A DNA stretch of 64,000 bases from assembly GCA_036507075.1 (NCBI GenBank), contig DASXQR010000003.1, positions 32,001 to 96,000 on the forward strand. The letters run 5' to 3'. Shown one piece after another: positions 1-64,000 of this stretch. This stretch comes from Acidobacteriota bacterium (lineage in GTDB: Bacteria; Acidobacteriota; UBA6911; JACQSX01). Position 1 is the stretch's first letter. Each line of letters starts with the position of its first letter. Made by a program: the position numbers and the translations under genes. The notes under the pieces were generated by a model. It searched no databases. It was not told where the DNA came from and worked only from the letters and a program-made list of their open reading frames with translations.

Positions 1-186
1 GAGTATGACATTCCAATCATCTATGGAATCATTACCGCCGATACCGTCGAGCAGGCAATCAATCGCGCAGGCGTGAAGCATGGAAACAAGGGATTCGACG
101 CCGCCATGGCCGCCGTTGAACTGGCCAACGCTTACAAGACTTGGCCCGCGGCAAGCAGAAAGTCCGCCAGGAAAGATTTGAAATAA
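1..186 (+). CDS. ribH: 6,7-dimethyl-8-ribityllumazine synthase, 3' part (5' end outside window)
   Basis: Frame 1 translates [43 protein letters not shown]..., the RibH C-terminal motif; TAA at 184-186 overlaps the nusB ATG (ribH-nusB synteny). Confidence 0.92.
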
Positions 187-590
187 TGGGCTCACGCAGA
201 CACTCACGCGAATGCGCGCTCCAGATGTTGTTCCAGCGGGACCTGACGGGAGATCCGGTTGGGGAAATTGCGAGCAATTTCTGGGAAGGCAAGAAGGAAT
301 CCGAAGACACCCGGCTGTTCGCGGAGTCTCTGGTCAGCGGCACTGTAGAGGGGCAGGATCGCATCGATCCCATCATCAAGAAGCAGGCGGAACACTGGAG
401 GCTTGAGAGAATGGCTGCTGTGGATCGAAACATCCTGCGGCTGGCGGTCTACGAAATGCTGGAAGGCGTGACTCCACCGGCGGTGGTGATCAATGAAGCG
501 ATTGAAATTGCGCGCAAATTTTCTACTGACGAATCCACGCAGTTTGTTAACGGCATCCTCGACGGCATTCGAAAAGAACTCGACAAATAA
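186..590 (+). CDS. nusB: Transcription antitermination factor NusB
   Basis: [17 protein letters not shown]...[11 protein letters not shown]...[12 protein letters not shown]...FVNGILD; ATG 186 coupled to ribH stop. Confidence 0.95.
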
Positions 591-601
591 GATATAGCGG
601 A

Positions 602-2110
602 ATGAACGAGACGGATCCGATCGTACAACGAAAGAAAAAATTGGAAGAGATCATACAGAAGGGTTTCGACCCTTATCCGCACAAATACGACTACACCCAC
701 ACCATCGCCGGAGTGATTCAGGAGTTTTCCTCCAAAAGTCATGAAGACCTGGAGTCGAGTCCCATCCACGTGCGTGTTTGCGGGCGATTGATCGCCCTGC
801 GGGCGCACGGCAAGGCGGCATTTGCGCATCTGACGGACGGTGAGGCCAAGGTTCAAATTTACATAAAGAAGGATAAAGTCGGCGACCGCTTGTTCGACTT
901 GTACCAACTGCTTGACGTGGGAGACATCCTGGGAGCATCCGGGCAGATCTTCCGGACCCGAACCGGCGAGTTGACGGTTTTTGTCGCGGAAATGGAATTG
1001 CTGGCCAAGTCGCTCCTGCCGTTGCCTGAGAAATGGCATGGTTTGACCGACACGGAAGCCCGGTATCGCCAGCGCTACGTCGATCTGATCGCCAACCCCG
1101 AGGTGCGCGAGATCTTTAAGCGACGCGCTGCCATTGTTCGTGAAATTCGCACCTTTTTCGACGAGCGCGGTTATATCGAAGTCGAAACGCCGATGATGCA
1201 ATTAATGGCAGGAGGGGCAACCGCCCGTCCTTTCCAGACTTTCCACAAGGCGCTCGGAATTCCTCTGTATCTGCGGATCGCGCCCGAACTCTTTCTAAAG
1301 CGGCTCACAGTGGGAGGGTTTCCCCGGGTCTATGAGATAAATCGGAATTTCCGCAACGAAGGAATTTCCACCATGCACAATCCCGAGTTCACCATGCTCG
1401 AGTTTTACCAGGCATATAGCAATTATCGGGATTTGATGGACCTTTCCGAAGAACTGCTCACGCGCGTGGCCGAGCGGGTCGGCGGGTCGCGGCAGCTGCA
1501 ATACCAGGGCACGGTAATCGACTTTGGGCGCTGGCAACGATTCACCTTATACGAATCAATTCTGCATTTCTGGAATCTTCCTGCTGAAAAGCCGGAGCTT
1601 TCGGACCTGAAGAACCCGGAAAAACTGCGTAACCTGCTGGAAGGTCACAATATTGCCTATCTTCGATCGATGGGCCAGGGAGCCATGCTGGGTCAGCTTT
1701 TCGAAGCGGTAGTGGAGCATCAATTGATCCAGCCCACCATTATTTATGACTACCCGGTCGAGTTGTCGCCACTTTCAAAGACGCGGGACGATGACACTTC
1801 GCTCGTGGAACGGTTCGAGCTGTTTGTCGGCGGCATGGAAATTGCCAATGCGTACAGTGAGCTGAATGATCCCGAGGAGCAGCGCCGGCGGTTCGAGGAG
1901 CAGTTGCGCAAGAAGGCCGCGGGTGACGACGAAGCACACGGGATGGACGAAGACTATATCCGCGCCCTGTCCTACGGCATGCCTCCCACGGCAGGCGAGG
2001 GAATCGGCATCGATCGGCTGACCATGATATTGACCAACACGCGTTCAATCCGTGAAGTAATTCTCTTTCCCCACCTCCGCCCCGAACGGATCGAGGCGGA
2101 TACCCCCTGA
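602..2110 (+). CDS. lysS: Lysine--tRNA ligase (class II)
   Basis: OB anticodon domain, [48 protein letters not shown]. Confidence 0.98.
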
Positions 2111-2136
2111 AGTCAACGGTTGAAGATTGCCTCAAA

Positions 2137-2628
2137 GAGATTCACCACAGAGGCACAGTCCGGCCGCAGGCCGCAACCAAAAAGCCGTCTACGAAAACGT
2201 CAACCACTACGTCTACGAGCACGATCACGACAACCTCCACGTCCTGCGTTCACGAGCACGAGCACGTCAACGTCTTCGTCCCAGGTCCACGCTTACGACA
2301 AGATGATCAGCTTCAATTCTCTGCAGCCCAGGCTGCACCCCACGAGATTGTAGACATTATCGTAGACGTGGCCGACCCCCGTGGACGTTGGACGTGGTCG
2401 TGCTCGTGAACCTGAGACGTAGTCGTGGACGTAGGCGGCTTTGAAAAATGTTGCCAAAAAAACAAGAAGTTACCAACTTGTTACTTAGCGAAGCCGCAAC
2501 TAAAGAGCGGGGGCGGTCCAGCATGGCCGACCGTTGATAATTTGCGCAAGCCCCGAAAACTCCCGCGGTTAGTAGTACAGAGGACACAGGGGATTTCCTG
2601 TGTCCTCTGTGCCTCTGTGGTGACTCTC
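2137..2628. repeat. 9-mer-period palindrome (CACCACAGAGGCACAGAGGACACAGG..CCTGTGTCCTCTGTGCCTCTGTGGTG) whose left arm is split by a 422-bp insert
   Basis: Removing 2156-2577 restores a left arm matching the reverse complement of 2597-2628 with 1 mismatch. Confidence 0.85.
2156..2577 (-). mobile_element. Two tandem non-autonomous insertion modules (2156-2485 and 2486-2577); the first carries a hexamer-period inverted repeat
   Basis: Clean empty-site reconstruction; ends shared with 50977-51220 and 37688-37965. Confidence 0.65.
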
Positions 2629-2770
2629 CTTTGCAACGGTTTTGTAGCAGGATTAAACGATTCCTACATGTTTGTCCTGCCGCCAGAGATTCGGCTCAGC
2701 TCGCGACTGGTCGACTGCAAACCTGTAAACCACATTGTGGCATAGGCTAAGCACGGCTCAGGTGCTGCCT

Positions 2771-2799
2771 TTCAACGTTCCTCTTTATGGTGCTAAGAT
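2771..2799 (+). promoter_or_regulatory. Putative sigma70 promoter for the GlnD-like gene
   Basis: TTCAAC-N17-TAAGAT with extended TG; ATG 10 nt downstream (near-leaderless). Confidence 0.45.
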
Positions 2800-2809
2800 T
2801 GCTTAGCTC

Positions 2810-4234
2810 ATGAAAAAACAGGTTGCCCGGATGCCGGCAGATTCAAAAAAAAACTCACCCACCCAGCGCGCTGTCAAGGTGCTCGATCGAATTTCCGCCG
2901 GAAGGGAGCCTGGACAATCGCGTTTTCAAAAAGTATTTCGGACAATTTCTGACCCTGTTCCGATGTATCTGGCGCTGGTGCTCCATGACGCTGGGAAAAA
3001 ACATCGACGCTTGGTTCCCCCAGAAGGCGCGCCCGCAGCCCGGAGCGCCCGCAGTCAATTGGAGAGCAGTTCCGAGCGCGCTGCGGCTGTAGATTTCCTG
3101 GTGAGACACTCGTTGTTAATGCCGGCACTGTCGCAGCGTCGTGATTTGTCCGATCCGGCCCTGATTGAAGATTTCGCGCGCACCGTCCAGACACTGGATC
3201 GCCTCAACATGCTGGTGCTTTTCACCTACGCGCAGGCCAGCAGCGCCGGGCTTGGCGACTGGAATTCCTGGAAAGCGGAGCTTCTTTGGGAATTGTACAG
3301 TCTTGCGCGATCGCATCTTGAGGGCAAACCCGCCAGGTGGGACCAACACCGGACCGACCTGGTCAAACAACGAATCATCCGGCATCTCCTGTCTGAGCAT
3401 TTGCCTGTCTCAGCGCAGCACAGGTTTGCTTTTCGCCGGTCAGAATGGTGGGTCGGGATTTTCGCGGAGTTTCTGCCTGTTGAAGTGGAGCGCCACTTTG
3501 CCATGCTGCCGGAGCGTTATCTCCGCTCTACAGAGCCGGACCAGATTACCCAGCAACTGCGCTTGATCCGCCAGTTGTCCGACAGGCCATTGGCCACCAG
3601 TTGGGAGAACCTGGGAGACGGCCATACCACGCGGCTGACCGTTTGTACACGTGACAGCACCGGACTGTTCGCCCGGCTGGCCGGAGTGCTGACTTCTCAC
3701 GCGATCAACATACTGAGCGCGGTTTTGTATACGCGCGAGGACGGAGTGGTCGTTGATGTCTTCAAATTGTGCGAGATCGACGGACAGCAGCCTGTGGCTC
3801 TGGAGCACCGTTCGAGGGTAGATCTGACATTGAGCGACGCCGTCGAGGGAAAACTCGACGTGGCAGGCGTGGTCAATCGCTGGCTCTCGCGGACGACGGG
3901 CCCGCGCCAGCGGCCGTACTGGAAACCGACCTTCCCCAGTGTGAATTTCGATTCCGAGGTCAGCGCCACCAGTACGGTTATTGAGGTTCACGCCGAGGAT
4001 GAGCCGGGTGTCGCCTACAAGATTGCGCACACGTTGTCGGAAATGGGGCTCAACATCAACTTTGCCAAGATTTCTACCGAGAACAGTCAGGTTCTGGATG
4101 TTCTTTATGCCACCAGTGAGTCGGGCAAGAAGCTGACCCGGGCGGAAATGACAGCCGTCGAACAGAGGCTGGTGGAAGCGCTGGCCCCGAGCCGTGGCGC
4201 GTTGACCAAAGCTGCCAGTGCGCGACAGCAATGA
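2810..4234 (+). CDS. GlnD-like protein lacking the N-terminal nucleotidyltransferase domain (degenerate HD region plus two ACT domains)
   Basis: LALVLHDAGK, FLVRHSLLM..LSQRRDLSDP, WNSWKAELLWELY, DSTGLFARLAGVL (ACT1), DEPGVAYKIAHTL (ACT2); only 474 aa. Confidence 0.8.
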   Translation: MKKQVARMPADSKKNSPTQRAVKVLDRISAGREPGQSRFQKVFRTISDPVPMYLALVLHDAGKKHRRLVPPEGAPAARSARSQLESSSERAAAVDFLVRHSLLMPALSQRRDLSDPALIEDFARTVQTLDRLNMLVLFTYAQASSAGLGDWNSWKAELLWELYSLARSHLEGKPARWDQHRTDLVKQRIIRHLLSEHLPVSAQHRFAFRRSEWWVGIFAEFLPVEVERHFAMLPERYLRSTEPDQITQQLRLIRQLSDRPLATSWENLGDGHTTRLTVCTRDSTGLFARLAGVLTSHAINILSAVLYTREDGVVVDVFKLCEIDGQQPVALEHRSRVDLTLSDAVEGKLDVAGVVNRWLSRTTGPRQRPYWKPTFPSVNFDSEVSATSTVIEVHAEDEPGVAYKIAHTLSEMGLNINFAKISTENSQVLDVLYATSESGKKLTRAEMTAVEQRLVEALAPSRGALTKAASARQQ

Positions 4235-4332
4235 CGCCGGCACCCACAGGGCCCCGACCGGGAGGGAGCATCTGTCCAAATTAGCTTTTTGGATTACAGA
4301 AGAGAGATTCGTCAAATAGCAGCGGCGCACCA

Positions 4333-4441
4333 GCCCGCCGCTTTTTGGCGGGCGACAGCCTGTAGCCCACGGCGTAGCGCCAGCGAAGCCGTGGGAACGC
4401 GAAGCAGTCAAATCCGCCAAGCCCGCCGCTTTTTGGCGGGC
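4333..4441. repeat. REP-like cluster: two GCCCGCC-N7-GGCGGGC hairpins flanking GTAG-CCCACGGC..GCCGTGGG
   Basis: Hairpins at 4333-4353 and 4421-4441; GTAG-initiated palindrome at 4362-4395; lies between convergent genes. Confidence 0.7.
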
Positions 4442-4507
4442 GGCAGCAGCCGATGTTTTTAACCGACAAGAGCGGCCACGAATGTAAGTAATGCGCCACG
4501 GAGGGGG

Positions 4508-7500
4508 TCAAAAGTAAAACTTAACTCCCAGTTGAGTGACCCGCGTTGTGATGCCCTGTACGCCACCGCCGATTTTGCCAAAGTTGACAGAACGGATGTT
4601 ACGGTCAAGCGAGCCGGGATCGGGATTGAAATGATTGAACAGGTTGAAAATCTCGGCTCGGAATTGCAACTGTCGGGTTTCCTGGAAGCGAATGGACTTG
4701 GAAAGCGAGAAATCCACGTTGTTCAGCCCCGGTAGTCGAATCGCGGCGGTTCGAGACGACGTGCCAAAGCGACCGAAGGCAGCAGGCTCGAAAGCTGCCG
4801 TGTTAAACCAGCGCTGGTAGGTTCGCTCGCCGCGAGGAAGATTGGCCTTTTGACCGGGGACAAGGTCGGGCCGGGAACTAATGCCGGTGCCGGTGGTATC
4901 GACGTTATTAGTGACCGGAGCGGGAAAGCCGCTCTGTTCGGTAATGATAGTGCTGAGTTGCCAACCATCTAACAGGTACTTGACCGCGCCCTGGGTGGAC
5001 TTAAAAAATGGCACGTCGTAAATCACGGTTTGTACGAAGCGCTGCGTCAAATCGAAGCCGGAGGCAGACCGGTCACCCCGAAGATAAAAGATATCCTGCG
5101 GCGCCCCGATGAAGTTGCCGCCACCCACCTGACCGCCGATGTCGTTGGGTCCGGAAATCGCCTTCGACCAGGTATAAGCAGTCAGGAAGGTCAATCCCCT
5201 GGCCAGGCGGCGTTCCGCTTTCAACTGCAGAGAATGGTAAATAGAGTTCCCAATGGACTTGTCCGATCGCACATTTCGGGCGTAGGCCTGATTGGGACGT
5301 CGAGCGTTGAGCGAAGGGAGACCGGGTGTCCGCGGGTCTACCAAAGCAATGGGCCGGTTCATGTCTTCGAAGGTGACGATCAAACGAGTTCCTTTGGAAC
5401 CGACGTAGCCTGCGTCGATGATTATGTTTCCAGGCAATTCATGCTGGACATTCAAATTCCATTGCTGGATGTAAGAGTCGCGCAGGTTCTGGTCCAGGCT
5501 GACGGCAAAGTTGAGCGCGCCACTGGTTACAGCCGAGGAAAAAGGATCATTGAAGAAGACGTTGGGCGCACCGGTGATATTCCCGTTCACCGTGGCCCCG
5601 GCTGTGGCCTGCGCGCCCTCCACCATGGCAAAGACAGCATTGGAAATCTGGGGAGTGAAATAGACGCCGTAACCGCCCCGGATCACTGTCTCGCCAAAAC
5701 GGGCGGGCCGATAGGCGAAACCGAAGCGCGGCCCAAAATTATTTCGATCCGGTGCAATAAGGGAGCGGCCATAACGAGAAGTTTGCGGTGTCACCAGGCC
5801 GGCAACTACAAAGCCATTTTGTTCTATGTTGACAATCTTGTCGTCCGACTGCTTGTAAGGTTGGAAATAGTCATAGCGCAAGCCCAGGTTCAGAGTGAGA
5901 CGCGGTAAAATCTTCCAGTCGTCCTGCACGAAGTAGGCATGCCAGAAATTGTTCAAATCTGTGGAAGTATGCGCCGGATTGATACTGGCATTGCGCACGT
6001 ACCCGAGCATGAAGTCAGCCAGCGCAGAACCCGTATAGGTGCCATCGAAACTAAAGGATCCGCGCGGCGCCCGAGCCTGCTCGAAAGTGACGTTGCGGCG
6101 TGTGATCTCGGCGCCAAACTTCATGTAGTGTTGGCCACGCTGCCAGGAAAGGATGTCGCTAAACTCCCAGATCTGGTTGGAGCGATCGCGAGGACCAATC
6201 TGTCGCTGCAGATTGTACACTTGAAAAGATCCGTCGGGACCATTGATGCTGATCGTCGGCGGGCCGAACTCGGCAGGCAGCCGTGAAACCAGGGGCAACT
6301 TCATACGCCCGACTACATCGAAGGCTGGGTCGTTGGTTGTGCCAAAAATCTCGCTTTCGAAAAACCGGTGCCAACCTCCGCGGAGTTCATTCAGCAAGCG
6401 GGCATTGAACGTATGCAGCCAGGACGAAGCCACAAGTTGGGTGCGACCCAAATTGTTGCGCTCGTCGTGACCCCAGAAAGGGATGCCGGCTTCATACGTA
6501 TCATTGAAGACATAGCGGCCGGAAATCGAGTCCCGAATCGAAAAGTTGTGATCCACGCGAGCGGTGTAGTTGTCCTGTGTCGAGGTGGCGCCAAAAGAGC
6601 CAGAGCTGTAGTTAAAAGAGCCCTCGCGGGTGTTGGGCTGCGCAACAAATTCAAGAAAGGCCAGCGCCTGGGGACTGAGGGCGGAACGGGGGATCACGTT
6701 GTTGCTGATCCCCACGTTGAGTGGATCGCGCAGCACAATCGGCTGGTTGGTTCGTGGGTTGATCAGATTGCGAAAGTCTCCGCTGCGTATCTCGCTGGGA
6801 GGAATCAGCGCCAGACTGCTGGGGTTGGCCTGGAGCTGGCGACCGCTTTCCCAGTTGAAAAAGAAAAAAGTGCTTTCGCGCCCGTTGAAAAGCTTGGGCA
6901 GCCAGACAGGACCGCCGATGTTGGCGCCGAACTGGTTGCGATTCAGGCGCGGCGGGTCGACTTTTTTCCTGGCAATGGCGTCGTAAGTTTGGGTCAGCGC
7001 GTCGTTGCGATTAAACTCCCAGACCGTGCCGCGATAGGCCGACCCGCCGGACCGCGTGACCATGTTGACCTGCCCGCCCGGAGCTCCACCCAACTCGGCC
7101 GAGTATGTGCTGGTCTCGACCTTGAATTCCGCCAGGGAATCGACCGAGGGAGAGAAGCTGTAAGTCATCGCGTCGTAGTCCATCATTTCCAGGCCGTCAA
7201 TGAAAAAACGGTTGGCGGTGTCGCGCGAACCGTTGGCCGACATGCCGGTGGAGCCAAAGGGGGAATCCTGTTGCCCGATGGAGCCACGACCGCGGCGCAC
7301 CGTGATGCTTCCCGGCGTGCCTGCCTGAACACCGGGAATCAGTTGGGCCAATTGGACAAAGTTGCGACCGTTGAGAGGAAGTTCCACGATCTTGGTTGAA
7401 TCAATCACGGTACCGACGGTGGAGGTTTCGGTTTGCAGCAATATCACTCCGCCCTCGACGCTTATCGTCTGCGTGACCTCGCCTACGGTAAGCTGGAAGT

Positions 7501-7822
7501 CCACTCGACCCGTCTGCTGCACGCCCAGAATAACCCGATCCACTTTCTGAATCTTGAATCCTACCAGGCTCGCGCTGACCGCATATTCCCCCGCCGTCAG
7601 GAATGGAAAGGAGTAGGCTCCGCTGTCATCGGTGATCGCTTCTCGCGAAACACCGGTGGCCAGATTGGTGGCCCGAACCGTGGCCCCCGGCACCACCGCG
7701 TTGGAGCTGTCGGTCACTGTGCCGACAAGAGTTGCCGTCGTTTGTTGAGCATTCAGTGTCAGGCAATGAAAAGCCGCTATAAGAGTCAGGAAAATAACCA
7801 TCAACCAGCAACGCCATTGCAT
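4508..7822 (-). CDS. TonB-dependent receptor, Oar-like, with N-terminal carboxypeptidase-regulatory-like domain
   Basis: Signal peptide, GTVTDSSNAVVPGATV, LPLNGRNFVQLAQL, NFGPRFGFAY, C-terminal QLGVKFYF; 1104 aa. Confidence 0.93.
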   Translation of the reverse strand: MQWRCWLMVIFLTLIAAFHCLTLNAQQTTATLVGTVTDSSNAVVPGATVRATNLATGVSREAITDDSGAYSFPFLTAGEYAVSASLVGFKIQKVDRVILGVQQTGRVDFQLTVGEVTQTISVEGGVILLQTETSTVGTVIDSTKIVELPLNGRNFVQLAQLIPGVQAGTPGSITVRRGRGSIGQQDSPFGSTGMSANGSRDTANRFFIDGLEMMDYDAMTYSFSPSVDSLAEFKVETSTYSAELGGAPGGQVNMVTRSGGSAYRGTVWEFNRNDALTQTYDAIARKKVDPPRLNRNQFGANIGGPVWLPKLFNGRESTFFFFNWESGRQLQANPSSLALIPPSEIRSGDFRNLINPRTNQPIVLRDPLNVGISNNVIPRSALSPQALAFLEFVAQPNTREGSFNYSSGSFGATSTQDNYTARVDHNFSIRDSISGRYVFNDTYEAGIPFWGHDERNNLGRTQLVASSWLHTFNARLLNELRGGWHRFFESEIFGTTNDPAFDVVGRMKLPLVSRLPAEFGPPTISINGPDGSFQVYNLQRQIGPRDRSNQIWEFSDILSWQRGQHYMKFGAEITRRNVTFEQARAPRGSFSFDGTYTGSALADFMLGYVRNASINPAHTSTDLNNFWHAYFVQDDWKILPRLTLNLGLRYDYFQPYKQSDDKIVNIEQNGFVVAGLVTPQTSRYGRSLIAPDRNNFGPRFGFAYRPARFGETVIRGGYGVYFTPQISNAVFAMVEGAQATAGATVNGNITGAPNVFFNDPFSSAVTSGALNFAVSLDQNLRDSYIQQWNLNVQHELPGNIIIDAGYVGSKGTRLIVTFEDMNRPIALVDPRTPGLPSLNARRPNQAYARNVRSDKSIGNSIYHSLQLKAERRLARGLTFLTAYTWSKAISGPNDIGGQVGGGNFIGAPQDIFYLRGDRSASGFDLTQRFVQTVIYDVPFFKSTQGAVKYLLDGWQLSTIITEQSGFPAPVTNNVDTTGTGISSRPDLVPGQKANLPRGERTYQRWFNTAAFEPAAFGRFGTSSRTAAIRLPGLNNVDFSLSKSIRFQETRQLQFRAEIFNLFNHFNPDPGSLDRNIRSVNFGKIGGGVQGITTRVTQLGVKFYF

Positions 7823-8023
7823 AGTTTTGCCGCTCCCCTTCTGCGAAGGTTTGGATCGATAAGTTGAACTCGGTCTAACTGATTTTTGAGAGGTAACCTC
7901 AACACGTCTGGAAAATTTCCAGTCGGTGAAACCAAGGTCTGCGAGCCCCGAAAAGGGTCACACGCCATAGATAAGCAGAGCACTGACCGGAAAGAAGAGT
8001 CAAGAGTTTGTTGGGAGTGTGTG

Positions 8024-8111
8024 GGGTCAGGTCTTCAGAATTCATTTTTTAGTTGGATTTTGAGATCAAGTTCAATTGGAGTGCAAAAAATGAATTTTGA
8101 AGACCTGACCC
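8024..8111. repeat. 27-bp inverted repeat pair (GGGTCAGGTCTTCA..TGAAGACCTGACCC), REPIN-like
   Basis: Arms 8024-8050 and 8085-8111, 1 mismatch. Confidence 0.8.
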
Positions 8112-8220
8112 TATGATCCGATAATTCCGACTTTTCCTGGCGCGGCTGATGCCGAGCGTCGGAGTCCCACCGGAGAATCATTTTCAGCTCGACATATTCG
8201 ACGAGTAAAATAGGTCTGTG

Positions 8221-8370
8221 AATTACAAGTTGGCAACTTCTCGCTTTTTTGCAAAGTTTTGTCTGGCATCTGCATTCCTTCACCGCAGAGGACGCAGAGA
8301 GTGCGCAGAGTTTCGTTTGCATGTCTCTGCGCAACCTCTGCGTTCTCTGCGCCTCTGCGGTGAAGGAATG
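8221..8370 (+). repeat. Module end motif followed by a 9-mer palindrome (CACCGCAGAGG..CCTCTGCGGTG); homologous copy at 57739-57890
   Basis: Shared CAACTTCTCGCTTTTTT..AGTTTTGTCTGGC..CATTCCTTCACCGCAGAGG and TGTCTCTGCGCAACCTCTGCGTTCTCTGCGCCTCTGCGGTGA. Confidence 0.85.
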
Positions 8371-8442
8371 TGACTTTCCACATCAGCATATGACGATCAG
8401 GCTGCCAAGCGGGAACATCATGTTCTTCAGGAGGCACGCAGA

Positions 8443-9106
8443 ATGAATCGTCTTCGGTTACTGAGTATGTGTCTCACTGCCAGTGTCGCGCTGAGTGTTG
8501 CGGGATGTAAACATCGACATGCCGCCGTGCTTCCTCCCGGTCCAGCCGAATCCTCTCGCGGGGAGGCCTCTTTTACCACTCTGACGGATCCAGCCTCAAA
8601 CGCAGATGAGCTTCCAAAAAACCAGAGCTATCAGGGCGAGGACCAAAGGTGAACTTGGCATACCGGTTTATCCGGCGGATGCGCTTAAAAGCAAGATCAG
8701 TGAATCCACAGTGGCGGTGCGAATTCTCATCAGCACGGACGGCAAGGTTACTGAAATAAGCGATAGTCCGCTGATGGCGTCGAGCACCGGGCCTTTTGCC
8801 GGTGAATTCAGAGCAGCCACCGAAGAAGCGATCAAGACATGGTTGTTTGAACCAGCCGAAATTCAAACCCTCGAGGATGGCAAAGACCTGGACGGCGATG
8901 GGAAACCCGATTATAGGATTGTGGTTGCTACACAGAAAATACCGATTTACCGCGATCTCCATTTTGACTTCAAGGTCGTAGTGTCAGAAGGGAAGGTTCG
9001 GGCCACTGTGACGACATCTTCTTTCCAGGGACAGCAGGCCGGATCAAAAGAGAAAGAAAAAGAAAGAAACAAAGATCCGAAAAAGAGTAAGACAAAACCA
9101 TATTGA
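8443..9106 (+). pseudogene. TonB C-terminal-domain lipoprotein split by a frameshift near 8615-8640
   Basis: ORF 8443-8652 has RBS and lipobox (SVAGC); overlapping ORF in the next frame has PVYPADALKSKISESTVAVRILISTDGKV..AATEEAIKTWLFEPA (TonB_C-like). Confidence 0.6.
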
Positions 9107-9140
9107 CCATGATGCGGCGCGGAGTGAGACAAGTGCAGGT

Positions 9141-9521
9141 ATGAAAGCGAAGCGAAGTTTCCCCCGCGACATCCTGGCCGCCATCCGCGACAGTAAGATC
9201 CTGGGTATCCGGGCCGGCACGCAGCCACATCGTTTCATCGGCATCTGGGTTGTGGTGGTGGAAGGACGCGTCTTTGTGCGTTCGTGGAGCCTGAAGCAGC
9301 GAAGCTGGTACCGGACATTCCTCACGGAGGCACGCGGAGTTGTGCAGGTTGATGGCCGGCAGATCCCCGTCCGTGCCGTGCGCACCAGGAGCGAGCGCTT
9401 GAAGGATGCTGTCGACCGGGCCTACCTTGAGAAATACAACACTCCAGGGTCCATCAAGTACGCTCGAGGCCTGGGACGCGCAAAGTCCAGGGCCACCACG
9501 ATAGAACTCGTGCGCCGATGA
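9141..9521 (+). CDS. DUF2255-family protein
   Basis: IWVVVVEGRVFVRSW..WYR..VDRAYLEKY. Confidence 0.75.
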   Translation: MKAKRSFPRDILAAIRDSKILGIRAGTQPHRFIGIWVVVVEGRVFVRSWSLKQRSWYRTFLTEARGVVQVDGRQIPVRAVRTRSERLKDAVDRAYLEKYNTPGSIKYARGLGRAKSRATTIELVRR

Positions 9522-10114
9522 ATCACGATCAGACTTTCCGGGTGATTCTTATTGTTGGCTCTCTGATTCTCCTTCCAATCGCTCTTTACCACCGTCTTAA
9601 GTCGCAGGCGACAGGTGAGAAGCTCGATCGGCGCCAGGAGGGGCTTTTCATCTTGTTTACGCTGCGGCCTGTCGGCATCGCCTGTATGCTGGGACTTGTC
9701 ACCTACATGGTAAACCCGTCATGGATGGCCTGGTCGTCAGTGCCATTGCCGGATTCTTTTCGGTGGATTGGCGTCGCTGTCGCCGCAGTAGCCGGCGCGC
9801 TGTTGATCTGGACCCTCCACAGCCTGGGAAAGAATCTAACGGATACAGTTGTCACCAGGCGAGAGCACACTCTGGTGACGATTGGCCCCTATCGCTGGAT
9901 CCGCCACCCATTCTACGATTCTGTGGCTCTGTGCATCTTCGCCAACTCTCTGATTGCAGCCAACTGGTTTCTCTTCTTGACCGGCGGCTTGGCGCTTGTT
10001 TTGATCGTCGTTCGAACACGGAAGGAAGAAGAGAAACTCCTGGCTCGCTTTGGCGATGCCTATCGAGCGTACATGCAGCGGACCGGGCGCTTCTTGCCTA
10101 GAATCAGGGCGTGA
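9518..10114 (+). CDS. Isoprenylcysteine carboxyl methyltransferase / PEMT family membrane protein
   Basis: HTLVTIGPYRWIRHPFY, EEEKLLARFGDAYRAYMQRTGRFLP; several TM helices. Confidence 0.9.
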   Translation: MNHDQTFRVILIVGSLILLPIALYHRLKSQATGEKLDRRQEGLFILFTLRPVGIACMLGLVTYMVNPSWMAWSSVPLPDSFRWIGVAVAAVAGALLIWTLHSLGKNLTDTVVTRREHTLVTIGPYRWIRHPFYDSVALCIFANSLIAANWFLFLTGGLALVLIVVRTRKEEEKLLARFGDAYRAYMQRTGRFLPRIRA

Positions 10115-10140
10115 TGTGGCGCAGCTTGCCGGCGCTGACT

Positions 10141-10171
10141 TGGTTTGTGTTCTTTGTGCCTTTGTGGTGGA
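10141..10171. repeat. Solo right arm of the 9-mer palindrome family
   Basis: TTTGTGTTCTTTGTGCCTTTGTGGTGG resembles arms at 11228-11253, 20491-20522 and 31866-31891. Confidence 0.6.
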
Positions 10172-10279
10172 TTGAAATACCTTCCGCAGATTAGGGGCAA
10201 AAAATAGCCGGCGTGGTTTAGAATTGGTCACCTTATCAACGTGTCCATCATTAGCCCGATTTGTATAAGGAGTTTCCTT

Positions 10280-11116
10280 ATGATTTCCAGACGCTCATTC
10301 ATCTCCAGTGTGGCCATGGCCTCGGCGCTGGCGCCAGTCATGGCGAAGCGCAAGTCGATACCGGTAGGCCTCGAGCTTTACTCGGTACGAAACGAACTCG
10401 CAAAAGATCTGATGGGCACAGTGCGTGCCGTTGCCAAAATAGGCTACGGAAACGTGGAGTTTTACGCCCCTTACTTCTCATGGACGCCGGACTACGCGAA
10501 GGAGGTTCGCAAGCTTCTCGATGATCTCGGCATCACCTGCCTGTCCACGCACAACGGCGCGAATTCTTTTGCGCCCGAAAATCTCGATAAGGCGATCGAG
10601 TTGAATTCGATTCTGGGCTGCAAGTACGTTGTTATGGCAAGCGCCGGGCGTGTGGAGGGCCTGGACGGCTGGAAAGAAGTTGCGGAGAAGCTCAATCGAG
10701 GCGCCGAAAAGATGAAGGCCGCGCAACTGGGCGCAGGTTATCACAACCACCAGGTCGAGTTCAGACCGATCGACGGCACGCGGCCGATGGAAGTGATCGC
10801 AAAAAACACCGACAAAGGCGTAATGCTGCAGCTCGATGTCGGCACCTGTATCGAAGCCGGTTCTGATCCGGTAGCTTGGATTCGACAAAACCCGGGCCGA
10901 ATCAAGTCCATGCACTGCAAGGACTGGTCACCCGATCCTGCCAAGGGATACAAGGTCTTGTTCGGCGAAGGTGCGGCGAAGTGGAAGGACATCTTCGCTG
11001 CCGCGGAGAAGACCGGAGGCATCGAGTACTACCTGATCGAGCAGGAGGGGAGCGTCTATCCTGCTCTCGAAACGGTGGAGCGCTGCCTGGCCAACTTTCG
11101 GAAAATACATAAGTGA
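10280..11116 (+). CDS. Sugar phosphate isomerase/epimerase (xylose-isomerase-like TIM barrel) with Tat signal
   Basis: SRRSFI Tat motif, GLELYSVR, GYHNH, QLDVG, HCKD, IEQE. Confidence 0.88.
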   Translation: MISRRSFISSVAMASALAPVMAKRKSIPVGLELYSVRNELAKDLMGTVRAVAKIGYGNVEFYAPYFSWTPDYAKEVRKLLDDLGITCLSTHNGANSFAPENLDKAIELNSILGCKYVVMASAGRVEGLDGWKEVAEKLNRGAEKMKAAQLGAGYHNHQVEFRPIDGTRPMEVIAKNTDKGVMLQLDVGTCIEAGSDPVAWIRQNPGRIKSMHCKDWSPDPAKGYKVLFGEGAAKWKDIFAAAEKTGGIEYYLIEQEGSVYPALETVERCLANFRKIHK

Positions 11117-11122
11117 TGGAAA

Positions 11123-11253
11123 TTGTCCATGGTCCGTGGTCTGTTGTCAGTGGTCCGTTGTCAGTTGTCCATGGTTAGGCTGATATTTCAGCGGAGACCA
11201 CAAGGACACAAAGAACACGAAGAAGCTTTGTGTCCTTTGTGTCTTTGTGGTGG
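11123..11253. repeat. Heptamer array (TTGTCAG/TGGTCCG) followed by a 9-mer palindrome (CCACAAGGACACAAAG..CTTTGTGTCTTTGTGG)
   Basis: Read directly between convergent genes. Confidence 0.75.
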
Positions 11254-11261
11254 ATTCACCC

Positions 11262-12470
11262 TTATGCGGGCTGCAGTTCCACCTTCTTGCCCGCAATCGA
11301 AAGATTTTCCTTCACGAAGTTCTCATCCCAGAGGTTGGAGATAACGGCGGAGATGTTCGGGTTCTGCAACGCCCACAGGTAGGCCTTCACTGGTGGTTTC
11401 CATTCGCCCGGGACGATGCGGTTGACTTTCTGCACTCGCCAATCCGGAACCGGCTGCAGCGGTTTGTGGTGCGTGGCCACGGCGTGCGCCACTTTCATGG
11501 CGATCACGCCGATATTCTTTGCGGCGGCCTGACGGATGGCATCTTCCAGGTAACCGCCGTTGATCACGTTGTACGCCATCATCACAACATCATAGTGGCC
11601 CGCTTCGGTTGCCGCTCTCAAAATGCCGGCCGGATCGTTGTGCGACGTCACGCCCAGGAACCTCACCTTGCCCTGCTTTTTCAAATCCAGGAAAGTTTCC
11701 ACTATTTCGGGGCACTGCAGATCCTCCGGCGTGTCGGCTCCATGCGGACACATGAGAATGTCAAAGTGGTCGGTCCCTACGCGCTTAAGACTTTCTTCCA
11801 CTGATTCGATGATCGACTGGCGAAAGCTCGGACTTGCTTCAACCTTGTGGCGGTATTCCGGCATCATGGCGACTCGCAGGTAAGCCAGATCGAAAGCCCT
11901 CTGCTGGCCAGGATAGTAAGTGAGGAAGTAACCGGGTTTTTCCACTCCGCGTTGATCGCGCAGCTCCCGGGCGCGCTTCAGAATTGCTTCCTGCCTGGAG
12001 GCTGGCAGCTCGTCGAAGATCTGTTTGTATAGCCGCCTGCGCAGGCCGTTAAAGCTGCTGACCTTGGTCGTCAGGAAGACCTTCTGGCGCTTCGCCGACG
12101 AACCGGCGAGCAGTTTGCCGTAGGCGCGCTCGGTGTCGCCCCGGTTATAGGCGGGCGCCATATCGAGGTAATTCAAACCCATGTCGAGTGCCTGCTCGAG
12201 ATGCGTGTAGTTGTCGAGCGTAATGGGATCGCCACCGCTGATGACCTCCGAAATCATCATTCCGGTGCGTCCCAGCCGGCGGTAAGCCATGCTTGACTGC
12301 CTGTTGCGCCATTCCAGATCGGCACTGACAGCTCCTCTGGCTGCTTCGGCCGCACCAAGTCCGGCGAACGTGCTCGCTCCGCTCAAGAAGACAACACTTG
12401 CACCGGCTCGCACGAAGTCTCGCCGGTTCATCATTGTTCTTTCACGCGACAGAGATTGATCTGAAGGCAT
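11262..12470 (-). CDS. Aldo/keto reductase family protein with Tat signal
   Basis: NRRDFV, YRRLGRTGMMIS, GLNYLDMAPAY, SLKRVGTDHFD, GKVRFLGVTSH; AAGGAGG RBS. Confidence 0.88.
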   Translation of the reverse strand: MPSDQSLSRERTMMNRRDFVRAGASVVFLSGASTFAGLGAAEAARGAVSADLEWRNRQSSMAYRRLGRTGMMISEVISGGDPITLDNYTHLEQALDMGLNYLDMAPAYNRGDTERAYGKLLAGSSAKRQKVFLTTKVSSFNGLRRRLYKQIFDELPASRQEAILKRARELRDQRGVEKPGYFLTYYPGQQRAFDLAYLRVAMMPEYRHKVEASPSFRQSIIESVEESLKRVGTDHFDILMCPHGADTPEDLQCPEIVETFLDLKKQGKVRFLGVTSHNDPAGILRAATEAGHYDVVMMAYNVINGGYLEDAIRQAAAKNIGVIAMKVAHAVATHHKPLQPVPDWRVQKVNRIVPGEWKPPVKAYLWALQNPNISAVISNLWDENFVKENLSIAGKKVELQPA

Positions 12471-12556
12471 AGCATCCTCCTTTGCGGAGCTGTTACTTTA
12501 TCACCGCCTGCCGTCATTGACGATTGTTTACGTTTCCCAAACGGAATGCGCCCACC

Positions 12557-12708
12557 GAGCCGCGACGCGTGAGCGAGCGGCACTCCATATGATCACTTCG
12601 GTGACGCCAGGTTCACACTTCTGCAGCGGCCTCAATGGGTGCTGAAACGTAAGAGGGGCTGATCTGACTTGTCAGTCTGGAGTGCCGCTCGCTTACACTT
12701 CGCGGCTC
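12557..12708. repeat. REPIN-like inverted pair (GAGCCGCGACGCGTGAGCGAGCGGCACTCCA / TGGAGTGCCGCTCGCTTACACTTCGCGGCTC)
   Basis: About 31-bp imperfect inverted arms around a ~90-bp spacer. Confidence 0.7.
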
Positions 12709-12733
12709 CATTGTTGGTGCACAGTTGCAAACA

Positions 12734-12824
12734 GCGGATTGCGGAATGCGGAATGCGGAATATAGTCAAACTTAATTCTTCAAAGCAAACCAGATTGGCT
12801 CACTATTCCGCATTCCGCATTCGA
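12734..12824. repeat. Inverted GCGGAAT heptamer element
   Basis: (GCGGAAT)n-spacer-(ATTCCGC)n. Confidence 0.85.
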
Positions 12825-12872
12825 GTCGGGAGTCGCGGACCATTAACTCTCTGTGCGACAATGGTGCGGCGC

Positions 12873-14099
12873 ATGAGATTCGAGCTTTTTGTCGCGCTTC
12901 GCTATCTGAAGGCAAAGCGCAAACAGGCGGTCATCTCCGTGATTACGGCGATCTCGGTCCTTGGAGTCGCTGCCGGAGTAATGGCACTGGTCATCGCGCT
13001 CGCGTTGAACACCGGCTTTCAGGTGGAATTGCAAGCGAAAATTCTGGGCGCCACTTCTCATATCACGGTGCTGCAAAGCGACGGCCGCCCGCTTAAAGAG
13101 TTCAGAGCTGTCGTCGAGAAAATAAGGAACATCAGCGGAGTTCAGGCGATCACGCCCACTATTTACGGGCAAGTGTTCTTTGTGGGAGGCCTTCAAAACC
13201 AGGGGGTACAGCTCAAAGGGATTGATCTCGGAAACGCCCAGGTGCCTGAAATTCTAAAAACCGTCGTGAGCGGGAATTTGAGCGCGCTTTCTTCCGATTC
13301 AGCCGTGCCGGGCATCATTATCGGCAGAGAACTTGCGCGCAAGACCGGAACGGGACTGAATTCCGTGGTGCGCGCGATTTCCTCTGAAGGCGAGCTCTCA
13401 CCGGTGGGGAAGTTGCCGCGCAGCCAGACCTTCAAAGTGGTAGCGGTGTTCGAGTCTGGCTTATGGGACTTTGATGCCAACTGGGTGTTCGTCACTCTGG
13501 ACTCGGCACGGCGGCTGTTCCATCTTTCCCCCGAACAGGTCACGGCGCTCGAAGTCAACCTGCGCGATATTTATCAGGCTGGCCAGGCAGGGCGCGCCGT
13601 GGAAGAGAAACTGGGAGAAGGTTACCAGGCACTTACATGGATTGAATTGAATCGCCCTCTCTTTTCCGCCCTCCGCCTGGAGAAGCTTGCCATGTTTATC
13701 GCCATCGGTCTGATCGTGCTGGTGGCTTCGTTAAACGTTGTTACCACGCTGACGATGATGGTGATCGAAAAGCAGAAGGACATCGCCATCCTTTCCGCGA
13801 TGGGCAGCGACAGCAGAATCATCATGTGGATCTTCATGCTGCAGGGAATCATTATCGGAATCATTGGAACCGTCATCGGCATGGGGGTGGGGGTGACGGC
13901 GAGCTGGTGGCTGAATCGATATAAGGTCATCCATCTGCAGCCGGACGTTTACTCGATTCCATTCGTTCCGTTTCACACGCGCTGGGAAGATGTACTGGCG
14001 ATCGCAATGGTGGCCATGTTAATCACTTTTCTGGCAACCCTGCATCCGGCCAGAGCCGCCTCGCGCCTCGATCCGGTAGAGGCGCTGCGCTACGAATAA
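12873..14099 (+). CDS. lolC: Lipoprotein-releasing ABC transporter permease LolC/E
   Basis: MRFELFVALRYLKAKRKQ.., ISVLGVAAGVMAL, EKQKDIAILSAMG, LDPVEALRYE. Confidence 0.92.
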   Translation: MRFELFVALRYLKAKRKQAVISVITAISVLGVAAGVMALVIALALNTGFQVELQAKILGATSHITVLQSDGRPLKEFRAVVEKIRNISGVQAITPTIYGQVFFVGGLQNQGVQLKGIDLGNAQVPEILKTVVSGNLSALSSDSAVPGIIIGRELARKTGTGLNSVVRAISSEGELSPVGKLPRSQTFKVVAVFESGLWDFDANWVFVTLDSARRLFHLSPEQVTALEVNLRDIYQAGQAGRAVEEKLGEGYQALTWIELNRPLFSALRLEKLAMFIAIGLIVLVASLNVVTTLTMMVIEKQKDIAILSAMGSDSRIIMWIFMLQGIIIGIIGTVIGMGVGVTASWWLNRYKVIHLQPDVYSIPFVPFHTRWEDVLAIAMVAMLITFLATLHPARAASRLDPVEALRYE

Positions 14100-14100
14100 A

Positions 14101-14350
14101 GGTTCCGGGTTTGCGGGTTGACGGGTTTAAGGTTGGCGAGTTGGAGAAAGGTTGCGAGTTTGCGGGTTGGAAAAAGGTTGCGAGTTTGCGGGTTAACGGG
14201 TTTCGAGTTGGCTGATTCAAAAATTGAAGATTCAAAATTAATAACGCCGAAATCTCGCAACCCGTAACCCGCAAACCCGTAAACCCGCAACCCGTAACCG
14301 AAAACTCGTAACCCGAAACCCGAAAACCCGAAAACTCGAAAACTCGTAAC
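14101..14350. repeat. Inverted heptamer/octamer array (GCGGGTT/GCGAGTT..AACCCGT/AACTCGA) between lolC and lolD
   Basis: Tandem units on both sides of an AT-rich spacer. Confidence 0.85.
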
Positions 14351-14360
14351 TTGGCTGCCG

Positions 14361-15035
14361 ATGCCGTTTCTGAAAGTTCGGAACCTGAATAAGAGCTACC
14401 CTTCCGGACGCACACAGCTGCATGTGTTGCGCGACCTGTCGCTGGACGTGGAAAAGGGGGATTTGATCGCCGTTTTAGGGGCATCCGGCTCGGGCAAGAG
14501 CACTCTGCTGCATATGATCGGTGGAATGGAATGTCCCGATTCCGGCTCCATTCAATATGGTGATCTGGAACTGGTCTCACTCGCTCGAGAAGAGCTTGCC
14601 CGCTTTCGAAATTCCAGAGTTGGATTCATTTTTCAATTTCACCACCTGCTGCCTGAATTCAGCGCGCTTGAGAATGTGATGTTTCCGTTGTTGATTGGCA
14701 GGCAACCGGCGGCGCGCTGCCGTTCACTGGCGATGGAGCTGCTCGCCGCGGTGGGATTGTCAGAACGGCAGAGTCACAAACCGGGAGAATTGTCGGGTGG
14801 AGAACAGCAGCGGGTGGCCATCGCTCGGGCGCTGGTGGGGAGTCCCGATATCGTGCTGGCGGATGAGCCGACCGGCAACCTGGATGCGCACACGGCCGAG
14901 TCGGTGCACCTGTTGCTGCAGCAACTCCATCAGCAAAGGCAGTTCACCGCCATCGTGGTGACCCATAATCCGGCCCTGGCTGAGATCTGCCGGGCGAGGA
15001 AATACATGCGAGACGGGCAACTTGTTGATCCCTAG
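14361..15035 (+). CDS. lolD: Lipoprotein-releasing ABC transporter ATP-binding protein
   Basis: [52 protein letters not shown]. Confidence 0.93.
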
Positions 15036-15142
15036 GGCATCTTAATGCGTACGGACTCGAACGGAGATGAAAATAGTTTTCTAAGTTCGCTGAAACCAAG
15101 CGTTAAATTGAATTTAAGGGTCATTTCTGGTACAAAAGGACC

Positions 15143-17590
15143 ATGTTTGAGAAATACACGGAGAAGGCGCGGCGCGTGATCTTTTTTGCGCGCTATGAGG
15201 CCAGCCAGTTCGGAAGCCGTTACATTGAAACCGAACATATTCTGCTGGGTCTGATCCGTGAGGACAAGGCGCTCACCAGCCGATTTTTCCCGCGAGCTGA
15301 GTCCACCATCGAAACCATCCGAAAAGAGATTGAGGGACGCACCGTCATACACGACAAGGTCTCTACCTCCGTAGAGCTGCCTTTGAGTGATGAGTCAAAA
15401 CGCGTTCTCCAGTACGCCAACGAGGAATCAGAACGGCTCCTCTGCAACTACATCGGGACCGAGCACATTCTCCTGGGGCTTCTGAGAGAAGAAAAATCAG
15501 TGGCTGCGGAAATCCTCCATGAAAAAGGCTTGCGCCTGGCCAAGGTACGTGAGGAAATCGCCGGCGCTACCACCGAGAAACAAAGCAATCCGAAGAGCAA
15601 GGACAGTCTCATCCTGGCCGAGTTCAGCCGGGATCTGACCGATGCGGCCTCCAACCGGACGCTGGACCCGCTGGTGGGACGCGAGCGAGAAATTGAAAGA
15701 GTGATCCAGATCCTGTGCCGAAGAACCAAGAACAATCCCGTCCTGATCGGGGAACCAGGGGTGGGTAAGACAGCCATTGTTGAAGGTCTGGCTCAGAAGA
15801 TCGTGCAGGGCGAAGTTCCCAGCATGCTGCTGGACAAGCGGATCCTGGCGCTGGACATTTCCCTGATCGTCGCAGGAACGAAATATCGCGGGCAGTTTGA
15901 AGAGCGTCTCAAGGCGATCATGAAGGAATTGCTGGAGAATCCGAACTTCATCATCTTTATAGATGAGCTGCACACGCTGGTGGGAGCAGGTTCCGCCGAA
16001 GGCTCTCTTGACGCCGCCAACATCCTGAAACCGGCCCTGTCGCGCGGGGAATTGCAGTGCGTCGGGGCCACCACTCCTTATGAATACCGCCGCTCCATTG
16101 AAAAGGATCGCTCTCTGGAACGCCGCTTCCAGGCAGTGAAAGTCAATCCACCGACCGAAGCGGAGACTATCGAAATCATCCGGGGCATCAGGGATCGGTA
16201 CGAATCGTTTCACCAGGTTTCCTACATCGAGGACGCGATTACTTCGTCGGTGCTGCAGTCGAATCGCTATATTCCGGACCGTTTTCTGCCCGACAAGGCC
16301 ATCGACGTGCTTGACGAGGCAGGAGCAAGGGTCAAGCTTCGCAGCACGGCCGTCCCCGACGAAGTGATCAATCTGCAGAAGAAAATCAAAGTCATCATGG
16401 GGCGGATTGAAACCGCCATTTCGCTGAAGGAATTCGAGAAAGCTGCCAAGTACAAGGACGAAGAACTTCTGGAGCGCGAAAACCTGCAGATCATCAAGGA
16501 GCGCTGGAAACTGCGCAACAAGCTTCCCATCCAGGTAACGCGCGATGATATCGATGACGTGATCTCGCGATGGACCGGCATCCCCGTCAACTCTTTGAAG
16601 GAAGAAGAATCGCAGAAGCTGCTCCGCATGGAAGACGAGCTGCACAGGCGCATCGTGAGCCAGAAAAAAGCGATTTCCGCGCTGGCCCGGGCCATCCGTC
16701 GCAGCCGCGCCGGCATGAAGAATCCCAACCGCCCGGTCGGGTCGTTCCTGTTTCTGGGACCGACGGGCGTGGGAAAGACAGAAGTGGCCAAGGGCTTGAC
16801 GGAATTTCTCTTTGGAAGCGAGAAGGCCCTGGTGCGCTTCGACATGTCCGAGTATATGGAGAAGCACTCGGTCTCAAAACTGATCGGATCTCCTCCCGGC
16901 TATGTCGGTCATGAAGAAGGCGGGCAACTGACCGAAAGGATCAAGCGCAATCCCTATTCGGTTCTGCTGTTGGACGAAATCGAAAAGGCGCACGCCGACA
17001 TCTTCAATATCCTGTTGCAGGTGTTCGAAGACGGCCAGCTTACCGATTCGCACGGAAATCAGATCGATTTCAAGAATACTATCATCATAATGACGTCAAA
17101 CATCGGAGCCCGTTACCTGTCGCAAAAAGGCGCTCTGGGATTCCAGGCTTCCGTCGATAAGAGCCAGCAGAAAGTTCACGATCTGGTGCTCAATGAAGTA
17201 AAGCATCTGTTTAATCCGGAATTCCTCAACCGTCTGGACGAAATCATCATTTTTGACTCCCTCACCGACGAGGATCTGCGCCAGATTGTCGATCTGCTTA
17301 TGATGCAGGTGAACAAGAACCTGGAGCAGAAGAACATTCGCATCCGGCTCGAGTCGGATGTGGCGGAATGGATCATTTCGCAGACCTGCAAGGATCGATC
17401 TTATGGCGCCCGGCCGCTTCGCCGCGCCATCCAGAAATACATCGAAGACCCCGTATCCGAGCTGCTGATTCAGGGTAAGTTGAACCGCGACCGCACCATA
17501 TCCATCTATATGAGGGATGGGCAATTGTTCTATCGTCCCACAGACGCCGAAGCAGACCAGGGGATGCAACTGCAGGTCAGCGTCTTCTGA
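15143..17590 (+). CDS. clpC: ATP-dependent Clp protease ATP-binding subunit ClpC
   Basis: Double Clp-N repeats, [20 protein letters not shown] coiled coil, LGF ClpP-binding loop. Confidence 0.93.
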
Positions 17591-17725
17591 CATTGCGCGT
17601 TTGCGCGGACATTCTCCCCGATCACTTATTTCCTAACTGGTTCTCACAGGTACGCCGGAGCGCATCGAGACGTCTTGGGAACGTTTGCGAAGAATCGCCG
17701 TTTTTGTATAAGGCGGAAATGGCTG

Positions 17726-17734
17726 TGTTATAAT
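17726..17734 (+). promoter_or_regulatory. Extended -10 promoter upstream of bamA
   Basis: TG-T-TATAAT consensus match in the clpC-bamA gap. Confidence 0.45.
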
Positions 17735-17850
17735 CATCGCTTTTTTGGATTGCCGTCTTTATAACATTGATACTGCTGCAATTAGCGGAAACCGGGGAAC
17801 AACAAACAGCGCCTTGATCCGGCGCGTATCTCTGGCGACTCGGAGACTTG

Positions 17851-20481
17851 ATGCATTTTCTCAGTAAAGTCGTGGCAAACCATTCCGGGTTTGGCCGCAA
17901 CCGCGTAGTGACCAGAACATCGATCTTTATCCTTTTTCTTCTGATCGGATCTTCACTGTCAGCGGCGCAACAGGTCCGGGTTATTGAAGATGTGCGGTTG
18001 GTCGGGAATCGCCGCATCCCTGAAGATACCATTCGGTTTTACATCCAGAGCAAAAAAGGCGATCAGTACAGCGAAGATCGCATCAAGCTGGATTTCCGCA
18101 GTCTTTGGAATACCGGCTTTTTCAGGGACGTTCAGGTCATCGAGGAGGAGGGAAAGGCCGGCCCGATCATTATCTTCAGGGTGGTTGAACGGCCGCTGGT
18201 GCGGGTCATTAAATACGAAGGGTTCAAGTCTTTTAAGGAATCCGACATCCTGGAGGAATTCAAAAAGCGACGCGTCGGTTTGTCGGTCGATTCCGCTTTT
18301 GACGAAGCGAAGCTTCCCGCGGCAAGACGAGCCATAGAAGAACTATTAAAGCAGAATGGCAAGCCCCTGGGCAACGTTACCTATCAGGTCGAAGATCTAT
18401 CGCAGACCTCGATGAAGATCACCTTCAATATTGAAGAAGGTCCCAAGGTGCGCATTGGCGACATTTCTTTCGAAGGAAACAGCGTTTTTACCGATGACAA
18501 GCTGCGTGACGCGCTCAAGCTCACCAAAGAGCGAAGTTTGATGCCGATCTTCAAAGGAACCGACAAGTATCATGAAGAAAAGCTGGAGTACGACGCCAAT
18601 GTAAACATGCTCGACTTGTACCGCGAAAAAGGCTACGTCAACGCCCGTATTGGCAAGCCGACCGTGGAGATCAAGGAAGGGCCGCGGGGCGTCACCCCCA
18701 TGTTCCGCAAGACCAGGCAGCAGTTCTATATCCGCATCCCCATTCAGGAAGGCGAGCAGTACAAATTCTCCAGTTTTGATATCAAGGGCGTGCAGCAGTT
18801 TCGCAAGGAAGACATCGTCAGGTTTTTTGGCTTCAAGCCGGGAGACCTGGTCAACATAAAGCACTGGCGCAAGCAGGAAGAAGAATTGAAGAAACTTTAT
18901 GAGGCGCGCGGATTTCTCGATATGGAATCCGTGCCCGAATTTGACCCCGACCCGGTCAAGAAGACCGTAACGCTCAACATCACCATCAATGAAGGCCGCG
19001 CGTACGTTGTCAACCGCATCGATTTTTTGGGGAACACCAAGACCAAAGACAAGGTGCTGCGGCGTGAAATGTTTCTGGAGGAGCAGCAGGTTTTTAACGG
19101 GAAGCTGCTGGAGTTGAGCGTGGTGCGCCTCAACCAGCTCGGGTTTTTCCAGAAGATTGAAGAAAAGGACTATGAGGTCAAGAAGGATCCTGCCGCCGGC
19201 GAAGTGGATCTGACCGTGAAAGTGAAAGAACAAAGCCAGCAGTCCATCGGCGTAACCGGCGGCGTGAGCGGGATCTCGGGAAGCTTTATCGGAATCAACT
19301 ACAGCACCAATAATTTCCGGGGCCTGGGTCAGCGCATCGACGTGGAAATTCTGACCGGCACGCGCACCACCAATTACACCTTTGCGTTCACCGAGCCTTA
19401 CTTTCGTGACACCAAGCTGAGTCTCGGCCTCACTCTCTTTGACACACGACTGCGCTATGACACATTCAGCACGTTTCTTACCTTCAATCCGAACGACAAT
19501 ATTTCGCTCTTCACGCGCAAGAGCGCAGGTGTGACTGTCAACGGGAGCTATCCGGTAGGGAACTTCACCCGCCTGGGGCTTGGCTATTCGATTCAGAATA
19601 TTTCCATCAGCGATATCAACGCGAATTTCAGCAACTTCGCATTGAACCAGTTCATATTTTTTGCGCCCGGCGGCGAGCGCGAGCGCGCGCTTTCAGGGAT
19701 TATTCGCAGTGAGGTGACGCCGACTTACATCCTGAATACCAAGAATGCGTATTTTAACGCCACCAGCGGCACTTCGCTTACCGTTTCAGTTCCGGTCGCG
19801 GGCGGACCGCTGGGCGGAGACTTTGATATTTTGCGACCCAGCCTCGAGTACCAGAAGTTCTGGTGCGTGAGAAACTGCGGACCCGGCGGGCGACGTCACG
19901 TGTTTGCTTTTCGCGGGCTGGGTGAAATGGTGATGCCGTACTCGTCCACGCCGGCAGTGCCGTTCTTTGAGCGGCTTTATTCGGGCGGTGAAAACCTGTT
20001 GCGCGGTTTCGACATTCGCTCGGTGACTCCGTTTGCGATCTCGTCAACACCCAGGGTCGATCCCAACGGATTCCCGGTGATCGATCCGAACACCGGATTG
20101 CCCCAGATCGACATCTCGCCTACGTTTATCGGAGGTGATACTTTGATAAACTTAACGGGCGAGTACCGTATTCCGGTCGTGGGCCCGCTCAACGTGGCGC
20201 TGTTCGCCGATGTGGGTACCAGCACTATCTTTCTGAAGAGCAAGCTGGGCTTGTTCGGCAAGGGAACAAAGATAAACCTGCTCAGTCAGACCAATAACGT
20301 GATCCGTGCGTCGACCGGCGCAGAAATTCAGTTTTTGCTGCCTGTGATTAATGCCCCGTTTCGCCTGATCTTTGCGTACAACCCTCTGATCATGAACACC
20401 ACGGCCATCATTAGCGGTCAGTTGATCCCATTTCGGGAACAAAGGAGAGGCATTAAATTTACCATCGGCCAGACGTTCTAG
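17851..20481 (+). CDS. bamA: Outer membrane protein assembly factor BamA (exact start uncertain)
   Basis: POTRA repeats (GNRRI, GNTKTKDKVLRRE), LRGF lid motif, C-terminal KFTIGQTF. Confidence 0.95.
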   Translation: MHFLSKVVANHSGFGRNRVVTRTSIFILFLLIGSSLSAAQQVRVIEDVRLVGNRRIPEDTIRFYIQSKKGDQYSEDRIKLDFRSLWNTGFFRDVQVIEEEGKAGPIIIFRVVERPLVRVIKYEGFKSFKESDILEEFKKRRVGLSVDSAFDEAKLPAARRAIEELLKQNGKPLGNVTYQVEDLSQTSMKITFNIEEGPKVRIGDISFEGNSVFTDDKLRDALKLTKERSLMPIFKGTDKYHEEKLEYDANVNMLDLYREKGYVNARIGKPTVEIKEGPRGVTPMFRKTRQQFYIRIPIQEGEQYKFSSFDIKGVQQFRKEDIVRFFGFKPGDLVNIKHWRKQEEELKKLYEARGFLDMESVPEFDPDPVKKTVTLNITINEGRAYVVNRIDFLGNTKTKDKVLRREMFLEEQQVFNGKLLELSVVRLNQLGFFQKIEEKDYEVKKDPAAGEVDLTVKVKEQSQQSIGVTGGVSGISGSFIGINYSTNNFRGLGQRIDVEILTGTRTTNYTFAFTEPYFRDTKLSLGLTLFDTRLRYDTFSTFLTFNPNDNISLFTRKSAGVTVNGSYPVGNFTRLGLGYSIQNISISDINANFSNFALNQFIFFAPGGERERALSGIIRSEVTPTYILNTKNAYFNATSGTSLTVSVPVAGGPLGGDFDILRPSLEYQKFWCVRNCGPGGRRHVFAFRGLGEMVMPYSSTPAVPFFERLYSGGENLLRGFDIRSVTPFAISSTPRVDPNGFPVIDPNTGLPQIDISPTFIGGDTLINLTGEYRIPVVGPLNVALFADVGTSTIFLKSKLGLFGKGTKINLLSQTNNVIRASTGAEIQFLLPVINAPFRLIFAYNPLIMNTTAIISGQLIPFREQRRGIKFTIGQTF

Positions 20482-20490
20482 CACCCAATT

Positions 20491-20522
20491 GTTTTGTGTC
20501 CTTTGTGTCTTTGTGGTGAAAA
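20491..20522. repeat. Solo 9-mer right arm
   Basis: TTGTGTCCTTTGTGTCTTTGTGGTGAA. Confidence 0.6.
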
Positions 20523-20618
20523 AACTCTTATCAGGGCCGTTGGAACAGAAACGTTTTCTTTGCCGTATAAGAATTCTGGGTCTAAAATACAAGGTTTCGT
20601 AAAGGAGATTCAAGTTAC

Positions 20619-21224
20619 ATGATCAGAAGAATATCCACTTTTTGCGCCGCGGTCACATTGCTGACGGGTCTTTTGCTGGCGCAAGCCCCGGGCCCCTCCG
20701 CCACCCAGGCGTCCCCGAAGCCTGCCGGACCGGCGCCAACGAAGATCGGCTTTATCGACTCGCTGCGAATCGTTTATGAAACCGATGAAGGAAAAAACGA
20801 AATCTCCAAAGTCCAGGAGTTCATCAACAAAAAGCAGTCAGAGTACGACACCAAAAAAACAGACCTGGATAAGTTAAGCGAGCAGTATCAGAATCAGCAG
20901 CGCACTCTTAATCCCGAAACTCGCGGTGAGATGGAGAAGGCTATTCAGTCCCGGGAAACAGAGCTAAAGCGATTCCAGGAAGACACGCAGGCGGAGATTG
21001 ATCGCCAGCGTGACGGCATCCTGGGAAAGCTGGGCCAGAAGATTCAGACTCTGATTGACGATTATGCGCGAGAGAATGGCTTTGCGGCCATTTTTGTCCG
21101 TTCTCAAAACCAGACTTACGTGGCTCCCAGCCTGGATATCACCGACGAAGTAATCCGGCGCTACAATACAAAGTTCCCTGCTGCAAAATCACCGGTCGCT
21201 CCCGCACCGGCAAAGAAGCCCTGA
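20619..21224 (+). CDS. skp: OmpH/Skp periplasmic chaperone
   Basis: Signal peptide, KIGFID, coiled coil, LDITDEVIRRYN; bamA-skp-lpxD synteny. Confidence 0.9.
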   Translation: MIRRISTFCAAVTLLTGLLLAQAPGPSATQASPKPAGPAPTKIGFIDSLRIVYETDEGKNEISKVQEFINKKQSEYDTKKTDLDKLSEQYQNQQRTLNPETRGEMEKAIQSRETELKRFQEDTQAEIDRQRDGILGKLGQKIQTLIDDYARENGFAAIFVRSQNQTYVAPSLDITDEVIRRYNTKFPAAKSPVAPAPAKKP

Positions 21225-21227
21225 TCC

Positions 21228-21352
21228 GGAAAGCAGAAAGCAGGAGGCAGGAAGCAGGAGGCAGGAAGCAGGAGGCCTGCTTCCTGCCTCCTGCCTCCTG
21301 CCTCCTGCCTCCTGTCTCCTGCTTCCTGCTTTCCGCCTTCCGCCTTCCGGCC
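21228..21352. repeat. Inverted GGCAGGA heptamer array
   Basis: (GGCAGGA/AGCAGGA)n abutting (TCCTGCC)n. Confidence 0.9.
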
Positions 21353-21364
21353 TCACGGTTTAAT

Positions 21365-22411
21365 ATGGAGCGCGAAATGGAGAACACGCTTCAGGAACTT
21401 GCAGAGATCACAGGTGGTTCGGTAGTGGGCGACGCTTCGGCTTTGATCAGCGGGATCGCGTCGCTCGAAGAGGCAAGTCCGTCGGACCTTGTCCTGATAG
21501 CGAACCGAAAATTCCTGAGGAAGGCAGCTCAGACCTCGGCGGGCGGGTTCCTGGTCGGAGCGAATATGGAGATAAAGGACCGGAACCTGCTTCGAGTAGA
21601 GAATCCGAAACTCGCATTCGCGCAATTACTATCTCACTTTTACCCGCCGGAGACTCTCCCGCCGGGAATTCATCCAACTGCCCTGGTGGATTCGCGGGCT
21701 TCGGTCGACCCGACGGCCAGTGTCGGAGCCCTGGTTTTCATCGGGCCGGGATGTCGGATCCAGGCGGATTGCCGCATTTTTCCCGGGAGCGTGCTGCTGC
21801 GCGATGTCACGGTGGGTCCCCGCACTGTCATTTACTGCAATGTGTCGATTTATTCGCTGGTGGAGATAGGCAGCGATGTGACCATTCACTCCGGCAGCGT
21901 TATCGGGAGCGACGGATATGGTTTCGTGTTCGACGGAAAGGAACACCGGAAGATCCCCCAGGTCGGGGGCGTAAGAATTGGAAACAAAGTGGAGATCGGC
22001 GCAAACTGCTGCATTGATCGCGCCACTCTGGGAATGACCCTCCTGGGAGACGGCGTAAAGCTGGATAATTCAGTTCACATTGGACATAATTGCGTCATTG
22101 GTGAACATTCGCTGTTGGTTGCACAGGTGGGACTGTCTGGTGGAACGCGCGTCGGAAAGCACGTGACGCTGGCCGGGCAGGTGGGTACCAATCCGCAGGT
22201 AGAGATCGGCGATGGCGCCGTTGTAACCGGCAAAGCGGGAGTATCCCGCAATGTCCCCGCCAACACAAAAGTCTCCGGAATGCCGCCCCTCGAGCATGAC
22301 CGCTGGGTGCGGGCGCAAATTCTATATGCGCGCCTGCCCGAGATTTATGAAACCTTGAAGACCGTGGAGAGGGAAGTCAAAGAGCTGAAATCCAATCGCG
22401 GGCAGAAATGA
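21365..22411 (+). CDS. lpxD: UDP-3-O-acylglucosamine N-acyltransferase
   Basis: Hexapeptide repeats, [32 protein letters not shown]. Confidence 0.96.
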
Positions 22412-22896
22412 GCCGGGACCGGTTGAAAAATCAAATGCAGATGGGCGATTCCAAAGTCGAAGTGCCCTCGCTGGAGGAGATTTTCAAGCTGCTCCCTCAT
22501 CGCTACCCATTCCTTCTGGTGGACCGGATTCTTGAATGGGAGCCGGGAAAAAGGATCGTCGGTTTGAAGAACGTTACCATTAATGAACCATTTTTCAGCG
22601 GCCACTTTCCCGGCAAGCCGATCATGCCGGGAGTTTTGATTATCGAGGCGATGGCTCAGGTCGGAGGTGTCTTGCTACTGCATGCCGCGGGCGCCGAGGC
22701 GCAGAACAGGCTCGTATACTTCACATCGATTGAATCGGCGAGATTCCGCAAGCCGGTAGTGCCTGGAGATCAACTCCGATTGGAAGTCGAGGTATTGAAA
22801 TACAAAATGCGAGTCTGCCGCATTCAGGGAAAAGCCTTCGTGGACGGCCAGCGTGTCGCCGAAGGGATTCTGATGTCATCCCTGGTGGATCGTTGA
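22408..22896 (+). CDS. fabZ: 3-hydroxyacyl-ACP dehydratase
   Basis: [32 protein letters not shown]. Confidence 0.97.
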
Positions 22897-23678
22897 ACCC
22901 GAAAGTTCATCCCACTGCTCTGATTGATCCGGGGGCCCGGCTTGCGCCGGGTGTCAAAATCGGACCGTACTGCGTAGTCGCAAACGACGTGATAATCGGC
23001 CCCGGCACTGAGATCGGTCCCCATGTCATCATCCACGGTCCGACCGAGATTGGATCGGACTGCCGAATTCATTCACACTGCTCGATCGGCTCGGATGCTC
23101 AGGATCTGAAGTTTCGCGGAGAGACGGCCCTGCTGCGGATCGGGAACAACAATCTCATTCGCGAATTCGTAACCATCAATCGCGGTACTGCCGGCGGCGG
23201 CGCCCAGACGGCTTTGGGGGATCACAATTACCTGATGACCGGTGTACACGTGGCGCACGACTGCATTCTTGGCAATCATATTATTCTTGCAAATGCCGCT
23301 ACGCTGGCGGGACACGTGGTGATTCAGGACTATGCGACGGTGGGAGCGTTCTCCGGAGTGCATCAATTCTGCCGCGTCGGAACACATGCTTACATCGGCG
23401 GATATTCGGTGATCACGCGCGACGCTTTGCCGTTCATCAAGACTGTAGGGAATCGAAACGAGGCCAAAACCTACGGCATTAACACACTGGGGCTGGAAAG
23501 AAGGAATTTCAAAAAGGAGGAGGTCCAGGTGTTGAAAAAGGCGTATCGGACTCTTGTTCAGTCGAAATTGCAGTTAAAGGAAGCGCTGGATCAATTGCAG
23601 GCCCAATTTCCAGATGACCAGAATGTGCAGGTGCTGATCCGGTTCGCGTCGGAGTCTGATCGGAGCTTTATACGATAA
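22893..23678 (+). CDS. lpxA: Acyl-ACP--UDP-N-acetylglucosamine acyltransferase
   Basis: [36 protein letters not shown]. Confidence 0.96.
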
Positions 23679-23683
23679 AGAAT

Positions 23684-23802
23684 GAACCGCAAAGGGCGCC
23701 AAGACCGCTAAGGGTTTTAATTTGCACTTAGGCGAGTCACGGTACGGTGACGCCGCCTGAGATAGATGAAAAGCTTCGCGTTCTTGGCGCTCTTCGCGGT
23801 TC
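23684..23802. repeat. 9-mer palindrome (AACCGCAAAGGGCGCCAAG..CTTGGCGCTCTTCGCGGTT)
   Basis: Inverted arms between lpxA and lpxI. Confidence 0.75.
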
Positions 23803-23826
23803 AGCGTTTTGGGCGGGTCAACTTTC

Positions 23827-24636
23827 ATGGATCGTTATGGACTAATCGCCGGAAACGGCAAATTCCCTTTTCTGGTTCTTGAGGCGGCGCGTTCCCGCAA
23901 TATTTCCATGGTCGTTGCCGCTGTCAAGGACGAAGCTTCGCCGCAGATAGACGACGCGGCCGAGACCGTCTGCTGGATGGGAATCGGCCAGCTCGGCAAA
24001 CTGATTGATTACTTCAAACGTGAAGGCGTCCGCAAAGCGCTGATGGCGGGACAAGTCAAGCACGTGCAGATATTCGGCAGCGCCACGCCCGATTGGCGCA
24101 TGATTCGCATGCTGGCCAGGCTTCCACGAAAGAATACGGACACGCTTATCGGAGCGGTGGCTGAGGAACTGGGTCGTGAAGGCATCGAGCTTGTGGACTC
24201 CACGGCGTTCCTCGAGCCGCTGCTGGCGCCCGCCGGATTGATTGCAGGACCTGAGCCGAGCGGGCAGAAGAAAAAGGACATTGCCTACGGGCATGCCGTT
24301 GCAAGGGAGGTTGCCAGGCTCGATATCGGGCAGACGATTGTCGTGAAGGATCAGGCGGTGGTGGCGGTTGAGGCGATGGAGGGAACCGATGCGGTTATCC
24401 GACGCGCCGCGGAATTGTGCGGCGGCGACTTCTGCGTGATCAAAGTCGCCAAGCCGGGTCAGGATATGCGCTTTGATGTGCCAGTCGTGGGAGTGGGAAC
24501 CATCGATACAATGATTGCGGCTCGCGCAGCCTTGCTTGTAATGGACGCGCGCAAAACACTGTTGCTCGATCGCGAGATTATTTCCGAGCGGGCCAACCGG
24601 CATGGAATAACCATTCTGGGAGCAGAACCTGAATGA
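23827..24636 (+). CDS. lpxI: UDP-2,3-diacylglucosamine diphosphatase LpxI
   Basis: GLIAGNGKFP, DIGQTIVV, AVEAMEGTD, KPGQDMRFDVPVVG. Confidence 0.93.
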   Translation: MDRYGLIAGNGKFPFLVLEAARSRNISMVVAAVKDEASPQIDDAAETVCWMGIGQLGKLIDYFKREGVRKALMAGQVKHVQIFGSATPDWRMIRMLARLPRKNTDTLIGAVAEELGREGIELVDSTAFLEPLLAPAGLIAGPEPSGQKKKDIAYGHAVAREVARLDIGQTIVVKDQAVVAVEAMEGTDAVIRRAAELCGGDFCVIKVAKPGQDMRFDVPVVGVGTIDTMIAARAALLVMDARKTLLLDREIISERANRHGITILGAEPE

Positions 24637-25622
24637 TTTCGCTGGCGGTGATCGGCGTTGGCGCTCTGGGTGAGCATCATGCCCGTCACCTTGCTTCCTT
24701 GCCCAACGCTCGCCTTGCAGCCGTGGTCGACATCCAACCACAGCGCGCAAACCAGGTAGCGCAGAGTCTCGGCGTGGAAGCAGCGACCGATTATCGCGTC
24801 CTGCTCGATCGCGTCCAGGCCGTGAGTCTCGCCGCTCCCACACGCCACCACGCCGACATCGCCGTCGATCTGCTGCGGCGCGGAATTCACGTGATGGTGG
24901 AAAAACCGATGGCGGATTCCTTGGCGCAGGCGGATCGCATGGTTGAGGCGGCCGCGCAAGGAGGCGCAATTCTTCAGGTCGGGCACTCGGAGCGCTTCAA
25001 TCCCGCGCTGCGGGCCGTCCGGCCCTATGTCAAAGATCCACGTTTCTTTGAGGCGCATCGCCTGGGAATTTTTGCGCGGCGCAGCCTGGACATCGACGTT
25101 GTGCTCGATCTGATGATTCATGACCTGGATATCATCCGCTCGCTGGTTGACTCCCCCGTCCGGTCGGTGCATGCGGTCGGTATTCCTATTCTCAGCTCCC
25201 GCATCGACATCGCCAATGCGCGGCTCGAATTTGAAAACGGATGCGTCGCCAATGTCACCGCCAGCCGGGTTTCCAGCGAGAAGGTAAGGAAGCTCCGTTT
25301 CTTTCAACCGCATGATTATGCCAGCGTTGATTTCGCTGAACAGAAAGTTTCCTTTTACAGTCTCATGGAGAAGGAGGGTCAGAGGGCGATTGTGGATCGC
25401 AGGATTCAAGTGGTTACTGATGAGCCTCTGCGGCTGGAACTGGCGGCATTTGTGGATGTGGTTCAAAACGGCACACAACCCGAATGCGGTGGCAGAGAAG
25501 GTCGTGCTGCCCTGGAACTGGGACTGATGGTGGTAGAGGCGATGAAGACCCATTCGAATGCGGATTTCGGAATGCGGAATGGGCCCTCGAATGGGGAATG
25601 CGGAATGCGGAATGCGGAATAG
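24633..25622 (+). CDS. Gfo/Idh/MocA oxidoreductase, GnnA-like (UDP-GlcNAc 3-dehydrogenase)
   Basis: GVGALGEHHAR, VEKPMA, QVGHSERFNPA, DVVLDLMIHDLD, ASRVS; located in the lpx operon; last ~20 aa derive from a repeat. Confidence 0.8.
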   Translation: MISLAVIGVGALGEHHARHLASLPNARLAAVVDIQPQRANQVAQSLGVEAATDYRVLLDRVQAVSLAAPTRHHADIAVDLLRRGIHVMVEKPMADSLAQADRMVEAAAQGGAILQVGHSERFNPALRAVRPYVKDPRFFEAHRLGIFARRSLDIDVVLDLMIHDLDIIRSLVDSPVRSVHAVGIPILSSRIDIANARLEFENGCVANVTASRVSSEKVRKLRFFQPHDYASVDFAEQKVSFYSLMEKEGQRAIVDRRIQVVTDEPLRLELAAFVDVVQNGTQPECGGREGRAALELGLMVVEAMKTHSNADFGMRNGPSNGECGMRNAE

Positions 25623-25695
25623 AAAGGTGATTGGTTCCGGTTGCGAAGAGTTGAACAGAATATATTCCGCATTCCGCATTCCGAATTCCGCATTT
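25555..25695. repeat. Inverted GCGGAAT heptamer element overlapping the oxidoreductase 3' end
   Basis: Tandem GCGGAAT, spacer, tandem ATTCCGC. Confidence 0.85.
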
Positions 25696-25781
25696 GGAAG
25701 TCGAATCTTCAACGAATCCTAAGGCAAACGTTGTAAAATGGCTCCTGGACGTGAGATCCGGTCGCTGAAGGAATACCAGAT

Positions 25782-28208
25782 TTGAAGGGATCGATTCAGT
25801 GCAGAGTCGCTGTCCGGAGCGCACTTGATGCGTTCGGCCGGAGGCGACTTCATTTTTTTCACCACCAAGGCACCAAGCCACTCCCTTTCATTCCCTTTCA
25901 TTGCCGGGCTTTACTCCTGTCGCTTCTGCTGTCGCTCGCGCTGTCGGCATGCGGGGGAAAGAAAACCCGAATTCAGGCCCCCACGCCGGCGCCGTCTACC
26001 ACTCAAACTTCAACCCGGGGGGAAACTCCGCCCGCCTCAACTGCAGGCAAGACACCTGATTCCAAGCGCACGCAGCCGCCCCGGGACCAGCGCGCCGGGA
26101 ATCTGCCCCCGGCTGCGCGACCTCGAGATCAACTGCCTTATCCGGCAATTCCTCCAGCGGCGCGCCCCGGCGGCCCCATTTTCCTGCGCGTAGCTCTGGA
26201 CGTCGACCAGGCGGCTGTAGCTTTCAACGCGCCTGCGGAAACCGAACTTTGGGACCAGGAGAAACGGCTGGGCAGCATCACAGGACAGGCCGAGGTTTTG
26301 ATTCCGGTGATGGGTGCCGTTCCGGAAAAGTTCTGGGTGCAGGTAGCCGCACCGGACACGGAAGATGAGGCGGATTCGGTCCTTAGTGATTTCAGAAGGA
26401 AAGGCTACTCCGGTTTATCACGCTGGAATGAAAGGCTGCAACGCTACCAGATAAGACTGGGACCTTATCAAAGCCGCAGCCGCGCCGAACAGGTTCGTTC
26501 GCAGACTACGCCGGACGCGTTCATCGTATCCGAATCGATGGAAACTTCCAGCACAGCCAGCCTGCAGTCCGAGTCAGACCAGTGGTACGGCGCGCGCTTC
26601 CAGTTGCGACCGGCAGAGGGACGGCTGCTGCGCTTTAAAGGGCGCAGTTATCGTGGGTGGTTCGAAGTTTTTGTAAATCGCAAAGGAAGTCTCACACTGG
26701 TTAATGTGGTCGAGCTGGAAGATTATCTGCGAGGCGTCGTTCCCAATGAACTGAGCCCCTATTTGTTTCCCCAGGTTGAGGCTTTGAAAGCGCAGGCGAT
26801 AGCGGCCCGCACCTATGCGCTGCGCAACCGTGGGCAATTTGGCGCGGATGGTTTCGATCTTTTTTCCACAATCCGTTCTCAGGTATACGGAGGCCGTGAA
26901 AGCGAGCGGCCGCTCAGCGATGAAGCCATCCAACTGACTCAAGGATTGATCGCCACTTATCAGGGCCAGCCCATTGAAGCTCTTTATTCGGCCACCTGTG
27001 GAGGACACACAGAAGATTCATCAAATGTCTTTTCATCCAGGGAAGTTCCTTACCTGAAGGGCGTTCCCTGCATGGGTGAGCAGTTGGCGGAAGAAGGCGG
27101 CGAGGGTCTCACAATTCCGGCGGAACTCACCGTGGATTTCAGTCTCGGTTTGGTGTCTCTCAGCGGCATCGATCTGTTTGCTGAAGAAATCGAATACTCG
27201 CGGCGCATTTCCGCAGCCGAAATGCAGTCCTGGACGCGCCGCAGCGCCATGCTGGCCGGTCTGTCGGCGCCGGCGCTTTCCAGCACCGACGTGGAAGGAT
27301 TTTTCTTGTGGCTCAGCAGGACAGCCGGCGCAAGTGAAGCGGAGGCGCGTTATACACCGCGTGATGCCTCCCTGGCATTGAAGGATTTTGAAGATCTGGA
27401 CCTTCTCGACCTGAGACTGAGGCCGCACGTGGCCTGGCTGCTGGAAAAAGGAATTCTTCAGGCGGAAGGAAAGCGGCTCATTCCAGTGCTTCCTTTGCGA
27501 AGAGGTTACGTCTTGCAGGCGTTGGGCCGAATGCTGCAGCTTTATCAGCAGCATTTCGTGCGCCAGGGAAGGATTACCAAACTGGCAGATGGATCCGTTC
27601 AGATTGCCGAGTCTCAGAATGCGGGCAGCTATTCATTCTTGCCTTCGCTGCTTTTGTATCGGCGAGACGGCCGCTCCTTGTCGCCGCTGAGCAGCCTTCG
27701 TCTTCAGGGCGGCGAACCGGTCTGGTTCTTTGCCGATGACCAGGGCTTGAAGCTCCTGATGGTAGAAAACGGAAAGGGGCCGGCCGCAGGCGCGCTCGCA
27801 CCTTCGGCAACCTGGGAGTATCGCATCTCACGCGCCGATCTCTCCAAGCGCATCAACTCGCTGCTGCCGGTCGGGCCGGTGCGGGATATCGAACCAGTCT
27901 CCTACGGCGTATCCGGAAGAGTCCTCAAGCTGCGTGTAGCCAGCAGCCGCGGCGAGACGGTCCTGTCGGGAGCACGCCTGCGCACCGCGCTCGGTCTGCG
28001 CGACACTCTCTTCACGCTCGAGAGATCATTAAACGATGACGGCGTGGTTGAACGATTCATCTTTCGCGGACGCGGCTGGGGACACGGAGTGGGGCTTTGC
28101 CAGATTGGATCTGTCGGTTTGGCCCGCCAGGGAAAGAACTTTGTGGAAATCCTCAAAAGCTACTACTCGGGAATCGAGATCGAACCGATTGCTGTAGAAG
28201 GAAAATAA
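25782..28208 (+). CDS. SpoIID/LytB-domain lipoprotein with SPOR domain (peptidoglycan lytic enzyme)
   Basis: Lipobox LSAC, SPOR (WVQVAA..YQIRLGPY), LEDYLRGVVPNE, EALKAQAIAARTYA, GRGWGHGVGLCQ. Confidence 0.9.
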   Translation: MKGSIQCRVAVRSALDAFGRRRLHFFHHQGTKPLPFIPFHCRALLLSLLLSLALSACGGKKTRIQAPTPAPSTTQTSTRGETPPASTAGKTPDSKRTQPPRDQRAGNLPPAARPRDQLPYPAIPPAARPGGPIFLRVALDVDQAAVAFNAPAETELWDQEKRLGSITGQAEVLIPVMGAVPEKFWVQVAAPDTEDEADSVLSDFRRKGYSGLSRWNERLQRYQIRLGPYQSRSRAEQVRSQTTPDAFIVSESMETSSTASLQSESDQWYGARFQLRPAEGRLLRFKGRSYRGWFEVFVNRKGSLTLVNVVELEDYLRGVVPNELSPYLFPQVEALKAQAIAARTYALRNRGQFGADGFDLFSTIRSQVYGGRESERPLSDEAIQLTQGLIATYQGQPIEALYSATCGGHTEDSSNVFSSREVPYLKGVPCMGEQLAEEGGEGLTIPAELTVDFSLGLVSLSGIDLFAEEIEYSRRISAAEMQSWTRRSAMLAGLSAPALSSTDVEGFFLWLSRTAGASEAEARYTPRDASLALKDFEDLDLLDLRLRPHVAWLLEKGILQAEGKRLIPVLPLRRGYVLQALGRMLQLYQQHFVRQGRITKLADGSVQIAESQNAGSYSFLPSLLLYRRDGRSLSPLSSLRLQGGEPVWFFADDQGLKLLMVENGKGPAAGALAPSATWEYRISRADLSKRINSLLPVGPVRDIEPVSYGVSGRVLKLRVASSRGETVLSGARLRTALGLRDTLFTLERSLNDDGVVERFIFRGRGWGHGVGLCQIGSVGLARQGKNFVEILKSYYSGIEIEPIAVEGK

Positions 28209-28331
<123 letters not shown>

Positions 28332-28343
28332 AGAATTACGAAT

Positions 28344-29288
28344 TTGCTACACAAAAGCCAAACCAAGCCCGCTCTCATCTCCATTGTCGGTCCCACAGCC
28401 TCGGGAAAGTCGTCGTTGGCCCTGGAAATCGCCAAACATGTCGGTGGTGAGATCATCAGTTGCGACTCGCTGCAGGTGTATCGCGACTTGACGGTAGGAA
28501 CGGGGAAGCCTTCGGTCGCCGAGCTGTCGCGTGTGAAACATCACCTGATCGGGATCCTGAAATTGGACGAGATTTTTTCCGCCGGCGATATGCAGCAGCG
28601 CGGCCGGGGCGTGATCGAAGAACTGGCGGCAAGAGGAGTTCCAGCGGTCGTCGCGGGTGGAACCGGCTTCTACTACCGCGCTCTGCTGTATGGTTTGTCG
28701 TCCGCGCCGGCCCGGTCGCAAGCGTTGCGCCGGCGCCTCCAACACATCGCGACGCGCAGGGGTGGTGACTTTCTGGTTCGCATGCTCGAGCGCGTCGATC
28801 CGCAAAGCGCCGCCCGCATCATGCCGCGTGATCGAATGCGAATCGTGCGGGCGCTGGAGGTATTTTTCGCCAGTGGAATCCCGTTTTCCCGCTTCGCCGG
28901 CGGGCAAGACCAATGGCTGGATCAGTTTTGCTGGATCGGCTTGGGGCTGAATCCGGATCGAAAATCTCTTTATGATAAGATCAACTGTCGCGTGGAGCGG
29001 ATGTTGCGCGGAGGCTGGCTGGAAGAGGTAAGCGATCTACTGGCGCAGGGAGCAAATCCGGAATGGAAGGCCTTTGAGGCGATCGGCTACCGGCAGGTGG
29101 TTGATTATCTGCGCCAGGGGGGCGATATCGACGCTCTGGTGGAGCTCATCCGGCAGCAGACCCGCAATTACGCCAAGCGTCAGTGGACCTGGTTTCGCAG
29201 AGAGCCCGGGATCCGTTGGCTGCCCGGATTTGGAGAACAGCCCGAAATCATCGCGACAGCTCTAGAACACATTGACAGGTCACGTTGA
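28344..29288 (+). CDS. miaA: tRNA dimethylallyltransferase
   Basis: GPTASGKS, DSLQVYR..GTGKP, GGTGFY, TRNYAKRQWTWFR. Confidence 0.96.
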   Translation: MLHKSQTKPALISIVGPTASGKSSLALEIAKHVGGEIISCDSLQVYRDLTVGTGKPSVAELSRVKHHLIGILKLDEIFSAGDMQQRGRGVIEELAARGVPAVVAGGTGFYYRALLYGLSSAPARSQALRRRLQHIATRRGGDFLVRMLERVDPQSAARIMPRDRMRIVRALEVFFASGIPFSRFAGGQDQWLDQFCWIGLGLNPDRKSLYDKINCRVERMLRGGWLEEVSDLLAQGANPEWKAFEAIGYRQVVDYLRQGGDIDALVELIRQQTRNYAKRQWTWFRREPGIRWLPGFGEQPEIIATALEHIDRSR

Positions 29289-29289
29289 A

Positions 29290-29498
29290 GAGTTCACGAG
29301 TTACGGGTTTACGGGTTTGCGAGTTACGGGTTGCGGGTTTACGGGTTGCGGTTAGCTTGTTGACTTTATTAATATTCGGAGCCCGCTTGTGGCGATACTG
29401 AACCTAAACCCGTAACTCGCAAACTCGTAACCCGCAAACTCGTAACCCGTAAACTCGTAAACCCGTAACTCGTAAACCCGTAACTCGTAAACCCGCAA
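29290..29498. repeat. Inverted heptamer/octamer array (ACGGGTT..AACCCGT/AACTCGT)
   Basis: Same family as 14101-14350. Confidence 0.85.
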
Positions 29499-29504
29499 CG
29501 CAAG

Positions 29505-30968
29505 ATGGTTGACTTTGAGCCCGTTATTGGTTTGGAGGTTCACGCCCAACTGCTTACGCAGTCGAAAATTTTTTGCGGCTGCAGCACGCGATTCGGCGGC
29601 GAACCAAATACTCGCACCTGTCCGGTGTGCCTGGGGCTCCCTGGCGCGCTTCCGGTGTTGAATCGCGAAGCCGTCACCATGTCCATCAAGACAGCGCTCG
29701 CTTTGAATTGCCGTCTCAATCAGCGATCCGTGTTCGCGCGCAAGAACTATTTTTATCCCGACCTTCCGAAGGGATACCAGATTTCCCAGTTTGATCTACC
29801 CCTGGCCGAGGACGGATGCGTCGAATTGCTCACCGGGGAGAGATCGGAAGCCGGAAACATCGTAAATTACAAGAAGAAAAAATTCGGCATTATCCGTCTT
29901 CACCTGGAAGAAGACGCGGGAAAATCGATTCACGACGCAGGCGATACCACTTACGTTAATCTCAATCGCAGCGGCGTTCCGTTGATCGAAATTGTTTCCC
30001 GGCCGGACTTCCGTTCTTCTCAGGAAGCATACGATTACGTCAGTTACCTGCGCCGCGTCCTTCTTTATCTTGGTGTAAGCGATGGCAACATGGAGGAAGG
30101 GAGCCTTCGCTGCGACGCAAACGTCTCGGTAAGACCGAAAGGCCGGGAAAAATTCGGGACTAAAACCGAGATCAAGAATTTGAACTCGTTCCGCTTTCTG
30201 CAAAAGGCGCTTGATTACGAGATCAAGCGGCAGGTTAGCGAAATCGAGGCCGGCAGGGACATTTCGCAGGAGACGCGCCTGTGGGACCCGGATCGCGAAC
30301 AGACATTCGTGATGCGCTCGAAGGAGGAAGCTCATGATTATCGTTATTTTCCCGAGCCGGACCTTCCCCCGCTGGAGGTCTCCGATGATTGGCTGCAGGA
30401 GGCCAGGAACTCGATTCTTGAATTGCCGGAGGCAAAAAGAGAGCGTTTTTGCGCCCGTTTCGGCTTGAGTGATGTGGATGCTCTGCTGATCTGCTCGTCC
30501 AGGGAATCTGCCGATTATTACGAAAAAGCAGCCGTCAGGAGCAAGAATCCTGGTGGAGTGGCCCGCTGGTTCATCGGAGATTTTTCCGCTCTGTTGAAGC
30601 GCGACGGCGGCGATCTCTCGCAAGTTAAGATTCGACCCGAGCACCTGGCTGAAATGGTCGAGATGATTGATTCGGGCGAGATAAGTGGAAAGATCGCGAA
30701 ACAGATTTTCGAGGAGATCTGGTCGACGGGGGAATCCCCTCAGGATGCGGCACGCCGGCTGGGTATGCGCCAGATCAGCGACAGCGCGGCGCTCGGCCAG
30801 ATCGTGGAATCCGTAATTGCATCCAATCCCGGGCAGGTTGCAGACTATCGAGCCGGCAAGACAAAGCTGCTGGCATTCTTCGTCGGCCAGGTGATGAAGG
30901 AAACCAGGGGCCAGGCGAACCCGCACTTGTTAAACGAGCTGCTGAGGAGAAAACTGGGGCAAGTCTAG
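29505..30968 (+). CDS. gatB: Asp/Glu-tRNA amidotransferase subunit B
   Basis: [43 protein letters not shown]. Confidence 0.98.
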
Positions 30969-31098
30969 AAGGCGGCGGAAGGCTGGAGGCAGGAAGCAGG
31001 AGGCAGGAGGCGGAAGGCAGGAAGCAGGAGGCGGAAGGCAGGACGCAGGAGGCAGGAAGCAGGAGACTGCCTCCTGCCTCCTGCCTTCCGCTTTCCGC
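30968..31098. repeat. Inverted GGCAGGA heptamer array
   Basis: Long left arm, short right arm (CTGCCTCCTGCCTCCTGCCTTCCGC). Confidence 0.85.
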
Positions 31099-31176
31099 GT
31101 TGTCTTTACCGGTGATTGTCTCTAAAATACGCGCGTAACCGGGGCCCGTTCACTTAACCAATAGCTAAGGAGAACC

Positions 31177-31566
31177 ATGAGCAATCCAAACTACACACCT
31201 CCGCCGCCCACTCCGCCGCCCACTACGAATCCGCCTTCGAGCGGCGACTCGAACCGTGCCATAATGGTCGTGCTCAGTTATCTTTGGCTGCTTGCGCTGA
31301 TCCCGTTGCTCGTGGAAAAGAACGACAACGAGGTGCGGTGGCATGCCAAAAATGGCTTGGTGCTGACCGCAGCGGAATTCATTGTGTGGATCGTGCTGAC
31401 GGTGGTCAGCGCCGTAGTACCCGTTCTTGGGGCGCTGGCAGGCTGTGCGGTGATGCCATTTGTCTGGCTGGGCTTCCTTATTCTCCATATCGTCGCTATG
31501 GTGAAGGGATTACAGGGAGGCCGTTTCTATATTCCAGGCCTTTCCCAGTATGCGGACAAGTTTTAA
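31177..31566 (+). CDS. DUF4870-like small membrane protein
   Basis: Pro-rich N-terminus, LSYLWLLALIPLLVEK..VRWHAKNGL, three TM helices. Confidence 0.75.
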   Translation: MSNPNYTPPPPTPPPTTNPPSSGDSNRAIMVVLSYLWLLALIPLLVEKNDNEVRWHAKNGLVLTAAEFIVWIVLTVVSAVVPVLGALAGCAVMPFVWLGFLILHIVAMVKGLQGGRFYIPGLSQYADKF

Positions 31567-31888
31567 GCTGGTATTTCTGCTGTTTTTAACCGCTGTTCTG
31601 GCGGTTCATTCGGGCCTGGCTCTGAGGACGGAATTGGCAGGTTTCCGCCTCTACCAGGCCACTCTCTCGCCTGTTTTTGCGAAGACGGGAGTGATCCACT
31701 GTCGTTTTCAGCCGACCTGTTCGGCTTACGCCGACCGTGTGCTCAGAGCCAACGGTTTCTACAAGGGAAACGTCGAAATCGCGCGACGACTGGCAGCCTG
31801 TTCCCCAGCCGGTTATCTTTACGAAAAAATCACCACAAAGGCACAAAGGACACAAAGAATATTCGTGTTCTTCGTGCCTTTGTGGTGA
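31550..31888 (+). CDS. yidD: Membrane protein insertion efficiency factor YidD-like
   Basis: YQATLSP..CRFQPTCSAY..RRLAACSP; C-terminus derives from a repeat. Confidence 0.75.
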   Translation: MRTSFKLVFLLFLTAVLAVHSGLALRTELAGFRLYQATLSPVFAKTGVIHCRFQPTCSAYADRVLRANGFYKGNVEIARRLAACSPAGYLYEKITTKAQRTQRIFVFFVPLW

Positions 31889-31891
31889 TTT
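31826..31891. repeat. 9-mer palindrome inside the yidD 3' end
   Basis: AAATCACCACAAAGGCAC..GTGCCTTTGTGGTGATTT. Confidence 0.85.
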
Positions 31892-32094
31892 TCCCCCTTT
31901 CTAAGGACAAGGCCTCGTCGCTCCTCTCGGAACGTCAAAAAACTGTCGCTTCTGACGCTTCGAAATACTTCTTTTCTAAGAAGTTACAGGGCTCACAGAA
32001 CCCATCAACTATAATTTTTTGCTGTAAACCGGTTTGAGCTCTGTGCGTCTATACAGCACGTTGAGTGTTTGTTGAGCAATAGGAGGTTGCTGAC

Positions 32095-34044
32095 ATGCCT
32101 TCCAAATCAAAATTTACCGTCCTTCTGGTAATCATTTGTGCCGTCCTGTGGCTGACTGTGGAAGCTTTGCCGCGCGAGGGACGATCTACCGATGAGCGCC
32201 CTGTGACGAATGTGAACGTGGCGGATTGCAGTTACTATCCTGGGCACGAGCGATTGTATGTAGCCAATCCGAAGAAGGAACGGGAAGAGATCGCTTTCAG
32301 GCTGCGCCAGGTGTCCTCTTCGCTGCCGCAAACGGGCTCCTTTTCTGCGCCGGCGCCCAAGAATTACATCGATACCTGGGTTTTCGACAAGATGGCCCGC
32401 GATAATGTCAGCTCGGCTAATCTCACCGGCGATGCTGAGTTTCTGCGACGCGTCTACCTGGATGCCACCGGTCGCATTCCCACGCAGGAAGCCCTGATCA
32501 ATTTCTTGAACGACACAACGGGCGATAAGCGCGAGAAGATGGTCGACTCGCTTTTGGGCACCCCCGAATATGCCGATCGCTGGGCCAATTTTTTTGGAGA
32601 TTTGATCCAGGTCGTGATCAACTCCACGCAGATCAACCTCTATCCGGAAGCACGCAACGCTTTTCATAATTTCATCCGCACCTCTATTGGTGAGAACAAA
32701 CCTTACGACCAGTTTGCGCGCGAGCTTATCAATGGCTCCGGAGTCAACCGCACCAACGGCGCGGCCAATTTCTTTGTCCGCTGGCGGCAGCAGAATGCGG
32801 GGCGCGTGCTGCAGGATACTTATGACAACCTTGCAGCGGCAGTAGGCAAGGATTTTCTGGGGATGAGTCTGGAGTGCATCTCCTGCCACGACGGCGCGGG
32901 ACATACCAACACGATTAACCTCTACCTGTCCGATGAGACCCGCTACGACCTGTGGGAACTGGCTGCCTTCTTTTCCAAGACTGAAATGGCCAGCCCCTAT
33001 GTGGTAGGGAACCAGGTGGTAGGCTACACGGTTCAGGATCGAAACACCCTTCCCGGCTATATCCTGAACACCACCACCGGCAACAAAACGCCGCGCGTGG
33101 GCACCACTCCGAATGAAATTGTGCCTGCAAGATATCTGGTGGACAGCTCACCCAATGACAACAAAGGCCCGAATGCGGGCGAAAGCAATCGTGCCGCCCT
33201 GGCGCGCATGGTGACCGCCGACCACCAGTTTGCGCGGGCCACGGTGAATTATCTCTGGAAGGAATTGTTCGGGCTGGGAATCGTGGAGCCCGCCGAGAAC
33301 TTTGACTTGAAGCGGATCAGCGCCAAGACCGAGCTTCCTGAGGGGTGGACCTTGCAGGCCACCCATCCGGAATTGCTCGAGGCATTGGCAAACGATTTTG
33401 AAGCTCACAAGTATGACCTCAAATACATGATCGGCACGATCATGAAATCGGCGGCTTATCAACTTTCTTCTTCTTATTCGGGGGAATGGTCGGACGCGTA
33501 CATTCCCTATTTTGCGCGCAAGTTCCCGCGCCGGCTCAAAGGAGAAGAGATTCACGACATCGTCGTTCAGGCCACTAACGTGCCGCCTAATCCTGCCTAC
33601 CAGGTGCCGGCCGCCTATGCCGCTCCGGGGACTCAGGGCACATTTGTGACCTACAGTTGGGCCATGCAGTTGCCCGACCCGACTGAGCCTCGGACGGCTG
33701 CCAGGGTCTTCATGGATGCCTTCGTCCGCGGGAATCGAGATGATCGTCCGCGCTCGGACGAGGGCTCGATCACTCAGGCTCTAACGCTGTTGAACAACAC
33801 CTTTGTTACCACCCGCGTGAGGTCGTCGAATGCAAACAGCACCGTGGGGAAGTTGTTTGCCAACAAAAGCCTCACGCCTTCGGATGCAGTCAACCAGCTT
33901 TATCTGACAACGCTGTCCCGTTATCCGACTGCGACTGAACTGAGCACAGCGATTGCGTATCTGGGAGCCCAGATCACCAGTTCAAAGTTGGAGGACTTGC
34001 AATTCGCGCTGGTCAACAAGGTGGACTTTATTTTCAACTACTGA
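32095..34044 (+). CDS. DUF1549/DUF1553 (PSCyt2/PSD1) protein
   Basis: NYIDTWV, DAEFLRRVYLDATGRIPT, NKPYDQFARELI, CISCHD, THPELLEALA. Confidence 0.9.
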   Translation: MPSKSKFTVLLVIICAVLWLTVEALPREGRSTDERPVTNVNVADCSYYPGHERLYVANPKKEREEIAFRLRQVSSSLPQTGSFSAPAPKNYIDTWVFDKMARDNVSSANLTGDAEFLRRVYLDATGRIPTQEALINFLNDTTGDKREKMVDSLLGTPEYADRWANFFGDLIQVVINSTQINLYPEARNAFHNFIRTSIGENKPYDQFARELINGSGVNRTNGAANFFVRWRQQNAGRVLQDTYDNLAAAVGKDFLGMSLECISCHDGAGHTNTINLYLSDETRYDLWELAAFFSKTEMASPYVVGNQVVGYTVQDRNTLPGYILNTTTGNKTPRVGTTPNEIVPARYLVDSSPNDNKGPNAGESNRAALARMVTADHQFARATVNYLWKELFGLGIVEPAENFDLKRISAKTELPEGWTLQATHPELLEALANDFEAHKYDLKYMIGTIMKSAAYQLSSSYSGEWSDAYIPYFARKFPRRLKGEEIHDIVVQATNVPPNPAYQVPAAYAAPGTQGTFVTYSWAMQLPDPTEPRTAARVFMDAFVRGNRDDRPRSDEGSITQALTLLNNTFVTTRVRSSNANSTVGKLFANKSLTPSDAVNQLYLTTLSRYPTATELSTAIAYLGAQITSSKLEDLQFALVNKVDFIFNY

Positions 34045-34081
34045 AGATTCGATGGCAGACGTAACAGCCAGGAGAAATGTC

Positions 34082-35539
34082 ATGAGCAAACGAAATTGTC
34101 GGTGCACTGGAGAACACAGCCGGGAACTGCAGTTCGTCTCCGGGCCGGGTTTCAGCCGGCGGCAGTTTTTCCGGGTCGCCGGGACAGGACTGACAGGGTA
34201 CTACTTTGCACGCGTCGCACGCCCGATTGACGTCCTTGCACAGTCCAAGGTCGAAACGGCAAACACGGCAAAGAACTGCATCTTTGTTTTTCTGGCCGGA
34301 GCACCGAGCCATGTCGATATGTTCGATTATAAGGAAGACGCCGACGTGATGCGTCCCGTCGATGTGGGAGCGAGCATGGGACCGGAAACGTTCAACGGCA
34401 TTCGGATGCCGCGCAGACTTCTTCCCGGTCTTTCCGATCAGCTCGGAGATCTGCTGATTGTCCGGTCGGTACTGGCCAAGGCCCTGGTGCACCAACTGGC
34501 GCAAACCTGGGCGCAGATCGGGCGAAACCCGACCGGCGCGCTGGGCAACATCAGCCCTAACATCGGCGCGGTGGTCGCTTTGGAAAAAGAGGCGACTCGA
34601 AAGCCGACCGACGTGATGCCCGGATTTGTTGCGATCAACGCCGGCAACATCCCCGGAGCCGGCTACCTGTCATCGCGGTACGCCCCGTTTCAGGTGCAGC
34701 CGAGTCCCGCCGGACTGGCGGGCCTTACGCATCCGGACGGGAAGACCCGCTTTGACAGCCGTTGGAAGCTGATCCAGGATCTGGATTCCAAATTGAGGAT
34801 CGACTCGCCCTACGGCAAAAGCGTTGAGGACATGGGCGAATTTTACGATTCCGCCCTGCAGTTGATGGGCAGCCCGGAAGTGAACGCCGCTTTCCAGTAC
34901 ACCACCGATGAGCAGACTCGATACGGCGGTGCCAGTTCGAGCTTCGGCGGAGCGTGCATCGTAGCGCGGAATGTCCTGAAAATGAACAACGGCACGCGTT
35001 TCATCACCATTAATTCGAACGGTTGGGACATGCACAGCAATATCTACACCGGGAACGGAAGCCTGTTTACGCTGGCGCCGCAGATCGATACCGGTCTGAC
35101 GCAGTTGATCAAAGACCTGAAAGCGACTGCTTCGCCCGAGACTCCCGGCAAAACCCTGTTCGACGAGACCTTGATTGTATTGCAAGGCGAATTCGGCCGC
35201 ACGCCGGTTTACAACGGTCAGGGCGGACGCGATCATTTTCTGCGTCAGTTTTCGGTATTTGCCGGAGGCGGTGCTGCGGGCGCAAAGGTGCTCGGCGCCA
35301 CCGACAAGACCGGAAATGCGGCCGTGGATTTTGGTTGGCATGCCAACCGGGACATTCGCAACGAAGACATTTTTGCCAGCATCTACAGCGCGCTTGGAAT
35401 CGATTACACCACCGTGCGCTACGATGATCCGCTGGGACGCGGATTCGAGTATGTTCCGTTCGCCAAGGACGGCGTATACGAACCGGTGACTGAGATTTTC
35501 AAGACGAAGTCGAGCTCACGCACGCGTCGAGTCATCTGA
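34082..35539 (+). CDS. DUF1501 protein with Tat-like signal (alternative start 34052)
   Basis: SRRQFF, CIFVFLAGAPSHVDMFD, GWDMH, GEFGRTP, GRDH. Confidence 0.9.
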   Translation: MSKRNCRCTGEHSRELQFVSGPGFSRRQFFRVAGTGLTGYYFARVARPIDVLAQSKVETANTAKNCIFVFLAGAPSHVDMFDYKEDADVMRPVDVGASMGPETFNGIRMPRRLLPGLSDQLGDLLIVRSVLAKALVHQLAQTWAQIGRNPTGALGNISPNIGAVVALEKEATRKPTDVMPGFVAINAGNIPGAGYLSSRYAPFQVQPSPAGLAGLTHPDGKTRFDSRWKLIQDLDSKLRIDSPYGKSVEDMGEFYDSALQLMGSPEVNAAFQYTTDEQTRYGGASSSFGGACIVARNVLKMNNGTRFITINSNGWDMHSNIYTGNGSLFTLAPQIDTGLTQLIKDLKATASPETPGKTLFDETLIVLQGEFGRTPVYNGQGGRDHFLRQFSVFAGGGAAGAKVLGATDKTGNAAVDFGWHANRDIRNEDIFASIYSALGIDYTTVRYDDPLGRGFEYVPFAKDGVYEPVTEIFKTKSSSRTRRVI

Positions 35540-35545
35540 AAACCA

Positions 35546-35686
35546 GCCGCCGATTTACACGAATTGGACACGGATAGAAATAGGCCGCCGATTTACGCAA
35601 ATTGCGCTGATTGATACTCTTCCGTGTTAATTCGTGTAAATCGGCGGCCTGCTTCTATCCCTCTCAATTCGTGTAAATCAGCGGTC
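35546..35686. repeat. Doubled 9/10-mer palindrome (GCCGCCGATTTACACGAATT..AATTCGTGTAAATCGGCGGC)
   Basis: Two left and two right arms between convergent genes. Confidence 0.8.
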
Positions 35687-36061
35687 CCTACTGGCGACCG
35701 CCGTGTCTGTGACGTTGTAAACCTTCGACTCCCCTTTGAACCAGATTTTGGAGAGAACCCGGGCTGTGCCTGCAAATGTGTACGCCTGGCCGTTGCTCGA
35801 CTGTTTGGGTGACTGCTCTTCGGAGAGGGACAGGTCCACGTTTTTTCCCGACTCTGAAGTCAGGTGCAGCACCAGCTTGTTTCCCGGTTGTTCTCGTTCC
35901 ACTTTCACTTTGTAATCTCCCGACGGAATCACGGTGGTTCCAACCTGTGAATCCCGCGACAAGTGAATTCTGATCTGTCCGGTCTTAGATTCCGGTTCGG
36001 CTGCCGGCAGAACTGAAAGCGCGGCAAAACCCATTATTAAGATGGAAAGCAGCTTTTTCAT
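35678..36061 (-). CDS. Small secreted beta-rich hypothetical protein
   Basis: AAGGAGG RBS, MKKLL signal peptide, VGTTVIPSGDYKV. Confidence 0.7.
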   Translation of the reverse strand: MKKLLSILIMGFAALSVLPAAEPESKTGQIRIHLSRDSQVGTTVIPSGDYKVKVEREQPGNKLVLHLTSESGKNVDLSLSEEQSPKQSSNGQAYTFAGTARVLSKIWFKGESKVYNVTDTAVASRDR

Positions 36062-36114
36062 GATCTCCTCCTTGGGCCGGACAATCCGGCTCTGAAGTTT
36101 GGACATTTTTGAGA

Positions 36115-36205
36115 GTGGAGAGACGGCTCGATGGCCGTCTCGGGGGAAGTCGAGGGCAGGGCAATCCCGCGACATTCCCTGAGACGTCCCTCAGGACGTC
36201 TCTCC
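36115..36205. repeat. REPIN-like doublet GTGGAGAGACGGC..GCCGTCTC; homologous inverted copy at 56853-56943
   Basis: Arms and spacer align with the reverse complement of 56853-56943. Confidence 0.8.
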
Positions 36206-36277
36206 GCGTGGCGAAGCCGCGCATTGAGACGGCATTCAGCCGTCAATTGTTTTTCGCTACGCTTCACGTTGGCACTG

Positions 36278-36297
36278 TTAACCGACCAGTCGGTTAA
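36278..36297. promoter_or_regulatory. Palindromic operator candidate (TetR type)
   Basis: TTAACCGAC-CA-GTCGGTTAA, perfect 9-bp arms upstream of the small secreted protein. Confidence 0.55.
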
Positions 36298-36320
36298 ATA
36301 ATTGTCGCAAAAAAAAACAC

Positions 36321-36923
36321 TTACGGCTTGAGCACGAAATCGAGAGTTGTCTGAATAGCATCGCGTTTGAATTTTTCGAATGGGCCGCCCTCGTAGAGCC
36401 ATCGGATCGACAGCCCGTCCACCAGTGCCCGAATTCCCGATGCCGTTCTCTCCGGCGACTGCCTGCGAAAGCTGCCTTCGGTAATTCCACGGGTCACAAT
36501 TCCGGTTTCCAGGCACCAGCAACGGTGGTAAAAGTTCCGGGCCAGTTCGGCATATCGCGGATCTCGCGTTGCCAGACCCAGAAAATCGAGGTACGCGCGG
36601 TAGAAGGCCCCGTTCCTTTCGGCGCTGATGAAAATACAATCGAGCACGGCGCGCAACTGATCGGCCGCTTTTTTCTTGCTTCGGATCGCTTCTTCCACCC
36701 GCTGGCCGATGCCTGATATCAGCCACTCGAATACGGCCAGAAACAGGTCTTCTTTCGATTTAAAGTAATAAAGTGTGGTCCCCTTGCTGACGCCTGCGCG
36801 GCTGGCGACATCCTGTAGTGTGACAGCCGAAAAGCCTTTTTCAGCCACCTCGGCATAGGTTGCCGTAATCAACTCCTGTCTGCGTCGGGCTTCGTCTTCG
36901 GCGTAGGCAATTCGGGCAACCAT
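36321..36923 (-). CDS. TetR/AcrR family transcriptional regulator (BetI-type C-terminus)
   Basis: RRQELITAT..GFSAVTLQDVASRAGVSKGTTLYYFKSKEDL. Confidence 0.93.
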   Translation of the reverse strand: MVARIAYAEDEARRRQELITATYAEVAEKGFSAVTLQDVASRAGVSKGTTLYYFKSKEDLFLAVFEWLISGIGQRVEEAIRSKKKAADQLRAVLDCIFISAERNGAFYRAYLDFLGLATRDPRYAELARNFYHRCWCLETGIVTRGITEGSFRRQSPERTASGIRALVDGLSIRWLYEGGPFEKFKRDAIQTTLDFVLKP

Positions 36924-36986
36924 AAATCCTTTACAATGCAAAACTCTGCGAAAGTCGTACGATCCTGCACTATGAAAGTCTGGAAG

Positions 36987-37033
36987 CTTGGTGCCTTGGT
37001 GGTAGAAAAAACTGAACCACCAAGACACCAAGC
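36987..37033. repeat. Back-to-back 9-mer arms (CTTGGTGCCTTGGTGGT..ACCACCAAGACACCAAG)
   Basis: Inverted arms in the tetR leader. Confidence 0.6.
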
Positions 37034-37114
37034 GAGACTTTCCTCTCGGGTACCGGGCCACTGCAGAGCGTAAGCCTGTCAGTTTGCGATGTTGAAACCG
37101 TCAGTCCTTCGCAA

Positions 37115-37162
37115 TATCTGACTGAACGGTCAGATAATAAGCTGCTTTCGGAATCCGGTCAA
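37115..37162 (-). promoter_or_regulatory. sigma70 promoter of tetR overlapped by a palindromic operator
   Basis: Minus strand TTGACC-N17-TATTAT; TATCTGAC-N6-GTCAGATA palindrome at 37115-37136. Confidence 0.6.
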
Positions 37163-37171
37163 CAGGAAAAA

Positions 37172-37489
37172 TCACTGAATCCTTTCCGAGGAGGTCTTCA
37201 AAGCATCCAGGTCGCCGCCTGCATCCCCAATTTGCCGCTGCATCTCGGCGTGCCAGTTGTCGATCAACTGAATCAGTTCTCTCAAATTCCCGTAGTAGAG
37301 CGGCTCGCGGGTAGTCTCACGATGCCCTTTCTCATCGTTGCGGGGAATCACAGGCGGGTTGCATTCGGCGCAAAAACTGAGGTACTGCAAGAGAAGATTC
37401 AAGACACCGGCAGGAATGGAAAGATGAATCGGAGTTTTGGCCAGTTCCTCCAGCTTTTGTTTCTCTTCATCGTTCGGTTCGTTTGGCAT
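37172..37489 (-). CDS. Hypothetical protein
   Basis: 105-aa ORF with AAGG RBS and protein-like composition; no family recognised. Confidence 0.55.
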   Translation of the reverse strand: MPNEPNDEEKQKLEELAKTPIHLSIPAGVLNLLLQYLSFCAECNPPVIPRNDEKGHRETTREPLYYGNLRELIQLIDNWHAEMQRQIGDAGGDLDALKTSSERIQ

Positions 37490-37508
37490 AGTTTACCTTG
37501 ATTAAGCG

Positions 37509-38028
37509 AAAAACCGTCTACGTCCACGTGCACGACTACGGCAACGTTCACGGCAACGTTCACGGCAACGTCCATGATTATGTCTCGCAGTCAGGCTCTG
37601 GCACCGATCAGTACCGCTGGGTGCCAGGGAACCGGACAGTGCAGACGTCAACGTTGGCGTACGTTGGCGTGGACGTCGACGTGGTCGTGTTACCGGATCG
37701 TGAAATGTGGTTTTTTTGACCAGATTCTCATGTGAAAGAATCGGACACGGATAGCGGCTTTGCCGCCAGCTCTTGCGGAAAGGCTTCGCCTTTCCGTCGA
37801 GAACCACTCCACAAAAATCCGAGGCTGTGCCTCGGAATTTGCGAGGCACAGCCTCGCACCGAAAAATAACAGACCAACGGAAAGGTGAAGCCTTTCCGCA
37901 AGAGCTGGCGGCAAAGCCGCGTGATTTTTTCCATCACCTTTGGTTATGGCCTTACGGCCACCGTGTGCACGTGAACGTGGACGGTTTTTTGTTTGACTGC
38001 GGCTTCGCCGTGTGTCCGTGGTGAAAAC
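37509..38028. repeat. Multi-level nested repeat: hexamer-period palindrome containing an insertion module with REPIN cargo, ending in a 9-mer arm
   Basis: Arms AAAACCGTCTACGTCCACG..CGTGAACGTGGACGGTTTT; cargo palindrome 37754-37920. Confidence 0.8.
37688..37965 (+). mobile_element. Non-autonomous insertion module (278 bp)
   Basis: Removing it restores CGTGGTCG|TGCACGTGAACG, which matches the opposite arm; ends GGTTATGGCC-TTAC-GGCCACCGTG. Confidence 0.65.
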
Positions 38029-38029
38029 T

Positions 38030-39730
38030 TCATCTAACGGCGCCCCGGAATTTTCCGCGCCGCATTTCCTCGGCAATAAAGTCAGCGGCCCGCGCCGCCA
38101 GCGCCATGATGGTTAACGTAGGGTTTTTCTCGGTCGAAGAAGTGAAACTGCTGCCGTCTACTACGAACAAATTGGCAATCTCATGGCTCTGATTGTTCTT
38201 GTTCAGCATGGAATTTCGGGGATCATTTCCCATGCGGCAGGTTCCGGCGTCATGGATGCTGTATCCCGGTGGTCTCGGCTCTCTGGCTTGCCGCACGATT
38301 TCGATGCCGGCAGCGCGGAACATTTCTTCCGCCGTGTCGATCATATCCTTTACCATCGCCTTCTCGTTGTCGCCCCAGGTGACGTGAAACTTAAGCACCG
38401 GAATTCCCCACTCGTCGGTCCGCGACTTGTCAATCTCCACATAATTATCCGCACGCGGCAGAACCTCCCCGAAAGCGGTCATGCCTGCCGTGGTGTTGTA
38501 CATCTCGCGCACCCTGGCTTTAAAATCGGCGCCGAATCCCTTGATGGACCGGGCATAACCCGGGAACTCTCCACCGCCGGCCTCGGTTTCAAACCCATAA
38601 CCGCGGATGAAATCTTTGCGCTGATCGGTGACGTTGCGAAATTTAGGCAGATAGGGCGGCGAACCATAGGGGCGGGCATCTGCGCTCACCGGCGCGGTCC
38701 CCTTCAACGAAGGGATGATGCCGCTGATGCTTCCTCCCATGATGTGCTCGCAGAAATACTTTCCCAGAACACTGCTGGAATTTCCAAGGCCCTGCGGGTA
38801 CCGTCGTGACGTGGAGTTCAACAGCAGGCGCGTGCTCTCCAGCGACGAGGCGCCCAGTACGACGACGCGCCCGCGGACCTGAAATTCACTCCGGGTTTCG
38901 CGGTCTATGAAACTGACTCCGGAGACATGATTTCCATTTTTTGAAAGCAGTACTTCGCGCACCATAGCATTGGGCCGAAGCGTAAACCGGCCCGTCTGTT
39001 CCGCCAGCGGAATCAAAACGCCCAGCGATGAAAATGAAGAACGCGTATCGCAGATGCGATCGCAGTGCCCGCAGAAATGACATCCCGGCCGGCCGCCGTG
39101 CGGCACGGTGGCAGTGGCGGAGCGCCCGTGAATCAGGTTTCGTCCCGAAAATTTTTCCACTCCCCTTTTCAGGATTTTTTCGCCGCAGGTCATCGGCACG
39201 GGCGGCAGGAAGAGGCTGTCCGGATTGTTGGGAAGCCCCTCATAAGTGCCGCAGATTCCAACCACAGATTCAACGTGGCGGTAGTAAGGCTCGATTTCGT
39301 CGTAGGTGAGCGGCCAGTTGATTCCATATCCATCCAGGCTGGCGCGGCGGAAATCGTCCGGGCTGAAGCGCAACGACACCAGTCCCCAATGCAGAGTCTT
39401 TCCGCCCACGGCGCGGGCGCGGACCCAAACAAAATTTGTTCCTTCCGCTTTCGTATATGGATTCTTTGTCTCATCGATGAAGGACTGTTTGCTCCATGGG
39501 TTGGCCGCATAACAGTACTTGGCCCGCTCCCGTGGTGAGAAAGATCCCCGAAAGGGAAAGTCCCACACCGGCCGGTGGTGATTAAAGTCTTCGATCTTGT
39601 GGTAAGGGCCGGCCTCGAGCATCAAGACTTCCAGGCCCCTCTCTGCCAGCTCTTTGGCCGCCATTCCGCCGGCCGCGCCCGAGCCGACCACGATGGCGTC
39701 GTAGGTCTTCTTTAGATCGAGTTGTTTCAT
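38030..39730 (-). CDS. GMC family oxidoreductase (large subunit)
   Basis: VVGSGAAGG FAD motif, CHFCGHCDRIC, HDAGTCRMG, NPTLTIMALA. Confidence 0.93.
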   Translation of the reverse strand: MKQLDLKKTYDAIVVGSGAAGGMAAKELAERGLEVLMLEAGPYHKIEDFNHHRPVWDFPFRGSFSPRERAKYCYAANPWSKQSFIDETKNPYTKAEGTNFVWVRARAVGGKTLHWGLVSLRFSPDDFRRASLDGYGINWPLTYDEIEPYYRHVESVVGICGTYEGLPNNPDSLFLPPVPMTCGEKILKRGVEKFSGRNLIHGRSATATVPHGGRPGCHFCGHCDRICDTRSSFSSLGVLIPLAEQTGRFTLRPNAMVREVLLSKNGNHVSGVSFIDRETRSEFQVRGRVVVLGASSLESTRLLLNSTSRRYPQGLGNSSSVLGKYFCEHIMGGSISGIIPSLKGTAPVSADARPYGSPPYLPKFRNVTDQRKDFIRGYGFETEAGGGEFPGYARSIKGFGADFKARVREMYNTTAGMTAFGEVLPRADNYVEIDKSRTDEWGIPVLKFHVTWGDNEKAMVKDMIDTAEEMFRAAGIEIVRQAREPRPPGYSIHDAGTCRMGNDPRNSMLNKNNQSHEIANLFVVDGSSFTSSTEKNPTLTIMALAARAADFIAEEMRRGKFRGAVR

Positions 39731-39772
39731 ACTTTTCACATTAGGCGCAAGAGTGCTGCCAAGGTACATTCA

Positions 39773-39872
39773 AATGCGGATTTCGGAATTCGGAATGCGG
39801 AATATACTTAACTTGAGTTGTCAAAGCCGAAGCCAACACCCTTGCCATTCCACATTCCGCATTCCCAAATCC
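39773..39872. repeat. Inverted GCGGAAT heptamer element
   Basis: Spacer homologous to the 12757 and 25667 copies. Confidence 0.8.
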
Positions 39873-39945
39873 ACACTCGTTAATACGCTGGCCAGTCTTT
39901 CTAGAAATGAAAGAAACGCCGACTTATTGTCAAATTACATTGAGC

Positions 39946-40542
39946 TCATCCATGCTCTTCATGCCGGCAGGCGGCTGGAAAAGCCGTGTTGAACGAATTA
40001 CCGGTGTAATTCAGCTCTTCCAGCAAGCCCGGTTCCGAAGTGTAGTAGCCGACGATTGTCAGTCCCTTGATTGAGTTGAAGAAGCGACGACCGGGCTCCA
40101 GATCCGGAGGCAGCGTGTCATTAAGATCGCTGATTTCCGCCAGCAGCGCGGCGCGTTGCTCTGTGCTCGCGCCAAGGAAATCGGTTTTTGTTCGCCGGCG
40201 CGCAAAATCATCGATCCAGGACAATCCCTGCAGGAAAGTATCTTTGGAGTCGGCTTCAGTAAGCACAGTGTCGATGTATTCGTTGACGCGCGCCTTCCTT
40301 GCTCCAGGAGTGGAAGTTTCCGGAATGATCATCTCCGCGATGGCCGCGACCAGTTCGTTTTGATGCGCGTTGAACACCTGTGGCTTCCACGATTCCGGTG
40401 ACTGTTGCAACCAGCGGTGAACATGCTCTCCGTATAAAGATGAGAAGGGCGGCATGAGGGAAGAGATTTCAAACAGGCCTACCATCACCGCCAGGCGCCT
40501 CAATGCCTCGCGCCTGGAGAATTCATCAATTTGTTCTGACAT
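39946..40542 (-). CDS. Gluconate 2-dehydrogenase subunit 3 family protein (Tat)
   Basis: SRREAL, AEMIIPETSTPGA, LTIVGYYTSEPG; upstream of the GMC gene. Confidence 0.88.
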   Translation of the reverse strand: MSEQIDEFSRREALRRLAVMVGLFEISSLMPPFSSLYGEHVHRWLQQSPESWKPQVFNAHQNELVAAIAEMIIPETSTPGARKARVNEYIDTVLTEADSKDTFLQGLSWIDDFARRRTKTDFLGASTEQRAALLAEISDLNDTLPPDLEPGRRFFNSIKGLTIVGYYTSEPGLLEELNYTGNSFNTAFPAACRHEEHG

Positions 40543-40609
40543 GAAGCGAAATTACTACGTGGCACCCGAACTGGCAACAGCAAATTGAGTGTGGCGATTG
40601 GTGACTCCT

Positions 40610-40947
40610 TCATTAGTCATCATTCATTCGTCATTAGTCATTGGTCATTTGGGAGACAGCAGAAGTCGAAAGTCGAAAGCGCACGTTCGCTACACCGTCA
40701 GTACCGCGACCGCAAGGGAGCGATACGCCGGATTGACAAATCGACCCGGATTGACAAATCGATACCCCGTGTCCTGTATGCAATGGTGGCACGGCACAGA
40801 GCGGCCATCAGGTTGTTAAGGGTCGCCGGGACGCCCACTCCGGCATATTGCTCCCTTGCGGTCGCGGTACTGATGACGCAGCGAGACCCTGGACTTTGAC
40901 TGGCCTTGGACTCCGGCGCAGACCAATGACTAATGACCAATGACCAA
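40610..40947. repeat. Three-layer nest: TTGGTCA/TGACCAA heptamer arms > AGTCGAA/GGACTTT arms > 35-bp REP inverted pair
   Basis: REP arms 40698-40732 and 40839-40873 (2 mismatches); internal 17-bp direct repeat CCGGATTGACAAATCGA. Confidence 0.8.
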
Positions 40948-40986
40948 CACCGAGCTATACTACCGTCACATTTGCCGAGGTGTGGT

Positions 40987-43179
40987 GTGATCTCTTCCGC
41001 TTTCAGAAGATCGCTTTTCGTTTTCGCGGCGTTCTCCTGTTCGTATCTGTCTGCTCAGGTTGCCTGGGTTGCAAAGTTTGAGGACGCCGTAAAACAGGCG
41101 ACTGTCGAAAACAAGTTCATCGTGCTGGATATCGGCGCCAGTTCGTCACCGCCTTGCCAGCAGATGGCCCGTGAAGTCTATCCCGACAAAGATTTCATCC
41201 GGTTTTCACGAACCCAGGTTTTCATGCTTTTGGACGTTGAAAATGATCCCGAAGGCGTTCACCTGGCCGGGAAATTCGATGTCAATCTCTACCCGACCGT
41301 TCTGGTCCTCAGTTCCAACGGAGAGGAAATCAGCCGCATCACCGGAGGACGCAGCACCGACGGATTGATTCGCGACCTGAAAGAGATTTTTGCCGATCCC
41401 GTCCCTTATCGGGAACTGGTGGACAGAGCAAGGACGGATGCCGGCAACTTCAAACTGCAGTACAAAGCGGGGGAGCGGGCGCTCAACAGGCAGGATCTTT
41501 CAATTGCGCGCCAGTTTCTACAGCGCGCAGCAGACCTCTCGCAGGATCGTGACATTGTCGAGAGAGCAAACGTTCTCACACTGCTCTCGGTGGCTGATTT
41601 CCAGGATGGCAAACATCAAGAGAGCATTAAAGCGCTGGACGAGCTGGAAAAGCTCGATCCAAAAACCGCGCAGTCTCCCCATCTGAAATTCCAGCGCGCC
41701 CGATCGCTGATGGCCATCAAGAAATTCGACGAGGCGTCCAGGGTGCTCACTGATCTTATCCATTCCACCCGGTCCCGATCCGATATAGACGACGCAAAGA
41801 AGATGCTGGCCAATTTGCCTGCCAGGTTCCGAGGAACCGGAAAGGACTACGCCGAACTTCTGGAAAAGGCCAAAGAAGAGCTCAGGAAAGGAAAAACGGC
41901 GGCGGCGCTGGAGCTTGCGAAGAAAGCCGTAGAGGCCGCGCCACAGGCCGCCGAAGCGCACATGCTTCTGGCAGCGGCTCAATTTCAGCAATCTTCAGCC
42001 GAGGCCGATCGGGACAGAAAGAACCACCTGGTGGCGTCCGCTTTGAACGAACTAAGAATAGCGCGACGGCTCGACCTTGACGATTTGATCACCTATCGCA
42101 GCGCGAAACGTTATCTGGCCTCGAGGCTATTGGCCGAAATGCCGAATTCGAAAGAATCTCAGCAGCGTTACGTGGAGGCGGAAGCTCTTTTCAACACCGC
42201 CGACACTCTGCTGAAGAGCGGCAGAACAAATGAAGCCCGGCAGCAGTTGATCCTTTCCCTGCTCGCGGATCCGGAGTACCCGCTGGTCTGGAGGAACCTG
42301 GAGGATCTGGCCCGAACCGAAGGACATGATCTGGAGCGCCATTCCGATTTGATCCCGCTTTCACTTCTGACATTGGATGACGCGGGCGGACACGACCGGC
42401 GCAACTTTCCCGACTTGCCCGCCGAAGCGATTCCAGCCTGGCAGGAATACGTCAAAAACAAATTGCTCTGGAAACAGGAGAGATTCCAGAAAACCTTTCC
42501 CACGGAACCCTTCTATCACACCACATTCACGGAAGAACTGGATTCGCTCAACAGGTTGGTTGAGAAGTGGGATTCGATGCGTAAAGAAAAGTCCTCCCTG
42601 CAGGATCCGACCCTGGACTTTCTCCGTCAGATCTGGATTGATGGCCAGTTGGACGCCTTCATCTTTCTGGAACTTTTCACCGAAGAGTACCGGGGTCCGT
42701 ATGAAAACTGGAAGAAGGAAAACCCAAATGCGGCCCTTGCCTACATCTCTCGCTATCTACTGGGTTCTCCCCGGGCCAGGTCGCGCGGCAATTACAATTC
42801 TTCGGCTGTCGATGCCTACAACGCCGGAGTTGAACTTTACCAGAAGGGAGACAAAAGGCAGGCGGTCGAACAATATCACAGGGCACTGGCGCAGGAACCG
42901 CGCATGGTGCCTGCTCTCCAGAATCTGACGATGATTTATCTGGAGTTGAATGAACTCGAGCGAGCGCGCCAAACTGTGAAGCTTTGGGCAGAGGCCGAGC
43001 CCGAGTCCGCGCGTCCGCTGGGGATTGACGCGCAATTCGCCTATAACGACGGCGACTACGCCGCCGCCCGCGATCTTTTGCAGCGAGCTCTGTCGCTGGA
43101 AAGAGATGCAGAAGAAAAATTGCGCCTGCAGCAGAATCTGTCGGCTGCGGAGAAAATGCTGGCGCGCAAAAAGCCGTGA
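40987..43179 (+). CDS. Exported thioredoxin-fold plus TPR protein (SPPC in place of CxxC); start uncertain (ORF open from 40933)
   Basis: AQVAW..FEDAVKQA..KFIVLDIGASSSPPCQQM..YPTVLVL; multiple TPR helices. Confidence 0.8.
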   Translation: MISSAFRRSLFVFAAFSCSYLSAQVAWVAKFEDAVKQATVENKFIVLDIGASSSPPCQQMAREVYPDKDFIRFSRTQVFMLLDVENDPEGVHLAGKFDVNLYPTVLVLSSNGEEISRITGGRSTDGLIRDLKEIFADPVPYRELVDRARTDAGNFKLQYKAGERALNRQDLSIARQFLQRAADLSQDRDIVERANVLTLLSVADFQDGKHQESIKALDELEKLDPKTAQSPHLKFQRARSLMAIKKFDEASRVLTDLIHSTRSRSDIDDAKKMLANLPARFRGTGKDYAELLEKAKEELRKGKTAAALELAKKAVEAAPQAAEAHMLLAAAQFQQSSAEADRDRKNHLVASALNELRIARRLDLDDLITYRSAKRYLASRLLAEMPNSKESQQRYVEAEALFNTADTLLKSGRTNEARQQLILSLLADPEYPLVWRNLEDLARTEGHDLERHSDLIPLSLLTLDDAGGHDRRNFPDLPAEAIPAWQEYVKNKLLWKQERFQKTFPTEPFYHTTFTEELDSLNRLVEKWDSMRKEKSSLQDPTLDFLRQIWIDGQLDAFIFLELFTEEYRGPYENWKKENPNAALAYISRYLLGSPRARSRGNYNSSAVDAYNAGVELYQKGDKRQAVEQYHRALAQEPRMVPALQNLTMIYLELNELERARQTVKLWAEAEPESARPLGIDAQFAYNDGDYAAARDLLQRALSLERDAEEKLRLQQNLSAAEKMLARKKP

Positions 43180-43186
43180 AATACCG

Positions 43187-43290
43187 AACCGCCAAGAACG
43201 CCAAGAACGCCAAGCCTCAAGTTCTGTCCGGCGGTCACATTGTTATTCTCGCCCTGGTTTGCCTGAATATCTTGGCGTTCTTGGCGGTTT
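43187..43290. repeat. 9-mer palindrome AACCGCCAAGAACGCCAAG..CTTGGCGTTCTTGGCGGTT
   Basis: Perfect 19-bp arms. Confidence 0.85.
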
Positions 43291-43301
43291 AAGTTGTTCG
43301 T

Positions 43302-44201
43302 TCAGATTTCAGCCATCACCCGCTGCATGAATTGTATTGATTCGCGGGCGATTTTTTCCGCTCCCGGTTTAAAATCGAACACTTCCAGCGAGACCCAACC
43401 CGGAAAACGGATTTCCTTTAACGCCCGAAACACCGGTTTGAAATCCAGGCCACGCGTACCGGGGTAGCTGCCGTCCATTTCATTGACATGGACGTGCCGG
43501 ATTATTCCTGCATGTTTCTTAATCAGCCGATCGAGCGGTTCTGTTTCATCGGCTGTGTTGTGAACGTCGAACATACTCTGCAGCGCGTGGTGGCGCACCC
43601 GCTTTACCACGTCGGCAGCTTCCTTCATTGTGTTCACGACGTCGCATTGCTGGTTGCTCGGGATCGGCTCCATGCAGATTGTGATGCCGCGCTCGCCGGC
43701 GTGAGGTGCGACCTTCACGAACCCATTTACAAGGTTCTGCACTGCCTTCGCTGCGGGAACCCCACGGGAGGTTCGTTGCTTGGGAGAACCGAATACCATG
43801 ATCTTACCGCCGACATCGGCGCACAGATCGACCAGTTTTCGCACGTAATCCCAACTATCATTGCGGATTTTCTCGTCCGGCGTTGTGACATGCAGCCACT
43901 GGGGCGTGATCAGAAGCCAGTGCAGTCCCGAGCAGACCAGTCCGTTGTCGCCAAGGACGGATTTGATTTCTTTGCGCCGTTTTGGAGAAATTGAATCCAC
44001 ATGATCGGACAGCCAGAACGGTGCAATCTCAAGCGCCCTGTACCCGATACTGCTGATAAAAGGCGCAGTTTTCTCGACGCTCCAGCCTTCGAAGATTTCA
44101 CTGCAGATGGAGTATCTCGGTTTCCAGACCGCCTTTTTGTTTTGCAGCGGCGTCATTGCTGTCGCCAGTCCTGAGAAAACGAACTCACGTCGTCGCATCA
44201 T
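43302..44201 (-). CDS. Sugar phosphate isomerase/epimerase (D-psicose/tagatose 3-epimerase-like), Tat-like signal
   Basis: RRREFV, LEIAPF, MEP, DVHN, HVHVNE, SLEVFDF. Confidence 0.85.
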   Translation of the reverse strand: MMRRREFVFSGLATAMTPLQNKKAVWKPRYSICSEIFEGWSVEKTAPFISSIGYRALEIAPFWLSDHVDSISPKRRKEIKSVLGDNGLVCSGLHWLLITPQWLHVTTPDEKIRNDSWDYVRKLVDLCADVGGKIMVFGSPKQRTSRGVPAAKAVQNLVNGFVKVAPHAGERGITICMEPIPSNQQCDVVNTMKEAADVVKRVRHHALQSMFDVHNTADETEPLDRLIKKHAGIIRHVHVNEMDGSYPGTRGLDFKPVFRALKEIRFPGWVSLEVFDFKPGAEKIARESIQFMQRVMAEI

Positions 44202-44303
44202 CTTTTTCGCGCTTTCTCTTTCGCGTTTTCGCGCGTTCGCCGTTTATCATACGACTGGTCGGCCTGGAAGCAAACATCTTCCTAACGTGGTAAATTAAGG
44301 TTT

Positions 44304-45029
44304 ATGCAGCAAACGGCAACTCCACATCAGATCAACGTCAGTGAGAGCGGAGCGGAGCGTGACGGACGCCCGCAAACTCTGGACCGGCGTCTTTTCATGC
44401 AGCTCCAGGTTTTCGGCGGCTGTAAGGAACCGCAGCAGATCGCCGCCGAAATGAAGCAGAGGAGCTTTGGCGGCGTGCTTTATCAGGACCTCAACGACCC
44501 GCGTGGCATCGGGATCCTGGCAATGAGCGAGGATCCCGCCTTCTTTGCAGCCGACTTTCGAGAGATGCTCAACTCCGGTTCGTTTCTGGCGCTCGTGCAC
44601 AAGCCCGAATTCACCATGCTGGGACGCACCTACTCATCAGGATATGAGCAGGATTTGGAAGACTGGCTATTGCTGCGGCCTCGGAGGACGGTGCTTAACC
44701 GCGACTGGCCCTGGGCGATATGGTATCCGCTTCGCCGTTCGGGCGCATTTGCGCGACTCGACCCGAAAGAGCAGGGCGCCATCCTTCGGGAACACGCTGC
44801 CATCGGGCGAGCTTACGGAGAAGCGGACCTGGCTCACGATATTCGCCTGGCGTGTCACGGCCTGGACACCCGGGACAACGAATTCGTAATCGGCCTGGTG
44901 GGCCCTGATCTGCATCCGCTTTCACACATCGTTCAGACGATGCGCAAGACGCGCCAGACCGCCGAGTTTATCCAAACAATGGGCCCTTTCTTCGTCGGAC
45001 GCGTCTTGTGGCAGAGTCCGATGTCGTGA
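44304..45029 (+). CDS. Chlorite dismutase / coproheme decarboxylase (HemQ/ChdC) family protein
   Basis: WYPLRR, LREHAAIGR, HGLDTRDNEFVIG, GPFFVG. Confidence 0.82.
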   Translation: MQQTATPHQINVSESGAERDGRPQTLDRRLFMQLQVFGGCKEPQQIAAEMKQRSFGGVLYQDLNDPRGIGILAMSEDPAFFAADFREMLNSGSFLALVHKPEFTMLGRTYSSGYEQDLEDWLLLRPRRTVLNRDWPWAIWYPLRRSGAFARLDPKEQGAILREHAAIGRAYGEADLAHDIRLACHGLDTRDNEFVIGLVGPDLHPLSHIVQTMRKTRQTAEFIQTMGPFFVGRVLWQSPMS

Positions 45030-45086
45030 CCCACACGGCGACTAACTTCATTAACACCTTGCCTTTTGTACGGTACCTTTCTACCT

Positions 45087-45207
45087 CGGAATGCGGAATG
45101 CGGAATGGGGAATGCGGAATGCGGAGTGCAGAATATGGAATTCCCCATTCCCCATTCGCCATTCCCCATTCCGCATTCGCCATTCCGCATTCCGCATTCC
45201 CCATTCG
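45087..45207. repeat. Inverted GCGGAAT/CCCCATT heptamer element
   Basis: Between convergent genes. Confidence 0.88.
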
Positions 45208-45208
45208 C

Positions 45209-46069
45209 CTACCGCTCGGTTCTGATCCGTGTCCGCACCCGAGTAATCTGCAGATTGAAATAGGTAAAGCAGCATTCACCATTATTCACCTTTACGGCAA
45301 TCACGTTCTCGTCGGCCGTGAGAAAACTGCGGGGAATGCTCACTGGGGGAACCGTTCCGTTTTCTCCGCATCGTTTTAGCGGATCATTGACGCAGCCTCC
45401 CCCATCCTTCGATCCCCACCGGCCGACGTAATGGCCATTTACGTATACCCATATTCCATCATCGCTGGAGAATACGATCTTCGAATCCTCGTCGGGGTCG
45501 GCAACAAAAAACCTGCGTCTGTAGTAGCGCGCGCGGTTCGTCGTATCGCCAAAAGAGTTATCGTCAGGCAGGTTGATCCGGCTCCAGTCGTCATCATCGA
45601 ATTCAATTTCATACCAGGCTCGGCCAATTACATCGCGGACGGATTTTTTGGTGTCAAAGACCGGAGATGCCAGCCAGTGGGCGTTGGCCTCCAGTAGCAG
45701 CACGCCGTTGTAAAGAGGGTTGGCACGGTCGTCGAAAATCTCCAGATCCAATTCGATGCGGTCGGGTTCTGAGCGCCCGTACGCCCGTCCCCGGCCGGCA
45801 CCGTCAATACGTTCGAGCGTGATCCTAATGCGCGCACCCTCGGTCGTGCCCTGAATCCGATAATTGCCGCGGTCGCGAAGGCGAAGATGGCCCGTTACAT
45901 TCTCGCCGATAGTGAGGTTGGCTGATGCGCTGATCGGGCTGTAGGGCGCCTGCTGGTCAACCACAAAGTTAGGAGTGAGAAACCCGCTATAGCTGGTCGC
46001 TCTTACCGATACAATTGAGTTTAGGAATGCGAGCGCCAGCAGCACGGCGCGCAGTCTTGTCGTCATCAT
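45209..46069 (-). CDS. Secreted hypothetical protein with C-terminal galactose-binding-like (GH2 N-terminal-like) domain
   Basis: Signal peptide; FDDDDWS..YYRRRF..DDGIWVYVNG..ENVIAVKV. Confidence 0.65.
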   Translation of the reverse strand: MMTTRLRAVLLALAFLNSIVSVRATSYSGFLTPNFVVDQQAPYSPISASANLTIGENVTGHLRLRDRGNYRIQGTTEGARIRITLERIDGAGRGRAYGRSEPDRIELDLEIFDDRANPLYNGVLLLEANAHWLASPVFDTKKSVRDVIGRAWYEIEFDDDDWSRINLPDDNSFGDTTNRARYYRRRFFVADPDEDSKIVFSSDDGIWVYVNGHYVGRWGSKDGGGCVNDPLKRCGENGTVPPVSIPRSFLTADENVIAVKVNNGECCFTYFNLQITRVRTRIRTER

Positions 46070-46143
46070 CTCTTTGGATTGAGCGAGAAAGAAAAAGGAT
46101 CAATTGAGGTATCAGCAGGTAGAATGAACGGACCATTAATACG

Positions 46144-47292
46144 ATGAAAAACTGGAAAACGATTCTGATCATCGCCGTCATCGCCGCCGCGGCCATTGTG
46201 GTGTTCTATACTTTCGCGCGCCAGGAGAACCCCAACAAGCTGGTGCTTTCCGGATTTGTCGATCAGCAGGAAATTCATGTGGGTTCCCGCCAGGGAGGCA
46301 GAGTGGTCCAGGTGCTGGTGGAAGAAGGCTCTCTGGTGCAGAAAGACCAGCCACTCGTGCGACTTGATCCGGAGGATCTGATTGCTCGAAGAGCGGCGTT
46401 GGAGGCTGATCTGGCCAGCAGCCAGGCCAATCTGTTGAAACTGGAGCACGGCGCGCGCAAGGAGGAGATTGCGCAGGCTCGAGCAAGCGCTGCCGCCGCC
46501 ATGTCTCGCTACTCTTTGTTGAAATCCGGCGCCCGCAAGGAGGAGATCGCTCAGGCTGAAGCCGAGCTGGCCGCTGCCCAGGCGGTAGAGAGAGACGCCA
46601 AGATCGAGGCTGACAGGATGCAGCAACTGTTCGACAAAGGCGTCGTCTCGCAAAAGGAGCGCGACAACGCCTTCTATCGCTATCAAAGCCAGGCTGCGCA
46701 GGTGCGGGCTCGCCAGCAAAAGGTGCAGGAGCTTCGAATCGGCAATCGGGAAGAAGAAATACAGGCGGCCTATCACGATTATCAGCGGGAGCTGGCGCGC
46801 CTTCGATTGCTGGAGGCGGGTACTCGACAGGAGGAAATCGCGGAAGCCCGCGCCCGCGTGGCACGCATGCGTGCTCAAATTCAAGAGCTCGACGTGAATA
46901 TTGCTGAGAGCGAAATCCGCTCTCCTGCCAAGGCTCGCGTGGAAGTAATTTCAGTCCGACCCGGAGATCTGGTGCAGCCCGGTGTTCCGGTGATGCGACT
47001 GCTGGAACCGGACCGCGTTTGGGTACGCGTGTATGTTCCCGAACCAAAGCTTGGACTGGTTCGCGTGGGTCAAAAGGCGGAGATCCGCATCGACACATTT
47101 CCAAATCGCATCTTCTCGGGTGTGGTCGAGCAGATCAATTCGGAGTCTGAATTCACGCCCCGAAACGTCCAGAGTAGGGATGAACGAAATCATCAGGTGT
47201 TCGGTGTAAAGATCCGCATTGATAATCAACTGGGGGAGATCAAATCGGGTATGGCCGCCGACGTCGCTCTGCTTCTGGGCACCCAAAGCTAA
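46144..47292 (+). CDS. HlyD-family membrane fusion protein (YbhG-like)
   Basis: N-terminal TM, lipoyl-like halves, coiled coil, EFTPRNVQ. Confidence 0.9.
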   Translation: MKNWKTILIIAVIAAAAIVVFYTFARQENPNKLVLSGFVDQQEIHVGSRQGGRVVQVLVEEGSLVQKDQPLVRLDPEDLIARRAALEADLASSQANLLKLEHGARKEEIAQARASAAAAMSRYSLLKSGARKEEIAQAEAELAAAQAVERDAKIEADRMQQLFDKGVVSQKERDNAFYRYQSQAAQVRARQQKVQELRIGNREEEIQAAYHDYQRELARLRLLEAGTRQEEIAEARARVARMRAQIQELDVNIAESEIRSPAKARVEVISVRPGDLVQPGVPVMRLLEPDRVWVRVYVPEPKLGLVRVGQKAEIRIDTFPNRIFSGVVEQINSESEFTPRNVQSRDERNHQVFGVKIRIDNQLGEIKSGMAADVALLLGTQS

Positions 47293-47296
47293 AAAC

Positions 47297-47499
47297 TGAA
47301 CCGCCAAGAACGCCAGGAGCGCTAAGCTTTGAAGAGTGAACCGCCAAGAACGCTAAGAACGCCAAGCACTGGGAGCCATAAAATTTGACAATCGCTCACC
47401 AGTCGTTGAAGTATAAAAATAATTTCAAAGCTTAGCGCTCTTGGCGTTCTTGGCGGTTCAGTTTTCAAAGCTTGGTGTTCTTAGCGTTCGTGGCGGTTC
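47297..47499. repeat. Doubled 9-mer palindrome (two AACCGCCAAGAACGC left arms, two right arms)
   Basis: Inside the efflux operon. Confidence 0.85.
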
Positions 47500-47508
47500 C
47501 CTCTTTCC

Positions 47509-48480
47509 ATGGCTCCTGTAATTACCGCTGAGAATCTAACTATTCAGTTTGGAACGGTGCGCGCCGTGGACCGGGTGACTTTTCACGTCGAATCAGGCGA
47601 TATCTTCGGCCTGATGGGCCCCAATGGCTCGGGAAAGACGACGATCGTGCGCGCGCTTTGCGGGCTTGTCACTCCCAGAGAAGGGCACGGAACGGTGCTT
47701 GGACTTGATATTGCCACGCAATCCGAGCAAATCCGCCAGCAGGTGGGCTACATGTCGCAGAAGTTCAGTCTCTATGAGGACCTTACGGTCCGGGAAAACA
47801 TCGATTTTTATGCGGGCGTCTACGGCCTCACGGGTGCTGAAGCGGAGAAGCGCAAGCGTGAAGTAATCGAACTGACCCATATCGGCCCTTACTTAAGCCG
47901 CCGAGGAGCGCATCTATCAGGCGGGTGGCGCCAGCGCCTCGCTTTGTCCTGTTCGCTCCTTCACGAGCCGCGGGTTCTCTTTCTGGATGAGCCTACGGCA
48001 GGAATCGATCCCGTGGCCCGGAGAGATTTGTGGGATCTTCTGTTCACGTTATCCGGGGCCGGAGTTACCTTTTTTGTAACCACCCATTACATGGACGAGG
48101 CCGAAAGGTGCAGCCGTGTTGGTTACATCTATCTTTCCAGAATGATCGCGCTGGGGACGCCGGATGACTTAAAACGACGGCCCGAAGTGACACCGGCGGG
48201 ACAGCGGCGCGTTGAAATTGTTCTCCCCAATACGTCGGCCGGCATGGCGTTTCTTCTCAAGCAGTGCCCTTATGTAAAAGATGCAACCATCTTCGGCCAG
48301 TCCATACACCTCCTGATCGACGAGGAGGTTTCCAACAACCAGATCACCGAAGACCTGGCCAGGGGCGGCCATCCAAGCGCGGTGGTGAAAGATATTGGTT
48401 CCCCTTCGCTGGAAGATGTCTTTGTCACCCTGACGGCGCTGTATGCCGCCACCAGCGAGTCCGAGGGCGTCCCGGTCTGA
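47509..48480 (+). CDS. ABC transporter ATP-binding protein (YbhF-like)
   Basis: [49 protein letters not shown]. Confidence 0.92.
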
Positions 48481-48484
48481 CGTT

Positions 48485-48650
48485 GATTTGAAAATGGGGA
48501 CAGACCCCGTTTTGATTTGAAAATGGGGACAGACCCCGTTTTGAAAAACTTGCAGTGGGAAAAAATGGGGACAGACCCCCATTTCAGCGCCCGTCCTTGG
48601 CGCTCTCTTGGTGTTCTTGGCGGTGAAGATTTATGGATAATCCAGGCTTA
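48485..48650. repeat. Three AAAATGGGGACAGACCCC hairpin units plus a right-arm copy of the 49776-50034 palindrome
   Basis: GGGGACAGACCCC x3; TTCAGCGCCCGTCC..GGCGGTGAAGATTTATGGATAATCCAGGCTT. Confidence 0.8.
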
Positions 48651-49772
48651 CGATCGTTTCGCGGCTTTTGGCCGATACTGAAGAAAGAGTCGATTCATAT
48701 CAGACGTGATCCGGCCGCCCTCTTTTTTGCGCTGTTTATTCCTGTGGTTGAAATGTTTCTGATCGGCTACGCCGTAAATATCAACGTACGGGACGTAAGC
48801 ACGGTCGTCTACGACGAAGCTCACACCCAGGAGAGCCGCGAATTCCTGCAGCGTTTTGCCAACAGCCACGCGTATGCTTTCAAGAAGTACGTTTATTCGG
48901 ATGAGGAAATGACGCGCGAAATCGTGGCGGGGCGCGCCCAGGTCGGTATCAAGATACCCCATGACTTTTCACGTCGCCTGCTGGCGGGAGATTCCGCGCC
49001 GGTTCTGGTTCTGGTGGACGGTTCGAATGCGACGGTTGCGGGAGAAGTCGGCAATGTCGCCATCGGAATTGCGTTGCAGGCATCGCTGGAACGCGTGCTT
49101 TCTCAAGTTCATCACTCTCGGGCCAGGCTCCCGGTGGAGGTCCGGCGTAAAGTTTTGTTCAATCCTGACTCACGCTCGGCCAATTTCTTCATTCCCGGTC
49201 TGGTGGTTGTGCTGATTCAGATTATTACCGTGATACTGACGGCGTTTTCCATCGTGCGCGAGCGCGAACGGGGAACCCTGGAACAGCTTTTTATGACGCC
49301 GGTCGGAACTCTTGGCCTGTTGATAGGCAAAATCGTCCCCTACGGCATTCTGGCTTTTCTGGAACTGTGCTGGATTCTTCTGATTATGCGCTGGATCTTT
49401 CTGGTGCCGATCGCCGGAAGCGTAACTCTGCTGCTGGCGCTCTCGTTGCTTTTCATTCTTGCCATGCTGAGCGTGGCTCTGCTCATTTCCACGAAGGCAC
49501 GCACGCAGCAGGAAGCGAATCAGATGGCGTTTGGGACGATGCTGCCGGCCATTTTTCTTTCAGGATATGTTTTTCCCTTCGACAGTATGCCGCCTTTCTT
49601 TCAGTGGATCGGACTGTTGATACCCACAACTTACCTGATTGATATCTGCCGGGGGATCGTGCTGCGGGGAGCGGGAATTGCAGAGCTTTGGCCCCAGGCG
49701 CTGGTGTTGCTTGGGTTCAGCGTGGTGCTGATTTTCTTAAGCGCGATGCGATTCCAGAAAAAGACGATGTAG
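48633..49772 (+). CDS. ABC-2 transporter permease (YbhS/YbhR-like)
   Basis: [46 protein letters not shown]. Confidence 0.92.
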
Positions 49773-49775
49773 GTC

Positions 49776-50034
49776 GAAGGTCAAAAGCCGAACGTCAAGC
49801 CTGGATTATTCACAAAAAGCTTAACCGCGAAGAACGCAAAGAACGCCAAGAGAGCGCAAGGGACGGGGGCTGAAACTTGAAGTATGAAGGCCTCAAACCG
49901 TGTCCTAAGTCTGCCTGGCGCCTTCATACTTCAAGTTTCAGCCCCCGTCCCTTGCGCTATTCTTAGCGCTCTTAGCGTTCTTGGCGGTGAAGATTTGTGA
50001 ATAATCCAGGCTTGACGTTCGGCTTTTGACCTTC
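49776..50034. repeat. 259-bp composite palindrome between convergent genes
   Basis: Perfect 41-bp outer and 39-bp inner arms with a divergent 9-mer segment between them and a ~28-nt loop. Confidence 0.92.
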
Positions 50035-50923
50035 AGACATTCAGCCTCTGAACTACTGCCTCGTATTCATATCGCCTCTTGATCGCCCCACAGTGCAGAA
50101 AAACGGTGAGCGCCTGCTGGTAAAGGTCGCGTGTTATTTCCAGCGCGCCATTCCAGCACCCGAGCCGCTGGTAGCGTGCGATCGTGGAGGTAAGTACTTC
50201 AAGTTCGACGGCGGGGAAAAGATCTTTCTCCAACCGGACAATATCGTTGGCGTTAGCCTGATTGACAAAATCACGGCCGTTTCGATAGGCCTTCAGAAAG
50301 GCCCGAGCCTTTTCCGTCTTGAGGAATTCAGTCGAAGCCATCAGACTGCTGAAAGCCACCGCCGGCATAGCCTCCCCAACGGAAGCCACAACATTGCCCA
50401 CCCCGTCGTTTTCCAGCTCTTGGGCAGCCGGCCCCTGCAGGTGAACATAGTCGCCCGCCCCCTGCCGAAACCTTGCATCCATTTGCTCAGGAGCGCCGGC
50501 ATCGATCAGTGCCACCTGCTTCCATTCGACTTGATTTATTTCCGCAGCGTAGCGCAGCATCACCAGAGGCTGGGAGCCATGATCGGCCACCAGCGTGCTG
50601 CCCTCCAGCCGTTTCCAGTCGAAGGCTTCGCCCGGCTTTCGAGCCACAATAAAAAATCCGTCCCGGCGGTTGATTTGGGCAAAGTGCGCCGGGAGATCGG
50701 AGGCACCGCTGTCCATTGCGGCCCAATTGGAAGAAACAGCGGACTGCATTACTTCCACGTCGCCTCTTCGAATTAGTTCGTGAGACCTCTGTCCTGGCTG
50801 AAGAACCGAGTAGGTACTCTGAAGTCCTTCCGCCTTCAGGAAACCGCCGTTAATTGTAGCCAGCAACGGGCTGTAAAAGGCGGAATGGCGGGACGCCATG
50901 ATCCGGATCGGTTCGCCTGGCAT
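50033..50923 (-). CDS. NMT1/THI5-like ABC substrate-binding-fold protein
   Basis: RHSAFYSPL..GFLKAEGL, FAQINRRDGFFIVAR. Confidence 0.75.
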   Translation of the reverse strand: MPGEPIRIMASRHSAFYSPLLATINGGFLKAEGLQSTYSVLQPGQRSHELIRRGDVEVMQSAVSSNWAAMDSGASDLPAHFAQINRRDGFFIVARKPGEAFDWKRLEGSTLVADHGSQPLVMLRYAAEINQVEWKQVALIDAGAPEQMDARFRQGAGDYVHLQGPAAQELENDGVGNVVASVGEAMPAVAFSSLMASTEFLKTEKARAFLKAYRNGRDFVNQANANDIVRLEKDLFPAVELEVLTSTIARYQRLGCWNGALEITRDLYQQALTVFLHCGAIKRRYEYEAVVQRLNV

Positions 50924-50976
50924 ATACAAAACGCTATCATATTTTTGCGACGGCGATTTAGGCTTAGCGCTCCTTG

Positions 50977-51220
50977 TGTAGCAAGTTGGCAACTTCTTGC
51001 TTTTCTGGCAAAGTTTCCAGGCCGTCCACGAGCACGAGCACGTCAACATCCACGACTACGTCTACGTTTTCTGGATACGGCGGCGATTGGTAGACTGCAG
51101 AGAATTAAAGGCTGTTTAGAGGATGATGTTGTCGTGATCGTGGACCTGAGACGTAGTCGTCGACGTGCTCGTGCTCGTGGGCGTGGACGGCTTTTTGGGT
51201 TGCGGTCTACGGCTGCGCTG
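50977..51220 (+). mobile_element. Non-autonomous insertion module (244 bp) with hexamer-palindrome cargo, inserted in a 9-mer arm
   Basis: Homologous to 2156-2485 (inverted); empty site CTTAGCGCTCCTTG|CGGT..GTGAAGATTTTTGAATAATCC resembles 49971-50012. Confidence 0.7.
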
Positions 51221-51303
51221 CGGTTTTTGAAGTGAAGATTTTTGAATAATCCCGGCTGGTCGAGTGATATTTTCATAGCAAACTCTTCGGAGGTCTTGCG
51301 TCC

Positions 51304-53604
51304 ATGCTGATTCGATGCGTGCTCAGAGCCTTGATCTTGATCTTGATTGCGACAATAGCCGCGCAGGCAGAAAGTGCCGATCAAAAAACTCTGTTCGGAT
51401 ATTCCGGAGATGGTGCCGCGCGACAGCGGACCCTGGAGGCCCGCTTTGATTCCTATCTCCGCAAAGACAACCTTCGGGACTGGATGAAGCGGCTCTCAGC
51501 GCGCCCCCACCACGTGGGGTCTCCCTTTGGCAGGGAAGTCGCAGAATTTATCGCTTCTCAATTTCGGGCCTGGGGATATGAGACCGAGATTGAAACTTTC
51601 AAGGTTCTTTTTCCCACGCCGAACCAGCGGGTGCTGGAAATGGTGGAACCGGAAAAGTTCACCGCCCGCCTGCTGGAACCGGAGTTGAAGGAAGACGCCA
51701 CTTCCGGACGCACGCAGGAAGCCCTGCCCGCTTACAATGCGTACTCGATTGACGGAGATGTGACGGGCAAGCTGGTGTATGTCAATTATGGAGTTCCCAG
51801 GGACTACGAAGATCTTGACCAGCGCGGAATTGACGTGAAAGGTAAAATCGTGATCGCGCGCTACGGCGGCTCATGGCGAGGAATCAAACCCAAGGTGGCT
51901 GCGGAACACGGTGCCGTCGGTTGCATCATTTATTCGGATCCCCGTGACGATGGATATTTTCAGGGTGACGTTTACCCCAAAGGCGCGTGGCGCAATGATA
52001 CAGGCGCGCAGCGCGGATCGGTGGCGGACATGCCGATCCACCCGGGTGACCCGCTTACCCCGGGAACAGGTGCAACCGAAAATGCCAGGCGGCTGGAAAT
52101 GAAAGACGTTCGAACCTTCACTAGGATTCCCGTACTGCCGGTCTCTTATGCCGACGCCCTGCCGCTGCTTCGATCTCTGGAAGGTCCCGTAGCGCCGCAG
52201 TCCTGGCGTGGTGCGCTGCCCATCACCTACCATCTTGGGCCCGGACCGGCGACGGTTCATCTGAAGCTCGCGTTCGAATGGAAACTGGTGCCCGCTTATG
52301 ACGTGATAGCAAAACTGCGAGGGACTGAATTGCCGGACGAGTGGATTCTGCGCGGTAACCATCACGATGCCTGGGTTTTTGGGGCCAACGATCCGCTCAG
52401 CGGCACGGTAGCCGTAATGGAAGAGGCACGGGCTGTTGCCGAACTGGCAAAGAGCGGCTGGAAATCGAAACGGACCATCGTCTATGCGGTATGGGACGGC
52501 GAAGAGCCAGGACTTCTCGGCTCCACGGAATGGGTCGAAACCCATGCTGACATCCTCGACAAGCATGCCGCCGTGTACATCAATTCGGACACAAACGGCC
52601 GCGGTTTCCTGCAGGTCGGTGGTTCGCATGCGCTGGAGAAGATGGTGAGCGATGTGGCGCGCGACGTCATCGATCCGGAGAAGAAGATCACGGTTTTTGA
52701 GCGCGCGCGTGCTCTCAGAACACTGAGGCTGGCGGCCGACGATGAATCGGTGGGGCCTGCGCGCGAGATCCCACGATCTCCCAGTGAGGGGGCAACGCCT
52801 GATCTGCGCATCAGCGCTCTCGGCTCCGGATCCGACTACACGCCGTTCCTGCAGCATCTGGGCATTTCTACGCTCAACATCGGGTATGGCGGCGAGAATG
52901 GTGGAGGAGAGTACCATTCCATTTATGATTCCTACGATCACTACACGCGTTTTAAGGATCCCGGGTTTGACTACGGCATCGCGTTGGTGCAAACGTGTGG
53001 AAGGCTTGTTCTAAGGCTCGCCGAGGCCGACTTTCTGCCGTTGGTTTTCGCCAATCTCTCCTCTGCGATTGACGGTTATTTACGAGAGGTGACCCAACTG
53101 ACAGATGAAATGCGCGAACGAACGGCGGAAAAGAATCGAAACGTCGCCGAGAAAGCGTACTTTGCCGTCTTTGATCCCCTGCAGCCATACGTTTTGCCCA
53201 AACCGGAGGATGCTGTTCCATTCATAAATTTTGCGCCGCTGCAGAATGCGACCGCCCGGCTGCGAGAAAGCGCACGCGCCTACGATCGCGCCATTAAGCA
53301 GAGCACGGAAGGCGGTCGGAAGCTGTCTGGCGAGCGCCTGAAACAACTTGATCAGGCATTGCTCCGGACAGAACGCTTCATGTTGCGGAGCGAAGGATTG
53401 CCCCGGCGGCCCTGGTTCAGGCACCAGATTTACGCGCCGGGCGCGTATACGGGATATGGAGTCAAAACATTCCCTGGCGTAAGGGAAGCCATCGAGCAGC
53501 GCGCCTGGCGAGAGGCAGCGGAACAGATAGAATTTCTGAGCCAGACGATCGAAAAACTGGCCGATCAGATCGACACGGCCGCCAGGATTGTCAAATCAGA
53601 GTAA
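51304..53604 (+). CDS. M28 peptidase, glutamate carboxypeptidase II / transferrin-receptor-like
   Basis: PA domain, GNHHDAW, DPLSG, WDGEEPGLLGSTEW, GSGSDY, TFR dimerisation tail. Confidence 0.93.
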   Translation: MLIRCVLRALILILIATIAAQAESADQKTLFGYSGDGAARQRTLEARFDSYLRKDNLRDWMKRLSARPHHVGSPFGREVAEFIASQFRAWGYETEIETFKVLFPTPNQRVLEMVEPEKFTARLLEPELKEDATSGRTQEALPAYNAYSIDGDVTGKLVYVNYGVPRDYEDLDQRGIDVKGKIVIARYGGSWRGIKPKVAAEHGAVGCIIYSDPRDDGYFQGDVYPKGAWRNDTGAQRGSVADMPIHPGDPLTPGTGATENARRLEMKDVRTFTRIPVLPVSYADALPLLRSLEGPVAPQSWRGALPITYHLGPGPATVHLKLAFEWKLVPAYDVIAKLRGTELPDEWILRGNHHDAWVFGANDPLSGTVAVMEEARAVAELAKSGWKSKRTIVYAVWDGEEPGLLGSTEWVETHADILDKHAAVYINSDTNGRGFLQVGGSHALEKMVSDVARDVIDPEKKITVFERARALRTLRLAADDESVGPAREIPRSPSEGATPDLRISALGSGSDYTPFLQHLGISTLNIGYGGENGGGEYHSIYDSYDHYTRFKDPGFDYGIALVQTCGRLVLRLAEADFLPLVFANLSSAIDGYLREVTQLTDEMRERTAEKNRNVAEKAYFAVFDPLQPYVLPKPEDAVPFINFAPLQNATARLRESARAYDRAIKQSTEGGRKLSGERLKQLDQALLRTERFMLRSEGLPRRPWFRHQIYAPGAYTGYGVKTFPGVREAIEQRAWREAAEQIEFLSQTIEKLADQIDTAARIVKSE

Positions 53605-53619
53605 TAAATTCTTAAATAA

Positions 53620-53671
53620 CTTCGTGAAATTCGTGTAAATTCGTGAAAATTCGTGCTCGTAAAATTCGTGC
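53620..53671. repeat. 9/10-mer tandem (AAATTCGTG)n, complementary to 54612-54635
   Basis: TTCGTGAAATTCGTGTAAATTCGTGAAAATTCGTG. Confidence 0.7.
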
Positions 53672-53676
53672 TTCCG

Positions 53677-54612
53677 ATGTCGCCTGTTAGATTGCTTCTG
53701 ACCGCACTTATCCCCCCGGCGCTTTTACTGAGCGCCTGTAGTCGCCATCCCGACTCCGCCGGCGCCGTCATGGATGGCGAACCTTCCAGGCAGGAAATTT
53801 CTTTCGCCCCTTCTCTCCCGGGGACCAAAGACATGGTTTTTATTCCCGGCGGCAAATTTCTAATGGGCGCAGGCGATGGGATGCCTTACGAGGCGCCGGC
53901 GCATGAAGTCTCGGTCAAGTCGTTCCGGATCGATAAGCATGAGGTTACCGTGCGCGAGTTTTCCCGGTTTGTCAAAGAGACCGGATTCAAGACAGAAGCC
54001 GAAAAATTCGGATGGTCAGGCATTTTTAACGCCAGGACCGCCGAATGGGAAAAAGTCGACGGAGCAAACTGGCGACACCCCGACGGGCTTTCTTCTTCAG
54101 CCAGGGACGACGAGCCGGTCACCCAGGTTTCCTGGAATGACGCCTTGGCTTATGCCCGTTGGGCGCATAAGAGGCTTCCCACCGAAGCGGAGTGGGAATA
54201 CGCTGCACGAGGCGGAATAGTGGGAAAAAAATATGCGTGGGGCGACGAGCTTCGGCCTCACGGAAAGCCACCCGCAAACTGGTGGCAGGGTCACTTCCCG
54301 GAACATAACACAGGCGAGGACGGATATCTGGGACGAGCTCCGGTTGAAAAATTTCCACCGAATGGCTACGGCCTGTACGACATGACGGGAAATGTCTGGG
54401 AGTGGTGCGCGGACTGGTTTGATTCTGAATATTACGCAGCCAGCCCCCGCGAAAACCCCGCCGGCCCGGGCAAAGGCGTCGAGCGCGTTATCCGGGGCGG
54501 CTCCTTCCTGTGCAGCGAGAATTACTGCACCAATTACAGAGTGGCGGGAAGAAGCCACGCCACGCCCGACAGTGGACTGAATAACCTGGGATTCCGCTGC
54601 GTCAAGGATTGA
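53677..54612 (+). CDS. Formylglycine-generating enzyme (FGE-sulfatase/SUMF1) family lipoprotein
   Basis: LSAC lipobox, RLPTEAEWEYAARGG, NGYGLYDMTGNVWEW, RGGSFLCSENYC, GFRC. Confidence 0.92.
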   Translation: MSPVRLLLTALIPPALLLSACSRHPDSAGAVMDGEPSRQEISFAPSLPGTKDMVFIPGGKFLMGAGDGMPYEAPAHEVSVKSFRIDKHEVTVREFSRFVKETGFKTEAEKFGWSGIFNARTAEWEKVDGANWRHPDGLSSSARDDEPVTQVSWNDALAYARWAHKRLPTEAEWEYAARGGIVGKKYAWGDELRPHGKPPANWWQGHFPEHNTGEDGYLGRAPVEKFPPNGYGLYDMTGNVWEWCADWFDSEYYAASPRENPAGPGKGVERVIRGGSFLCSENYCTNYRVAGRSHATPDSGLNNLGFRCVKD

Positions 54613-54686
54613 TCACGAATTTCCACGAATTCTCGCAAAGAGGCAAACCCAAAGAGTGGAGCCTCTTGGGGCCAGGGTTTCAAGAC

Positions 54687-55433
54687 ATGAAGCAAGCCTT
54701 CAGTTCTCTGCTTGTCGTTCTGCTTTTAGCCGGGCCCGGCTTTGAAGCCAGAGATGATTTTGAGGACGGCATGCAAGCGCTGCGCAGGAAGGAATATTCC
54801 ACGGCTCTTTCCAAAATTGAAAGCGCCCTGGCCGCAGATCCGGACAACCTTCGTTATGCGAGTTACTATCGTCAGGCCGCGATCCAGTCCAAGCAGTACC
54901 AACGCTGTCTGAATTTCTTCGAAAAGCTGGCACAGACCAACCCCGCGTCCTCCAATGTCGCCCTCAATTACGGTTTCGCCTGCGTGGACAAGATTCCTGA
55001 TGCCGGAGTCTTTTCTCAGGTAATTCTTGCCAACAGAGCAATCTCGCTGTTTACCAAGGCCCTGGAGCTCCAAAAGAGCTGGATTGTCTACTACACTCGG
55101 GGTAACAGTTACTTGTACTGGCCGAAGGTGTTCAACCGCACCCGCCTGGCGGTGGCCGATCTGGAAGAGGCTCTGAACCTGCAAAAACTGGATAGGAAAC
55201 GCAGCTACTACGTTCGCACTTACATATCTCTGGGTGACGCCTACTTGAGAATGGACAGTGTCGACAAAGCCAAGGCTGTCTGGCAGGAGGGATTGGCGTC
55301 ATTTTCCGGAGATGCCCAACTGCGACAGCGATTGTCTATGAACCTGGAAAGACTCAAGACGCTCATTTACAATACTTACAATCCCGCAAAACGCGTGGAC
55401 ACCAGGCTGGATGAGCTCTGGATGGAGCCATAA
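54687..55433 (+). CDS. TPR-repeat exported protein
   Basis: Signal peptide; TPR-like helices (ALAADPDN, YISLGDAYLRMDSVDKAKAVWQEGL). Confidence 0.75.
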   Translation: MKQAFSSLLVVLLLAGPGFEARDDFEDGMQALRRKEYSTALSKIESALAADPDNLRYASYYRQAAIQSKQYQRCLNFFEKLAQTNPASSNVALNYGFACVDKIPDAGVFSQVILANRAISLFTKALELQKSWIVYYTRGNSYLYWPKVFNRTRLAVADLEEALNLQKLDRKRSYYVRTYISLGDAYLRMDSVDKAKAVWQEGLASFSGDAQLRQRLSMNLERLKTLIYNTYNPAKRVDTRLDELWMEP

Positions 55434-55438
55434 TTCGC

Positions 55439-56851
55439 GTGACGCCCGAAGAGTTTCGGACGATCGGATACAAAATCATCGACTGGATTGCCGAATATCG
55501 CGCCAGGGCAGCTGAACTACCTGTAATGCCAAGAGTGGGACCGGGCGACATCAAAGCCCAGCTTCCCACAGGGCCCCCCGAGCACCCCGAATCTTTTGCG
55601 GACATTTTGCAGGATCTTGACCGCATCATATTACCCGGGTTGTTGCATTGGCAGCACCCGCGGTTCTTCGGATATTTTCCGTCCAATGGCCTTCTGTCCA
55701 GCGTTCTGGGCGATTACGTAAGCACCGGCCTGGGAGTATTGGGACTTTCCTGGCAATCCAGTCCCGCAGTCACCGAACTGGAGGAAGTGGTAACAGATTG
55801 GATGCGCCGCATGGTGGGTCTTTCAGAAAACTGGATTGGTGTCATTCAAGACACCGCTTCTACTTCGACGCTAGTGGCGTTGTTGTGTGCCCGCGAGAAA
55901 ACCACCCGCTACAGCCTCAGCCGCGGCGGCTTGCAGGCAGAGAAGCAGCCACTGGTGATCTATATCTCAGAGCAGAGTCACAGTTCCGTGAACAAGGCCG
56001 CCCTTCTTGCCGGATTCGGCAAGGAGAACATCCGAATGGTAGTAACGGACGAAGGGAACGCAATGCGCTCAGACGAGCTCGATGAGCTCATCGAAACAGA
56101 CATCTCCGCAGGTTTGCGGCCCTGCGCCATCACCGCCACAACCGGGACGACCATATCGACGGCTTTGGATCCCCTGGAGCCGATCAGCCGGATTGCGCAA
56201 AAATACGGCGTCTGGTTGCATGTGGACGCGGCCATGGCCGGATCAGCCATGATTCTTCCCGAGTGCCGGTGGATGTGGCATGGAATCGAAAACGCCGATT
56301 CACTTGTCCTCAACAGTCACAAATGGCTCGGTGCTGCTTTCGATTGTTCGCTCTACTACGTTCGTGATCCCGACCATCTGGTGCGCGTCATGTCGACCAA
56401 TCCGAGCTATCTGCGATCTGAGGCGGACAGCGAGGTCAAAAATCTGCGCGATTGGGGACTTCCACTGGGACGGCGCTTCCGCGCGCTGAAGCTCTGGTTT
56501 CTGATCCGGGAGCAGGGAATCGCCGGCTTGCAGGCGCGTCTTCGCCGGGACATCGCAAATGCGCAATGGCTGGCCGGACAGGTAAGCGCCGCACCCAACT
56601 GGAGAGTGTTGGCGCCGGTTCCTTTGCAGACGATCTGCGTTCGTCACGAACCAGCCGGTCTGGAAGGGGATGCCCTTGACCGGCATACTCTGGCCTGGGT
56701 CGACCGCGTGAACCGCTCCGGTGGTGCTTATTTGACCCCCGCAATCCTGCAGGGCAAATGGATGGTGCGGATCTCAATTGGATCGGTCCCCACCGAGCGC
56801 GAAGATGTTGAGGTCCTATGGCAATTGATGCGCCAGGAGGCAGAGACGTGA
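55439..56851 (+). CDS. PLP-dependent aromatic-L-amino-acid decarboxylase family protein
   Basis: HWQHPRFFGYFP, SSPAVTELE, WLHVDAAMAG, NSHKW, LGRRFRALKLWF. Confidence 0.92.
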   Translation: MTPEEFRTIGYKIIDWIAEYRARAAELPVMPRVGPGDIKAQLPTGPPEHPESFADILQDLDRIILPGLLHWQHPRFFGYFPSNGLLSSVLGDYVSTGLGVLGLSWQSSPAVTELEEVVTDWMRRMVGLSENWIGVIQDTASTSTLVALLCAREKTTRYSLSRGGLQAEKQPLVIYISEQSHSSVNKAALLAGFGKENIRMVVTDEGNAMRSDELDELIETDISAGLRPCAITATTGTTISTALDPLEPISRIAQKYGVWLHVDAAMAGSAMILPECRWMWHGIENADSLVLNSHKWLGAAFDCSLYYVRDPDHLVRVMSTNPSYLRSEADSEVKNLRDWGLPLGRRFRALKLWFLIREQGIAGLQARLRRDIANAQWLAGQVSAAPNWRVLAPVPLQTICVRHEPAGLEGDALDRHTLAWVDRVNRSGGAYLTPAILQGKWMVRISIGSVPTEREDVEVLWQLMRQEAET

Positions 56852-56852
56852 A

Positions 56853-56943
56853 GTGGAGAGACGGCCCGAGGGCCGTCTCAGGGAATATCGCTGGATCGCT
56901 CTGCCGTCGACTTCGCCTGAGACGGCCCCCAGGCCGTCTCTCC
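56853..56943. repeat. REPIN-like doublet GTGGAGAGACGGCCCGAGGGCCGTCTC..
   Basis: Second copy of 36115-36205. Confidence 0.8.
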
Positions 56944-57021
56944 TCTCTCTTTGGTTTTGTAAACAGCGCTCGCGTCGGATATGGTAGACGGTTGTGAGAC
57001 GTCAAATACTGGAAGGTGCTC

Positions 57022-57678
57022 ATGAATAAGACGGTCTTTCGCGCAGTGCTGTTGGCACAAGTCCTGACAATGTTTTCATTGCTGCTGCCGGCCCAAACCG
57101 CCAAGGGGAGAACTGCCAGGTCGACTGCATCGACCAAGGCCAAAGGATCTCCTGCTGCATCGATCAAGGCCAAGGGATCTACTGTCGTAAGGATGGAGAC
57201 TTCGCTCGGGCCGATTGTTTTGCAGCTAAATCCCGACAAGGCCCCCATTTCCGTCAAGAACTTTCTGGCATACGTCGATTCTGGTTTTTACAACGGAACG
57301 ATATTCCACCGGGTGATTCCAACCTTTATGATCCAGGGTGGAGGGTTCACGCCCGCCATGGTCAAGAAGACGACCAGGCCGCCGATCAAAAATGAGGCCG
57401 GCAACGGGCTGAGCAACAAAAGAGGAACAATCGCAATGGCCCGGACGCCAGAAGTGGACAGCGCCAGCGCGCAGTTTTTCATCAACGTCCGCGACAACTC
57501 GGCAAGTCTAGATCACCGCGATAACTCCCCCGATGCCTACGGTTATGCGGTTTTCGGCAAAGTGATTTCAGGAATGGATGTGGTCGATAAAATCAAGAAT
57601 GTGGCCACTACAACCAAAGGCAGTTATCAGAACGTCCCCGTCCGCCCTGTAACCATTAAGTCTGTCAAACGCACATAG
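57022..57678 (+). CDS. ppiA: Cyclophilin-type peptidyl-prolyl cis-trans isomerase (exported)
   Basis: [47 protein letters not shown]. Confidence 0.92.
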
Positions 57679-57738
57679 GCAGAGACGGCGACTAGCGGCG
57701 CGGCCGTGGACCGTTGATTAGATTGGCGGCAGCAAACG

Positions 57739-57948
57739 GGTCAACTCCGGTCAACTTCTCGCTTTTTTAACAGAGTTTTGTCTGGCGCCTACATTCCTTC
57801 ACCGCAGAGGCGCAGAGAACGCAGGGAATGCGCAGAGTTTTGTTTGCGTGTCTCTGCGCAACCTCTGCGTTCTCTGCGCCTCTGCGGTGATTTTTGAATT
57901 CGATGACTCGTAATCCGTGATACTAATGACCATTGACCGATGACCATT
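57739..57948 (+). repeat. Second copy of the 8221-8370 composite plus a TGACCA(T/G) heptamer run
   Basis: Direct alignment to 8234-8363. Confidence 0.82.
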
Positions 57949-57979
57949 TCGGTTTCGTCCCTGGTTTTCACGGTGCGTC

Positions 57980-58639
57980 ATGCCTCAGATTTTTCATCGC
58001 AGTACAAACACACTTTCCAAGGCAAGCATTTTCGGAGCGGTCTTCTTCCTGGCGGCCCTTCTGTGGGTTATCGCCGAGGTAAACCGTTCCGCTTACAATA
58101 CTGGAGCCTGGGTTGAACGAGCACAACCGGTGCAGTTCAGCCACAAGCATCATGTCGGTGATGACGGCATTGACTGTCGCTACTGCCATGCGTCTGTGGA
58201 GTATTCTGCTTCCGCCGGAATGCCAAGCACTCGAGTCTGCATGAATTGTCATTCACAGATCTGGTCCGAGAGCCCCTACCTGCAGCCGGTGCGCGAGAGC
58301 TGGCGCTCCGGGATGCCGATTCACTGGATCAGAGTCCATGATCTTCCTGACTTCGTGTATTTCAATCACAGCATCCACGTAAATAAGGGTGTCGGTTGCG
58401 TGACCTGTCACGGGCGGGTGGATCAGATGCCGCTGATGGCGCAGGTATCCTCGCTGCAGATGGAGTGGTGCCTTGACTGTCATCGTCATCCTGAGCGAGT
58501 GCTGCGGCCCCACGACCAGATTTACAACATGGCGTGGGAACCGCCGCCAAACCAGATTGCCCAGGGTCGCAGGCTGATGAACGAGTACGGGATACCTTCG
58601 CCGGTCCTGTTGACGAACTGTTCCACCTGTCATCGATAA
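57980..58639 (+). CDS. actA: Alternative complex III pentaheme cytochrome c subunit
   Basis: Five CxxCH motifs, QPVQFSHKHH, LPDFVYFNHSIH. Confidence 0.93.
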   Translation: MPQIFHRSTNTLSKASIFGAVFFLAALLWVIAEVNRSAYNTGAWVERAQPVQFSHKHHVGDDGIDCRYCHASVEYSASAGMPSTRVCMNCHSQIWSESPYLQPVRESWRSGMPIHWIRVHDLPDFVYFNHSIHVNKGVGCVTCHGRVDQMPLMAQVSSLQMEWCLDCHRHPERVLRPHDQIYNMAWEPPPNQIAQGRRLMNEYGIPSPVLLTNCSTCHR

Positions 58640-58646
58640 CTTCGCC

Positions 58647-61600
58647 ATGGCACCGGAAACCAATTCCAGAGGTTTGATCGCGCTTCGCGAAAGATTGAGC
58701 GGCGCCGGCGGGAAGGATTATTGGCGCAGTCTCGAGGAGCTTGCCGGCACGAAGGAATTTGAAGATTTCGTCGCAAGAGAATTTCCAGCCCAAGCCTCGG
58801 AATGGACCGATCCGGTGGGACGCAGAACCTTTCTGAAACTGATGGCCGCCTCGCTGGCGCTGGCCGGATTGGAAGCCTGCGCGCACCAACCGCCCGAAGA
58901 GGTCGTGCCGTTTGTGCGACAGCCCGAAGAAATGGTTCCGGGAAAGGCGCTGTTCTTTGCCACCGCGATGACGCTTTCGGGGGTTGCCACGGGGTTGCTC
59001 GCCAAGAGCGTGGAGGGTCGTCCTATTAAGATTGAAGGCAACCCGGAACACGCATCCAGTCTGGGAGCCACCGACATTTTGACTCAAGCCTCGCTGCTGA
59101 CCTTGTATGATCCGGATCGCTCGCAAACCGTTACTTATCGCGGCGATATCCGGTCGTGGTCCTCCTTCCTTGTCGACATTCAGGTGACTCTGGAGAGGCT
59201 CCGCATAAAGCAGGGAGCGGGCCTGTATTTCCTTACTGAAACCATTACCTCGCCCACCGTCGCCGAGCAACTGAACGCGATAAGGTCCGACCTAGGGCAG
59301 GCGCAATGGCACCAGTACGACCCGGCGAATCGGGACTACGCCCGGGCAGGCGCGCTGCTTGCGTTGGGAAATGACGTAGAGACTGTTTACGCCGTGGATA
59401 AGGCCGACAGGATTATTTCGCTGGGCTCGGATTTCCTGAGCTGCGGCCGCGGCCATCTGAAATACATTCGCGATTTCAGCGCCAGGCGGCGGGTTGCTCA
59501 GCCGGGCGATTCGATGAATCGGCTTTATGTTGTCGAGTGTACTCCCTCCAACACCGGCGCGAAGGCGGACCACCGGCTTTCAGTCCGCCCGAGTGAGATG
59601 GAGATCCTGGCGCGCGTCTTAGCTTCCGCAGTCGGCGCATCCTTCCCGGAAGGAACAGGAGCGCAGCAGCCGGGCCGGACAACGGAAGCGCAGGCAAAGT
59701 GGATTTCTGCAGCGGCCAGGGACTTGAGCGAGCATTCAGGGCAGTCGGTCGTGATTGCGGGAAACGAGCAGCCGCCCGCTGTCCACGCGCTCGCCCACGC
59801 GATGAATCAAAGACTGGGGAACGTCGGGAAAACCGTGCTGTACACCAGCCCAATTGAAGCAAATTCCACCGATCAGACACAGTCGCTTCGCCAGCTCACT
59901 TCCGACATGGATGCCGGCAAGGTGGACGTGTTGGCCATCGTGGGCGGAAATCCAGTCTACAACGCCCCGGCTGACCTTAACTTTGCGCAGCGCATGGGGA
60001 AAGTGAACCTGCGCATCCATCTCAGTCTTTATGAGGACGAAACCTCGGACCTGTGTCACTGGCACATTCCCGAGGCGCACTACCTGGAATCGTGGGGCGA
60101 CAGCCGCGCGTATGACGGAACTGTGATGCTGACGCAGCCGTTGATTGCTCCTCTTTATTACGGAAAGACAGCTCACGAATTCCTGGCCGCTTTCTCGGGC
60201 AAGCCGGAGCAATCCGGCTATGACATCCTGCGCGACTATTGGAAGAAGAATTGGACACGATTCGGGTCGGGTGATTTTGAACACTGGTGGAGGAAGTCTG
60301 TTCACGACGGCTTTGTGACCAACAGCGAATTCCTTCCAAACCCCGGCGCAGGCACTCAGGTCAATGCCGGGAAATCATCGCCGCCGCCAGGGCGCGCCGC
60401 CGGCGCATTCGAACAACAGCAGCCTATGGCACCGTCGCCCGGCCTGCCCGGGCAAGCAGGTTCCCTTGAAATTCTGTTTCGCACGGATCCGGCCGTTTAC
60501 GATGGACGATTCGCCAACAATGGCTGGTTACAGGAGCTGCCCAAGCCGCTGACCAAGCTCACCTGGGACAATGCCGCAATGGTCAGTCCGAAAACAGCCG
60601 AGCGGCTGGGATTTTCGATGAGCGCAGGCGTGGAAGGTGGAAATTACTCCGTTGACGTCGTGGAACTGGGATATCGCGGACGAACTGTGCAGGCGCCGAT
60701 TTGGATCCTGCCGGGCCAGCCGGATGACAGCGTAACCGTTCATCTTGGATACGGCCGATCCCGCGCCGGAAGAGTGGGCACGGCGGCCGGGTTCAATGCC
60801 TTTGCCATCCGGACTTCCGACAGTCCATGGTTTGCCACCGGTTTGAGCATTCGAAAGACCAGAATGCGCCATCGAGTTTCGTGCACGCAGTTACATCACA
60901 CCATGGAAAACCGCGATCCGGTGCGCTCCGCGACGCTGGAAGAGTATCGCCGGCATCCGGATTTTGTTCGCGGGCATGCAGGCGATTCAGAAGATTCTCC
61001 GTCGCTCTATCCACGCCACGAATACAAAGGCTACGCCTGGGGGATGGCCATCGACACGACTGCCTGCGTCGGGTGCAGCGCGTGCGTTGTGGCTTGCCAG
61101 GCAGAGAATAACATTCCTGTGGTTGGAAAAGAGCAGGTTGGGCGCAGTCGCGAGATGCACTGGATTCGAGTGGATCGCTACTACCAGGGCAGCAGTGACG
61201 ATCCGCGGACTTATTTCCAGCCGGTTCCGTGCATGCACTGTGAAAACGCACCCTGCGAGCCGGTTTGTCCCGTGGGGGCGACGGTTCACAGTGCCGAAGG
61301 ATTGAACGAGATGGTCTACAACCGGTGCGTCGGCACCCGTTACTGCTCGAACAACTGCCCATATAAGGTGCGGCGCTTCAATTTTCTGCTTTATTCGGAC
61401 TGGAACACTCCCAGCCTGAAGCTGGCGCGCAATCCGGAGGTGACTGTTCGGAGCCGCGGGGTCATGGAAAAGTGCACCTATTGCGTGCAGCGCATCAATG
61501 CCGCGCGTATTGAAGCAGAAAAGGAAAACCGTTCGATCCGCGATGGGGAAATTGTCACCGCGTGCCAGGCATCGTGTCCGGCGGAAGCGATCGTTTTCGG

Positions 61601-61745
61601 AAATATCAAGGATCCGAACAGCCGGGTTGCGAAGCTGAAAGCTCAGCCGCGCAATTATTCGCTGCTGGCGGATTTAAATACGCAGCCGCGCACCACTTAT
61701 CTGGCCGTGGTGCGCAATCCCAATCCCGAACTGGAAAAGTCCTAG
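58647..61745 (+). CDS. actB: Alternative complex III subunit B (molybdopterin-oxidoreductase-like plus 4Fe-4S)
   Basis: YWRSLEEL, Tat [43 protein letters not shown]. Confidence 0.94.
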
Positions 61746-61746
61746 T

Positions 61747-63135
61747 ATGCAACAGACACCGCGCCAGGCAGGTCAGGCCAAGCCGGGTTACCCGTCGCGG
61801 GTGCTCGGTCCCGGGCATACTCTTGGCACTGTCACCGACAAGATAAGCTCGATTGTTTTGACCCGTCGCACTCCGTGGGGCTGGTTCATCGGATTCGGTA
61901 TTTCATTCACGCTGGTCATGATCATGACGTTGGCCATCGGATACCTGGTGGTAAAGGGCACAGGAATCTGGGGCGTGAACGTCCCGGTTGGCTGGGGTTT
62001 TGCCATCGTGAACTTTGTCTGGTGGATCGGGATCGGCCACGCGGGAACGCTGATTTCCGCCATCCTTCTTCTGCTGCGGCAGCAATGGCGCACGTCCATC
62101 AATCGCTTCGCCGAAGCGATGACGCTGTTCGCGGTCGCCTGCGCCGCCCTTTATCCGGTTCTGCATCTTGGCCGCCCCTGGCTCGCGTATTGGCTTTTTC
62201 CATATCCCAACACAATGCAGATCTGGCCGCAGTTCCGCAGCCCGTTGATCTGGGATGTATTCGCTGTTTCGACCTATGGCACTGTCTCTCTGCTGTTCTG
62301 GTTTGTCGGATTAATTCCGGATCTGGCGACGCTTCGCGATCGGTCTCGCAGCCGCTTGGGACGGATCGCTTACGGGATTCTGGCAATGGGCTGGCGCGGG
62401 TCGGCTCGGCATTGGCATCGCTACGAGACAGCCTACCTGCTGCTGGCCGGGCTTGCCACGCCGCTGGTGATTTCAGTTCATACGGTGGTGAGTCTTGATT
62501 TTGCTGTTTCGATTGTCCCCGGCTGGCATTCCACGATTTTTCCGCCTTATTTTGTCGCGGGCGCGATTTACTCCGGTTTCGCCATGGTAATGACGCTGGC
62601 CATACCATTGCGCAAGGTCTATGGACTGGAAGACTTCATTACCTTGCGGCATATCCAGAACATGGCGAAGGTGATGCTGGCGACCGGGTTGATCGTGGCG
62701 TATGGCTACCTGATTGAAGTTTTTATGGGCTGGTACAGTGCAAATACCTATGAGAAGTTCGTGGTGTTCAATCGCATGACGGGACCGTACGCAAAGTTTT
62801 ATTGGGCGTTGATACTGTGCAATGTGATCACACCCCAGTTGTTGTGGTTCCGCCGGGTCAGGAACAACATCGGCCTGCTTTTTGTGCTTTCCATTGTGGT
62901 AAATATCGGAATGTGGTTGGAGCGGTTTGTCATCGTGATTACCAGCCTGCACCGTGATTTTCTTCCTTCCTCCTGGGGCATGTACTGGCCCACGGTATTT
63001 GATTGGGCGACTTACGTCGGGACGATCGGTCTGTTTTTGAGCCTGCTCTTTTTGTTTATCCGTTTTCTGCCGATGATATCCATCTTTGAGATGAGAACCA
63101 TCCTGCCCGAAGCCGACGTGGCTAATCGAGAGTAA
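61747..63135 (+). CDS. actC: Alternative complex III subunit C (NrfD family)
   Basis: [42 protein letters not shown]. Confidence 0.95.
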
Positions 63136-63137
63136 CC

Positions 63138-63646
63138 GGAGGCAGGAGGCAGGAGGCGGAAGGCAGAAGGCGGAAGGCGGAAGGCGGAAGGCGGAAGGCG
63201 GAAGGCAGGAGGCAGGGGGCAGGGGGCAGGAGGCAGCAGGCAGGAGGCAGCAGGCAGGAGCGTGATCGACGCCATCAGTACCGCGATCCGTCATCGACGC
63301 CATCAGTACCGCGATCCGTTAGGTCGCGGCGGGGAATGTAAGTCGACTCGTTGCCACCGCTGGATCGAAGGCAGAAGGCGGAAGGCGGAAGGCGGAAGGT
63401 AGGAAGCAGGAGGCAGGAAGCAGGAGGCAGGAGGCAGGGGGCAGGAGCGTGATCGACGCCATCAGTACCGCGATCCGTTAGGTCGCGGCGGGGACTGTAA
63501 GTCGACTCGTTGCCACCGCTGGATCGAAGGCAGAAGGCGGAAGGCAGAAGGCAGAAGGCAGAAGGCGGACACTGAAAGACTGAAAGACTGAAAGACTGAA
63601 AGACTGAAAGACTAACGACGAACCACAGACTACGGACCACTGACTA
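63138..63646. repeat. Composite repeat inside the act operon: GGCAGGA/GGCGGAA arrays, duplicated 78-bp core, (ACTGAAAG)5, heptamer tail
   Basis: Cores 63261-63366 (with an internal 28-bp duplication) and 63448-63525 otherwise differ by 1 substitution. Confidence 0.9.
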
Positions 63647-63651
63647 TTCCA

Positions 63652-64000
63652 ATGCCCATAACAAGACCGGCTACTTACGGGTTGATGGCAGAATTCGAAG
63701 ATGCTTTGAGCCTTGTTGCTGCGGCGCGGCGCGCCTACCAGGAGGGCTATCGAAGACTGGACGCGTTTTCACCCTTTCCCATTGAGGAGTTGGCCGAGGC
63801 GATCGGATTCCACCGCAATAACTTGCCGATGATCGTTTTGATCGGCGGCGTGCTGGGATGCGCAGGCGGGTATCTGCTTCAATATTATGTTTCCGTGATC
63901 GCGTATCCTTTAAACGTCGGTGGAAAACCGTTACACAGCTGGCCATCTTTTATTCCCGTCACGTTCGAGACGACGGTTCTCGTGGCAGCGCTGGCGGCTG
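63652..64000 (+). CDS. actD: Alternative complex III subunit D (DUF3341), runs off the window
   Basis: Own translation: MPITRPATYGLMAEFED..DAFSPFPIE..YPLNVGGKPLHSWPSFIPVTFETTVL. Confidence 0.93.
   Translation, partial: MPITRPATYGLMAEFEDALSLVAAARRAYQEGYRRLDAFSPFPIEELAEAIGFHRNNLPMIVLIGGVLGCAGGYLLQYYVSVIAYPLNVGGKPLHSWPSFIPVTFETTVLVAALAA

Follow-up and report, generated by a model that had tools for sequence, protein, structure and literature searches.

Gene-less minis in palindromic repeats of an Acidobacteriota genome share ends and target with an element encoding a predicted Rep_trans-like protein

We analysed a stretch of 64,000 nucleotides of an Acidobacteriota genome (the window) and found that an insert splitting a host palindrome is made of two gene-less minis, which have the ends and the T^G target of a 1.7-kb element of an unnamed family. 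The minis are probably moved in trans by the ~515-aa protein of the full-length element, a predicted Rep_trans-like (TBP-fold) tyrosine nickase, through IS91-style rolling-circle strand transfer. The insert and its surroundings are organized as follows (window coordinates):

602..2110, plus strand: upstream host gene, class II tRNA synthetase, lysS-like (PF00152, PF01336)
2141..2154: outer portion of the split arm of the host 9-mer palindrome
2155..2576, minus strand: composite of two non-autonomous minis (order on the minus strand: B, A), whose excision rebuilds the palindrome
2155..2484, minus strand: module A, with an A-type left end, hexamer-palindrome cargo, and a hairpin right end
2155..2185, minus strand: right end of module A, with a T-run, GGTTG, a CGGC-loop-GCCG stem, and a 6-nt tail, then the host G (profile 25.9 bits); likely the termination end
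2183..2437, no strand assigned: cargo of module A, inverted hexamer-repeat arms around a trace of ~30 nt
2442..2484, minus strand: A-type left end of module A, which spans 43 nt, terminates in TCA, and has 22 contiguous nt in common with the autonomous element L239; likely the origin end
2485..2576, minus strand: module B, with a B-type left end (2535-2576), a short REP-like hairpin cargo (about 2509-2532), and a right end (2485-2508)
2577..2624: host 9-mer palindrome, remainder of the split arm, loop, and intact partner arm
2810..4234, plus strand: downstream host gene, ACT-domain protein (PF01842)

Excision of 2155-2576 rebuilds the host palindrome of 9-mer repeats, with two 28-nt arms that are one base apart (27/28 match). 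The earlier note on this DNA had claimed that a deletion restores the palindrome arm, and this is the case; its coordinates (2156-2577) describe an equivalent insert but are one base off. It had also divided the insert in two tandem modules and described both end motifs. The motifs are found as it gave them, and the modules are arranged head-to-tail in the same orientation, on the minus strand. Contigs of X1 span positions 1700-2238 and 2444-3200 of the window with 0-1 differences. The trace within the cargo of module A (about 2297-2326, plus strand) gives a weak alignment with the 3' end of a four-helix-bundle gene, and the left end of module B aligns with the autonomous elements L043, L167, and L235. 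No Rfam family matched within the window at gathering thresholds. Four relatives of the same family carry after lysS another gene than the host, and hence provide no orthologous empty site for this locus. Among the joints listed, Logan contigs of four runs show neither a circle joint nor an empty allele for the window loci, which is uninformative since contigs drop rare variants.

Further copies and partial ends were identified in the window:

8222..8428, plus strand: copy with an A-type left end and 9-mer palindrome cargo but lacking the right end
37689..37966, plus strand: C-type mini (a third type of left end, with TCA at 42 nt), REPIN-like palindrome cargo
37992..38016, plus strand: right end of an outer element, degenerate and without a visible left end
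50978..51221, plus strand: A-type mini that carries hexamer cargo and scores 43.3 bits with the left-end profile and 14.0 bits with the right-end profile; contigs of both X1 and X2 bridge it
57752..57780, plus strand: partial A-type left end (21.6 bits)

The C-type mini is nested at T^G inside a hexamer arm. It had been listed before as a recurring copy, together with the one at 50978-51221, and both stand after a shift of one base, whereas the right end near 38012 is a degenerate one for which we see no left partner. The pattern of the C-type left end is loose, with 10 matches of which several are due to chance and none was paired by the strict right-end filter, so that the evidence for this type consists of the window copy plus a few others like it. 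The window also contains further intergenic repeats that are multi-copy and have a high contig depth (about 36985-37033, 39770-39804, 45087-45182, 47317-47465, and 49823-49984), and the profiles find no such ends there.

The host genome has 86 left ends of the A-type, 43 of the B-type, and ~142 hairpin right ends. For comparison, the reversed genome has 0, 0, and 2, respectively. The junction logos read YTGT|GTAAC for the 86 A-type and YTGT|ACTAC for the 43 B-type left ends. At the other extremity, the stem is followed by 6 nt and then a G in 121 of the 142 right ends, and this spacing between stem and junction is exact in 51 of the 57 host-flanked right ends (filter without B-type ends). In A-then-B tandem joints, B starts directly after the right end of A with no G in between. 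Hence, the G is part of the host sequence, which places the cut at T^G. This single rule covers A-type ends, B-type ends, and A-then-B joints, with exact junctions at many unrelated loci. We ruled out the alternative of a G^ junction and a duplication of 1 nt, as the extra G is absent from B elements and from A-then-B joints. An attC/integron reading was also ruled out, because the two ends are not complementary.

The absence of TIR and TSD, proposed in the earlier note, is confirmed: the two ends are unrelated, and there is no duplication in 21 of the 23 B elements that were scored or in a filled/empty pair of another genome (G094, see below). The 2-4 nt of junction microhomology that it had reported concerns only the A-type, where the ambiguity is of 1-9 nt (14/14 scored), and is missing from 21 of the 23 B-type elements scored. 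Since the A-type end mimics the target and the ambiguity of B elements is nearly always zero, these values indicate that there is no target duplication. The terminal inverted repeats and target duplication that characterize TIR-type MITEs were not found in these minis. As for the subterminal hairpin, the stem is present at the right end, but taken alone it folds no better than shuffled sequences (z between -1.2 and +1.2). One of its pairs covaries (C:G in 111 and T:A in 11 of 148 copies), and the T:A copies look like a single subfamily. The terminal tetranucleotide is CTAA in 34 of the 142 right ends, and this terminus, that of B-type ends, differs from the CTGT target. Identity among the 15 B-type copies with a length of 150 bp is 92-99%, and 21 of the 142 right ends are less than 400 nt from the end of a contig. 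The A-type left end is present in three of four genomes of the same family and in none of the 36 more distant genomes searched.

The two end motifs co-occur across the genome, a check proposed in the earlier note. With the strict pattern, 27 of 76 testable A-type left ends have a right end on the same strand at most 800 nt downstream, and the profile search adds right ends for 24 of the remaining 49 (none in reversed controls), resulting in 51 of 76. The corresponding value for B-type left ends is 27 of 36. Right ends on the opposite strand were found in 2 A cases and 1 B case, and upstream right ends in none, with a chance expectation of 0.009 per search interval (~1%). The polarity that had been suggested is the rule, but there are exceptions, since 7 of the 142 right ends are in inverted right-right pairs, and left-left pairs also occur. 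No right end is detectable for 25 of the 76 A-type left ends, and many A copies are truncated. These unpaired ends and the inverted forms suggest that recombination within palindromes also shapes these repeats. Symmetric copies were observed on contigs C31, C226, C228, and C10 of the host genome (G000) for the right-right form, and on C163 and C10 for the left-left form. They probably arise by conversion between palindrome arms.

No enzyme had been seen within the window, and one acting in trans had been called for, which is supported by the ORF found between the same ends in other genomes. The two types of enzyme suggested at the time were not retained. A Y1/Y2 HUH enzyme is not supported by the ORF itself, which lacks a conserved His pair and any Pfam or NCBIfam transposase match and has a predicted TBP-type fold. 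Nor is an IS110 DEDD enzyme supported, given the lack of Transposase_20 (PF02371) matches in the host genome. The latter has 12 Y1 and 2 Y2 matches, none of which is bounded by these ends, and the host Y1, Y2, and IS110 enzymes were ruled out as partners. Broken fragments of IS91-type Y2 genes were found at G000:C10:27377-27550 and C81:6528-6620; the fragment in C81 follows an integrase-like gene, and the one in C10 adjoins attC-like palindromes (by eye). The gene of the ~515-aa protein is absent from the host assembly, which is 95.7% complete, by both tblastn and profile searches. The four relatives of the same family have at most decayed fragments of it, in one genome. A decayed 3' fragment was found in a genome of this family (L194, G004:C140), with no adjoining end motif by eye.

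A scan of species genomes with the right-end pattern resulted, among the matches listed, in 122 stretches from many phyla. Among these listed matches, most are minis with varied palindromic interiors, and 6 of the 122 loci carry the same ORF just inside the end, on the opposite strand. The ORF starts 13-67 nt inside the right end in the five loci that cluster together; the sixth was recognized by eye. One of the loci, L043, is a whole element whose B-type left end lies just past the stop codon, within a 9-mer palindrome. Looking for a copy that encloses an ORF had been recommended in the earlier note; a ~515-aa ORF does lie between these ends in other bacteria, but its product is predicted to be neither HUH nor DEDD. 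The full-length set, which comes mostly from a protein-based search, comprises 47 loci and 40 distinct proteins. In a clade of 29 proteins (SH-aLRT 100, quick tree), the right end is upstream of the gene (ATG) in 25 cases, against 1 of 11 outside the clade, where it apparently comes from a separate mini. L165, L238, and L239 cluster together (SH-aLRT 99, quick tree), and A-type left ends were found in L165 and L239. The latter is from the same order as the host and has the same host target, an A-type end, and the run of 22 nt in common with module A at the left end. In 13 of 14 autonomous loci, 41-43 nt separate the stop codon from the junction, and TCA is at 43, 42, and 42 nt in the A, B, and C left ends of the window. 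This match in spacing indicates that the minis have retained the left end as far as the former stop codon.

Full elements and minis with common ends coexist in G094, where the element is present in 5 copies with 96-99% identity and different flanks. The genes flanking one of the copies are about 2.1 kb apart with the element and ~80-180 bp apart in five relatives. One copy (L230) splits a mini of ~195 bp, and the uninterrupted copies (L224/L225) continue through T^G with nothing gained or lost. This is a base-exact filled/empty pair. Hence, the search for empty sites suggested in the earlier note succeeded in G094 and failed at the window locus, where the gene that follows lysS in relatives differs. 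At least part of the gene is present in 19 of 40 genomes chosen by their right-end motif and in 17 of 301 in a sample of the phylum, a comparison that is indicative only, since the queries differ (a single protein for the latter).

Several observations concern the spread and diversity of the family. B-type minis with the same junction are present in phage or prophage contigs (L035, L037), and such minis provide a possible route between hosts. Distant clades of the ~515-aa family (L179/L190, L183, L193, L248, L270) have different ends, e.g. an upstream hairpin common to L179, L190, and L183, which suggests that several subfamilies with their own termini exist. In a sister clade (L169, L245, L267), the right end reads GGTTCCGGC...CCGG followed by a TTAG tail, and its outer stem pair shows a compensatory change. 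Distant homologues (22-29% identity), annotated as hypothetical or as ArsR regulator, were found in the PLSDB plasmids NZ_CP014580.1 and NZ_OY970457.1 and in 11 more, from Burkholderiaceae and actinobacteria. These carriers are culturable sources of the family.

The earlier note had described variable palindromic cargo, nesting, and insertion into palindromic repeats at a fixed site, all of which we recovered. Its view of the hexamer cargo as a palindrome is accurate for the inverted hexamer arms but leaves out part of the content, as 10 A-type mini loci retain the last 10-19 codons of a four-helix-bundle gene (E up to 0.001, small database). An intact four-helix-bundle gene, flanked by hexamer repeats like those of the A-type cargo, is found in host contig C37, and a RAYT (Y1) gene is nested as cargo within an A-type element in host contig C32. 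Autonomous elements can also hold a divergent passenger, located between the ATG and the right end, such as a PF05635 four-helix-bundle gene in L242 and a PF13366 GxxExxY gene in L236. Considering these passengers together with the gene of C37, the codon relics, and the nested RAYT, palindromic cargo probably represents repeat-flanked cassettes that were captured and then collapsed to their arms. A motif of the approximate form TTTCGCAGATTT, 9-12 nt, CAGTTATGT is found upstream of RAYT, four-helix-bundle, and GxxExxY genes alike (contigs C32, C37, C73, C83, C85, C88, C107, C122, C152, and C223 of G000, among others).

The ~515-aa family is very large: grouping at 90% identity gives at least 7,874 clusters, and grouping at 50% leaves 5,907 representatives. 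We found no Pfam or NCBIfam transposase match in 27 proteins of the family, nor any match to PF04986 (HUH Y2) in the same set of 2 + 25 proteins, to PF02486 (Rep_trans; E up to 1 for 2 proteins and up to 0.05 for 25 more), or to PF02371 (Transposase_20) and PF25227 in the ~515-aa protein. A sequence search of the PDB with the family alignment gave no match, and the search of PHROGs gave winged-helix matches only. The AlphaFold2 model has a pLDDT of 92.4 for the whole protein and of 95.5 for residues 1-388, and predicts a MarR-like winged helix in the C-terminal ~120 residues. In its longest alignments, the N-terminal part of the model matches TBP with Z of 8.2-8.3 over 176-179 residues (rmsd 4.0 at Z 8.3, 177 residues), RepDE (4cwc) with Z of 6.9-7.1 over 178-206 residues (rmsd 5.8 at Z 7.1, 206 residues), and RepSTK1 (4cij) with Z of 6.5-6.8 over 195-199 residues (rmsd 4.6 at Z 6.8, 199 residues). 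These scores are middling, as Z below 8 can mean a common arrangement, and TBP outscores Rep_trans. Foldseek revealed no PDB match at E of 0.001 or better (4cij was at 0.008, probability 0.82-0.84), and its viral search matched A0A345MNV4 (E 5e-4), which the available text of PMC13107129 describes as an inovirus Rep_trans protein. Among 143 sequences, E246, Y320, R328, and E330 are invariant, D20, D250, and K322 are near-invariant, and there is no conserved His pair. Compared by motif, D20, E246/D250, Y320-x-K322, and L327-R328-x-E330 follow the Rep_trans order N', III (YxK), IV (LxRxE) given in the available part of PMC5714925, with motif I being ExxxD and not RxD. We therefore predict that the protein has a TBP-type fold with Rep_trans-like motifs and a winged helix, and is neither HUH nor DEDD. 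Given the middling fold scores and the match of residues at the level of motifs, nickase activity is a prediction.

These elements resemble several known systems in part. The PATE derivatives of IS200/IS605 are short gene-less hairpin elements without TSD that are moved in trans. Like them and like the REP/REPIN of RAYT, the minis are gene-less, bear hairpins, lack TSD, are trans-moved, and cluster in palindromes, but the enzymes of those systems are small Y1 HUH proteins and none of the 12 host Y1 loci is bounded by our ends. Helitrons have a GC hairpin a few bases from the 3' end and insert between two fixed bases without TSD. The near-terminal GC hairpin, two-base insertion site, lack of TSD, and cargo capture are common to both, but Helitrons are eukaryotic and use an HUH-helicase transposase. 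IS110/IS1111 differ from our system by their enzyme, as no DEDD/Transposase_20 protein is found in the host genome or as the partner protein.

The closest likeness in end anatomy is with IS91/ISCR and mini-IS91, which have two functionally distinct ends, lack both TIR and TSD, use a short fixed target that adjoins one end, and have minis that can be moved in trans (available parts of PMC13181058 and PMC5714925). The layout found here agrees with that of IS91 in the available text of PMC13181058, where the palindrome end is upstream of the gene, the fixed target adjoins the other end, no duplication is made, and the strand transferred is the one opposite the gene. The subterminal palindrome at the gene-upstream end has its counterpart here in the hairpin end found upstream of the ATG for 25 of the 29 clade proteins. 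In contrast, our enzyme is not an HUH Y2 (no PF04986 match, no His pair, TBP fold predicted), and the target is YGT^G inside repeat arms. Head-to-tail joints are present here, and can also be made by reinsertion. Rep_trans initiators and MOBT relaxases (PF02486; RepDE 4cwc, RepSTK1 4cij) share with the ~515-aa protein the predicted TBP-type catalytic fold and the conserved D, YxK, and LxRxE. The known ones start plasmid or phage replication or ICE transfer and nick CT'AA in the loop of a hairpin (PMC9371924, in the part available), whereas our protein has no PF02486 sequence match, lies inside a compact insertion element, and has its junction 6 nt outside the hairpin. Rep-Arvir (DUF7845, archaeal SNJ2 ORF19) also combines a TBP-fold domain with a C-terminal MarR-like winged helix, is unrecognizable by sequence, and has the Foldseek matches A0A345MNV4 and A0A2N9QVX7 in common with our protein (PMC13107129, same extent). 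It is an initiator of archaeal virus or plasmid replication and not a transposase, and PF25227 has no match here.

In the mechanism that we favor, the enzyme would nick the left end, 3' of its gene, with Tyr320, and the nicked strand would be joined to a target nicked at YGT^G. Transfer would stop 6 nt past the hairpin of the right end, 5' of the gene. The left end would thus be the origin and the right end the terminator, the transferred strand being the one opposite the gene. The right ends of the A-type would recreate the target, which would explain head-to-tail stacks. Minis probably arose by loss of the gene between the 42-nt left end and the right end, and also by the collapse of captured repeat-flanked passenger cassettes (four-helix-bundle, GxxExxY, RAYT) to palindromic arms. 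Against this mechanism, no enzyme is assembled in the host genome, and neither a circle nor one-ended capture of flanks was seen (contigs only).

The same family and protein could instead work without rolling-circle synthesis, by peel-and-paste in the manner of IS200/IS605 (a single-strand circle at replication forks) or by site-specific strand exchange. This is unlikely, although it accommodates the lack of target duplication, the fixed short target beside one end, the terminal CTAA (34/142) unlike the target, the fact that one-ended capture was never observed, and palindromic targets that could form single-stranded hairpins. The conserved GC stem is at the right end only, the gene runs from the hairpin end to the target-adjacent end as in IS91 (PMC13181058, available text), and the nearest folds are those of rolling-circle initiators, all of which argue against it. 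We regard it as improbable that the minis, while descending from the family, are now immobile fossils or spread by recombination or gene conversion among palindromes. The enzyme missing from the assembly, the many truncated copies and inverted right-right or left-left forms, and the lack of an empty allele in the contigs examined are in line with such an explanation. Yet, T^G junctions are exact at many unrelated loci, B copies are up to 99% identical, and a multi-copy autonomous element could be unassembled at contig ends, within 400 nt of which lie 21 of the 142 right ends; moreover, the question bears on present activity and not on origin. It is very improbable that the ends are wrappers of REP/REPIN type moved by host RAYT (Y1 HUH) or IS91-type (Y2) enzymes, in spite of the 12 Y1 and 2 Y2 matches and of the REPIN-like cargo, since none of these 14 loci is bounded by the ends, RAYTs have their own REPs, one RAYT sits inside an A-type element, and across phyla the ends go with another ORF.

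In the available text of PMC5714925, rolling-circle transposases are HUH enzymes only, and Rep_trans proteins are limited to plasmid and phage replication and ICE transfer. We found no description of a Rep_trans-like transposase in the literature searched, which leaves out most subscription journals and ISfinder. The main text of PMC2700814 makes no mention of these ends, and its supplementary alignments may bear on an earlier listing. On balance, we lean towards a third route to rolling-circle transposition, used by an IS superfamily spread across the bacteria (about 5,900 clusters at 50% identity) whose enzyme would be a Rep_trans-like tyrosine nickase of TBP fold and not HUH. It would need only ends of 42 nt and ~30 nt, insert without scar at YGT^G in hairpin repeats, and both capture and spread other repeat-flanked cassettes. 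What would be new is the class of enzyme used for transposition, as the anatomy of the ends resembles that of IS91. The minis define the minimal ends and the target at base resolution, such that a trans-mobilization assay is directly buildable, and a single ~515-aa protein inserting variable cargo without target duplication would be of interest as a tool. If the mechanism holds, a very large unannotated protein family would be a new class of transposases. If such a third route exists, it would explain part of the nested palindrome arrays in the genomes of Acidobacteriota, Planctomycetota, and Desulfobacterota.
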